Positions 1 through 47,275 of a stretch of 47,275 nucleotides of DNA are shown piece by piece (position 1 is the stretch's first letter; the number at the start of each line of letters is the position of its first letter). The notes below the pieces were generated by a model, which was given only the letters and a program-made list of their open reading frames with translations, ran no database searches and was not told the DNA's origin. Position numbers and translations under genes: made by a program. This DNA comes from Patescibacteria group bacterium. Its GTDB lineage: Bacteria; Patescibacteriota; Minisyncoccia; Phycocordibacterales; Phycocordibacteraceae. The DNA lies in the NCBI GenBank assembly GCA_029260935.1, contig JAJDCJ010000006.1, positions 1-47,275 on the forward strand, written 5' to 3'.

Positions 1-625
1 GTTTGTACGATACTGGTTGCATCATGAGTTTGCTCAGATTGATTCAAAACGTATTGGAAAATCAGAAGGTAATGCCATTACGCTTAAGCAATTAGCAGAC
101 AAGGGCATTGCACCAATTTCATATCGTTACTGGCTTTTGACTGGACAGTATCGCCACACGATGAACTTTACCTGGGAGGCAGTTGAGGCGGCCCAAGTTG
201 CGCTCCAGCGTGGATGGAGGATATTTAATGACCTCCAAGGTTCAGGAAAGCCAAATACAAAATATCTGGCACACTTTGAAAAAGTGCTTTATGACGACTT
301 CAATACACCACAGGCCATTGCAGTGTTGTGGGATTTGCTCAAAGATGATTCAGTTTCTCCTGGGGATAAAAAGGAAACGATACTCATTTTTGATACAGTA
401 TTGGGTGTCGGTTTCAATGGCGCTTTTTCCAGGAGGGAAAAATTATCACTTCCTGTTGTGACAGAGAAGGATATCCCTGAGGATATCGTGCAACACGTGG
501 AGGCAAGAGAGCTGGCGCGTCGTGAAAAAGACTTTCATAAAGCAGATGAAATTCGTGATTCTCTGAAAAAACAGGGGTATACCATTGAGGACGGCCCCGA
601 AGGACCTGTGGTTAAACATACCTAG
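1..625 (+). CDS. cysS: Cysteine--tRNA ligase, C-terminal part (5' end outside window)
   Basis: KMSKS-like RIGKSEGN, YRYWLLTGQYR, DDFNTPQA, and C-terminal ARREKDFHKADEIRD anticodon-binding helix. Confidence 0.93.
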   Translation, partial: FVRYWLHHEFAQIDSKRIGKSEGNAITLKQLADKGIAPISYRYWLLTGQYRHTMNFTWEAVEAAQVALQRGWRIFNDLQGSGKPNTKYLAHFEKVLYDDFNTPQAIAVLWDLLKDDSVSPGDKKETILIFDTVLGVGFNGAFSRREKLSLPVVTEKDIPEDIVQHVEARELARREKDFHKADEIRDSLKKQGYTIEDGPEGPVVKHT

Positions 626-681
626 TGAGGAGTGCTTTCAAATGGTACCCTAAAGAAGTTAGTGTTATCGCTATTAATTAT

Positions 682-1227
682 ATGAATTCACAAAAAAATA
701 CAACTATTGCTATGATTCTTGCTATTGTCGTTATTATACTTTTTCTTTCCTTAGGATTTTTTGGGCTTCGTAGTATATCCTCAACCTCACCGGACGTTGT
801 AAACGGAGGCACTACCGACGGACAACCCACTGACGGGCAGGCCCAACAAGGTCCTTCTGATATCTTGAATGAGATTTCATCAACGGGTACCGTTGCCGAC
901 TTGAGAATATTTGATGTTATTGAGGGGGATGGACAGGAAGCAAAGGTAGGGGACACTATTGTTGTTCACTATACCGGTATACTTCCTGATGGAACTGTAT
1001 TTGATTCGTCTCGCGACCGAGGTCAACCTTTCTCGTTTCAGTTAGGTGGCGGTCAAGTAATCCAAGGATGGGAACAAGGTTTTACTAATATGAAAATTGG
1101 CGGAAGAAGGATTCTTGCCATTCCTCCGCAGTTTGGCTACGGCACTCGCTCTGTAGGGTCAATTCCTGCAAACGCGACACTTCTGTTTGATGTTGAGTTG
1201 CTGGACATTGTCCCGTCTCAACAATAA
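682..1227 (+). CDS. FKBP-type peptidyl-prolyl isomerase with N-terminal membrane anchor
   Basis: VHYTG, FDSS, VIQGW, IPPQFGYG, IPANATLLFDVELL motifs; hydrophobic N-terminus; ATG 682 preferred over GTG 625. Confidence 0.92.
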   Translation: MNSQKNTTIAMILAIVVIILFLSLGFFGLRSISSTSPDVVNGGTTDGQPTDGQAQQGPSDILNEISSTGTVADLRIFDVIEGDGQEAKVGDTIVVHYTGILPDGTVFDSSRDRGQPFSFQLGGGQVIQGWEQGFTNMKIGGRRILAIPPQFGYGTRSVGSIPANATLLFDVELLDIVPSQQ

Positions 1228-1249
1228 AAGAACAGCCATCACTTTTTTG

Positions 1250-1279
1250 AAAAAGCCACTTTTCTTACAGTGGCTTTTT
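1250..1279 (+). terminator. Intrinsic terminator-like hairpin
   Basis: AAAAAGCCACT-N8-AGTGGCTTTTT just downstream of the FKBP stop. Confidence 0.6.
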
Positions 1280-1335
1280 GTTTCCTCTTTAAAACCTGTT
1301 TTTTTTCGCGTATGCTCAAGGAATAGTAACGGTAT

Positions 1336-2574
1336 ATGAACCCCCTCACTTTTACTATAGAAAAAGAATTTCCGAACGGTGCACGTGTCGGGAATATACA
1401 GACACCGCATGGGTCTTTTGAAACTCCTGCTTTTTGTACTGTGGGAACCAAAGGAACAGTAAAAGCGGTTTCTGTTGAACAACTACAGACATTGGCAAAA
1501 ACACAGGTGGTACTGGCAAATACATACCATTTATTTTTACAGCCGGGTGAAGGTATTGTGTCTAACGCCGGAGGACTCCACCAGTTTATGAATTGGCATG
1601 GGCCTTTAATCACTGACTCTGGTGGTTTTCAAGTATTTTCACTTGGCGCAGGATTTGGCAAGGACATTTCAAAATTTACTACTTCCCGGCCATCAAAAAA
1701 TATCTTGACGTCGGACGTCAAGACGGCACCGGCGGTATTTGATGAAAGTGTTTTAACGCAACACAGCAAGCTTGCCATCGTTGACGAGGAAGGTGTTTCT
1801 TTTACGTCGCATATTGACGGTACGTTGTATCGTTTTACCCCAGAGAGAAGCGTTGAAATACAGCATGCACTCGGCGCTGATATTTTCTTTGCGTTTGATG
1901 AGTGCACAAGCCCAGAGGACAGTAATTCTTATCAAGAAAAAGCAGGTAATAGAACACATCGTTGGGCTGAACGTTCTCTTAATACTCATCAAAATAATGT
2001 AGCCGCACGTAAAAATCAGGCGCTTTTTGGTGTGGTGCAGGGTGGCCGCGACCCAAAGTTGCGTGCGTGGAGTGCGGGAATAATTGGCGCTATGGATTTT
2101 GACGGGTTTGGTATCGGTGGGTCTTTTTCAAAGAAAGATTTAGGTGAAGCACTCACAGCAGGTATTGACCCTTTGCCTAAAGATAAGCCGCGGCACTTGC
2201 TTGGCATTGGTGAGCCAGAAGACATACTTCTTGGAGTGTCACATGGAATTGATATGTTTGATTGTGTACAGCCAACACGTATGGCACGTACGGGGACTCT
2301 CTATACCAAACGAGGTAAAATAAACTTATTGCGCAGAGAGTATATTCGCGATTTTACGCCACTTGATAAAGAGACTGGCGGGTATTCATCTGACAAGTAT
2401 ACTAAGGCATATCTCGCGCATCTATTTCGAGCAAAGGAAATGTTGGCAGCCACCATTGCGTCAATACACAACCTTTATTTTATAGAATCTCTTATGAGCG
2501 ATATCCGAGAGTCTATACGCGACAATCGTTTCAATGATTTTCGTACTGATTTCTTGCAAAAATATCAGCAGTAA
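1336..2574 (+). CDS. tgt: tRNA-guanine transglycosylase
   Basis: ANTYHL, TDSGGFQVFSL, FDEC, GVVQGG, DMFDCV motifs. Confidence 0.96.
   Translation: MNPLTFTIEKEFPNGARVGNIQTPHGSFETPAFCTVGTKGTVKAVSVEQLQTLAKTQVVLANTYHLFLQPGEGIVSNAGGLHQFMNWHGPLITDSGGFQVFSLGAGFGKDISKFTTSRPSKNILTSDVKTAPAVFDESVLTQHSKLAIVDEEGVSFTSHIDGTLYRFTPERSVEIQHALGADIFFAFDECTSPEDSNSYQEKAGNRTHRWAERSLNTHQNNVAARKNQALFGVVQGGRDPKLRAWSAGIIGAMDFDGFGIGGSFSKKDLGEALTAGIDPLPKDKPRHLLGIGEPEDILLGVSHGIDMFDCVQPTRMARTGTLYTKRGKINLLRREYIRDFTPLDKETGGYSSDKYTKAYLAHLFRAKEMLAATIASIHNLYFIESLMSDIRESIRDNRFNDFRTDFLQKYQQ
1703..1723. repeat. Palindrome family A, copy inside tgt
   Basis: TCTTGACGTC-G-GACGTCAAGA, perfect 10-bp arms; exact reverse complement of 6002-6022. 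Confidence 0.9.
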
Positions 2575-2588
2575 GGTATTACTGGCTT

Positions 2589-2750
2589 ATGGAAAAGCTA
2601 CTTCATTGCAGAGGAGGTGAGAGGGTAAAGGGCGATATGTGCGAGAGATGTGGTGGAACAGGGAAGAAAATCATTAAACTCAGCTCTATTAAGATAACAA
2701 TGCAGTGTGATGCCTGTAAAGGAAGCGGATATATTTTTCCAAAGTCATAA
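2589..2750 (+). CDS. 53-aa DnaJ-type zinc-finger microprotein (not in ORF track)
   Basis: Manual translation MEKLLHCRGGERVKGDMCERCGGTGKKIIKLSSIKITMQCDACKGSGYIFPKS; two CxxCxGxG motifs; fills the tgt-uvrB gap. Confidence 0.75.
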   Translation: MEKLLHCRGGERVKGDMCERCGGTGKKIIKLSSIKITMQCDACKGSGYIFPKS

Positions 2751-2752
2751 AT

Positions 2753-2761
2753 TGCTATAAT
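2753..2761 (+). promoter_or_regulatory. Extended -10 promoter, probably leaderless, for uvrB
   Basis: TG-C-TATAAT ending 6 nt before ATG 2768. Confidence 0.6.
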
Positions 2762-2767
2762 TTGTAG

Positions 2768-4822
2768 ATGGATACATTCACACTCCATTCTGAATACGCT
2801 CCTGCGGGTGACCAGCCGGAGGCTATTAAAGCCCTTCTCAAGGGTATGAAAAGAGGTGACAGACACCAGACGCTTTTGGGTGTGACCGGTTCAGGGAAGA
2901 CATTTACCGCAGCTAATATTATACAAAAGGTTCAGAAACCAACGTTAGTAATAGCTCACAACAAGACGCTCGCAGCGCAACTTACTCAGGAGTATAGAGA
3001 GTTTTTCCCGCATAATGCGGTGCATTACTTTGTGTCCTATTACGACTACTACCAGCCAGAGGCGTATGTGCCACACTCGGACACCTATATAGAAAAGGAA
3101 ACAAAGATTAACGCGGAAATTGACCGCTTGCGTCACGCATCAACACAGGCGCTATTAACGCGCAAGGATGTAATAATTGTGGCGACGGTCTCTTGTATTT
3201 ACGGTTTAGGATCTCCAGAGGAATACGAGAAAGTGCACAGGAAAATTGCTGTCGGTGATATGTTTGAGCGCGCTGAGTTTATTCGTTTTTTAGTTAACCT
3301 CAGATTTGAAAGAACGAACGCTGACTTAACACCCGGTACATTTCGCGCAGTAGGACCAGTGATTGAAGTTATGCCTGTTAATGAAACAGTGGTGTATAGA
3401 ATAGTACCCCGTGAATCCACCATAGCGTCAATTACTAGAATTGACGCAGTAACACGCGCAGTTATAAACCCAGTTGATGTGTTTTATCTTTTTCCCGCAA
3501 AACACTATGTGACGCCAGAGGGTGAGCGGGAAGCTGCGCTTAAAGATATTGAAAGTGAACTCAAAAAAAGACTAAAAGAATTAAAGAGTGAGGGTAAAAT
3601 TCTTGAGGAAGATAGATTAAAGCGTAGAACAAAATACGACGTGGCCCTCATTCGCGAAATTGGGTACACCAATGGCATTGAGAACTATTCTCGGCATTTT
3701 GACAGAAGAAAACCAGGGGAGCCACCGTTTACTCTACTTTCCTATTTTCCTCATACAAAAGACGGAAGTCCTGATTTTTTGACGATTATTGATGAATCAC
3801 ATGTTACCGTCCCACAGCTTTCGGCTATGTATGCAGGGGATCAGGCGCGAAAGAAAAACCTTATTGATTTTGGATTTCGTCTACCGTCAGCTGCTGATAA
3901 TCGCCCTTTGAAGTTTAGTGAGATTGAAGAGCGCCTTGGGCAGACCATGTATACCAGTGCAACACCCGGCACGTATGAGTTGGAACACTCAACACAAGTA
4001 GTTGAGCAGATTATCCGGCCTACTGGATTGATTGATCCGGAAATTATTATACGAAAAGTAACGGGCGATGATACCTATACGGGACAAGTAAAAGACTTTA
4101 TTAAAGAAACCGAGAAAGTGGTTAAAGGTGGTGGGCGTGTCTTGGTTACTACGCTCACTAAAAAAATGGCAGAAGACCTTGCAGAATTTCTTAAAAGTAA
4201 GGGAGTGAAGGCAGAGTATATTCACTCGGATGTTAAAACGATTGACCGTATTACCATCCTCACACAATTTAGAAGAGGGGAGTTTGACTGCTTGGTGGGA
4301 GTGAACTTACTTCGTGAAGGACTAGACTTGCCTGAAGTTGAACTCGTGGGCATACTGGACGCTGACAAAGAAGGGTTCTTAAGGAGCGAAACGTCGCTCA
4401 TTCAAACTATGGGGCGCGCTGCGCGTAACGTAAACGGGCGTGTCATTTTGTATGCCGACCGCATGACGGGATCTTTGGAGCGGGCAATTTCAGAAACGGA
4501 TCGTCGCCGAGAAATTCAAATGGCGTACAATAAAAAACACAACATAACACCGACGTCTATTAAGAAAAGTATAAAAGATATCACGGACTCTTTGAAAGAA
4601 GACCGCGACCGGGCAACAGCCATGGCACTTGCCGTTGACTTGGCAATAATTGAAAAGCCAAAGGAGTTGCGGAAACTCATTAAAGCTCGTAAGGATCAGA
4701 TGGAAGAGGCGGTGAAGGAGCTTGATTTTGAGACTGCGGCATTGCTACGAGATGAATTATATAAACTAGAAGAGAAATTACCGCACACAAAAACTCAGAA
4801 ACCTAAAAAAACTAGGAAATAA
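2768..4822 (+). CDS. uvrB: Excinuclease ABC subunit B
   Basis: GVTGSGKT, YYDYYQPEAY, DESH, GRAARN, C-terminal UVR coil. Confidence 0.98.
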   Translation: MDTFTLHSEYAPAGDQPEAIKALLKGMKRGDRHQTLLGVTGSGKTFTAANIIQKVQKPTLVIAHNKTLAAQLTQEYREFFPHNAVHYFVSYYDYYQPEAYVPHSDTYIEKETKINAEIDRLRHASTQALLTRKDVIIVATVSCIYGLGSPEEYEKVHRKIAVGDMFERAEFIRFLVNLRFERTNADLTPGTFRAVGPVIEVMPVNETVVYRIVPRESTIASITRIDAVTRAVINPVDVFYLFPAKHYVTPEGEREAALKDIESELKKRLKELKSEGKILEEDRLKRRTKYDVALIREIGYTNGIENYSRHFDRRKPGEPPFTLLSYFPHTKDGSPDFLTIIDESHVTVPQLSAMYAGDQARKKNLIDFGFRLPSAADNRPLKFSEIEERLGQTMYTSATPGTYELEHSTQVVEQIIRPTGLIDPEIIIRKVTGDDTYTGQVKDFIKETEKVVKGGGRVLVTTLTKKMAEDLAEFLKSKGVKAEYIHSDVKTIDRITILTQFRRGEFDCLVGVNLLREGLDLPEVELVGILDADKEGFLRSETSLIQTMGRAARNVNGRVILYADRMTGSLERAISETDRRREIQMAYNKKHNITPTSIKKSIKDITDSLKEDRDRATAMALAVDLAIIEKPKELRKLIKARKDQMEEAVKELDFETAALLRDELYKLEEKLPHTKTQKPKKTRK

Positions 4823-4827
4823 AACCC

Positions 4828-4855
4828 CACCTACTATGATTAATCATAGTAGGTG
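4828..4855. repeat. 28-bp perfect intergenic palindrome
   Basis: CACCTACTATGATT|AATCATAGTAGGTG with no loop and no U-tract. Confidence 0.85.
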
Positions 4856-4946
4856 AGAGTGTTTCTTTGGTAGATGAGTGGGTGTGCGGTATACTGTTTG
4901 GGTACACATACATGGTGCGCCGAGAGCGCGCTTATTTTGGTGTTAT

Positions 4947-7589
4947 ATGACAAAAAAGAAAAAAGATATAAAGGATATTGATGAGTCACCAGACTTGGGG
5001 AGTGAAAAAATCACCATTCGTGGCGCTAAAACGCACAACCTGAAGAATGTTTCGCTTGAAATACCACGGAACAAAATGGTGGTTTTTACTGGTTTGTCAG
5101 GATCAGGGAAATCTTCCCTTGCCTTTGACACTATTTTTGCCGAAGGCCAGCGCCGGTACGTGGAGTCGCTTTCCGCATACGCGCGACAGTTTTTAAATCA
5201 AATGCAGAAGCCGGACGTTGAGGAAATTACTGGCCTTTCGCCGGCTATTTCTATTGATCAGAAAAGTCGCTCTAATAACCCACGCTCAACCGTTGCCACC
5301 ATTACTGAAATTTATGACTACCTGCGTATTTTATATGCTCGTATTGGACAGCCCTACTGTTTAGACGACGACGTGCCGATTGAAAAACTCTCAAAGGAAG
5401 AGATTTTGAAAATTATTGTTAAATCAATTAAAGATACTGACTTGAAAAAAAATACTAAGAAAGTAAAAGGGGTTTCCTATACTGATGCAAAGGTAGGTAT
5501 TTTAAGTCCTATAGTGTTTGGTCGCAAAGGCGAATACTACCAACTACTCTATGACAAGTTAGGGAAAGGGTATGAACGCGTAGTGGTTGATGGCAAAGAG
5601 CATTCACTTCGCGAGCGTATCCAACTTGATAAAAATAAACGCCACGATATTGATATTTTAGTTGATGAGATTTTTATTAGTGAGTTTGAAACAAATAAGG
5701 CAGATGCGCATGAACGTCTGAGTGAGGCGATTGAAAGCGCGCTTCAAGAGTCAGATGGTTTGATAAAAATAAAAAGCCCGAACGGAGAGACACGACTTCT
5801 TTCGGCTAAGTTTATTTGCCCGAGCGACGGTTCGTCATTTCCTGAAGTTGAGCCACGACTGTTTTCGTTCAATAGCCCGTACGGAGCGTGTCCTGAGTGT
5901 AATGGACTTGGAACTGTAGGGTTCTTTAATCTTGATGAGTGTTCGGTATGTGAAGGAAAGCGCCTGAGGCCTGAGGCACTGCGTGTATTTTTGGGTGGAA
6001 ATCTTGACGTCCGACGTCAAGATTTGGGGAAGAATATTGTTGAGCTTACCAGTATGTCAATTGCTGATGCTCAAGATTTTATCCTCGGGCTGAAGCTTAC
6101 GAAGAAACAGCAAGAAATTTCAGACTCAATTCTCAGAGAAGTTCTCAACCGTCTTCAGTTTATGCTTGACGTGGGTATCGGCTACTTAACACTTAACCGA
6201 ACGGCGAACACTCTTTCAGGCGGCGAGGCACAGCGTATTCGCCTTGCAAGTCAGTTGGGTAGTGGGCTTGTGGGGGCTTTGTATGTATTGGACGAGCCGA
6301 CTATCGGGTTACATCAAAAAGATAATGCGCGTCTTATTCAGACACTTACCTCGCTCCGTGACCTCGGCAACACCATTATTGTGGTGGAACACGATGAAGA
6401 AACCATTTTCTCCTCTGACTTTATTGTTGATATCGGTCCAGGAGCCGGCGTGCACGGTGGTGATATTGTGGTGGCTGGTTGGCTTGATAAATTGCTTAGT
6501 GCAAAGATGAATAATTCTGGTTCAAAAACACTTTCTTATTTGCGCGGTGAAGAAGAAATTGAAATACCAGAGGAGCGCCGTACGAAACAGTTAGGTGAAT
6601 TAAAGGTGCGTGGTGGTGAAATATTTAACATTAAAAAAATGGATGTAGATATTCCGCTGGGGCAGTTTATTTCTATAACAGGTGTTTCAGGAAGCGGTAA
6701 ATCTTCTTTCGTATATGAGATTTTAAATAAAAACTTACGCGCCAAACTTGAGCGACGCTACCGTACGGCAAAAACCTACAATGTAAAAAGTTTTACTGGA
6801 GCGGAATACCTTTCGCGCATTGTGCTAATTGATCAGAGTGCTATTGGCCGTACTCCTCGCTCTAACCCAGCAACATATACGGGGGCGTTCACGCACATTC
6901 GTGATTTGTTTGCCGCTACCCCTGAGGCACGTGCACGTGGGTGGAAGCCAGGACGTTTTTCTTTTAACGTAAAAGGCGGACGGTGTGAGGCATGTCAGGG
7001 TAATGGTGTGCAGGCAGTTGAAATGCACTTTTTGCCGACAGTGTATGTAACGTGTGATGTATGTAACGGTGATCGGTTCATGAAAGAAACATTAGAGATT
7101 TTGTATAAAAAGAAAAACATTCACGATATTTTAACGATGACCGTTGAGGAGGCACTTGAGTTCTTTATGGACATTCCGGCGATTGCCGATCGTCTCCAGA
7201 GCTTGTTTGATGTGGGGCTTGGGTATTTGGAGTTGGGGCAAAGCGCGACCACTCTTTCAGGTGGGGAGGCACAGCGGGTGAAAATATCTTCAGAGCTCTA
7301 TAGACGTCACACTGAAAAAACGATATATCTTCTTGATGAACCAACGATTGGACTGCATTACGAGGATGTTAAGAAGTTAATTGAAATTCTCCAGTCGCTG
7401 GTACATAAAGGGAATACGGTGGTGGTTATTGAGCATAATATGGACCTTATTAAATCATCAGACCATATAATAGATATTGGACCTGAAGGGGGTGTTGGTG
7501 GTGGAAAGATTATAGCTCGCGGTACCCCTGAGGAGGTAGCACGCACTAAGGGTTCGTATACGGGAGAATATCTCAAAAAGATACTTTAG
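4947..7589 (+). CDS. uvrA: Excinuclease ABC subunit A
   Basis: Two ABC ATPase modules (GLSGSGKS and [16 protein letters not shown] twice), zinc-finger motifs; ATG 4947 preferred. Confidence 0.98.
5999..6025. repeat. Palindrome family A, in-frame copy inside uvrA
   Basis: AAATCTTGACGTC-C-GACGTCAAGATTT, 13-bp arms, 27 nt, encodes most of NLDVRRQDL. Confidence 0.9.
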
Positions 7590-7616
7590 TTTCTCCTCAC
7601 ACTTCAATCAAAATGC

Positions 7617-7651
7617 CCCCCATTACGGATGTCAGACATCCGTAATGGGGG
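7617..7651. repeat. Palindrome family B, intergenic copy (uvrA-uvrC)
   Basis: CCCCCATTACGGATGTC-A-GACATCCGTAATGGGGG, 17-bp perfect arms. Confidence 0.9.
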
Positions 7652-7710
7652 AAAGGATCATACACCGGAGGATATTCTAAGAAGGTGTTTTGATATAATG
7701 AGTTTTTAAA

Positions 7711-8940
7711 ATGAAAAAAGAAAACGTTGATTTTAAAAAATTACCAGATGCGCCAGGGGTGTACATTTTTCGTGGACCTAAAAAAGAAGTGTTGTATGTA
7801 GGCAAAGCAACTTCGCTGCGTGATCGTACCAAAAGTTATTTTGCACGTGACATTGCCGAGATACGAAGCCCTCTTATTGAAAAAATTGTCAGCGATGCGA
7901 TTGCTCTTGAAGTTGAGGAAACTGACTCGGTGTTAGAAGCTCTTATTTTAGAGGCGCACTATATTAAAAAATATGAACCAGTTGGCAATACTGACAATAA
8001 AGATAATAAAAGCTGGAACTATGTCGTTATTACCAACGAACAATTTCCGCGAGTGTTGATAGTTCGTGAACGTGAGCTTAGTAGTACGTTCTCAGAAAAG
8101 ACCGTCGCACAATTGTTTGGGCCATTTCCTTCTGCGGGAGTATTACGAGAGGCGTTAAAAATTATTCGAAAAATCTTTCCGTTTTTTGATACGAAATTTT
8201 CACTTTCGGGCGACTATTCATCCTCTCAAGAAAAAACTATACTTTTCAATCAATCAATCGGACTGTACCCGCGTGAGTTTGATGAGAGGGAGTATAAAAA
8301 AACTATTCGAGCGATTGTTGATATTTTTTCTGCAAAGAAGGTTACCTTGATACAGCGACTCAGTAGGGAAATGAACGCACACGCCAAGAAAAGAGAGTTT
8401 GAAGAGGCAGGGATTCTAAAAAAGAAAATTTTTGCACTCCAGCACATTCAAGACATTACTCTTATTAAAGACGACTTACGTACACCGACAACAGCTGATT
8501 TCCGTGTTGAAGGATATGATGTTGCACATATAAGTGGAGCTTCGCCTCGTGGGGTCATGACCGTTGTTGTAAATGGAGAACGTGTGCAAGACGAATATCG
8601 CTTGTTTACTATTCGTCATGCCACAGCAGGCGATGACTATGCGGCGCTTGATGAAGTACTGACGCGTCGCGCAAAGCACCGAGAGTGGGCGTACCCGCAA
8701 CTGGTTGTTATTGATGGCGGTAAGGGGCATTTAAATCGCGCAAAAAAAACGCTAAAAGACGCTGGTGTAATGGCAGAAGTAGTTTCAGTGGTAAAAGACG
8801 AGAAACATCGGCCACGTGAGGTTTTAGGAAAAAGCGCTACAGCACTCACCCATGAACGAGATATTCTTTTGGCAAACAGTGAAGCACACCGTTTTGCAAT
8901 TACCAAACACCGCAGTGCACTTAGAAAGAAAGGGTACTAA
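7711..8940 (+). CDS. uvrC: Excinuclease ABC subunit C, short form
   Basis: GIY-YIG start (PGVYIF...YVGKATSLR), UVR coil, RNase H-like domain (VEGYDVAH, VIDGGKG, EAHRFA). Confidence 0.93.
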   Translation: MKKENVDFKKLPDAPGVYIFRGPKKEVLYVGKATSLRDRTKSYFARDIAEIRSPLIEKIVSDAIALEVEETDSVLEALILEAHYIKKYEPVGNTDNKDNKSWNYVVITNEQFPRVLIVRERELSSTFSEKTVAQLFGPFPSAGVLREALKIIRKIFPFFDTKFSLSGDYSSSQEKTILFNQSIGLYPREFDEREYKKTIRAIVDIFSAKKVTLIQRLSREMNAHAKKREFEEAGILKKKIFALQHIQDITLIKDDLRTPTTADFRVEGYDVAHISGASPRGVMTVVVNGERVQDEYRLFTIRHATAGDDYAALDEVLTRRAKHREWAYPQLVVIDGGKGHLNRAKKTLKDAGVMAEVVSVVKDEKHRPREVLGKSATALTHERDILLANSEAHRFAITKHRSALRKKGY

Positions 8941-8985
8941 TTTTTTTACTCACTAAAGCCCTGCATATAGTATGATAAGTACTAT

Positions 8986-9972
8986 ATGGCGCGTAAAACA
9001 GTTGCAGTATTGCGAGGAGGAAGCGGACTTGATCATTTAGTTTCTGTAAAAACGGGAGCACAGATCTTACAGGCGCTTTCTGGCGACCTTACGGAAAAGT
9101 ATAGAGCAGTTGATGTTTTTATTGATAAAGGCGGTGTATGGCATGTGCGCGGTGTGCCTACTACTCCCGAAAAGGTCTTAAACACTACTGATGTGGTGTG
9201 GAATGGTTTGCGTGGTGAGTATGGCGAAGATGGCACAGTGCAGAGAACGTTAGACCGGTTTGGCACTGCCTATACCGGTAGTCGTGCGTATCCGTCTTCT
9301 GTTGCAATAAATAAAGAGCTTACTAAAGCACTCTTAAAAAAAGAAGGATTACGAGTTCCTCATTCGGCACTCCTTGAAGTGAACGATGTTCTTGAGAAAG
9401 ATATTCTTACTTTGTTTAGATCTTTTCCTCAGCCGTCAGTTATTAAACCAATAAACAAATCGTCTTCAATTGGAGTGTCCGTTGCCAATAATTTTTTTGA
9501 GTTTAAGGAAGGAATAAAGGAGGCATTCCAACACGCCTCTACTGTGTTAGTTGAGGAGTACATCAAGGGGCGGGAGGCAACGTGTGGGGTGGTGGACGCA
9601 CTGCGCGGTGAAGATGTATACCAACTGCCGCCACTTGAGATTATTATTCCTAATCGGACTGCTGAAAACCAGATTTTTAGTTACCAGGATAAATACAGCG
9701 ATGTGGAGACTGAACGTTCACCAGGGCATTTTACTAAACAAGAATCCAAAGACCTTCAAGAAGGAGCAGCTACGGCACATAGGGCGTTGGGTTTGCGTCA
9801 CTATTCCAAGAGTGATTTTATTGTGACCCCGAAAGGGATTTATTTTTTAGAGACAAATACGTTGCCGGGACTTTCAGAGCAGTCACGTTTCCCAAAGGCG
9901 CTCGGCGCAGTGGGTGTGAGTAATGCTGAGTTTATAGACCACATTATTACACTTGCACTGCTAGGGAGGTAG
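8986..9972 (+). CDS. ddl: D-alanine--D-alanine ligase family ATP-grasp enzyme (divergent active site)
   Basis: GEYGEDG, SSIGV, VEEYIKGRE, DKY, LETNTLPG. Confidence 0.85.
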   Translation: MARKTVAVLRGGSGLDHLVSVKTGAQILQALSGDLTEKYRAVDVFIDKGGVWHVRGVPTTPEKVLNTTDVVWNGLRGEYGEDGTVQRTLDRFGTAYTGSRAYPSSVAINKELTKALLKKEGLRVPHSALLEVNDVLEKDILTLFRSFPQPSVIKPINKSSSIGVSVANNFFEFKEGIKEAFQHASTVLVEEYIKGREATCGVVDALRGEDVYQLPPLEIIIPNRTAENQIFSYQDKYSDVETERSPGHFTKQESKDLQEGAATAHRALGLRHYSKSDFIVTPKGIYFLETNTLPGLSEQSRFPKALGAVGVSNAEFIDHIITLALLGR

Positions 9973-10086
9973 GGTATAATCGTTTGGACTGAAGAAAGGG
10001 CTTGGTTATGGGCCTGTAAGCAAAGCTTGCATGCCCGTCACTCGAAGATAATGTAAAAGATTACTTTTCCGTTATCCTTCTTGCTA

Positions 10087-10159
10087 GGGCCTGTAGCTCA
10101 ATTGGTAGAGCGCCTCATTTGCACTGAGGAGGCAGCGGGTTCGAATCCTGTCAGGTCCA
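10087..10159 (+). tRNA. tRNA-Ala (anticodon TGC), CCA not encoded
   Basis: Cloverleaf with GGGCCTG/CAGGTCC acceptor carrying G3:U70, GCTC/GAGC D-stem, CCTCA-TTTGCAC-TGAGG anticodon arm, TTCGAAT T-loop, discriminator A. Confidence 0.97.
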
Positions 10160-10341
10160 CAATAAAAATTCCTGCCTTTTTGGTAGGATATTTTTGTTGT
10201 GAGATCTGAGAAAGGTATCTGCATACCTTTCGTGCAGGATTCGAAAGCGGTTGAGTATATGAATGAGTCCGCAGAATGACGGACGAAATGAATACGAAAC
10301 CCGTACTGCTCCTGTAAGGAGAGAATCCTGTCAGGTCCACA
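10143..10341 (+). repeat. 19-bp direct repeat of the tRNA 3' end
   Basis: GAATCCTGTCAGGTCCACA at 10143-10161 and 10323-10341. Confidence 0.9.
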
Positions 10342-10551
10342 GAACGCTCATCCTGAAGTAATCACTTCAGGATTTTTGCGTTTCTGTAGGGCTTGGCAGG
10401 ATTCGAAAAGAGGCTGTTGCGAAGCCTCAAGAGAATACTTGAGTAACAGCCGACGGGGTCGCGTCGCTTAGTATTTTATGAGTATGCGAAATAAAATACT
10501 AAGCAAAGGTGACCGATGCGTGCGAGGCAACGCCGTAGACACATCCTGTCG

Positions 10552-10571
10552 ATGTATCATATATGATACAT
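10552..10571. repeat. Palindrome family C copy 1
   Basis: ATGTATCATATATGATACAT, perfect 20-mer. Confidence 0.92.
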
Positions 10572-10652
10572 TTTACTTTTTATGTTTTTTAGAAACTAAA
10601 GGTATTTCTCTCTCGTCGTGTTTATGGTATACGGAAAACTGAAGTTAAGGGA

Positions 10653-10672
10653 ATGTATCATATATGATACAT
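10653..10672. repeat. Palindrome family C copy 2
   Basis: ATGTATCATATATGATACAT, perfect 20-mer. Confidence 0.92.
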
Positions 10673-10841
10673 TTTTATTTTTTTTTATGTTTTGTATGGT
10701 CTAGTAGAGTTTAATAGGATTTTAAGAGAGGGCGAGGCAAAGCCGTAGACACATCCTGTCAATGACGGGTGACCACAAAAATGTAGTTCAAAACACTGAG
10801 TAAAGATAACCGAATCCTGAGCGTGGTAGCATATACACTAT

Positions 10842-11024
10842 ATGGATAAATATTTACATCAAGTTGCAATGTGGTCAATTTTAATTGGCGCACTTATTCT
10901 TTTATACATTGCGTATCTGTGGTTTACCGAAGGGAATACTCTTATGAGCCTCGGTATGTTTATTATGGGAGTTGTCGCGTTTTCTAACTTTTATCTGCAC
11001 AGGAGAATGATGGGTCATAGATGA
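10842..11024 (+). CDS. Small two-TM hypothetical membrane protein
   Basis: 60-aa ORF with two hydrophobic stretches. Confidence 0.6.
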   Translation: MDKYLHQVAMWSILIGALILLYIAYLWFTEGNTLMSLGMFIMGVVAFSNFYLHRRMMGHR

Positions 11025-11030
11025 ACCAAC

Positions 11031-11072
11031 ACCCGAACTAACAACCGAATTAACTCAGTCGTTAGTTCGGGT
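11031..11072. repeat. Imperfect palindrome, family E
   Basis: ACCCGAACTAAC/GTTAGTTCGGGT 12-bp outer arms; inner sequence shared with 28183-28206. Confidence 0.75.
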
Positions 11073-11120
11073 GGGTGTGAAGTCTATTACACGAAGAGAA
11101 ATGCTATACTCTCAAGCACT

Positions 11121-11495
11121 ATGGCAAGCTTACGGAAAAAAGAGACACAGGAGGCGTATCGTAAGTTAATGAAGCAACGTGATGCTCTTGAGGTGCCACG
11201 TATTGATATAGCGAGCGAAAAGAAAATTCGTGAATTTGAACACTGGATTTTAATTAAAAATAAGTTTCCCTATGATAGGGTTGCTAAAAAACATGACCTT
11301 TTGTTTCCAAGGAGGGTCTTTACAGAAGATAAGGATATAAGTGGGGCTGAGCGAGAAGAGTTGAGAGAAATTAAAAAAGAGCTTCAAAGTGAGTATGATA
11401 TTGCCTTTGAATCATTTAGTCATTCAAAAAGTATTCGCGGCCATTTTCATATCCATTTCATCTCTTTTAAAGATAGTTTTCACAACGATGACTGA
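11121..11495 (+). CDS. HIT-like (histidine triad) protein
   Basis: NKFPYD, HDLL and C-terminal HFHIH motif. Confidence 0.65.
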   Translation: MASLRKKETQEAYRKLMKQRDALEVPRIDIASEKKIREFEHWILIKNKFPYDRVAKKHDLLFPRRVFTEDKDISGAEREELREIKKELQSEYDIAFESFSHSKSIRGHFHIHFISFKDSFHNDD

Positions 11496-11602
11496 ATTAG
11501 TTCGTGTGGAGAGAGGGGCTAAAATTGGGACAGTGGTATTCCACAGGTGTCCATTATATCCATATTTATCTATGTTACGATTCCATCACGTTAGGATTTT
11601 TT

Positions 11603-12112
11603 ATGGGGATCTACCAGTTTTTAATACTCTTTCACATCATCGGCACGGTGTTGGGCGTTGGTGGGGCAACGTTTGCGGAAATACTCTCCACACGCGCGCT
11701 GAAAGACGGCACTATTGATAAAGAAGAAGGGAGCATGCTCAAAGCGGTGTATACCACGCTCCGCATTGGTCTTATTATTGCGGTGTTGAGCGGGTTTGGG
11801 CTTCTGCTCTTACTTCGTATAAATGGGCAGGAAGAGCATCTCCTCAACCCGCAGTTGTGGGCAAAAATGACCATCGTTTCGGTGCTTGCGTTTAATGCGG
11901 TTCTTTTGACACTGCACCGCATTCCGTTTTGGCTTGGAGGTGCTATTTCACTCACCTCGTGGTACGCGGCGCTTTTGCTCGGGTCGTGGCGCGGGCTCTC
12001 CAGTTCATATATAAATATTATGCTCATGTATATCGCGGCTATTTTCCTAGTAGCGTGGATACTGCACGTTATTAAAAAGTGGTATCTCCGACCGTCAGTG
12101 CAAAACGTATGA
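11603..12112 (+). CDS. Multi-pass membrane protein with a His in the first TM helix
   Basis: About 5 TM segments, FHIIGTVLGVGG; ATG 11603 preferred. Confidence 0.75.
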   Translation: MGIYQFLILFHIIGTVLGVGGATFAEILSTRALKDGTIDKEEGSMLKAVYTTLRIGLIIAVLSGFGLLLLLRINGQEEHLLNPQLWAKMTIVSVLAFNAVLLTLHRIPFWLGGAISLTSWYAALLLGSWRGLSSSYINIMLMYIAAIFLVAWILHVIKKWYLRPSVQNV

Positions 12113-12564
12113 GTAGTATTTTTGCCATCACACTTTCAGTGCATGTTATTGCCGGCATAGTGGGCGTCATTGGCATCTTTGCCATCATGATGAGCCTTGC
12201 CGGGCGCCGGTCTTCTTTGCGCTTTCTAAAAATAACGTCTGCGACCACGCTCATTTCTTTTCTTACTTCGTGGTTTACCGGCGGGTACTACTACGTGTTG
12301 CGCTACGGATCCGAAGTAAAACCAGTTATTAAGGCCGGCGACAACCCGTGGGCGCACGCGCTCTTTATGGAGGCAAAGGAACATATCTTTCTTTTCCTGC
12401 CGGTCTTGGCGTTCCTCTTTTTCCTTCTGTTCTTTTTGATGGGCAAAGAGGTCTTGGCAAACCAAAAATATAAAAAGGTAACGCTTTTGCTTGCCGTCCT
12501 TGCTTCACTCATTGCACTTTTCATTACCTTCGCCGGAGTGCTTATATCCGGTTCAGCACAATAA
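12109..12564 (+). CDS. Four-TM membrane protein
   Basis: ATGA overlap with the upstream gene; HVIAG, WAH, KEH motifs. Confidence 0.75.
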   Translation: MSSIFAITLSVHVIAGIVGVIGIFAIMMSLAGRRSSLRFLKITSATTLISFLTSWFTGGYYYVLRYGSEVKPVIKAGDNPWAHALFMEAKEHIFLFLPVLAFLFFLLFFLMGKEVLANQKYKKVTLLLAVLASLIALFITFAGVLISGSAQ

Positions 12565-12565
12565 T

Positions 12566-12892
12566 ATGCACGACAAAAATACACACGCACTTGTTTCATT
12601 TACCCTCAGCGCCATTCTTATTATTACGGCAACGGCGGCCGTGACTATCGGTGCGGAACTGCACGCACCTCTCAAAAGCTGGCTGGCAAGCACCTTTTCT
12701 CACCACTGGATAGGGAAAAGTATCCTCTCTTTTGCCGGCTTTCTTATTATTGGCGTGGGGCTTTCACTTTTGCCGCGTTCATTCGGCAAGCTTTTACCGC
12801 TCTTGTACGTACTCCTCTGGACCGTTTTGCTGAGTAGTCTCGCCATTATTGGCTTTTTCTACTACGAAGCCTTTCTTGCGGTCCACCCATAA
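12566..12892 (+). CDS. Three-TM membrane protein
   Basis: Starts 1 nt after the previous stop; HHWIGK motif. Confidence 0.7.
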   Translation: MHDKNTHALVSFTLSAILIITATAAVTIGAELHAPLKSWLASTFSHHWIGKSILSFAGFLIIGVGLSLLPRSFGKLLPLLYVLLWTVLLSSLAIIGFFYYEAFLAVHP

Positions 12893-12983
12893 AGAGGGTT
12901 TTAAAAAAATGTGCACAACTTTTTGAGACTCTCATAGAGGGAGTATTCTGAGAGTATTATTACTCCCTTTATATTAGGTAACC

Positions 12984-13259
12984 GTGAATATAGCTACACA
13001 TAAAAACGCCATTATTGGCGCCGCTGTTGTGCTCGTTGTTCTTGGAGGGTTAGTGTATTACCTCTTTACTTCCAACGCTGAGCCCGCACCAGAGGTTGAC
13101 CAGACACTTTCCACCATAGAAGAAAACCTGTCAGACATTACGTCCCCGGAAGTGTCGGTGCCTACTTCTGCCGACCCTGCCAAACAGGTGCTTCCGCAAG
13201 AAACACCACTTGATAAAACTAATCCTTTCAAAGACGCATATGTTAATCCATTTGAATAG
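12984..13259 (+). CDS. Small single-TM anchored protein
   Basis: N-terminal TM, acidic/Pro-rich tail ending NPFKDAYVNPFE. Confidence 0.65.
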   Translation: MNIATHKNAIIGAAVVLVVLGGLVYYLFTSNAEPAPEVDQTLSTIEENLSDITSPEVSVPTSADPAKQVLPQETPLDKTNPFKDAYVNPFE

Positions 13260-14961
13260 TGTAAAAGTTGCTGTAGCTACGCTGGTCTTTTTTGTTGGGT
13301 TCTTTACCTTTTCAGTTGGAACGGTACAGGCGGCTTCGGTGTTTGACATTGAGTTTCCCGTGAGTGAACTCGGCGGGTGTGCCGACCGCTTTGCCTGTAA
13401 AGCATTTTGTTCTAAAGCAAAAAATGAAAACGCATGCAGTGCGTTTGCGGAACAGTACGGATTGCAAAAAAGTTCAGTAACTACTGAAAAAAAATTCAAA
13501 CAAATTGAAGAAGACGGTGGCCCGGGTGGGTGTGCACTGGGCTCGGCAAACCCCGGACTTTCGTGTCGCGCCTACTGCGACAACACAACGAATATAGAGC
13601 AGTGTGTGAACTACGCCCGCCAGTACGATCTCTTGGACGAACGGGAACTTGAAGAAGCGGACAAAGTGCTCTCCGCGCTAAAGCGTGGTATTCAACTGCC
13701 ACCGCAGTGTACGAACGCGGCTTCGTGTAAAGCCACCTGCGAAAACCCTGCAGATGTTGACACCGCGCGCGCCTGTTTTGCTTTTGGAAAAGAAGCAGGT
13801 CTGCTTCCTCCGGGAGTTGACGATGCGCAGGCAGAAAAAGTATTTTTGTCTATTGAAAGAGGCACCGGCCCCTTTAAGTCGTTTGCGGAAATGCGACAGT
13901 GCGAAAACCCACCAAATGACGCGGTGTTGCAGAAGTGTATTGCTTTTGGCGTTGAGTCAGGATTTATTTCAGGAGAAGAAGCTGAAATAATCAAAAAAAC
14001 GGGAGGTAAAGGTCCCGGCGGGTGTACGGGCAGGGAACAGTGCGAAACGTATTGTCGGGCACACGGGGAAGAGTGTTTCCGCTTCGGCGCAGAGCATAAC
14101 CTTATTCGTGAAGAAGACCGACACCGCATACAGGAAGGTGTCTCTGGCGTACAGCGGGCCCTGCAAGAAGCTCCTCCGGAAATTGTGCAATGTATTAAAA
14201 ACGCCGTGCCGGACCTAGATCAAACGTTCGCAGGTCAGGGTTTTATTGGCCCTGAAATTGGAGAGAAAATGAGGCAATGTTTTGAGTCGCAGTTCGGCGG
14301 GCAAGGGGAACGTCACGATGGGTTTGAGTCTCGTCAGGGGCTTCCGCCTCCTCAAGGTCAGTTTGAATCAAACATACCACAACTACCTCCAGAGGCATTG
14401 CGCTGTATTGAAGGCAAGCTCGGCAAACCGTTTGCCGAGGTAGTGAAACAAGGACGTCCAACGAATGAAGTTGAAAATGTGATTCGCGGATGTATGGAAG
14501 CACTGCGTGGCAGTGAGCCACAGCCACCGCAAGACGGCACACATCCGCCGTTTGACCCAGCACGTGATTCAGCATTTCCTGTGCACGATGCAAACACATC
14601 AGCGCCGGAGCAATTTCAGCGCCCACCAACCCCAGAGGAGTTGCAAAAGTATCAGCAGTATCGTGAGCAAGGCGGTACCTACCCACCGGAAGGAACTTTC
14701 ACACAGCCTCCGAGTGATTTCAACACTGCACCACCTCCTACCGACCGCCGTGAATTGACTCCGGAAGAATACCAAAAGTATCAGCAACAAGGTGGTACCT
14801 ATCCTTCAGGTGATGCGTATCCGCCACCACCGACTGATGCACCCCCTCCACCAACCGAAATCACTCCAACTTCGTCTGGTCCTTCCGGGTTCTTTTCGCG
14901 CATCGGCTCTGGCTTCAATTCACTCACCGCGAGTGTGTTGAATGCATTCTTTGGAAGATAG
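13240..14961 (+). CDS. Secreted cysteine-rich repeat protein with Pro-rich tail
   Basis: Signal peptide (TVQA/ASV), five GGC-x-C-xxx-C-x-C-like repeats (one with only two Cys), 22 Cys by manual count, Pro/Gln tandem repeat, amphipathic C-terminus. Confidence 0.8.
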   Translation: MLIHLNSVKVAVATLVFFVGFFTFSVGTVQAASVFDIEFPVSELGGCADRFACKAFCSKAKNENACSAFAEQYGLQKSSVTTEKKFKQIEEDGGPGGCALGSANPGLSCRAYCDNTTNIEQCVNYARQYDLLDERELEEADKVLSALKRGIQLPPQCTNAASCKATCENPADVDTARACFAFGKEAGLLPPGVDDAQAEKVFLSIERGTGPFKSFAEMRQCENPPNDAVLQKCIAFGVESGFISGEEAEIIKKTGGKGPGGCTGREQCETYCRAHGEECFRFGAEHNLIREEDRHRIQEGVSGVQRALQEAPPEIVQCIKNAVPDLDQTFAGQGFIGPEIGEKMRQCFESQFGGQGERHDGFESRQGLPPPQGQFESNIPQLPPEALRCIEGKLGKPFAEVVKQGRPTNEVENVIRGCMEALRGSEPQPPQDGTHPPFDPARDSAFPVHDANTSAPEQFQRPPTPEELQKYQQYREQGGTYPPEGTFTQPPSDFNTAPPPTDRRELTPEEYQKYQQQGGTYPSGDAYPPPPTDAPPPPTEITPTSSGPSGFFSRIGSGFNSLTASVLNAFFGR

Positions 14962-15019
14962 ACAAAACGCGCATCACCGCGGGGAAGTTTTTTATTCATC
15001 AATTTGCTATACTGTGGTC

Positions 15020-15166
15020 AGTCACCTAAAGTGCTGGACTTGTTAAGAAATCTACCCGGAGTGCATGCAGTTTTTAGAAAGAACACCACGCCATAGCATC
15101 AACGCCACACCGTGTATTAATAGATGCATGAGTGCGGGTAACGGCAGGATATATTGCAGGGCGACT
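15020..15166 (+). ncRNA. Candidate rod-shaped ncRNA, 6S RNA-like
   Basis: TG-C-TATACT at 15005-15013; ends pair (AGTCACC/GGCGACT), TACCCG/CGGGTA and CATGCA/TGCATG stems around a central bulge; no ORF. Confidence 0.45.
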
Positions 15167-15241
15167 TGTTTGGTAAACCCCCATGCGTTTTAGTAGGCCG
15201 GAGCGGTAACCTTTTCCCCACAGGAGAGGTTTTTATACTGT

Positions 15242-15367
15242 ATGGAATCTATAGACACAAATGAAATACAACATGCCTTTGGTGAGAAGCCGAAATGTTA
15301 TTGCGATGGATGTGGGACTCCCTCGGTAGGTTTCGGCCGATGTACATGGCATCAACTTGGGTGTTGA
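15242..15367 (+). CDS. 41-aa Cys-rich microprotein (not in ORF track)
   Basis: MESIDTNEIQHAFGEKPKCYCDGCGTPSVGFGRCTWHQLGC; CxCxxC...CxxH...C. Confidence 0.5.
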   Translation: MESIDTNEIQHAFGEKPKCYCDGCGTPSVGFGRCTWHQLGC

Positions 15368-15429
15368 TTTTTTATCTTAGTGTCCTGGCCAGTGCGCATA
15401 AGGCAAAAAAATCTGTTACAGTGTGACGT

Positions 15430-15660
15430 ATGTTAAAGAAAATGATGTTAAAGGCAATGATGAGCAAACAGCTCAAAGGTCTTCCAAAAGAGACACAGGA
15501 TCAAATTATCAGTATGGTTGAGAAGAATCCGAAGTTTTTTGAGAATATGTCAAAGGAGATAAAGGAACGTACCAAAAATGGTGAAGACCAAATGCTCGCA
15601 ATGCAGTCGGTTGCAAAAAAACACCAAGAAGAACTACAGAAGATGTTCCTTGGGCAATAG
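15430..15660 (+). CDS. Small Met/Lys-rich helical hypothetical protein
   Basis: 76-aa ORF with amphipathic helical pattern. Confidence 0.7.
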   Translation: MLKKMMLKAMMSKQLKGLPKETQDQIISMVEKNPKFFENMSKEIKERTKNGEDQMLAMQSVAKKHQEELQKMFLGQ

Positions 15661-15746
15661 TGCACATAGTTGAAGTCTTTAGTGGTAAAGAGAAAGGTAC
15701 GTATTAATAAGTATACGTTTAATGTAATGCGCAGAATTATATTTTT

Positions 15747-16319
15747 ATGAAGAAAATTTTTGTCCTTTTAGGACATCCAAACAGCGAATCCTTTATAGGC
15801 TCACTTGCAGGCAGTTATGAGGCAGGGGCACTTGAGGCAGGACATGAAGTGCGACGACAAAATATCGGTGATATGCAGTTTGATCCTGTATTACATAAAG
15901 GATACAAAGAGATTCAAACACTTGAACCGGACCTTCTTACGTTTCAAAGAAACGTTATCTGGGCAGATCATATAGTCATTCTGTATCCAAACTGGTGGTG
16001 TACCATGCCTGCGCTTCTGAAGGGGGTTTTTGACCGAGCGTGGCTTCCGGGGTTTGCGTTCAAGTTTAATAAAAACAAAATAGGATGGAAAAAGCTCCTC
16101 AAGGGAAAAACAGGGAGAATTATTATTGGGGCGGCAACGCCGTGGCTCACCACCCATGTGCTTTTTGGAGACTTTACGAACGAACTTTCACGCGCCACGT
16201 TGGGGTTTGCTGGTATTAAAACCAAGATTACTATTTTTGCTCCATCTGAAACAACTTCAGACACCCTTCACGGAAAGTGGATGAAAAAAACAAACAGACT
16301 TGGTGCCAAAGGCGTTTGA
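15747..16319 (+). CDS. Flavodoxin-fold NAD(P)H:quinone oxidoreductase
   Basis: LLGHP..SF, WADHIVILYPNWW, PALLKGVFDR, LLKGK. Confidence 0.9.
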   Translation: MKKIFVLLGHPNSESFIGSLAGSYEAGALEAGHEVRRQNIGDMQFDPVLHKGYKEIQTLEPDLLTFQRNVIWADHIVILYPNWWCTMPALLKGVFDRAWLPGFAFKFNKNKIGWKKLLKGKTGRIIIGAATPWLTTHVLFGDFTNELSRATLGFAGIKTKITIFAPSETTSDTLHGKWMKKTNRLGAKGV

Positions 16320-16347
16320 CAGGGTAGGTGTTCACAGGCACAATTCT

Positions 16348-16521
16348 ATGCATATGTTTAATAAAGCACCTGAAGTACTTGATAATTCCAGCGCCGACTC
16401 TCACGAAGAGTGGATAGGCGTTACTCAAGAGGAAATAAAAACTTTTGCAAAGTGGGGATTAGGTGTTACTGCCATATCTGCATTAGGAGCAATTTTGTCC
16501 ATGCTTCTCGGAAAACAATAG
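16348..16521 (+). CDS. Small hypothetical protein with C-terminal TM
   Basis: Fills the gap before ychF; hydrophobic C-terminus; start uncertain. Confidence 0.45.
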   Translation: MHMFNKAPEVLDNSSADSHEEWIGVTQEEIKTFAKWGLGVTAISALGAILSMLLGKQ

Positions 16522-16522
16522 T

Positions 16523-17623
16523 ATGGAAATATCAGTCGGTATTGTTGGGTTACCCAACGTTGGCAAATCTACGCTTTTTAATGCGCTTACTGAAAAGCAC
16601 GTTGCAGCTGAAAATTATCCTTTTTGTACTATTGATCCTTCAGTGGGTATTGTGCCAGTGCCTGATCCACGCCTACAAAAACTAACTGAACTTTCACACT
16701 CCGAGAAGACTATTCCTGCAGTTATTGAGTTTGTTGATATTGCAGGCCTGGTTCGTGGTGCATCCGAGGGTGCCGGCTTGGGCAATCAGTTTCTCTCACA
16801 CATTCGTGAAGTTGACGCTATTGCACACGTGGTTCGTATTTTTGAAGATGCCGACGTTGCTCACGTTGAGGAGGGGCAGATAGACCCAGCGCGTGATATT
16901 GAAATTATCAACCTAGAGTTGATACTCACTGATTTGCAAACAGTTTCAAAGCGAATTGAAAAATTAAACCGCGATGTAAAACGGGGAGATAAGGACGCCA
17001 TTGCAGAAAGTGTAGTGTTAAAAAAAGTAGATGAAGTCCTTTCAAAAGGGGCGCTTGCACACACTATTTCCTTTGATGAGAAAGAGAGAGAAATAGTGAG
17101 TGGTGTGCACCTTCTTACCATGAAGCCAATGATGTATATTTTGAATAAAAAAGCAGGCGGACACAACTTGGACGAGATGAATGACGAGCGGTGGCAGAAG
17201 TTTGTAGCACTCCTTGAGTCAACTGACGCTACCTATACAACGGTTGATGCTTCTATTGAAGGAGAGTTAAGGACCGTTGCTCACGACGAAAAAGAGACGC
17301 TCCGGCAGGAGTTTGGTGTTCTTGACGATGGTGTAGATACTCTTATTAGGCGGGCGTACACTCTGCTCGGGTTGATGAGTTACTTTACAACTGGCCTTGA
17401 CGAGACGCGTGCATGGACTATTACCATTGGCTCCAGGGCACCTGATGCAGGTGTTGCAATTCATACTGATTTCAGGGATAAATTTATCCGCGCCGAAGTG
17501 GTTGCCTACAATGACCTTGTTGAAGCTGGTTCGTTTGCAATTGCCCGTGAAAAAGGACAGGTGAGAACTGAAGGCAAAGAATATATTGTAAAAAACGGAG
17601 ACGTTATTGAGTTTAGAATATAG
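16523..17623 (+). CDS. ychF: Ribosome-binding ATPase YchF
   Basis: GLPNVGKST, NYPFCTIDP, DIAGLV, GLGNQFL, TGS domain. Confidence 0.97.
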   Translation: MEISVGIVGLPNVGKSTLFNALTEKHVAAENYPFCTIDPSVGIVPVPDPRLQKLTELSHSEKTIPAVIEFVDIAGLVRGASEGAGLGNQFLSHIREVDAIAHVVRIFEDADVAHVEEGQIDPARDIEIINLELILTDLQTVSKRIEKLNRDVKRGDKDAIAESVVLKKVDEVLSKGALAHTISFDEKEREIVSGVHLLTMKPMMYILNKKAGGHNLDEMNDERWQKFVALLESTDATYTTVDASIEGELRTVAHDEKETLRQEFGVLDDGVDTLIRRAYTLLGLMSYFTTGLDETRAWTITIGSRAPDAGVAIHTDFRDKFIRAEVVAYNDLVEAGSFAIAREKGQVRTEGKEYIVKNGDVIEFRI

Positions 17624-17694
17624 AGGTAAGTATTTCATTGGTAGTAAGAGTATTATTTCTGTACAATAAGGTACTATAAGAGGTACTGAAGAAT

Positions 17695-17859
17695 ATGAGT
17701 GAGCGCATTGATTTAAAAGATACTATTGAACGCCCTAAGATCTGTGAAGGGCCGAAGGGTATGGGAGTGTGTTCACAAACAGGTATATATCGTCCCGATT
17801 TAGGGTACTACATCTGTGACACGTGTTACGAGTCCTATAAAATTGAAGAAGATGAGTGA
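17695..17859 (+). CDS. 54-aa four-Cys microprotein overlapping the leuS start (not in ORF track)
   Basis: MSERIDLKDTIERPKICEGPKGMGVCSQTGIYRPDLGYYICDTCYESYKIEEDE; C-x8-C...CxxC; last 8 nt overlap leuS. Confidence 0.6.
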   Translation: MSERIDLKDTIERPKICEGPKGMGVCSQTGIYRPDLGYYICDTCYESYKIEEDE

Positions 17860-20206
17860 ATACGACCACAAAAAAATAGAGGAAAAGTGGCAGAAACGTT
17901 GGGAAGAAGCGGGACTGTATAGAACGGAGGACGCCGTTCAAGGAAAAGAAAATTTTTATACCTTAGTTGAGTTTCCATATCCGTCAGGAGATCTTCATAT
18001 TGGGCACTGGTCTGCGTTTGCGGTGCCTGATATTTTTGCCCGTATGAAGCGTATGCAGGGATACAACATGTTATATCCCATTGGTTTTGATGCGTTTGGT
18101 TTGCCTGCGGAAAACGCCGCTATCAAACACGGTGCGGACCCGGCAGAATGGACCCTTAAGAACATTGAGAGAATGCGCCTTCAGTTGAAACAAATGGGTA
18201 ATATGTTTGACTGGGACAGGGAAGTGTCTGCCTGCGACCCGAGTTTTTATAGATGGACGCAGTGGCTTTTCCTGCAACTTTTTAATAAAGGTTTGGCATA
18301 CAAGAAAAAAGCAGTGGTGAACTGGGACCCGGTTGACCAAACAGTGCTCGCAAATGAGCAGGTGCTTTCCGATGGCACGGCCGAGAGAAGTGGTGCGAAA
18401 GTTGAGAAAAAAGAACTTTCGCAATGGTTTTTGAAAATTACCGAGTACGCAGACCGCCTTATTGATGACTTGGATGGTTTGGCCTGGCCGGAACCCATCA
18501 AAGACGCGCAGAGAAACTGGATTGGAAGAAACGAAGGAGCAAAAATTGAATTTGATATATCAAGTTTTGATAAGAAAATAGAGATATTTACGACGCGTCC
18601 CGATACGCTATACGGGGCAACGTATGTGGTGCTTGCGCCGGAACACCCGCTTGTTACAGAGCTTGCAGGTACTATGATTAATCATAGTGAAGTCAGGCAG
18701 TATGTCGAAGCAGCGGCAACAAAGAGTGACCTTGAGCGACAGGAACATAAAGAAAAAACTGGCGTTGAGTTGAAAGGCGTGAAGGCGGTCAATCCTGGGA
18801 GTAAAGAAGAAATTCCCATTTTTATTGCCGACTATGTACTTTCCGGTTATGGCACCGGCGCCATTATGGCGGTGCCCGCGCACGACGAGCGTGATAGAGA
18901 GTTTGCAAAGAAATTTAATTTGCCGGTACGGACAGTTGTGTCTGAAGAGGGAACACTTGTTGATTCTGGAACATTTGACGGAATGACCAGCGAAGATGCA
19001 AAACAAAAAATTACTGAACACGTCGGTGGAAAAATGACCACAACATACCGCCAGCGCGACTGGCTTATTTCGCGTCAGCGCTACTGGGGCACACCAATAC
19101 CTATTGTGTACGACCCGGAAGGGAATGCGCACGCCATTTCCGACGAGCACCTGCCGTGGGTTTTACCAAGCGATGTTGATTTTACGCCCACCGGTGAAGC
19201 GCCGCTCGCCCGTTCAAAGGAATTAAAAGAGCGGGTAGAAAAACTTTTTGGAAAAGGATGGACACCGGAAGTAGACACCTTTGATACGTTCGTTGATTCG
19301 TCGTGGTATTTCCTCCGCTACCTTGACCCAAAGAACGAAAAAGAATTTGCTTCAAAAGAATTACAGAAAGCATGGATGCCCGTTGGGCGTTATTCAGGTG
19401 GAGCCGAGCACACCACAATGCACATCCTCTATTCTCGTTTTTTTATCAAAGCGCTTTATGACCTCGGGCTTGTAACAGAACATGAACCGTACACGGTGCG
19501 CATGAACCGCGGGCTTATTTTGGCTGAGGACGGCAGAAAAATGAGCAAGAGATGGGGGAACACAGTGAATCCTGATGAGCAGGTGAATAATGTTGGTGCA
19601 GATTCTGTAAAAATGTACTTGGCATTTATCGGCCCCTACAATGAAGTGAGTTCGTATCCGTGGAATACGAACGGACTTATTGGTGTGCGTCGTTTCTTAG
19701 AGCGCGTATGGATCCTTCAAGATCATCTATCGGATGATTCCAGTGACAATACGCTTGGGGGGCTCGTCCACCGAAGCATTAAGAAGGTTGGGGACGATGT
19801 CGAGTCTATGAAATTTAACACCTCAGTTTCGGCTTTGATGATTCTTTCAAATGAATTTCAGAAACTTGAAACAGTGCCTCAGGATGCGTATGAAATTTTC
19901 CTTAAACTCCTCGCACCGTTTGCCCCTCATATGGCAGAGGAGCTGTGGGAGCGACTTGGGCACACCACTTCTATTCACCTTGAAACATGGCCTGTCTATG
20001 ACCCACAATTAGCTCAGTCAGATACGGTGGCAATAGTGTTGCAGATTAACGGAAAAAAACGAGGAGTGCTTGAAATAGGACATGATAGCTCGCAGGAAGA
20101 GGTTTTAGCGGCTATTCAAAGAGATCAGAAATTGCTAAAATACATTGATTTTAAGCCAAAAAAAGTTGTTTTCGTTCCAAATAAGATCATTAATTTTATT
20201 GTGTAG
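17852..20206 (+). CDS. leuS: Leucine--tRNA ligase
   Basis: FPYPSGDLHIGH, TTRPDT editing domain, KMSKR; ATG 17852. Confidence 0.98.
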   Translation: MSEYDHKKIEEKWQKRWEEAGLYRTEDAVQGKENFYTLVEFPYPSGDLHIGHWSAFAVPDIFARMKRMQGYNMLYPIGFDAFGLPAENAAIKHGADPAEWTLKNIERMRLQLKQMGNMFDWDREVSACDPSFYRWTQWLFLQLFNKGLAYKKKAVVNWDPVDQTVLANEQVLSDGTAERSGAKVEKKELSQWFLKITEYADRLIDDLDGLAWPEPIKDAQRNWIGRNEGAKIEFDISSFDKKIEIFTTRPDTLYGATYVVLAPEHPLVTELAGTMINHSEVRQYVEAAATKSDLERQEHKEKTGVELKGVKAVNPGSKEEIPIFIADYVLSGYGTGAIMAVPAHDERDREFAKKFNLPVRTVVSEEGTLVDSGTFDGMTSEDAKQKITEHVGGKMTTTYRQRDWLISRQRYWGTPIPIVYDPEGNAHAISDEHLPWVLPSDVDFTPTGEAPLARSKELKERVEKLFGKGWTPEVDTFDTFVDSSWYFLRYLDPKNEKEFASKELQKAWMPVGRYSGGAEHTTMHILYSRFFIKALYDLGLVTEHEPYTVRMNRGLILAEDGRKMSKRWGNTVNPDEQVNNVGADSVKMYLAFIGPYNEVSSYPWNTNGLIGVRRFLERVWILQDHLSDDSSDNTLGGLVHRSIKKVGDDVESMKFNTSVSALMILSNEFQKLETVPQDAYEIFLKLLAPFAPHMAEELWERLGHTTSIHLETWPVYDPQLAQSDTVAIVLQINGKKRGVLEIGHDSSQEEVLAAIQRDQKLLKYIDFKPKKVVFVPNKIINFIV

Positions 20207-20226
20207 TAGCTGTGGAAAAGAATATT

Positions 20227-20255
20227 TTGACACAGTATATCTTTTATGATATAAA
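20227..20255 (+). promoter_or_regulatory. Sigma70-type promoter
   Basis: TTGACA-17-TATAAA with TG extension. Confidence 0.6.
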
Positions 20256-20281
20256 TAGAACATAAATAGGGAGTAAAACAA

Positions 20282-21322
20282 ATGAAAAAAGCAACACGTA
20301 TCAGCTTCAAACCGGCACAAGCTACGAAGCGTCTCATACAAGGTCTTCCAGATCGTTCACGCGACGTCATCCTTTCACGGTACGGCCTTTCAGGTCAGAC
20401 GCGAAATGAGACACTTGACTCTATAGGAAAACGTTACGGTATCACCCGCGAACGTGTTCGTCAGATTGAGAATCATGCCGTTAAACTCATCCAAGAGTCT
20501 GACGCCTTTCTTGCAGAAGCTGATGTCTTTGATTCTCTTGAAAGCGCTATCCGCGACTTGGGAGGTATTTTAAGTGAACAAAATCTTCTTGAGTTGCTTT
20601 CACCAGCACCTGATGCTAAAAACCATATTTACTTCCTACTGGTTGTTGGACATCCATTTAAGGTTGAAAAAGAAAACTCTGACTTTATGCGACGATGGTT
20701 TGTTGACGATGGAATTGCCAAAGCAGTTGAGAGCGCCCTTAAAGCAGTTCATCAAAAAGTTCGCCCTTCCGATGTACTTACCGAAGAGCAGTTGGTGAAT
20801 CATGTCATGACGTGTCTTTCAAGTGTGAATGCAAAATATAAAAACCAAGACACAATTTTACGATGGCTTGAACTTTCACAGTGTCTGGTGAGTAATCCGC
20901 TTAATGAGTGGGGACGTCCTTCGGCGCCAGGAATCAAAATAAAGAATATTGCAGACTATGCATACCTTGCAATGAAGAAACATGGGTCGCCAATGCACTT
21001 TAGAGAAATCACCAAGGCGATTGACCACATGTTTGGAAAAAAGGCACATGAAGCAACTACTCATAATGAACTTATTAAAAGTGACCGGTTTGTGTTGGTG
21101 GGACGCGGTACCTACGCGCTGACTGAATGGGGATACCGTATTGGCCCTGTTGCAACTATCATTGAGCATATTCTGGAAGAAAACGGCCCACTTACTAAAG
21201 TTGAAATTATAGACAAGGTAGGTAAAGAGCGTTTTGTAAAAACAAACACCATTATTGTGAACCTGCAGAATGCTAAGTTTGTAAAATCAAAAAAAGACGG
21301 TACGTACTCTCTCAAAAAGTAA
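20282..21322 (+). CDS. Sigma70 region 4 HTH protein with C-terminal winged-HTH domains
   Basis: RYGL...TLDSIGKRYGITRERVRQIE; PMHFREI...HNELIK..RFVLVGRGTYAL. Confidence 0.8.
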   Translation: MKKATRISFKPAQATKRLIQGLPDRSRDVILSRYGLSGQTRNETLDSIGKRYGITRERVRQIENHAVKLIQESDAFLAEADVFDSLESAIRDLGGILSEQNLLELLSPAPDAKNHIYFLLVVGHPFKVEKENSDFMRRWFVDDGIAKAVESALKAVHQKVRPSDVLTEEQLVNHVMTCLSSVNAKYKNQDTILRWLELSQCLVSNPLNEWGRPSAPGIKIKNIADYAYLAMKKHGSPMHFREITKAIDHMFGKKAHEATTHNELIKSDRFVLVGRGTYALTEWGYRIGPVATIIEHILEENGPLTKVEIIDKVGKERFVKTNTIIVNLQNAKFVKSKKDGTYSLKK

Positions 21323-21341
21323 TTTTTAAGGAATAGGATCC

Positions 21342-21378
21342 TTTTAAAAACCTACAACGCTGTTGTAGGTTTTTAAAA
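21342..21378. repeat. Long palindrome or bidirectional terminator
   Basis: TTTTAAAAACCTACAAC-GCT-GTTGTAGGTTTTTAAAA, 17-bp arms. Confidence 0.75.
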
Positions 21379-21394
21379 ATGGTATATTTCTTGT

Positions 21395-22618
21395 ATGAAC
21401 CTGAATATGGTCTTACGTGTAGCGCTCGTGTCACTACTGCTCATTATTCCTCTTGGGATATTTTTTATTCCAAGTAGTACTGCTATTGTGCTTGGCGGTT
21501 TATTTTTCATTGGTCCTTTATGGATACCGTTTGTTTTGGCAGCCCTTTTAGTGCCACTGTGGTTAACCCACATACGTTCGCAGTATGTGGCCAGTATTCC
21601 TTACGTAGTGTTTGAATTAAAACCGGGCGAACACACTCCGAAGACCGCACACGCAATGGAGTTGGTGTTTTACTCGCTCCATCACCGCATTGCAATTAGC
21701 CGAGTAACGGAAATATTAACCGGGCAAATACGTATGCCATGGAGCTTTGAGATTACCGCGTCAAAAGGTGTAGTGCGTTTTTTTATGAGAGTGCCACAGT
21801 CACAACGGCAGGCAGTTGAACTGCGACTTCGCTCTGAGTACCGCGACATTGACTTGGACGAAATTAGAGATTATGCCAGAGAAGTCTCTTTTGATCCTGT
21901 GAGTATGAAAATGAAAATGCGGGAATATGTATTAGCAAAACCTGATCCATACACACTTAAAACATATGATTGATACGAGAGTGAAAATGCAACAGGACCC
22001 TTTTCACAACTGCTTGATACATTAGTTGAGGTTGGAGAAGAGGAACACGTATATATTTCATATATTATACGACCGCATCAGAGAGCACGAAAAAGAATCT
22101 GGCAGGAGGAAACGACAGAGCTCCACACTGATGCATCCGCAGAGATTGCTAAAATTTTGGGTCCTGGTGGAGATCCGCGACAACTCCCTAAAAAAGAACA
22201 GGTATTGGTTGGTGCCATAGAAGAAGCACTCAAGAAGCCCTCTTTTGATTGTGGCGTCAGAGCACTCTATTTTGCACCGAAGGGAAGGTATAGTGCAGAA
22301 AAAGCAGATGGTTTGGACACACTATTTAGTGATTTCAGCGATGAGCAGTTAAATGAGTTTCAGCCATATTCTCCTCGTGAAAGAATTTTCTGGCCGTTAA
22401 CTGATGTGTTTGCTGCACTCCCTTGGCTTGAGGAGTTATTCTTGTTTAATGTGTATCGTAGACGTGCCTTCTTCATGCCGCCGTATTATGGAAATAGTCT
22501 TATACTGAATACTGCAGAGCTTGCTACAATTTTTCATTTGCCTTTTATTACACGTTCAAGCGCGCTCTCGCGCGGACGGGGAAATCGTCTGGAACCGCCA
22601 GATAATCTTCCAGTTTAA
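21395..22618 (+). pseudogene. Membrane-anchored hypothetical protein interrupted by one in-frame TGA (21971-21973)
   Basis: ORFs 21395-21973 and 22157-22618 share a frame, and the frame is open between them. Confidence 0.75.
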
Positions 22619-22661
22619 GGAAGCACGTTGTAATTGTTAAACACGTTTTATATTTATTTGT

Positions 22662-23645
22662 ATGGTACATAGTACATATCTTCAAAAATTTCTTACAGTC
22701 GCAACTACTATGCGAACATATACATTAGCACTTGTTGGACTTGTAGTACTTATAGTGGGCCTGACTGCCTTCATATCGGCTCCATTTCAATTTCCTCGTA
22801 ACTACACTATCGCTATTCCTGAGGGCTTTACCGTTGCACAAACTGCTCAACTCTTAGAAGAGGAAAACATTATTCGCTCTTCTACTTTTTTTATTACACT
22901 TATTACGTTGTTTGGAGGGGACACGGGAGTGGTTTCAGGTCTGTACTCTTTTGAAAGACCGAAGTCTATTTTTAGTGTCGTGTACCGCTTAAACACAGGG
23001 TCAGTGACTTCAGAGTTTACAAGAGTAACTATCCCAGAAGGAGCAACAGTGAGAGAGATTGCCGGTATTCTTAAAGATAGTTTTCCTGACCTAGATTCAG
23101 ATGAGTTTATTGTTCAAGCACTTCCTGAGGAAGGGTACTTATTTCCTGAGACATATCTTTTTGCGCCCGGTGTTGGCGCAGAACAAATTATTGCTACGAT
23201 GAGGCGTCAGTTTGATGAAACTATTGTATTACTTGAGGCGGACATAGCAAGGTTTGGAAAACCAATCAGTGACATTGTTATTATGGCATCTCTGTTAGAA
23301 AAAGAGGCGCGTTTGTTTGAAACACGACAAACAGTTGCTGGTATTTTGTGGGATCGTATTGAAATCGGCATGCCACTCCAGGTGGATGCCGTGTTTGGCT
23401 ACATCTTAAACACAGCTACTTTTAGTCCAACCTTTGACCAGCTTGAAATTGATTCTCCCTATAATACATATACCAATAAAGGACTTCCACCGGGGGCAAT
23501 TGCAAATCCTGGGTTTGAGGCACTGAAAGCAACAGTGACACCTATTAAAACACCATACCTCTTTTATTTGACTGGGAAAGACGGCCAAATGCACTACGGA
23601 CGCACCTTTGAAGAACATCTAGCAAATAGACGATTTCTCCGTTAA
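22662..23645 (+). CDS. mltG: Endolytic transglycosylase MltG (YceG)
   Basis: TIPEG, EGYLFPETY, MASLLEKE, LQVDA, SPYNTY..GLPPGAIANPG. Confidence 0.95.
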   Translation: MVHSTYLQKFLTVATTMRTYTLALVGLVVLIVGLTAFISAPFQFPRNYTIAIPEGFTVAQTAQLLEEENIIRSSTFFITLITLFGGDTGVVSGLYSFERPKSIFSVVYRLNTGSVTSEFTRVTIPEGATVREIAGILKDSFPDLDSDEFIVQALPEEGYLFPETYLFAPGVGAEQIIATMRRQFDETIVLLEADIARFGKPISDIVIMASLLEKEARLFETRQTVAGILWDRIEIGMPLQVDAVFGYILNTATFSPTFDQLEIDSPYNTYTNKGLPPGAIANPGFEALKATVTPIKTPYLFYLTGKDGQMHYGRTFEEHLANRRFLR

Positions 23646-23654
23646 AGTATAGAG

Positions 23655-24683
23655 ATGAAAACGGTTTTTGTGGGACTCTCAGGGGGAGTTGATTCTGCGG
23701 TTTCAGCGTATCTTTTAAAAAAACAAGGATACCAAGTGGTTGGAGCTTTTTTGCGCGTGTGGGAGCCGGACTTTTTACCGTGCACTGCAGGTCAAGACAG
23801 ACTTGACGCGATGCGTGTTGCCGCGCACTTGGAAATACCATTCATAACGTACAACTTAGAAAAAGAGTATAAAGACACCGTTGTTGATTACTTTATAAAC
23901 GAATATAGAGCGGGTCGCACCCCGAACCCTGACGTCATGTGCAACCGTCATATTAAGTTTGGTGCTTTTTGGGAGTGCGCGCAAAGAGACGGCGCAGACT
24001 TGATAGCGACGGGTCACTATGCGCAAAATTTTGAATCGGACGCTGCGTTCCATTTAGTGCGCGGTTTAGATGATTCAAAAGATCAAAGTTATTTTCTATG
24101 GACGCTCACACAAGACGATTTACGGCATACACTTTTTCCTGTTGGCGGTATTAAAAAAAGTGAGGTGCGAAAGATCGCAATAAAAGCAAAACTACCAAAC
24201 TCAAAGAAAAGAGACTCGCAAGGATTATGCTTTTTAGGGCAGGTTGATATGAAAGAATTTTTGCAACATTATATTCCGATGCAAAAGGGTGTAATAAAAA
24301 ATAAAACTGGAGAGGTAATTGGTGAGCATGACGGTGTGTGGTTTTATACTCTTGATCAACGTATTGCAGCTCATGGTGGCGAAAAAATGTATGTGGTTGA
24401 GAAAAATGTAGAAGAAAATGTATTGGTGGCAGATGTCCATGCGAGCGAGATTGGAGGCGATTCCAGTATTACGCTTTCTAATATGAGTTGGGTTGGAAAA
24501 CCACCGAATGAGGGTGGAGAATACGAGGCACAGATTCGCTACCATGGAGAACGGGTCCCCGTTACTCTCGGCGAGGAACAGAGTGTTCTTTTTGAGGAAC
24601 CAACGCGCGTAGCCCAAGGACAGTCTATTGTTATTTATGATTCAGTAACTGAAGAGTGTATGGGAGGTGGCATTGTTGAGTAG
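23655..24683 (+). CDS. mnmA: tRNA-specific 2-thiouridylase
   Basis: SGGVDS, TPNPDVMCN, ATGHY, KDQSYFL, DSQGLCF. Confidence 0.97.
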   Translation: MKTVFVGLSGGVDSAVSAYLLKKQGYQVVGAFLRVWEPDFLPCTAGQDRLDAMRVAAHLEIPFITYNLEKEYKDTVVDYFINEYRAGRTPNPDVMCNRHIKFGAFWECAQRDGADLIATGHYAQNFESDAAFHLVRGLDDSKDQSYFLWTLTQDDLRHTLFPVGGIKKSEVRKIAIKAKLPNSKKRDSQGLCFLGQVDMKEFLQHYIPMQKGVIKNKTGEVIGEHDGVWFYTLDQRIAAHGGEKMYVVEKNVEENVLVADVHASEIGGDSSITLSNMSWVGKPPNEGGEYEAQIRYHGERVPVTLGEEQSVLFEEPTRVAQGQSIVIYDSVTEECMGGGIVE

Positions 24684-24724
24684 CGCGGGGTATCTTTATT
24701 TTGCCAATGATATACTGACACTCT

Positions 24725-25549
24725 ATGCGTATTGTAAAAGGAGATGGTTCACGTGAGGAATTTGATATTGAAAAACTAGAGCGGTCAATGCTACGCTCGG
24801 GAGCGCCCAAAGAAGCAGTGCATGCACTTGCCCTTAAAGTCACCGCAACTATTCGCGACGGCATGACCACCAGTGAAATTTATAGAAGCGCGTTTCGTCA
24901 ACTAAAAAAAGAAGAAAGCACCTTTGCCGCACGCTATTCTATGCGACGAGCAATACTTGAAATGGGCCCTACAGGGTTTCCATTTGAAGATTACTTTTGT
25001 GCTCTTATGAGGGCAAAAGGGTATCAGGCAAAAGTGAGACAAATTATCACCGGCACATGCACTCACCACGAGGTTGATGTTGTATTGGAAAAAGATGGAC
25101 TCACGATTGGTGCTGAGTTGAAATTTCATAATACGCCAGGATTTAAAACTGATTTAAAGACAGCACTCTACGTACGCGCACGTTTTTGGGATATTGAGTA
25201 TGCTATTGAAGACCAAAGCAAAAAAAGTAAAGTACAAGAAGGATGGCTCGTTACTAATACAAAATTTACAAGCCAGGCAATAGAGTATGGTGAGTGTGCA
25301 GGGATTAAATTACTTGGGTGGGGACATCCGACTGACTATAACCTTGCTGATATTGTGAGAGAGACAGGGCTGTATCCTATTACAGTGCTTACTACTTTAA
25401 CTAAAAAGGAACAGCGACAACTCCTTCAAAACCAAATAACAGTGTGTAAGGATATTCATAATAATCCAGATCTTCTTGCAAAAGCAGGTATTGCCAAGCG
25501 AAAACATCGTGAAATTATTGAGGAGAGTTTACGAATTTGTGGATCGTAA
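24725..25549 (+). CDS. ATP-cone plus Mrr-like PD-(D/E)XK nuclease domain protein
   Basis: IVKGDGSREEFD ATP-cone; GFPFE...HEVDV...ELKFH...LVTNTKFT. Confidence 0.8.
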   Translation: MRIVKGDGSREEFDIEKLERSMLRSGAPKEAVHALALKVTATIRDGMTTSEIYRSAFRQLKKEESTFAARYSMRRAILEMGPTGFPFEDYFCALMRAKGYQAKVRQIITGTCTHHEVDVVLEKDGLTIGAELKFHNTPGFKTDLKTALYVRARFWDIEYAIEDQSKKSKVQEGWLVTNTKFTSQAIEYGECAGIKLLGWGHPTDYNLADIVRETGLYPITVLTTLTKKEQRQLLQNQITVCKDIHNNPDLLAKAGIAKRKHREIIEESLRICGS

Positions 25550-25566
25550 AATGGTATACTTTTGAA

Positions 25567-26415
25567 ATGTCAGGATATTACAAACCAGATCGGAGAAAAG
25601 ACTGGAACTATGGTGGCCCTCGTTGGCGTCTCTCTCGGTCAAAAATAGACCTTTTTAAGGAGTGCGCACGATGTTTTTATATTGACAATAAGTTAGGAAC
25701 GGCACGTCCACCGGGATATCCATTTAATCTCAACTCAGCAGTTGATACTCTTTTAAAAAAAGAATTTGATATTCACCGCGCAAAAAAGGAGGCGCATCCG
25801 TTGATGGTTGAATACGGTATTGATGCCATTCCATTTCAACACCCTGATTTAGATACGTGGCGTGAGAACTTCAAAGGTGTGCAAACCGTGCACACACCAA
25901 CAGGTTTTACTGTTTCAGGTGCCGTTGACGACGTATGGATAAACCCCGAAGGGGAACTTATCGTCGTTGACTATAAAGCAACAAGCAAAAACGGCGAAGT
26001 GAGTTTGGATGCTGATTGGCAGATAGGGTACAAAAGACAAATGGAGGTGTACCAATGGTTACTTAGACAAAATGGTTTTAAAGTTTCAGATACCGGCTAC
26101 TTTGTGTATGTAAACGGAAGAACAGATGTTGATACGTTTGATGCAAAACTAGAGTTTGATATGAAAATACTGCCATACAAAGGAGACGATAGCTGGGTTG
26201 AAGAGACATTACGTGATATTAAAAAGACGCTTGAGAGCGAAGCGATACCTACCTCGGGCGAAGATTGCGACTACTGCAAATACAGAGAGTTTACTGGAAA
26301 AAAATTACGCGCACAACATTTAGGACATAGTGAAAATTCTGCAGAAGATGTATCCAAGGGAAAGCATAAAAATAAAACAGAGGCAAAAAATGATCAAGAA
26401 TCACTTTTTACCTAA
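25567..26415 (+). CDS. PD-(D/E)XK nuclease (Cas4/AddB-like)
   Basis: LSRSKI...CARCF, GAVDD, VVDYKAT, QMEVY, CDYC. Confidence 0.85.
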   Translation: MSGYYKPDRRKDWNYGGPRWRLSRSKIDLFKECARCFYIDNKLGTARPPGYPFNLNSAVDTLLKKEFDIHRAKKEAHPLMVEYGIDAIPFQHPDLDTWRENFKGVQTVHTPTGFTVSGAVDDVWINPEGELIVVDYKATSKNGEVSLDADWQIGYKRQMEVYQWLLRQNGFKVSDTGYFVYVNGRTDVDTFDAKLEFDMKILPYKGDDSWVEETLRDIKKTLESEAIPTSGEDCDYCKYREFTGKKLRAQHLGHSENSAEDVSKGKHKNKTEAKNDQESLFT

Positions 26416-26451
26416 CATGTTTTGAAATGCACTACAGTACTCTCTTAAAAT

Positions 26452-26477
26452 AAAATGTATCATATATGATACATTTT
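26452..26477. repeat. Palindrome family C copy 3, at the TrpR-like gene stop
   Basis: AAAATGTATCATATATGATACATTTT, 26-bp perfect. Confidence 0.92.
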
Positions 26478-26905
26478 TATTTTTTCTTTGGTTTGGGTTC
26501 AGGGAAGAAAAGGAAGTGTAGAGGATATTTTTTCTTGAGTGCGGCATACCCAAATGGATTTCTTTTTCGCTCAGCTTGTAGTGCTCGTTTATCCATTTCT
26601 TTTTCTAATCCCTGTATTACTTGTTCGTATCCAGGCATTTGGTCATTGAGCCATTTTTCAACGCGCCAAATAGTGTTTCGGCTAACTTTTAATTTTGCGC
26701 CGATTTCAACTCTTGTATGATTGCTGAGAAGGAGGCGTGCTATCCATATGCGTCTACCGAGCATAATGCGCTCGCTAGGGGTTAATAAGTCCCGTAGGAA
26801 CAATTTCGCTGCTGCTCGCCCACGGATGTGTGCTGCTGATGTGTATAGCATGTCCAGAGTGTGCATTTTCTCTTTTTCTGTTAAGTCGCTTAATTTTTTC
26901 TTCAT
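26477..26905 (-). CDS. TrpR-like (YerC/YecD family) HTH protein
   Basis: FLRDLLTPSERIMLGRRIWIARLL...EIGAKLKVSRNTIWRV matches the TrpR/YerC pattern. Confidence 0.85.
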   Translation of the reverse strand: MKKKLSDLTEKEKMHTLDMLYTSAAHIRGRAAAKLFLRDLLTPSERIMLGRRIWIARLLLSNHTRVEIGAKLKVSRNTIWRVEKWLNDQMPGYEQVIQGLEKEMDKRALQAERKRNPFGYAALKKKYPLHFLFFPEPKPKKK

Positions 26906-26939
26906 ATCAAGAATGTATCATATATGATACATTCTTGAT
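26906..26939. promoter_or_regulatory. Palindrome family C copy 4, abutting the TrpR-like start codon (candidate operator)
   Basis: ATCAAGAATGTATCATATATGATACATTCTTGAT, 34-bp perfect palindrome. Confidence 0.8.
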
Positions 26940-27065
26940 GGGGTGGTGATATACGGAAGTGGAAAGTTTATGCATGCAAAAGATTCGTTTGAAAAGGAGA
27001 TTTAGATTAGTAAAAAGATTTTTTAATTCTTCTTCTGTTTAAGGGTTTGGTTTTTTATTTCGCGG

Positions 27066-27085
27066 ATGTATCATATATGATACAT
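27066..27085. repeat. Palindrome family C copy 5
   Basis: ATGTATCATATATGATACAT in the divergent intergenic region. Confidence 0.92.
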
Positions 27086-27132
27086 TTTTAGTAGGTTCGG
27101 ATAATGGTTTTGTATAGTAGGATAGTAGAGAT

Positions 27133-27393
27133 ATGAAAAAACAGACGATGTTTCGTAAGCGAGTTGAAGAGGTGGTGAGATCAATCAAAAAAGGAGAAAC
27201 GAGAAGCTATGGTGAAGTTGCGACTGCTGTTGGCAGTCCGGGTGCGGCGCGTGCAGTGGGCACGGTGATGCGCACGAACAAAGATACAAGTGTGCCGTGC
27301 CACCGCGTAGTCGCTAAAAATGGCATCGGTGGTTACAATGGCCTTTGCGGTGAAAAAGAAGCTCTGCTTCGCAAGGAAGGCGCACTCAAGTAA
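27133..27393 (+). CDS. Single-domain methylated-DNA--protein-cysteine methyltransferase (MGMT/Ogt family)
   Basis: SYGEVA, ARAVG, PCHRVV active site. Confidence 0.9.
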   Translation: MKKQTMFRKRVEEVVRSIKKGETRSYGEVATAVGSPGAARAVGTVMRTNKDTSVPCHRVVAKNGIGGYNGLCGEKEALLRKEGALK

Positions 27394-27432
27394 GCAGTAA
27401 CAAAACCGGCGTTGTCGGTATACTATAGGCGT

Positions 27433-36444: not shown

Positions 36445-36879
36445 ATGGGTAAAAGACGAGTGTCAAAAATGTCAGGGGGAGGAGGAGATCGCGGACGACG
36501 CGACAGAGCTCTTTCTCGTGTGCCGAAAAAGAAACTTGAAAAAGGTGTGTTGCACATTTACTCAACCTTTAACAATACTCGCGTTACGCTTGCGGACCTT
36601 AAAGGAGGCACAGTGATGTGGGGATCGTCAGGTGCTATGGGATTTTCAGGAACTAGAAAAAGTACTCCGTTTGCGGCCGCTAAGGTAGGAGAGGTCATTG
36701 GAGAAAAGGCAATGACTATTGGCGTCAAAGAAGTAGAAGTATTTGTAAAAGGTGTTGGACCAGGAAGAGAGTCAGCACTACGCTCTTTTGCCGGCAAGGG
36801 AGTTGAGATAAGTGCGATTCATGATGTTACTCCTGTGCCACACAACGGCCCTCGCCGCCCTAAACCACGACGTGTTTAA
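36445..36879 (+). CDS. rpsK: 30S ribosomal protein S11
   Basis: STFNNT, KSTPFAA, DVTPVPHNG. Confidence 0.97.
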   Translation: MGKRRVSKMSGGGGDRGRRDRALSRVPKKKLEKGVLHIYSTFNNTRVTLADLKGGTVMWGSSGAMGFSGTRKSTPFAAAKVGEVIGEKAMTIGVKEVEVFVKGVGPGRESALRSFAGKGVEISAIHDVTPVPHNGPRRPKPRRV

Positions 36880-36892
36880 ATAATACATTACT

Positions 36893-37498
36893 ATGAAACT
36901 AGGACCACGATATAAAATCTGTAAACGACTCGGCTCAAGCATTTTTGAAAAATGCCAGACACAGCGTTTTCAATTATCAGAAGCACGAAGTGCTAAGAAT
37001 AAAAAATTCCGTCGCCAAGGAAGTGAGTTCAATCGCCAGTTGATTGAAAAACAAAAACTGCGCCTTACCTATGGCCTCTCTGAAAAACAGTTTAGTGGAT
37101 ATGTTGCGGGCGCACTGGAGATGCACACTAAACCGAAAGAGACGCTTTTCCAGTCACTTGAAACTCGGCTTGACAGTGTGGTGTACCGTATGGGCCTTGC
37201 GGGCACTCGGAGAATGGCACGTCAAATGGTTTCTCATGGACACATGACCGTAAACGGTAAAAAAATGACCATCCCTTCATATCGTGTAAAAAAATCAGAC
37301 ACACTCCGTGTCCGTGACGGTTCAAAGACGAATGCGATGTTTGCTGGTGCTCACGAAAGACTGGCCGAGTACCGAGCGCCGTCTTGGGTTGCATATAACC
37401 CGGGATCATTTGAAGGGTCTTTGAAAGAAGAGCCAGTATATGACGAGCAGGATACGGGTGTTGATATGCAGGCCGTATTCGAGTTCTATACTCGTTAG
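36893..37498 (+). CDS. rpsD: 30S ribosomal protein S4
   Basis: EKQKLR..YG, LETRLDSVV, ARQMVSHGH. Confidence 0.97.
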   Translation: MKLGPRYKICKRLGSSIFEKCQTQRFQLSEARSAKNKKFRRQGSEFNRQLIEKQKLRLTYGLSEKQFSGYVAGALEMHTKPKETLFQSLETRLDSVVYRMGLAGTRRMARQMVSHGHMTVNGKKMTIPSYRVKKSDTLRVRDGSKTNAMFAGAHERLAEYRAPSWVAYNPGSFEGSLKEEPVYDEQDTGVDMQAVFEFYTR

Positions 37499-37530
37499 TT
37501 ATTAATTAAGCGAATAAAGAAGATTGAGTT

Positions 37531-38496
37531 ATGGATTATTCTATACAGTTACCATCAAAGCCACGTGTAATTTCTGAAAACGGAAACACTGGTGTGTACG
37601 AGATAGACGGACTTTACCCCGGGTATGGACATACCTTTGGTAATTCCCTAAGACGTATTATTCTTTCATCTATTTCAGGGGGCGCTATTACTACCGTAAA
37701 AATTGACGGTGTATCGCATGAGTTCTCTACGATTGATGGAATGAAAGAGGACGTTATTGCGTTCATTTTAAACCTTAAAAAAGTACGCGTTTCAATTTCA
37801 GACAGTGAAGAATATACTATTTCACTCTCAGCAAGAGGGCCTAAGGTACTTACCGCTGGTGACTTCGTAAGTCCTGGGCAGGTAGAGATATTAAACCAAG
37901 ATCAGCATGTTGCAGAGCTGACTGCAAAAGATGCAAACATCACTGCTGAATTGACGGTACAAAACGGACTGGGATATGTACCGAAAGAAGAAATTCAAAA
38001 AGACCGTATTGATATCGGCGTGATTGCACTTGACGCAATTTTTACACCGATTAGACGTGTTAATTACGAGGTTGAAAACATGCGTGTTGGTGACCGTACG
38101 GACTTTAACCGATTGCGTATCGTTATTGAAACTGATGGTTCGCTTACTCCACGTGAGGCACTTGAGAAGTCAATCGGTATTATGATTCATCAACTTAAGG
38201 CGATTGTTGGTTTCCGTGAAGAAGAAGAGGAAACAGAGCTTCCAGAAACTACAAAAGAGGCAGTGCAGGCAGAAATGCATGAAGACGACACTGATGTTAT
38301 GAAAACTCGGATTGAGTCATTAGAGGGTCTTTCAACTCGTACTTCAAACGCACTTATCAACGCATCAATCAGAACAGTTGGTGGTTTGGTAAGAAAGAGC
38401 GAAGATGATATTTTAGAACTTGAAGGACTTGGAGCCGCAGGTGTCAAAGAGATAAAGGACGCTCTTAAAGAGCTTAATGTGACCTTGAGGGCTTAA
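37531..38496 (+). CDS. rpoA: RNA polymerase alpha subunit
   Basis: GYGHTFGNSLRRIILSS, HEFST, DAIFTPI, alpha-CTD. Confidence 0.97.
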   Translation: MDYSIQLPSKPRVISENGNTGVYEIDGLYPGYGHTFGNSLRRIILSSISGGAITTVKIDGVSHEFSTIDGMKEDVIAFILNLKKVRVSISDSEEYTISLSARGPKVLTAGDFVSPGQVEILNQDQHVAELTAKDANITAELTVQNGLGYVPKEEIQKDRIDIGVIALDAIFTPIRRVNYEVENMRVGDRTDFNRLRIVIETDGSLTPREALEKSIGIMIHQLKAIVGFREEEEETELPETTKEAVQAEMHEDDTDVMKTRIESLEGLSTRTSNALINASIRTVGGLVRKSEDDILELEGLGAAGVKEIKDALKELNVTLRA

Positions 38497-38505
38497 ATAC
38501 TGTAT

Positions 38506-38859
38506 ATGAGACATCACAAAACTATTCGTATATTTGGTAGAAAACGTGATCAGCGTGTGGCTTTGTTACGTTCTCTTGCAGAAGCACTTATCCTCCACGG
38601 AAAGATACTGACGACCGAGGCAAAAGCTAAAGAGGTCGGTCCTTTTGTTGAAAAGCTCATTACTGTTGGAAAGAAAGGAACTATCGCAGCACGACGAAAT
38701 ATTCTTGCCAAATTAGGTGGCCGTGAGGAAATAATGAAAAAAGTGGTAGATGAGTTATCACCTCGTTTCAAAGAACGTAACGGTGGGTACACTCGCATTA
38801 CTAAGGTCCACCTTAAGGCAACAGATGGCCATTCAGCTGCAGTTATTGAATTTGTTTAA
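38506..38859 (+). CDS. rplQ: 50S ribosomal protein L17
   Basis: MRH, TTEAKAKE, RNGGYTRI. Confidence 0.97.
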   Translation: MRHHKTIRIFGRKRDQRVALLRSLAEALILHGKILTTEAKAKEVGPFVEKLITVGKKGTIAARRNILAKLGGREEIMKKVVDELSPRFKERNGGYTRITKVHLKATDGHSAAVIEFV

Positions 38860-38869
38860 GATTAAATAT

Positions 38870-39223
38870 ATGGATACTACAACACACACAATTGACGCAA
38901 AAGGAAGGAAGCTAGGAAGGGTGGCGAGTGAAGTAGCACACCTTCTTATGGAAAAAGATATGCCCGCATTTGAAAAGCACCGAAAACTCGGAAGTAAAGT
39001 AAAAGTAACTAATGCCGGTGGTTTGGATATGAACCAAAAAAGAATGAGCGAGGTGCGCTACGTACGCGCTTCAGGGTATCAGGGTAATATAGTGAGAGAA
39101 AATATCAGTGATGTACTTAAAAAACATGGAGTTGAAGAGGTGGTACGTCGGGCAGTGAAGGGGATGATTCCAAGCAATAAATTACGCCCTGATATGTTAA
39201 AACGTTTAGAAGTTACTGAATAG
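38870..39223 (+). CDS. rplM: 50S ribosomal protein L13, short form
   Basis: IDAKGRKLGRVAS, AVKGMIP; ATG 38870. Confidence 0.93.
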   Translation: MDTTTHTIDAKGRKLGRVASEVAHLLMEKDMPAFEKHRKLGSKVKVTNAGGLDMNQKRMSEVRYVRASGYQGNIVRENISDVLKKHGVEEVVRRAVKGMIPSNKLRPDMLKRLEVTE

Positions 39224-39227
39224 ATTT

Positions 39228-39623
39228 ATGCCAACAAAAACAGAATATATAGAAAGTATTGGACGAAGAAAGACAGCGGCTGCACGTGTGCGTATAACAC
39301 CGAGCGCGAAGCGATCGGTTACCGTAAACAATAAAGCGTTTGATGAATATTTCTCAACAAAAGAACTACAGTCAACAGTACTTTCTCCTATGGAAGATTT
39401 AGAAGCAACATATACAGTGACGGTAGTTGTTCGTGGTGGTGGCGTTGCGTCACAAGCTGACGCTGTACGACACGGTATTGCGCGCGCCATGAATAAACTT
39501 GATGCTGAACTCCGCGGGACACTCAAGAAAAAGGGATACTTGAAACGCGATCCTCGTAAGAAAGAGCGTAAGAAGCCGGGACTCAAAAAAGCTCGTAAGG
39601 GAGCACAGTGGTCAAAACGTTAA
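39228..39623 (+). CDS. rpsI: 30S ribosomal protein S9
   Basis: GRRKTA, GGG..SQA, ERKKPG, QWSKR. Confidence 0.97.
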   Translation: MPTKTEYIESIGRRKTAAARVRITPSAKRSVTVNNKAFDEYFSTKELQSTVLSPMEDLEATYTVTVVVRGGGVASQADAVRHGIARAMNKLDAELRGTLKKKGYLKRDPRKKERKKPGLKKARKGAQWSKR

Positions 39624-39683
39624 ACTGAAGCGAACCGTTTTGTTTTGGCGAGATGGTTTGGCGATAATAGAATAGCCATATCT

Positions 39684-39712
39684 TTGACTTCTATGTTTGT
39701 TTTTTGCATACT
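39684..39712 (+). promoter_or_regulatory. Sigma70-type promoter for grpE-dnaK-dnaJ
   Basis: TTGACT-17-CATACT, 8 nt before ATG 39721. Confidence 0.6.
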
Positions 39713-39720
39713 GTATTTAC

Positions 39721-40254
39721 ATGAAAGATACTGACGATATTACTATTGAGCTTGAAAACGATGGCGCGGAAGAAAAGACTACTGCGAAATTGAAAAAATT
39801 ACGAGAGGAAATAAAAAAGATTAAAAAAGAACGGGATGAGTATTTAGACGGGTGGCAACGCTCAAAGGCAGATTATGTGAACCTTTCTCGTCGTATGCGT
39901 GAGCAAGAGGAGTTGCTTACACGAAACCAGACAGCGAAGGCGACAGCTGGAATGATCACTGTGTTTGACTCACTTGAGGCAGCATATAAAAGTGCTAAAA
40001 GTGATAGTGGTGAGCTCCTTGAAGGAATTAAACAGGTTATGGGTCAGCTTGAAACTGTTTTAAAAGAGCATACTGTAGTTCGCTTCACTCCAAAAATAGG
40101 TGAGGCGTTTGACCCGGAAAGACATGAACCTATTCAAACAGTTGCAACAAAGGACGATAAGTTAGATAATACAATTTCCGAAACGCTTCAGAGTGGATAT
40201 GAAATTTCAGGAACAATTATTCGCCCTGCGCGTGTTGTAGTGAGAAAGATTTAA
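39721..40254 (+). CDS. grpE: Nucleotide exchange factor GrpE
   Basis: QRSKADYVN, FDPERHE, GY...IRPARV. Confidence 0.94.
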   Translation: MKDTDDITIELENDGAEEKTTAKLKKLREEIKKIKKERDEYLDGWQRSKADYVNLSRRMREQEELLTRNQTAKATAGMITVFDSLEAAYKSAKSDSGELLEGIKQVMGQLETVLKEHTVVRFTPKIGEAFDPERHEPIQTVATKDDKLDNTISETLQSGYEISGTIIRPARVVVRKI

Positions 40255-40282
40255 ATTACTAAATAATTAACTAAATAAACAT

Positions 40283-42211
40283 ATGGGAAAAATTCTTGGC
40301 ATTGACTTGGGTACGACGAATTCGGCTATTGCCGTTATTGAAGGAGGGGAACCCACCATCATTGAAAACAGTGAGGGAAATCGCACCACGCCGTCAATTG
40401 TTGCTATTTCAAAAACAAATGAACGACTGGTAGGGCTTGTTGCCAAACGCCAAGCTGTCACTAACCCAACAAATACTATCTACGGTGTAAAGCGTTTTAT
40501 GGGACACAAGTTCTCAGACGATGTCGTTCAGAAAGATAAGGGTATTGTCCCGTATGAGTTGAAAGAGTCACCAGATAAAGGTGTGGTAGTTCACCTGGGA
40601 GGAAAGGATCTTCGTCCTGAGGAAATTTCAGCAATGATTTTGCAGAAAATGAAAACTGACGCTGAGGCAAAATTGGGTGAGCCAATTACTGAAGCTATCA
40701 TTACTGTCCCTGCGTATTTTGATGACGCGCAAAGAAAAGCAACTAAAGATGCCGGTAAGATTGCAGGACTTGATGTAAAGCGCATCATCAACGAACCAAC
40801 AGCAGCGGCACTTGCCTATGGTTTTAATAAACGTAAAAACGAACAGATTGTCGTCTTTGACTTTGGAGGGGGTACGTTTGATGTTTCAGTGCTTGAAGTG
40901 GGCGACGATGTCATTGAAGTGAAGGCAACCGGTGGCGACTCACATATGGGAGGGCGCGACATTGATCAGAAAATAGTTCTCTTTATTACCGATGAGTTCA
41001 AAAAACAAAGCGGTCTTGATGTTTCAAATGATCCTTTGGCTATTCAACGTCTTGATGAATCAGCCGAAAAAGCAAAGCTTGAGCTTTCAACAACAGCAGA
41101 AACTGAGATCAACATTCCCTTTATTGCTTCAAACGAAAGTGGCGCACAGCACCTTTTGGTAAAGCTCACCCGAGCAAAGCTGGAAGAGCTTTCTCAGGAG
41201 TTTGTAGACCGCGCCATTGAAATTACGAAGCAGGTTTTAGAGCAGGCAAAGTTTAAGCCAAGCGACATTGAGGAGATTGTCATGGTAGGTGGACAGACTC
41301 GTATGCCACTTATTCAAAAAAAGGTAAAAGAGTTATTTGGAAAAGAACCAAATCGCTCTATTAACCCAGACGAAGTGGTGGCAGTTGGTGCTGCAATTCA
41401 AGCAGGTATTATGCAGGGTGATGTGAAAGATGTCCTTCTGTTGGATGTTATTCCACTCTCGCTCGGCATTGAGACCATGGGAGGAGTTTCCACACCTCTT
41501 ATTGAGCGCAACACTACTATTCCAACATCAAAAAGCCAAGTATTTTCAACAGCGGCTGACAGTCAGACCTCAGTTGAAATACATATTTCCCAAGGTGAAC
41601 GTGCTATGGCGCGCGACAACAAGTCACTCGGTAGGTTTATTCTTGACGGTATTCCGCCGGCGCCACGTGGACTTCCGCAAATTGAAGTAACGTTTGACGT
41701 TGATGCAAACGGCATCTTAAATGTAACTGCAAAAGATAAGGCAACCGGTAAGACACAGTCAATTAAAATTGAAGCGTCAAGCGGACTTACTGACGTTGAC
41801 ATTGAGGCGATGCAGAAAGATGCAGAAACGCATGCTGATGCTGACAAGCAGGCAAAAGAAATGGTTGAAGCAAAAAACATGTCAGAACAAATGGTATACA
41901 CTGCTGAAAAATCACTGACTGAGCATAAAGACAAAGTTCCTGAGGATGTGCAGAAATCAATTACCGATGCTGTAGCTACGGTCAAAGAAGCTCAAGGAGG
42001 TACTGATAAGGCAGTGCTTGACGAGGCAACGCAGGCACTTTCAACTGAAATGCAGAAGATTAGTCAGTATGTCACCCAAGAACAAACAGAACAGGCACAA
42101 GGCGATACTGGTGCGAAAACTGATCCTTCAGCCGAAGGAGCTGACGAGAATATACGCGACGTTGAATCGGAAGATTCAGCCGATTCTAATAAAGACTCTA
42201 CCAACGCCTAG
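40283..42211 (+). CDS. dnaK: Chaperone DnaK
   Basis: [34 protein letters not shown]. Confidence 0.99.
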
Positions 42212-42237
42212 AGTTGAGTGTCTTACAACGTAGATAT

Positions 42238-43311
42238 ATGGCAAAAGACTATTACACAGTGTTAGGGGTAGAGAAAAAAGCGTCCAAAGACGAGATTAAA
42301 AAGGCATTCCGTAAACTTGCGCATACATACCATCCTGATAAAAAAGGAGGGGACGAAGTAAAGTTTAAAGAAGCAAGCGAGGCATATTCAGTACTCTCAG
42401 ATGACAAAAAACGAGCCGAATATGACTCATACGGTAGGGTATTTTCAGGTGCGGGCGGTGGGCCACAGGGTGGTTTTGATCCATCTCAGTTCAGTGGGGG
42501 GTTTGATGGCTTTAATGTAAATGTTGAGGATATTTTTGGTGATATTTCAGAAATGTTTGGTGGCAGAGGGGCACGTTCACATCGGGGGCGTGATATTTCT
42601 ATTGATATAGAAATATCTTTTAAAGAATCGGTATTTGGAGTGACACGCACAGTGCTGGTAAGTAAAAACAGCGAGTGTTCACGTTGCAACGGGAATGGAG
42701 CAGAACCTAATACTAAAACAAAAACATGTCCTACATGTAATGGAAAAGGACAGGTGGTTGAACAGAGACGGTCACCGTTTGGAGTATTTCAAAGTGCGGC
42801 AGTATGTTCAACGTGCCACGGCAGAAAAACAGTTCCTGAAAAACCATGTACAACGTGCAAAGGGCACGGTATTGAACACAGGCAAGAAGAGTTATCAATC
42901 GCTATTCCTGCGGGAATTGATAACGGGCAAATGATTCGCATGACCGGCGCAGGAGAAGCAGTGACTGGAGGAGCGTCTGGTGATTTATATATAAAAATTC
43001 ACATACAACCACATAAAAACTTTAGAAAAGAAGGATTTAACCTCGTTACTGAGCTCCCCGTTAAAATTACCGACACCCTCATTGGTGCTGAATATAAACT
43101 AGAAACACTGGACGGTACCGTTACTGTAAAAGTACCTCCACTTAATTCAACTGATGAGATTTTGAGAGTAAAAGGAAAGGGAGTGCCTATTGAGGGAGTG
43201 GGGTCTAAAAGAAGAGGGGATTTACTCATCCGTATTAAGGTAGAGTTTCCAAAGAAACTTTCAACCGATGCTAAAAAACTATTGGAGAAACTGAAAGAAG
43301 AAGGGGTGTAG
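42238..43311 (+). CDS. dnaJ: Chaperone DnaJ
   Basis: J-domain HPD, G/F region, four CxxCxG repeats. Confidence 0.97.
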
Positions 43312-43320
43312 TATATACCT

Positions 43321-44319
43321 ATGCGCGGAGAAAAACTGAAAAAGAAACGTTCCCACTCTATTGAAGAGGAGCGCGGTATTACGGTAGTTCCTGATAATAA
43401 AGAAGGCGCTAATGAGGGTCCAACGGTGATATTTCCAGGGCTCGGTGAGACAGTAAAAAATGGAGGTGCATTTAGCACTCCTGTTAAAGTATATGCTGAA
43501 GCGTCAGGGGAAAAGGTGTTGGCACCGCAAGACCCTAGGGCAAAAGAAGCATTGGCCGACATAGAAGTTACTCAAAGACTTTTTGAAAGAAAAGAACATG
43601 CAAGGAACTATTTTAAAGACACAGTTGACTCCACTCTGCTAAAGCACGTACTTGACACTATTCCTCTTGGTCAGTTTAGAAAGGCGCTTAATGCCATGGA
43701 ATTTCTCATACCTCATCTAGGAACAGATGAGAAACCACACACTATTCCAAAGGTAATCGCTCACTCACAGGGTGGCGTTGTTGCACCACTGTGTGCACTT
43801 TTTTGGCCAGAATATTTTGAAGGAGCGCACTTAGTGTTACTAAACCCCGCCGGGTTTACTGCCGCGTCAAGGTCTAAAGAAAGGCAGGAACAGTCACGCG
43901 CAGTTAAGGCGTCTGAGAAAGTAAAACGTTCACGGCTTGAAATACTAAAAAATATGTTTTCTGAGACCCCTTCGTTTTTGAGATATTTCGGTTCTCTTAT
44001 TGCCTCGGGTAAAATAGGTGCACTCTTGGATGCACTGTATGATAATTTTCTCAGTGGACGTGCATTCCAAAGACTTGATGACGCCTATGAACTTCTGCAG
44101 TATGACGCAACCCCACTCATGCAACTTCTTGTACAGTCAGGAAATAAAGTAACTGTTGCCTATGGTGAAAAAGATATTCTCTTCCCTAGAGATTTGTTTG
44201 AAAGTCAGATAGACACACTTGCGGATGTTGAATTTAAAAAAATAAAGGGAGGACATTTTGAAATAATAGAAAATCCCGAAGAATCAGCCGAAACCCTCAA
44301 AGAAATCTTCAAAAAGTAG
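43321..44319 (+). CDS. Alpha/beta hydrolase fold protein
   Basis: FPG, AHSQGG nucleophile elbow, GEKD acid, GGH His. Confidence 0.75.
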   Translation: MRGEKLKKKRSHSIEEERGITVVPDNKEGANEGPTVIFPGLGETVKNGGAFSTPVKVYAEASGEKVLAPQDPRAKEALADIEVTQRLFERKEHARNYFKDTVDSTLLKHVLDTIPLGQFRKALNAMEFLIPHLGTDEKPHTIPKVIAHSQGGVVAPLCALFWPEYFEGAHLVLLNPAGFTAASRSKERQEQSRAVKASEKVKRSRLEILKNMFSETPSFLRYFGSLIASGKIGALLDALYDNFLSGRAFQRLDDAYELLQYDATPLMQLLVQSGNKVTVAYGEKDILFPRDLFESQIDTLADVEFKKIKGGHFEIIENPEESAETLKEIFKK

Positions 44320-44378
44320 TTTTCTGAGCCCTGTGTATTTGTATCAGGTGCTGGTGATAGGTATGGTAGTTTTAATAC

Positions 44379-44888
44379 ATGGAAACAATTAACCCCTCAG
44401 ATGTTGGTGGTACATTAGAGTTTTTAACTACCACTGCCATTCATTTAGCAACAGATTTCTTTGCCTTTTTAGTCATTGGCGGCGTGATTGCCGGCTTTGC
44501 GCTCTATGCCGGGCGTGACCGATTTGCGCCTCTTATTGCAGCGCTATACGCCTCAATACCGCTCTTTATGTTCTTTCCCTATGATGTAAGCGCCTATGGG
44601 GGCGTTATCGTTCAGTTAGCTCTCTGGGTCTTTATCGTGCTGTTGGCGCTTGTTGCGTTTTCAGGACTCTCAAGTTTTGTAGCAGGTGGTTCAATCGGAT
44701 TGATAAAACTCCTTATTCTCTCTGCAACAACCGCAGGATTTCTCATTGCCGTTGGCATTCATATATTGCCAGTGGAGCAGGTGTATACATTTAGTGCACC
44801 TACACGCGCACTCTTTGTCAGTAGCGAAGCACTTTTCTTTTGGCTCGTTGCACCACTTGCGGCCCTGTTCCTATTTGGTAGGGGATAG
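44379..44888 (+). CDS. Multi-pass hypothetical membrane protein
   Basis: About 5 hydrophobic segments. Confidence 0.75.
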   Translation: METINPSDVGGTLEFLTTTAIHLATDFFAFLVIGGVIAGFALYAGRDRFAPLIAALYASIPLFMFFPYDVSAYGGVIVQLALWVFIVLLALVAFSGLSSFVAGGSIGLIKLLILSATTAGFLIAVGIHILPVEQVYTFSAPTRALFVSSEALFFWLVAPLAALFLFGRG

Positions 44889-44961
44889 AGGTTAAAAAGT
44901 CAAATTACAGTTCGTCTTTTAGGTATGTATTCACTAAGTCGCACAACCTTATCAATCAAGA

Positions 44962-45696
44962 ATGAATAATTGGTGGCAAAAAGTTTTTGACGAAAAGTAT
45001 ACCTTCACACATGCAGGTTTTCGCCATACAGAAGTTGAGGTTGATTTTTTAAAAAAGATACTTGGAGGTAGGGAAAAAATTCTTGACCTTGCCTGTGGCG
45101 ATGGGCGCCTCTCTATCCCTCTTGCGGAAGCTGGATATAATGTAGTGGGCGTGGATTATTCCGAATACCAAATTAACAAGGCACGTGAACGTGCCACCCA
45201 TTCCAAAGCCGACCACTCTGTTGAATTTGTGCAGGGAGATATGCGTTTTCTTAATTTAAAAGAGAAGTTTGATGCCGTAATAATAATGTTCTCTTCGTTT
45301 GGTTATTTTGAAGATGAGGACGACCATATCAAAACATTGGTACAAGTTGAGAAAGCATTAAAACCCGGAGGGATTTTTATACTTGATATTATAAATCCCC
45401 CCGTTCAGATTAAAAAAATAGCAGAAAATCCTACTTCTCAATATACAAAAGACGATGGAACAATCATCACTCAATCCAATTCATATAATTCTCAAACAAA
45501 ACGCTGGCAAGGAACGTGGTCGTGGAAAGATGGCACATATACAACTGATATGAGGATTTTTGAGCTAGAGGAAATTGATAGTATGCTTGGGGGTATTGGT
45601 ATGCAGAGGGAAGGAGTCTGGGGCACGTATAAAATGAAAAAATTTGATAAGGAAACAAGCCCGCGGATTATTATCCAAAGCAGGAAACTTAAGTAA
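44962..45696 (+). CDS. Class I SAM-dependent methyltransferase
   Basis: ILDLACGDG, GVDYS, GDMR, LKPGG. Confidence 0.92.
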   Translation: MNNWWQKVFDEKYTFTHAGFRHTEVEVDFLKKILGGREKILDLACGDGRLSIPLAEAGYNVVGVDYSEYQINKARERATHSKADHSVEFVQGDMRFLNLKEKFDAVIIMFSSFGYFEDEDDHIKTLVQVEKALKPGGIFILDIINPPVQIKKIAENPTSQYTKDDGTIITQSNSYNSQTKRWQGTWSWKDGTYTTDMRIFELEEIDSMLGGIGMQREGVWGTYKMKKFDKETSPRIIIQSRKLK

Positions 45697-45718
45697 ATGC
45701 AGATAAATTTTTCTATGT

Positions 45719-46204
45719 ATGACAGATGTATATTTTAGGAAAAGTCAAGACTTTAGTGAAGAAGTGAAGGTGTTGTTTTTTCAACAGAAGGCACTATTAT
45801 TTAGAAAGCTTCCTTTTTCCGATATTCAACATATTGGTGGAACTGCTGTCCCTAACCTTTTAACAAAAGGTGACCTTGATATTAATGTGCGTGTATCTGC
45901 TGCTGATTTTTCTAAAACAGTAGAAATCTTAAAAGGGTTATATGAAATTAATCAGCCAGAGAATTGGTCTAATAGTTATGCAAGTTTTAAAGACAATAAC
46001 TCATATATATTACCCGTTGGAATACAAGTTAGTGTAATTGATTCCACTCAGGACTTTTTCTTAAAACACCGTGACGCTTTGTTAAATAATCCAGTATTAG
46101 TGGACAAGTTTAATCAAGTAAAAAAAGCATTTGAAGCTAAAGATATGGATGATTATCGAACTGCGAAAAGGAAATTTTTAGAAGAAAACATAACAAGCAC
46201 CTAG
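45719..46204 (+). CDS. GrpB family nucleotidyltransferase-fold protein
   Basis: HIGGTAVP..KGDLDI, RDAL, Y..AK..F. Confidence 0.85.
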   Translation: MTDVYFRKSQDFSEEVKVLFFQQKALLFRKLPFSDIQHIGGTAVPNLLTKGDLDINVRVSAADFSKTVEILKGLYEINQPENWSNSYASFKDNNSYILPVGIQVSVIDSTQDFFLKHRDALLNNPVLVDKFNQVKKAFEAKDMDDYRTAKRKFLEENITST

Positions 46205-46337
46205 AAAATCGTCTCGTATGCCTAAAGTCGGTCTGGAATGGTTACTTCTCTCGCCAGTCTCTTCTTTTTCGGCAGGGGATAGGGTCTATTTTTGTAGCGT
46301 ATAATGGCTAGGCGGGGTTTTTGAAATTTTTGCAGTA

Positions 46338-47075
46338 ATGAAATTTGATAATACAAAGGAGCAAGAAGGAGGTAGTTCTTCTTCCGGGCATGCTATGGCG
46401 TCAAAAAGAACACCCTTCTTTCGGAGTATCTTTTACTCAGGATTGCCCTATATACTCCAAGCAATCGCCTGGCCTATTGCACACACTATTTTCCGTCTCA
46501 ACGGGACATTTACGGTACATGGATACGAAAACATAAAAGATCTAAAGGGGCCTATTATTTTTGCTTCCAACCACTATAACGAAATGGACCCTGTAATCCA
46601 ACGTGCCGTTATACCTATGCTTTCAAGACCCGCGCCTCTTTTTTGGGTGTCTCGGCCTCGCAACCACTACACATGGAAAGGATGGAGATCATTTTTATAC
46701 GGTGAATGGTTTTTTCGTGCGTGGGGTGCGTATCCTGCGTATAAGGGCTCTAAGGATTATAAACAGTCGCTACAACATCATATTAAGATTCTTAACGACG
46801 GTTATTCTATGGGTATCTTTCCCCAGGGTATGAATGAAAAAGAACAAGGCAGAGGAGCAAAGGTTCATGGAGGAGTTGCATTTTTAAGTCATTTTACTAA
46901 TACACCCGTGGTACCTGTCACTATACAAGGCACTCTTGGCCTTGATGCACATAAATTATTCATTGGACGTTCTGATTTAGAAATACATATTGGCAAACCT
47001 ATATATGTTTCGTCAGATAATTATCAAGAAGAGGCAAAAAAGGTGGTAGACAGTCTTTATACTGTGTTAGATTAA
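46338..47075 (+). CDS. Lysophospholipid acyltransferase (PlsC family)
   Basis: ASNHYNEMD (NHxxxxD), IFPQG, VVPVTIQG; start may be 46395. Confidence 0.85.
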   Translation: MKFDNTKEQEGGSSSSGHAMASKRTPFFRSIFYSGLPYILQAIAWPIAHTIFRLNGTFTVHGYENIKDLKGPIIFASNHYNEMDPVIQRAVIPMLSRPAPLFWVSRPRNHYTWKGWRSFLYGEWFFRAWGAYPAYKGSKDYKQSLQHHIKILNDGYSMGIFPQGMNEKEQGRGAKVHGGVAFLSHFTNTPVVPVTIQGTLGLDAHKLFIGRSDLEIHIGKPIYVSSDNYQEEAKKVVDSLYTVLD

Positions 47076-47079
47076 AGAT

Positions 47080-47275: not shown

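Follow-up and report, generated by a model that had tools for sequence, protein, structure and literature searches.

Palindromes within tgt and uvrA

The window considered here, a 47,275-nt stretch of DNA from a Patescibacteria bacterium, carries on its forward strand the gene for queuine tRNA-ribosyltransferase, tgt (1336..2574; Pfam PF01702, 425 bits; orthologues in 36 of 41 genomes), and uvrA (4878..7589; Pfam UvrA_inter and ABC domains; orthologues in all 41 genomes), with uvrB (2768-4822) between them and uvrC (7711-8940) beyond. Both tgt and uvrA contain, in frame, a perfect palindrome to which no strand is assigned: 21 nt in tgt, TCTTGACGTC-G-GACGTCAAGA, at 1703..1723 within ILTSDVKT; and 27 nt in uvrA, AAATCTTGACGTC-C-GACGTCAAGATTT, at 5999..6025 within NLDVRRQDL. 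As the initial annotation had described, the letters at 1703-1723 (TCTTGACGTCGGACGTCAAGA) and 6002-6022 (TCTTGACGTCCGACGTCAAGA) are exact reverse complements, the central base being the sole difference, and the uvrA palindrome remains perfect out to 27 nt at 5999-6025 (AAATCTTGACGTCCGACGTCAAGATTT). Its view that the DNA, not the peptide, is the conserved unit is likewise borne out: one 21-mer is translated in different frames in two unrelated genes, and it can be read without a stop codon in two of the three frames of either strand. When the window was scanned for the 21-mer with up to three mismatches, these two sites were the only ones recovered, against a chance expectation of 0.01 matches in 100 dinucleotide shuffles, none of which (0/100) had two or more sites.

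Because the genome (hereafter G000) is a metagenome assembly of 694,962 bp in 21 contigs, the palindromes might be fold-back chimeras that arose during sequencing or assembly, and one low-depth contig of run X2 indeed stops at 1706, inside the tgt palindrome. The probability of such an artefact is negligible, and this reading is already contradicted: A 9,359-nt contig from a second assembler matches 1323-7700 without any difference (it comes from the same sample, probably the source sample, and hence is not independent biology); the frames remain open through every coding copy; the palindrome families recur across the genus, including in the single-contig genome G041; and one orthologous repeat copy is common to G041 and G008.

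Host loops

Both palindromes occupy variable loops, and, as had been anticipated, the family palindrome is missing from these sites in the orthologues of tgt and uvrA. The uvrA copy lies in a length-variable loop bounded by LRVFLGG and GKNIV, where a palindrome with arms of at least 7 nt is absent from 28 of the loci in 29 relatives, the remaining one (L058) having TATTTATT..AATAAATA. It had been proposed that removal of the 27 nt would restore a compact UvrA, i.e., that the insertion contributed nine residues. The compact form, LGGKNIV, does exist, but in order-level outgroups only: The loop of congeners already has at least 5 residues, and the net gain relative to the closest relative, G003 (85% identity), is 12 nt, or +4 residues rather than +9. 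In G017, the same 21-mer occupies a different site in uvrA, and the length of the gene there is unchanged.

In tgt, the palindrome is situated in a hypervariable loop after SKF. The long segment from VFSL to DEEGV, which the initial annotation described as a long insert relative to E. coli TGT, was seen in 30 of 30 relatives and in 120 of 120 aligned database homologues; judging from these alignments, it is a lineage-wide feature that was not made by the palindrome, whose associated part comprises about 6-7 codons in the hypervariable portion. The Pfam TGT profile matches the protein in two stretches, the better of which pairs residues 143-411 with profile positions 89-356, and this fits an insert ahead of residue 143. 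In G008, the closest relative for tgt, the palindrome is absent and the loop is about 6 residues shorter, and the corresponding loops of G003, G001 and G013 contain other palindromes. A search of 5.8 billion proteins for Tgt homologues returned a best match that was 74% identical and no conspecific genome, and therefore an empty site or junction is not definable for the tgt and uvrA copies; nor did the contigs of three runs contain a variant lacking either copy. The boundaries originally claimed were only partly right, and neither a target motif nor a target duplication was found.

Abundance of palindromes in the genome

The two copies belong to the same subfamily (termed 'TCTT') of a REP-like repeat family with the core GACGTC-S-GACGTC, and their centre bases are complementary. 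G000 as a whole has 5 copies of the 21-mer and 21 of the 13-nt core GACGTC-N-GACGTC, against 0 matches for a reversed-pattern control. Perfect palindromes in general (arms of at least 10 nt, spacer of at most 1 nt) number 114, compared with 1-3 in three Markov-3 simulations. The excess extends to coding regions, as the initial annotation had supposed: In the 506 CDS that are 150 aa or longer, we observed 30 such palindromes and 12 copies of the core, versus 0-5 and 0-1, respectively, in 20 synonymous-codon shuffles. These 30 palindromes fall inside 28 ORFs of at least 150 aa, 35 are inside ORFs of at least 100 aa, and up to 49 of the 114 are inside called ORFs of at least 70 aa, some of which are doubtful. 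In the GACGTC-S-GACGTC family itself, 12 of the 17 members whose arms reach 10 nt or more are within ORFs, in keeping with the original description of a family that resides in coding regions. Intragenic hosts include UvrA, Tgt, Dus, TsaD, Sua5, RsmA, two tRNA synthetases and a DNA glycosylase. The repeats take the form of single perfect hairpins of 20-55 nt that are nearly loop-free (spacer 0-3 nt), with 2-21 copies per family; a paired ATG...CAT foot is common to many families, and some have GTAG paired to CTAC.

Recurrent short palindromes might instead be protein-binding sites maintained by selection, such as the operators of dimeric regulators or the sites of restriction-modification systems. 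On that view, a parallel would be HIP1 of cyanobacteria, an over-represented 8-mer palindrome that is present thousands of times, has no known transposase and is tolerated in several coding frames. The GACGTC core does hold two 6-bp palindromes (GACGTC is the AatII site), and one family, ATGTATCATATATGATACAT, is operator-like: none of its 6 copies is wholly in an ORF, and a Trp-repressor-family gene (26477-26905) has one of 2 such copies on either side. These 6 are among the 14 of the 114 palindromes that are not REP-like, others being ordinary terminators. We nevertheless regard selected binding sites as highly improbable for the repeats at large: The long GACGTC copies within ORFs are spread over unrelated genes and read in two frames; the sites are non-orthologous between species; and their position relative to gene starts is inconsistent (the 78 copies between genes of at least 100 aa comprise 10 divergent, 24 convergent and 44 tandem cases). 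A non-systematic look tied no regulator or methyltransferase to the core, and, unlike the HIP1 8-mer, the repeats here are few 13-nt cores inside longer hairpins that are linked to Y1 genes.

Y1 transposase genes and their repeats

Eight genes in G000 match PF01797 (Y1_Tnp), which is present in all 33 genomes of the genus. All 8 proteins (about 215-235 aa) exceed the Pfam cut-off of 23 bits (32-51 bits), and for each of them 'REP-associated tyrosine transposase' is the best and sole NCBIfam match; all 8 miss the 80-bit cut-off of the RAYT equivalog NF047646 (34-62 bits), and on these scores they are distant relatives of the curated RAYT family, not equivalogs. The HUH and tyrosine motifs, N79-H80-x-H82 and Y140, show no variation in any of the 30 Y1 sequences aligned. 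An AF2 model of the transposase encoded on contig C19 (pLDDT 87.7) has as its top PDB match 4ER8_A (E 4.5e-5, TM (target) 0.63), which is the REP-associated transposase (RAYT) of E. coli in complex with a REP hairpin, followed by the TnpA proteins of ISDra2 and IS608.

The C19 gene (G000:C19:14120-14803, outside the window) is the one associated with the GACGTC core: Family palindromes occur upstream, downstream (two copies) and within it, the internal copy corresponding to a low-confidence loop of the fold model. The identity of the family, which the initial annotation lacked, is that of a REP-like repeat whose putative cognate, a RAYT-like Y1 gene, lies outside the window. Six other Y1 paralogues each have their own distinct palindrome family, that of the gene at G000:C21:929-1618 being ATTACGGA[AT]GTC; altogether, 7 of the 8 Y1 genes are flanked by or contain a palindrome of their own, and 52 of the 114 palindromes belong to the 7 families that touch a Y1 gene. 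Under a strict rule that calls for palindromes at both ends (arms of at least 10 nt, at most 80 nt from the gene end), linkage is found for 4 of 8 Y1 genes, whereas 6 qualify among the 498 other genes (Fisher p 5e-6).

The same association is evident in the rest of the genus. Of 30 Y1 loci, 28 carry a palindrome beside or within the gene, 17 show a single family at least twice, and palindrome architecture goes with the clade of the Y1 protein. The families are distributed patchily across the genus, at sites that are non-orthologous between species. Orthologues of the C19 gene (67% identity) are confined to G041 and G008, both of which have the core internally and downstream, and the core is counted 21 times in G000, 17 in G008, 10 in G041, 7 in G017 and 0-2 times in each of the other 29 genomes. 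No 'TCTT' shell was found next to a Y1 gene in any genome examined, the flanks of the C19 gene being CTGCG-GACGTC... copies and not of this subfamily. The C19 enzyme may have moved the 'TCTT' subfamily in trans, the case for which is therefore the shared 13-nt core only.

Evidence bearing on mobility

The initial annotation spoke of invading repeats, and some coding copies are indeed clean in-frame insertions relative to G041 (+51 and +57 nt). Several others in G000, however, substitute for a segment of about equal length with no net gain, as does the copy in uvrA of G017, and such length-neutral copies, as the alignments portray them, are not predicted by simple insertion. A possible source is template switching within a short inverted repeat (quasi-palindrome mutation), a published mechanism (PMC5453318, PMC8604942) that would make palindromes in place without a transposase, and that would account for the perfect symmetry of all copies, even of outer arms that vary from copy to copy. 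Two other cases speak for it. In one G008 copy, the left outer arm, CTCAACTAAG, is the 3' end of tgt including the stop codon, and the right arm is its reverse complement (tgt in other species has YL(N/V/A)-stop-like ends). At C16 30528, a chance palindrome in conserved sequence was made longer by two synonymous changes. As the origin of these repeats, template switching is very unlikely, and as their sole cause it is contradicted, since it cannot explain how 21 unlinked sites came to share an identical 13-21 nt, given that the reversed control is empty and that a 13-mer is expected less than once in 0.7 Mb by chance; it also leaves unexplained the seat of each family at its own Y1 gene and the tracking of one Y1 orthologue by the core. 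A more likely role for it is an auxiliary one, in which arms are extended or repaired once a copy has been inserted.

Whole units of Y1 gene plus palindromes have been gained or lost between species: The C21 unit is missing in G041, where the flanking genes adjoin, and the GACGTC-linked Y1 gene occupies one locus in G000 and another in G041. Both observations, together with the IS200-like layout of a Y1 gene with two end hairpins and the occurrence of canonical IS200 transposases of about 150 aa in the phylum, would also suit full IS200/IS605-type elements and their miniature derivatives (palindrome-associated transposable elements, PATEs) that are selfish rather than part of a vertically kept RAYT/REP pair. 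Common to both would be the Y1/HUH chemistry, a transposase gene with a hairpin at either end and single-strand hairpin substrates, and the TnpA folds of IS608 and ISDra2 do match. But the Y1 genes of G000 are single-copy per family, with no near-identical second copy when the other 7 proteins are each compared with that of C19 (25-63% identity); 2 of 3 Y1 genes in G041 are syntenic with their G000 orthologues; none of the 33 genomes of the genus is without a Y1 gene; the hairpins are perfect and symmetric; and a RAYT, not an IS transposase, is the best structural match. We consider this alternative, which differs from our main explanation in lifestyle and not in chemistry, very unlikely.

Proposed mechanism

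The palindromes in tgt and uvrA are probably members of a REP-like repeat family, inserted in frame within genes, and this family probably forms part of a REP/RAYT-type ('REPtron') system. If it works as E. coli TnpA-REP and IS200/IS605 do, the Y1 enzyme, which is presumably active, would recognise the repeat and mobilise it, such that the repeat is cut or copied and then joined, perhaps by a single-strand route, into single-stranded target DNA elsewhere. Most copies would land between genes, many of them at gene 3' ends, and intragenic copies would last only if the frame is kept, no stop codon is introduced and the loop tolerates added residues. The hypervariable loop of Tgt, the UvrA loop and the low-confidence loop of the transposase model may all be tolerant in this way.

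It is conceivable, though rather unlikely, that the RAYT-like enzymes of these ultra-small bacteria, rather than simply cutting and pasting, copy one half of the hairpin and then use fold-back (rolling-hairpin-like) synthesis to restore its second arm; new copies would therefore be perfect, changes would be symmetric and host flanks would become inverted duplications. The stop codon of G008 tgt, with its reverse complement beyond the core, can be cited as an example of what is meant. If true, this would constitute a mode of transposition with inverted target duplication and a steady supply of short in-frame peptides for the loops of core enzymes, and the cognate copy at a fixed loop in many transposase genes would be a regulatory site of the enzyme.

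Comparison with known systems

Rickettsia palindromic elements (RPE) are palindromic selfish DNA found in frame in conserved protein genes of a small-genome bacterium, and RPE-1, at about 100-150 bp, differs from the Y1-linked elements of 21-55 nt described here. RPE are also mentioned in PMC3733652, which places the short RPE-4 and RPE-6 among the CGTC-tagged repeats, a group for which it reports no dedicated transposase.

The closest resemblance is to the REP/RAYT systems of E. coli (TnpA-REP, PDB 4ER8) and Pseudomonas (REPINs). As in those systems, short palindromes are dispersed and clustered, often at gene 3' ends; each repeat family has one HUH/Y1 gene, with copies of the family on its flanks; multiple repeat-specific pairs coexist (repeat-specific REPtrons are treated in PMC3733652); and hairpin arms co-vary (compensatory changes across REPIN hairpins are treated in PMC3116915). 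Classical REPs, in contrast, are imperfect 20-40 bp palindromes, often in inverted doublets of about 100 bp (REPIN), and have an unpaired GTAG or CGTC tag, which is not seen here; they occur in hundreds of copies, whereas we find 2-21 per family, with 7-8 pairs in 0.7 Mb. REPINs are also almost exclusively extragenic, according to the preprint 10.1101/2021.07.10.451892, unlike the repeats of this genome. Intragenic REPs, uvrA included, are not new: PMC3733652 (Di Nocera, De Gregorio and Rocco 2013) describes copies that are in frame and supposedly encode linkers or loops, in hosts such as uvrA (both O. terrae genes; Thioalkalivibrio), uvrB, tRNA synthetases and tRNA-modifying enzymes, although those repeats are of other architecture and from other phyla. 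A cognate transposase is identified here for an intragenic family; that paper reports none for its CGTC-type repeats, and the 8 phyla it lists do not include Patescibacteria. We found no literature report of REP/RAYT in Patescibacteria; new, besides the phylum, are the nearly loop-free perfect hairpins, the number of transposase/repeat pairs in so small a genome and the cognate repeat copy within transposase genes.

Other palindromes in the window

Further perfect palindromes, again with no strand assigned, occur in the window. One of 28 nt, CACCTACTATGATTAATCATAGTAGGTG, at 4828..4855 between uvrB and uvrA, belongs to a separate family with 11 genome copies, for which no cognate Y1 gene was found. 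Directly downstream of uvrA, at 7617..7651, is a 35-nt palindrome, CCCCCATTACGGATGTC-A-GACATCCGTAATGGGGG, of the C21 gene's family; the orthologous spot in G041 has an ordinary terminator-like hairpin instead. The same family (ATTACGGAAGTC) is represented by a 33-nt palindrome at 32510..32542, which the alanyl-tRNA synthetase gene (31280-33172) reads in frame (IHYGSQTSVMD), and at this site the gene of G041 is shorter by 5 codons.

A palindrome shared by tgt and uvrA

The palindrome TCTTGACGTCGGACGTCAAGA at 1703-1723 lies within tgt (1336-2574), where it reads ILTSDVKT, and its exact reverse complement, TCTTGACGTCCGACGTCAAGA, occupies 6002-6022 of uvrA (4878-7589), where perfect symmetry extends to 27 nt (5999-6025) and the reading is NLDVRRQDL. 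A scan of the window allowing up to three mismatches returned these two sites only; the chance expectation is 0.01, and two sites were reached in none of 100 shuffles, which bears out the initial annotation's claim that the pair is real. The same annotation took the DNA, and not the peptide, to be the conserved unit, and we agree: because the 21-mer gives ILTSDVKT in tgt and, in another frame, NLDVRRQDL in uvrA, the conserved entity is the DNA. On either strand, TGA interrupts one of the three frames of the 21-mer and the remaining two can be read through, hence the two different peptides.

Both copies lie in loops of variable length. In Tgt, a stretch of about 40 residues from FQVFSL to DEEGV is present in all aligned relatives and homologues; it is an insert with respect to the Pfam profile, and the palindrome falls in its hypervariable part. 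The Tgt of the congener G008 (72% identity) is without a palindrome at this site and has a loop about 6 residues shorter. The UvrA loop LRVFLGG-GKNIV is missing from several order-level outgroups; most congeners have 5 residues there and some as many as about 40, and G000, the genome containing the window, has 4 more than G003. Because the relatives are 51-85% identical and both loops vary in length, alignment to them does not define insertion boundaries, a target motif or a target duplication; and since the closest Tgt homologue in a set of 5.8 billion proteins reaches just 74% identity, there is no conspecific genome for comparison. Contigs from three sequencing runs of one study, of which X1 may be the source, X2 carries the same strain at depth 2-4 and X3 next to none, contained no joint skipping 1703-1723 or 5999-6025 and no variant there, which does not show that variation is absent. 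The initial annotation's interpretation is broadly right as to a DNA repeat family in coding regions.

A longer mobile unit, considered on account of the flank AAAAAATA...CGGCA common to the tgt copy of G000 and a uvrA copy of the congener G017, was dropped: the shared flank is too short and is offset by 3 nt. Its left part matches the subfamily consensus AATATCTT.

Genome-wide enrichment of palindrome families

The window is contig C17 of an assembly of 694,962 bp in 21 contigs (43.8% G+C), which contains the 21-mer five times and the 13-nt core GACGTC-N-GACGTC 21 times, with no occurrence of the reversed control pattern. The names carried by Tgt homologues put the genome with Patescibacteria of the Kaiserbacteria/Paceibacteria type and not with the Saccharibacteria. 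When arms of 8 nt or more and a spacer of 0-1 nt are required, perfect palindromes number 145, as against 29-37 in three Markov-3 simulations; when the arms must reach 10 nt, they number 114, as against 1-3. In a genome that is about 89% coding, these 114 comprise 53 intergenic copies, 12 straddling an ORF end and 49 within ORFs. Among 506 coding sequences of at least 150 aa we found 30 such palindromes and 12 core copies, whereas 20 synonymous-codon shuffles gave 0-5 and 0-1, respectively; the codon-preserving shuffle proposed as a check in the initial annotation thus leaves its repeat family standing.

Palindromes of a family share a constant centre, surrounded by a short ring that differs by subfamily and by outer arms that differ by copy, and despite these copy-to-copy differences the symmetry is perfect in every copy. 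No shortening of the arms was found in coding relative to intergenic copies (median 14 vs. 15, p = 0.36). Between genes of at least 100 aa, 44 copies lie in tandem, 24 in convergent and 10 in divergent spacers, compared with a background of 375, 74 and 70; the resulting excess at convergent gene ends is consistent with a terminator-like side role. In-frame copies occur in genes for Tgt, UvrA, Dus, Sua5/YrdC, TsaD, RsmA, a small methyltransferase, two tRNA synthetases, an HhH-GPD glycosylase, TatD, a kinase-like protein, a metallo-beta-lactamase-fold protein, a surface protein, a giant ORF and the Y1 transposases themselves. Because such genes make up a large share of all genes in so small a genome, we claim no preference among hosts.

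Palindromes cluster at 13.5-14.9 kb of contig C19, 5.2-9.9 kb of C20 and 9.5-9.8 kb of C7. At C2:18817-18864, inside the dihydrouridine synthase gene, palindromes from two different families follow each other directly and in frame, the second being a copy of the core that has a single mismatch. The CTACTATGATTAATCATAGTAG family numbers 11 copies in G000, including one at 4828-4855 of the window, and has no Y1 gene in the assembly. This palindrome is open in one of three frames, and its copies in three unrelated proteins (TsaD, the HhH-GPD glycosylase and the metallo-beta-lactamase-fold protein; C4:6220, C4:36433 and C16:18451) encode one peptide, T-M-I-N-H-S.

Linkage of palindromes to Y1 transposases

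Screening for PF01797, the Y1 transposase family, yielded eight genes in G000 and one or more in every genome of the genus (33 of 33), and seven of the eight in G000 are each linked to their own palindrome family. The Y1 gene at C19:14120-14803 is associated with the core in the form GACGTC-S-GACGTC, with copies upstream (14830-14856), inside and in frame (14625-14651) and downstream (14063-14109 and 14009-14033). Three others have their palindrome at both ends: ATTACGGAAGTCTGACTTCCGTAAT for the gene at C21:929-1618, ATATGGACACGGCGTGTCCATAT for C20:5293-5937 and GTGCAACACTCGGTGTTGCAC for C19:28258-28911. Those on C16, C7 and C8 have their own families upstream and/or inside; the gene on C2 has no palindrome. 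By a strict rule (arm of at least 10 nt, no more than 80 nt from the gene end), palindromes occur at both ends of 4/8 Y1 genes vs. 6/498 other genes.

All eight proteins pass the Pfam cut-off, and the sole NCBIfam match of each is 'REP-associated tyrosine transposase', below that model's cut-off. Across 30 aligned Y1 proteins, neither the N-H-x-H motif nor the tyrosine in Y(I/V)HxNP varies. Because a sequence search of the PDB gave only weak matches (ISDra2 TnpA, E = 0.08), a fold search was needed: the best match of a structure model (pLDDT 87.7, pTM 0.83) is the REP-associated transposase of E. coli in complex with a REP hairpin (4ER8), followed by IS200/IS605 transposases.

The association extends across the genus. 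At 30 Y1 loci from 30 genomes, a perfect palindrome lies at or in the gene in 28, and the same palindrome occurs at least twice in 17; one of the two loci without a palindrome is at a contig end. Y1 proteins sharing 45% or more identity with the C19 protein pair with odd palindromes, which have a spacer of 1 or 3 and often the form ATG...CAT, and those 28-38% identical to it with even palindromes, TGTGC...CCGG...GCACA. Orthologues of the C19 protein (67% identity) occur only in G008 and in the complete genome G041, in both of which the core lies inside and just downstream of the gene. The core itself numbers 21 copies in G000, 17 in G008, 10 in G041, 7 in G017 and 0-2 in the other 29 genomes, so that its presence tracks its Y1 gene across the genus. 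No Y1 gene is flanked by the TCTT subfamily, to which the tgt and uvrA copies belong.

In many Y1 genes the gene's own palindrome also occurs internally and in frame, always at one loop that immediately precedes the HUH strand (G000 C19:14625-14651, C7:25310-25338 and C8:42734-42758; loci L129, L130, L135-L137 and L139-L141), and from gene to gene this internal palindrome changes in step with the flanking copies. The loop bearing it has low pLDDT in the model, and the internal palindrome may serve as a site of autoregulation. On C16, TGTGCGAATCCCGGGATTCGCACA occurs twice at a distance of 313 nt (43777-43818 and 44090-44123) with no Y1 gene in between; because this palindrome type flanks Y1 genes in relatives (L145, L146 and L152), the pair may be the remnant of a lost transposase.

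Palindrome sites across the genus

Comparisons among sequences point to movement over evolutionary time only and not to recent insertion. The uvrA of G017 has the same 21-mer elsewhere (at about residue 175) with no change in length, and the Tgt loop contains different perfect palindromes in four congeners (G000, G003, G001 and G013) as well as an apparent decayed remnant, ACAGCGGACGCC, in G041. Palindrome-type peptides are present in the Tgt loop of many of 120 homologues. In three of these (P0003, P0016 and P0035), VTSDVT(R/S) replaces the LTSDVK of G000 (peptides VTSDVTR and VTSDVTS), as would be expected from a symmetric change of TTG...CAA to GTG...CAC in palindromes deduced from the peptides; in many others, DV-G-x5-(I/M)-P corresponds to the translation of ATGT...ACAT palindromes, likewise deduced from peptides where there is no DNA.

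The complete congener G041 (721,362 bp) has 53 long palindromes of its own families, and 36 of 113 palindrome sites of G000 could be mapped onto it. Clean in-frame insertions relative to G041 amount to +51 nt in the Dus gene (two abutting palindromes) and +57 nt in rsmA, and other mapped sites, such as the three TTMINHS copies, swap a segment of similar length. One palindrome copy is orthologous and identical in G041 and G008, where its flanks differ at 4/44 bases. Two of the three Y1 genes of G041 are syntenic with G000 and the core-linked one is not; the C21 Y1 unit of G000 sits between genes that adjoin each other in G041.

The 3' end of tgt in G008 (contig C9; locus L002, about 2713-2745) carries a palindrome of 33 nt, CTCAACTAAGGACGTCGGACGTCCTTAGTTGAG, that overlaps the stop codon. 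Coding sequence with the stop codon forms the left outer arm, and the reverse complement of that sequence forms the right arm, which suggests that outer arms can arise by copying of the host flank. The Tgt loops of G004, G024 and G020 (L007, L017 and L018) and the UvrA loop of G022 (L044) contain another element, about 45 nt long, in which the inverted repeat CACTTTCTCGAC...GTCGAAAGTGA encloses AAGGAGGGAAC; its peptides are RQGGN and RRGNG; SQGGN/SRGGN-type peptides recur in several database Tgt homologues.

Proposed mechanism and relation to known systems

By analogy with TnpA-REP and IS200/IS605, the palindrome would fold into a hairpin on single-stranded DNA and be recognised by its cognate Y1 enzyme, which would move or copy it into single-stranded targets; copies that break genes would then be purged by selection. 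We consider such mobilisation the most likely explanation and assign it to a known kind, REP/RAYT. Template switching may add the extension of the arms. The symmetric variation of the G000 palindromes agrees with the compensatory changes across the hairpin that are described as common in REPINs (PMC3116915).

The system is not a new principle. REPtrons, repeat-specific RAYTs and intragenic REPs are already described in PMC3733652, the last known since 2013 from the uvrA genes of Opitutus terrae and Thioalkalivibrio and from genes for tRNA synthetases and pseudouridine synthases. REPINs are described in a preprint (10.1101/2021.07.10.451892) as about 100 bp, extragenic and served by single-copy RAYTs. 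The present system differs from known REP/RAYT systems in its phylum, Patescibacteria; in its hairpins, which are single, perfect and nearly loop-free and lack a GTAG or CGTC tag; in having seven or eight transposase/repeat pairs in 0.7 Mb; in its low copy numbers; and in the copy of the cognate repeat that lies within the transposase gene, always at the same loop, which is modelled with low confidence. PF01797 genes occur in 80 of 201 Patescibacteria genomes sampled, and our literature search returned no paper linking RAYT, REP or IS200 with Patescibacteria, Parcubacteria, Kaiserbacteria or Saccharibacteria; what is new is thus this form of a known system in a phylum for which that search found no report.

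REP/RAYT-type systems would then be dense and thriving in genomes of 0.7 Mb that are regarded as streamlined, and they offer a concrete cause for many short, odd insertions in conserved Patescibacteria proteins. Tiny perfect hairpins matched one-to-one with enzymes lend themselves, as a compact system, to the study of hairpin recognition by a Y1 transposase. Annotation calls for caution, in that such peptides are repeat-encoded and contigs may break at palindromes.

A probable operator family

The REP-like label does not cover every palindrome family. The family ATGTATCATATATGATACAT has six copies in the genome, none fully within an ORF, and those in the window lie at 10552-10571, 10652-10673, 26452-26477, 26906-26939 and 27066-27085. 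The copies at 26452-26477 and 26906-26939 flank a Trp-repressor-family gene (26477-26905, minus strand; 142 aa; PF01371, 50 bits), and the family is probably the operator set of this regulator, not a mobile repeat. The regulator gene is adjoined by a gene for a PD-(D/E)XK/Cas4-like nuclease (25537-26415), and a protein with the DNA-binding domain of 6-O-methylguanine-DNA methyltransferase is encoded at 27133-27393.

What the first reader, a model, noticed from the sequence alone, without database searches (positions are those of the whole stretch)
26452..27085. TrpR-like gene bracketed at both start and stop by a perfect palindrome that recurs 16 kb away
Seen: ATGTATCATATATGATACAT occurs five times (10552, 10653, 26455, 26913, 27066). 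A 34-bp extended copy directly abuts the ATG of the YerC/YecD TrpR-like gene, a 26-bp copy touches its stop codon, and a third lies about 130 bp upstream of the start-side copy. The gene sits alone on the minus strand in a plus-strand run. Established: TrpR-family dimers bind roughly 18-20 bp palindromic operators and autoregulate. Inference: a site at the stop codon is not explained by simple autorepression. The layout looks like a minimal cassette of a DNA-binding gene plus its own binding sites that can be inserted, looped or seeded elsewhere. No trp genes or transposase are present in the window.
Basis: partly seen in the sequence, partly recalled or inferred. Interest (0 to 1): 0.85.

Follow-up and report, generated by a model that had tools for sequence, protein, structure and literature searches.

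The report
Repressor gene bracketed by own palindromes
A small DNA-binding repressor gene in a tiny-genome bacterium sits between two copies of what looks like its own private palindromic binding site. Hundreds of related genes share this layout, each with a different palindrome that also turns up inside other genes.

Summary
The 20-mer occurs 5 times in the window (0 expected). Its 18-bp core occurs 7 times in the 695-kb genome, always perfect. The 142-aa gene at 26477-26905(-) is a TrpR/YerC-fold protein. The layout belongs to a whole family. In 20 of 22 same-genus homologues, and in 67 of 78 loci across Patescibacteria, the same palindrome lies at the start and at the stop of the gene, and it differs between paralogues. 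An Asp in the recognition helix goes with a GATATATC centre (31 of 32, against 1 of 42). Copies elsewhere follow the resident gene: the site inside a MutY-like ORF equals the genome's own cassette palindrome in four genomes, with four different sequences. Seventeen of 30 relatives have an empty nuclease-MGMT junction. Two genomes that are 97-99% identical elsewhere differ by cassette plus MGMT-like gene. Most likely this is a private repressor-operator module, self-repressing from a leaderless-type promoter, accessory and exchanged by recombination. No binding assay exists. The role of the stop-side copy is unsettled: U-tracts are rare and there is no helical phasing. The genome also holds classical REP-RAYT systems with the same layout, so a selfish, palindrome-spreading reading stays open.

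The parts
26477..26905 (-). TrpR/YerC-like gene, 142 aa. It has an N-terminal dimer core, a variable helix-turn-helix (recognition helix about residues 75-85, SRNTIWRVEKW) and a conserved C-terminal tail LKKKYPLHFL.
   Evidence: Pfam PF01371 at 2.7e-13. The AlphaFold model has pLDDT 85.7, and its best Foldseek matches are 3kor, 3g1c, 3frw and 1tro. A profile search of PDB sequences gives 3frw at 7e-11. Alignments are A1 and A2.
26452..26477 (.). Stop-side palindrome, 26 bp perfect (core 26456-26473). It lies between the convergent nuclease gene (end 26415) and the TrpR-like gene, with an A-run on one side and a T-run on the other.
   Evidence: The RNA hairpin energy is -10.8 and -11.3 kcal/mol on the two strands.
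26906..26939 (.). Start-side palindrome, 34 bp perfect, abutting the ATG. It is the inferred operator and overlaps a TANNNT hexamer (TACATT) that ends 6 nt before the ATG.
   Evidence: Across the family the TANNNT count peaks 6 nt before the ATG, at 21 of 79 loci.
27066..27085 (.). Third copy, 47 nt upstream of the divergent MGMT-like gene. It is the inferred operator of that gene.
   Evidence: G016 has the same three-site layout.
27133..27393 (+). MGMT/Ogt-like gene, 86 aa, with the PCHR motif present. It diverges from the TrpR-like gene and travels with it in the G016/G043 comparison.
   Evidence: Pfam DNA_binding_1 at 1.5e-26.
10552..10571 (.). Solo copy downstream of tRNA-Ala.
10653..10672 (.). 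Second solo copy, 101 bp from the first. The pair lies between 33-nt direct repeats at 10522 and 10732.
25537..26415 (+). PD-(D/E)XK nuclease gene, the conserved left flank of the cassette site.
   Evidence: Pfam PDDEXK_1 at 3.8e-15.
18671..18688 (.). Palindrome ACTATGATTAATCATAGT inside leuS, in frame (TMINHS). It belongs to the family that flanks a second TrpR-like gene of this genome, on contig C8.
4828..4855 (.). Intergenic copy of the same second palindrome family.

Best explanation
The palindrome is the private operator of the TrpR/YerC-like dimer that is encoded between two copies of it. Shown from sequence: the unit 'palindrome - gene - palindrome' is conserved through a large Patescibacteria family, each paralogue has its own 18-20-bp core, and the core goes with the recognition helix. 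Inferred: the start-side copy overlaps a -10-like hexamer placed for a leaderless or near-leaderless mRNA, so the protein shuts off its own gene. The third copy does the same for the divergent MGMT-like gene. The stop-side copy is a second operator at the far end of the unit. It most often lies against a convergent neighbour, so a bound dimer could block RNA polymerase coming in from either side. A few further copies are extra targets that change together with the protein. These are the one inside the MutY-like ORF, the one between the rpsA-like gene and pth, and the two after tRNA-Ala. The module is accessory: it is present or absent at the same junction in related genomes and is swapped by recombination in the flanking genes. 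It does not regulate trp or his genes, which the genome lacks.
For: The fold and family are TrpR/YerC. A homodimer model scored 0.48 against a best control of 0.00. That mark was reached by 20 of 30 proteins solved as pairs of one chain and by 1 of 23 solved as single chains. The runs agree in at least 46% of contacts and the partner's pLDDT is at least 62. TrpR dimers are solved, so this pass may come from memory. TrpR-family proteins bind 20-bp palindromes and often regulate themselves (passages of PMC9413887). The shared core here is 18-20 bp. The same palindrome lies at both gene ends in 20 of 22 genus homologues, in 67 of 78 phylum-wide loci against 1 of 64 and 1 of 73 in controls, and in 5 of 6 metagenome loci inspected out of 80 fetched. 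Three TrpR-like genes in this genome carry three different flanking palindromes. Asp at helix position 77 goes with a GATATATC centre in 31 of 32 loci, against 1 of 42 with other centres. The MutY-like ORF carries, at one codon position, TGTATCATATATGATACA in G000, ATTTCCATATATGGAAAT in G016, AGTTCCATATATGGAACT in G007 and CACCCATATATGGGTG in G005. Each equals that genome's own cassette palindrome. G016 has only 3 copies in its whole genome: the two flanks and this site. The leuS site changes by paired substitutions between G000 and G017, and matches each genome's own second-subfamily cassette. A TANNNT hexamer ends 6 nt before the ATG in 21 of 79 loci, and no other offset exceeds 14. The downstream neighbour is convergent in 53 of 71 loci. 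Empty junctions occur in 17 of 30 loci. G016 and G043 differ by cassette plus MGMT-like gene while being 96.8-99.5% identical at the leuS and pth loci.
Against: There is no binding, transcription or start-site data of any kind. The helix-to-site association cannot be corrected for shared descent: only 1 independent pair lies on supported branches. Some proteins with different helices share one palindrome: L009 and L010, and L154, L172 and G000. All 7 copies are perfect, and G007 has 19 and G010 has 11 identical copies, several inside long ORFs. Operators of ordinary regulons are degenerate. Three genomes (G013, G001, G002) keep a perfect MutY-like site without any cassette bearing it. Each copy is often a longer perfect palindrome with arms unique to it: 50 of 108 sites have arms of 12 or more. 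A dimer footprint does not explain that. The roadblock role of the stop-side copy is pure inference. Neighbour calls rest on crude ORFs of 90 aa or more.
Confidence: 0.6

Rival explanations
1. This is a selfish palindrome-plus-protein system, a helix-turn-helix counterpart of REP-RAYT. The protein's main effect would be to keep and spread its own palindrome. Copies at both gene ends would mark the element, and dispersed copies would be offspring kept identical by DNA-level copying, not by selection on gene control.
For: The same genome holds 8 Y1-transposase (RAYT-like) genes. Three that were inspected are flanked by their own palindromes, which occur 5-14 times. That is the same layout. Copies are all-or-none perfect. 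Copy number ranges from 1 to 19 between related genomes. Copies lie in frame inside leuS, the MutY-like gene and other long ORFs. G016 and G043 drop from 95-100% to 63-80% identity over about 180 nt around the MutY-like site, as a replaced patch would. Perfect palindromes are far over-represented genome-wide: 47 with no loop and 67 with a one-base loop at arm 10 or more, against about 1 each per shuffle.
Against: The protein has no nuclease or recombinase domain, and no longer fused form was found, though that is weak evidence. No near-identical cassette was seen in two contexts within one genome. Flanks of the 7 copies share no homology. The leuS and MutY-like sites are not insertions and sit at conserved codon positions. 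No mechanism is known for a helix-turn-helix protein to copy 18 bp.
Confidence: 0.2
2. This is a recombination cassette. The two palindromes would be crossover sites for inversion, excision or integration by a recombinase encoded elsewhere. The TrpR-like protein would be the site-recognition or directionality factor. Solo palindromes would be landing pads or footprints.
For: Two contigs of one assembly (L154, L172) share both flanks at 89-93% identity but carry the cassette in opposite orientation, with the change of orientation next to the palindromes. The cassette is present or absent at one junction. In G045 it lies on the other side of the MGMT-like gene. Palindromes are both direct and inverted repeats of each other, so either outcome is possible.
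Against: There is only one inversion case, and it is between copies about 83% identical, not switching variants. Empty junctions of 2-14 bp keep no solo palindrome. The G016/G043 difference ends in the flanking genes, not in the palindromes. No recombinase gene lies beside the cassette. Contigs from public runs showed no alternative joints, but contigs cannot show rare forms (not informative).
Confidence: 0.12
3. These are RNA-level hairpins only: bidirectional terminators or mRNA-end stabilisers that happen to be shared, with no role for the encoded protein.
For: In this window 5 of 7 copies are followed by T-runs. The C9 copy (A7-core-T7) sits where relatives have GC-rich bidirectional terminators. 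Hairpin energies run from -8.7 to -19 kcal/mol. The genome's obvious terminators are also perfect palindromes.
Against: Across the family U-tracts are rare: 10 and 6 of 63 at stop-side sites, and 11 and 10 of 63 at start-side sites. The centre of the palindrome is itself symmetric, which a hairpin loop does not need. No-loop palindromes number 47, where about 3-5 would follow from the count of 4-nt-loop hairpins (my arithmetic). A terminator gives no reason for the start-side and stop-side copies to be the same, to differ between paralogues, or to go with a helix residue.
Confidence: 0.05

Closest known systems
TrpR / HisR (YerC) family repressors (Pfam PF01371)
   Same: Same fold and family. 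Same operator size: a 20-bp palindrome with lineage-specific consensus. Frequent self-regulation from a site before the gene (passages of PMC9413887). The outer TGTA...TACA of the window's site resembles the TrpR motif quoted in that paper.
   Different: This family is about 40 aa longer, with a conserved tail (LKKKYPLHFLLFP). There are up to 6-8 copies per 0.6-0.9-Mb genome, whereas HisR is mostly single copy according to the same paper. A site lies at the stop as well as the start. Each paralogue has a private specificity. Sites lie inside ORFs. The genome has no trp or his genes. The ligand, if any, is unknown.
REP-RAYT systems (REPINs and REP-associated tyrosine transposases)
   Same: A single gene flanked by its cognate palindromes, the same palindrome dispersed through the genome, and different paralogues with different palindromes. 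This is recalled knowledge: I saw only the search listing and abstract starts of PMC3337134, PMC3116915 and PMC3733652. Such systems coexist in this genome.
   Different: The protein here is a helix-turn-helix repressor fold without the HUH/Tyr catalytic core. The palindromes are even-length with an ATATAT or TTAA centre. Copy numbers are low (1-19). Some copies lie in frame inside genes at conserved positions.
Private repressor-operator pairs of mobile modules (controller proteins of restriction-modification systems, antitoxin autorepressors, phage immunity repressors)
   Same: A small dimeric helix-turn-helix protein that represses its own promoter through a palindrome, with specificity that diversifies between related modules to avoid cross-talk, carried on accessory DNA. 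This is recalled knowledge and was not tested here.
   Different: No toxin, restriction enzyme or phage genes are attached. The operator is repeated at the 3' end and at distant loci.
Bidirectional intrinsic terminators
   Same: The stop-side copy and the C9 copy have an A-run, a stem and a T-run, and lie between convergent genes.
   Different: Stems are AT-rich and short. U-tracts are absent from most family members. The sequence is shared with the start-side site.

Membership tests
TrpR/YerC family (PF01371) | Sequence match above the curated cut-off | tested here: met
   50.2 bits against a cut-off of 27, E 2.7e-13. The genome scan gives the same result.
TrpR/YerC family (PF01371) | TrpR-like all-helical fold | tested here: met
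   The model has pLDDT 85.7. Foldseek gives 3kor, 3g1c and 3frw with target TM 0.78-0.83 and 1tro with 0.62, but E-values of only 4e-3 or weaker.
TrpR/YerC family (PF01371) | Intertwined homodimer | tested here: inconclusive
   The model supports pairing: 0.48 against a best control of 0.00. The mark was reached by 20 of 30 solved pairs of one chain and 1 of 23 single chains. Contact agreement is at least 46% and partner pLDDT at least 62. Like complexes are solved, so the pass may be from memory.
TrpR/YerC family (PF01371) | Binds an 18-20-bp palindromic operator | not testable with these tools
   Only sequence evidence exists: a shared 18-20-bp core at both gene ends and an association with helix residue 77.
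HisR or TrpR regulon | Controls his or trp biosynthesis or uptake genes | tested here: not met
   No PF00977 (HisA/F) or PF00290 (TrpA) match in the 98%-complete genome. The sites lie at other genes.
REP-RAYT system | Gene flanked by cognate palindromes that are also dispersed in the genome | tested here: met
REP-RAYT system | Encoded protein is an HUH Y1 transposase | tested here: not met
   The protein matches Trp_repressor only. The 8 Y1_Tnp genes of the genome lie elsewhere.
Insertion sequence or transposon | Transposase domain, target-site duplication, and identical copies at several loci | tested here: not met
   There is no catalytic domain and no longer fused forms were found. Paralogues within a genome are about 50-60% identical. 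Flanks of the copies are unrelated.
Invertible or excisable site-specific cassette | Both orientations or an excised form at one locus, with a recombinase | tested here: inconclusive
   One pair of homologous loci has the cassette inverted. No recombinase gene lies adjacent. Public-run contigs were uninformative.
Intrinsic terminator | Stable hairpin followed by a U-tract | tested here: not met
   Met by some copies in this genome but by only 10 and 6 of 63 stop-side sites in the family.

The most novel reading that the evidence does not exclude
A helix-turn-helix protein and its palindrome form a self-perpetuating pair, a non-HUH analogue of REP-RAYT. The TrpR-like dimer would mark its palindrome, and some DNA transaction at bound or extruded palindromes would copy the resident sequence into partly similar sites. 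Candidates are template switching at stalled forks or short-tract conversion. This would overwrite codons inside genes such as the MutY-like gene and leuS. It would keep every copy perfect and lengthen each copy into a longer private palindrome.
Probability: 0.2. Interest if true: 0.9.

Novelty: new variant of a known kind. Interest (0 to 1): 0.78.

Why it matters
Patescibacteria have very few recognisable regulators, and almost nothing is known about how they control genes. This work points to a large family: 952 proteins of similar length in the protein collection. Its members can each be paired with a candidate operator simply by reading the two ends of the gene. That gives hundreds of natural protein-site pairs for working out a TrpR-fold recognition code. 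It also gives direct predictions of targets in uncultivated organisms; in this genome these are DNA-repair genes, namely the MGMT-like and MutY-like genes. The exact tracking of sites inside essential genes by the resident cassette raises a sharper question. Either operators and repressor specificity can turn over together surprisingly fast, or short palindromes can be copied between loci by a route that needs no transposase. That question becomes testable with the genome pairs named here (G016/G043, G000/G017).

Tried and rejected
Looping between the two flanking copies. Centre-to-centre distances in 54 loci (median 479 bp) show no 10.5-bp periodicity (Rayleigh p 0.49). A p of 0.008 at 11.0 bp is one of five periods tried and comes from related sequences, so I do not count it.

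A remnant gene between the two solo copies at 10552 and 10653. Local alignment to the cassette scored within the shuffle range.

Shared flanks among the 7 copies. None were found beyond overlaps of neighbouring windows.

Phylogenetically independent test of the helix-to-site association. The tree of this 140-aa protein is too weakly supported, with 1 pair on supported branches.

Shine-Dalgarno absence as a special feature. It is rare in these genes (4 of 79) but also in the genome's long ORFs (29 of 308), so it is not distinctive.

Rfam. There is only the tRNA-Ala at gathering score. Around 10000-11000 nothing credible appears at E up to 10.

Phage origin. No relative was found in viral contigs with the two patterns used.

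Fused longer forms. None scored, which the tool itself calls weak evidence.

Expression and rearrangement in public runs. No RNA holder was listed. Three DNA runs of one study are kept as contigs only. Their contigs stop at the palindromes. Their loose ends lead to the flanks of the other copies, which share about 32 nt with the stop-side copy, as expected from assembly graphs. No joints were listed. This says nothing for or against expression or inversion.

The exact 18-mer in other organisms. Among 389 loci held, only those of this genome and L154 and L172 carry it. None of the 80 metagenome loci does.

Literature. Searches found no paper in the held library that describes palindrome-bracketed TrpR/YerC genes in Patescibacteria. 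This covers that library only. The additional files of PMC9413887 were not seen because supplements are closed. They list HisR sites and could show whether stop-side sites occur in Firmicutes.

Full report
THE OBSERVATION. The 20-mer ATGTATCATATATGATACAT occurs exactly at the five places named. There are no near-misses, and none of 100 shuffles gave a match. The ORF at 26477-26905 on the minus strand encodes 142 aa that match Pfam Trp_repressor at 2.7e-13. The start-side copy is part of a perfect 34-bp palindrome (26906-26939) that touches the ATG. The stop-side copy is part of a perfect 26-bp palindrome (26452-26477) that overlaps the stop codon by one base. A third copy (27066-27085) lies 47 nt before the divergent MGMT-like gene. 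The window is contig C17 of a 695-kb, 21-contig genome. In that genome the 18-bp core TGTATCATATATGATACA occurs 7 times, all perfect, and the next-best sequences have 4 mismatches. The two copies outside the window lie between convergent rpsA-like and pth genes, and inside a MutY-like ORF, where the core reads VSYMIQ.

THE LAYOUT BELONGS TO A FAMILY. A search of 41 related genomes found homologues in 21 of 24 other genomes of the genus, often in several copies: 8 matches in G010, 6 in G013. In 20 of the 22 strong homologues for which DNA was fetched, one palindrome lies within 0-45 nt of the start codon and the same palindrome lies from -18 to +97 nt of the stop. L012 and L022 have it at the start only. 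The core differs from gene to gene. Examples are TGATATCATATATGATATCA, ATTTCCATATATGGAAAT, AGTTCCATATATGGAACT, GACTTGATATATCAAGTC and TTTCCCATATATGGGAAA. The two other TrpR-like genes of the window's own genome, on C8 and C16, are each bracketed by their own palindrome (CTACTATGATTAATCATAGTAG and ATACTACGATTAATCGTAGTAT). A third, shorter YerC-like subfamily in relatives is bracketed by TGTATCACTGTAGTACTACAGTGATACA. A scan of species-representative genomes found 155 relatives, all in Patescibacteria records (titles name Kaiser-, Adler-, Nomura- and Zambryskibacteria and Paceibacterota). The best 80 were kept. Of the 78 with both flanks present, 67 share an identical word of 12 nt or more between a 116-nt start-side window and a 160-nt stop-side window. 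Shifted control windows gave 1 of 64 and 1 of 73. Of 6 metagenome loci inspected, out of 80 fetched, 5 show the same thing, and the closest relative (73% identical) carries CGTATCATATATGATACG.

THE PALINDROME LOOKS LIKE THE PROTEIN'S OWN SITE. The model of the protein (pLDDT 85.7) matches the solved YerC-like and TrpR structures over residues about 8-104. About 40 further residues form a conserved tail. Published work on the family reports 20-bp palindromic operators with lineage-specific consensus and frequent self-regulation (passages of PMC9413887). The part of the palindrome shared by the two flanks is 18-20 bp. In the family alignment the N-terminal dimer core and the C-terminal tail are conserved, while the helix-turn-helix is the variable part. 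Among 74 loci with a usable palindrome (6 of 80 were dropped for lack of one), Asp at position 77 of the recognition helix accompanies a GATATATC centre in 31 of 32. It accompanies any other centre in 1 of 42. Asn at that position goes mostly with TCATATATGA. This cannot be corrected for shared descent, because only one independent pair lies on supported branches of the tree. There are also proteins with different helices on the same palindrome. A homodimer model passed its controls: 0.48 against 0.00. The mark was reached by 20 of 30 solved pairs of one chain and 1 of 23 single chains. Contact agreement was at least 46% and partner pLDDT at least 62. Solved TrpR dimers may explain this pass.

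COPIES ELSEWHERE FOLLOW THE RESIDENT GENE. This is the strongest result. At one codon position of the MutY-like gene, four genomes carry four different perfect palindromes, and each equals that genome's own cassette palindrome. They are G000 (TGTATCATATATGATACA), G016 (ATTTCCATATATGGAAAT), G007 (AGTTCCATATATGGAACT) and G005 (CACCCATATATGGGTG). In G016 the palindrome occurs only three times in the genome: the two flanks and this site. In G000 the usual Pro-Tyr-Met of that loop has become Ser-Tyr-Met to fit the local palindrome. Likewise the leuS site in the window (ACTATGATTAATCATAGT) is ACTACGGTTAACCGTAGT at the same codons in G017. Those changes are paired and keep the symmetry, and a G017 TrpR-like gene of the second subfamily is flanked by AAATACTACGGTTAACCGTAGTATTT. 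Some results go against a simple reading. G013, G001 and G002 keep a perfect CACCCATATATGGGTG in the MutY-like gene without any cassette that bears it. G042 and G043, with no family-1 cassette, have decayed versions. Most other genomes with cassettes have no palindrome there.

ACCESSORY NATURE. The block mnmA - ATP-cone/Mrr - nuclease - MGMT - UDG is conserved in the genus. The cassette lies between the nuclease and MGMT genes in 5 of 30 loci (G000, G013, G016, G023, G010). It lies between MGMT and UDG in one (G045). In 17 loci the nuclease gene runs directly into MGMT, with gaps from overlap (-1) to 107 nt by tblastn ends. The rest hold unrelated small ORFs or lack MGMT. The five syntenic cassettes carry four different palindromes. 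G016 and G043 are 96.8-99.5% identical at the leuS and pth loci and 97.9% over 2330 bp ending at the nuclease stop codon. From there on G016 has cassette plus an MGMT-like gene that is only 76.7% identical to G043's, and identity returns (92.9%) in UDG. So the exchanged unit there is cassette plus MGMT-like gene, bounded by the conserved neighbours. That is what homologous replacement gives. Between G013 and G016 the cassette is 69% identical where the flanks are 78-85%. Another cassette shared by these two genomes is as similar as its flanks, at 88%. One pair of contigs from a single assembly has the same flanks with the cassette inverted between the palindromes.

HOW IT MOST LIKELY WORKS. 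These steps are inferred. The start-side palindrome centre most often lies 18 nt before the ATG. A TANNNT hexamer ends 6 nt before the ATG in 21 of 79 loci, with 14 or fewer at every other offset. In the window it is TACATT, partly inside the palindrome. That geometry fits a -10 element for a leaderless or near-leaderless mRNA that a bound dimer would cover, which would give self-repression. The third copy would control the MGMT-like gene in the same way, and G016 has the same three-site arrangement. The stop-side copy is not explained by this. Canonical terminator features are rare in the family: U-tracts at 10 and 6 of 63 stop-side sites. Spacing shows no helical phasing. What stands out is that the downstream neighbour is convergent in 53 of 71 loci by crude ORF calls. 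I therefore favour a protein roadblock or insulator between converging transcription, but with low confidence. In this genome some copies also look like terminators. The C9 copy (A7-core-T7) sits where relatives have GC-rich bidirectional terminators.

WHAT REMAINS STRANGE. Perfect palindromes are greatly enriched in this genome. With arms of 10 or more there are 47 with no loop and 67 with a one-base loop, against about one each per shuffle. Most of the one-base-loop ones are REP-like repeats. Eight Y1-transposase genes are present, and the three inspected are flanked by their own repeat. So classical REP-RAYT systems and the TrpR-like cassettes share one architecture in one genome. In both, individual copies are often longer perfect palindromes with arms unique to that copy. 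For the TrpR-like family, 50 of 108 sites have arms of 12 or more and 21 have 15 or more. The dispersed copies are all-or-none perfect and reach 19 in G007 and 11 in G010, several inside long ORFs. Around the MutY-like site two near-identical genomes fall to 63-80% identity over about 180 nt, though other dips exist in that locus. These features fit DNA-level copying or homogenisation better than ordinary operator evolution. They keep the selfish reading alive at about one in five.

COMPARISON AND VERDICT. The protein is a member of the TrpR/YerC family by sequence and fold. It is not a HisR or TrpR regulator by targets, since no his or trp genes are present. The system works like a private repressor-operator pair and is laid out like a REP-RAYT unit, but it fails the defining catalytic feature of the latter. 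In the held library I found no description of this arrangement. I rate it a new variant of a known kind, of high interest. The family is large, with 952 proteins of similar length. The pairing of protein and candidate site can be read off the sequence. And the co-variation of sites inside essential genes poses a clear, testable question.

Noticed in passing
G000 contigs C19:14120-14803, C20:5293-5937, C21:929-1618 and five more; REP copies in the window near 1703, 5999, 7617, 32510: There are eight Y1_Tnp (RAYT/IS200-like) genes in a 695-kb genome. The three inspected are flanked by odd-length palindromes of the form xxGAC(R)TC-S-GA(Y)GTCxx, which recur 5-14 times. These look like REP-RAYT systems in a Patescibacteria genome.
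   Followed up: partly
window 10087-10764: The last 19 nt of tRNA-Ala (10143-10161) recur at 10323-10341. A 33-nt direct repeat (10522 and 10732, 94% identical) brackets the two solo palindromes. This looks like a scar of repeated insertion or duplication downstream of the tRNA.
   Followed up: partly
window 17852-20206 (leuS) and relatives L100-L129: The open frames holding leuS range from 752 to 1009 aa among relatives. In G010 the match to a 167-aa query is split by about 540 nt, which suggests an in-frame insert near the editing domain.
   Followed up: no
G000 C4:36433-36458 and C4:36240-36257: The MutY-like ORF carries palindromes of two different TrpR-like paralogues 190 bp apart, reading TTMINHS and VSYMIQ. 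G023 has a perfect ACTATGATATATCATAGT at the first position.
   Followed up: partly
loci L041-L069 (nuclease/MGMT/UDG junctions of relatives): These junctions hold unrelated small ORFs (126, 137, 171, 189 and 244 aa) in different genomes. This is a small hypervariable spot inside a conserved DNA-repair gene block.
   Followed up: partly
G000 C4:4835, C6:17777, C8:215, C9:41314, C16:43777, C16:44090: A further even palindrome family, TGTGCGAATCCCGGGATTCGCACA, occurs six times with unique extended arms. No gene has been assigned to it. Two copies lie 313 bp apart next to a tyrosine-recombinase-like ORF fragment.
   Followed up: no
MutY-like matches in G024, G004, G020, G011, G014: Each match contains one in-frame TAG. 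I did not examine whether this is a split gene or an alignment artefact.
   Followed up: no
window 27133-27393: The 86-aa MGMT-like protein consists of the DNA-binding/active-site domain alone and keeps the PCHR motif.
   Followed up: no
window about 28152-28193 (L008 3173-3214): A 19-bp-arm hairpin with a 4-nt loop lies between the convergent rluB-like and UDG genes. It is an ordinary-looking bidirectional terminator, unlike the palindromes studied here.
   Followed up: no
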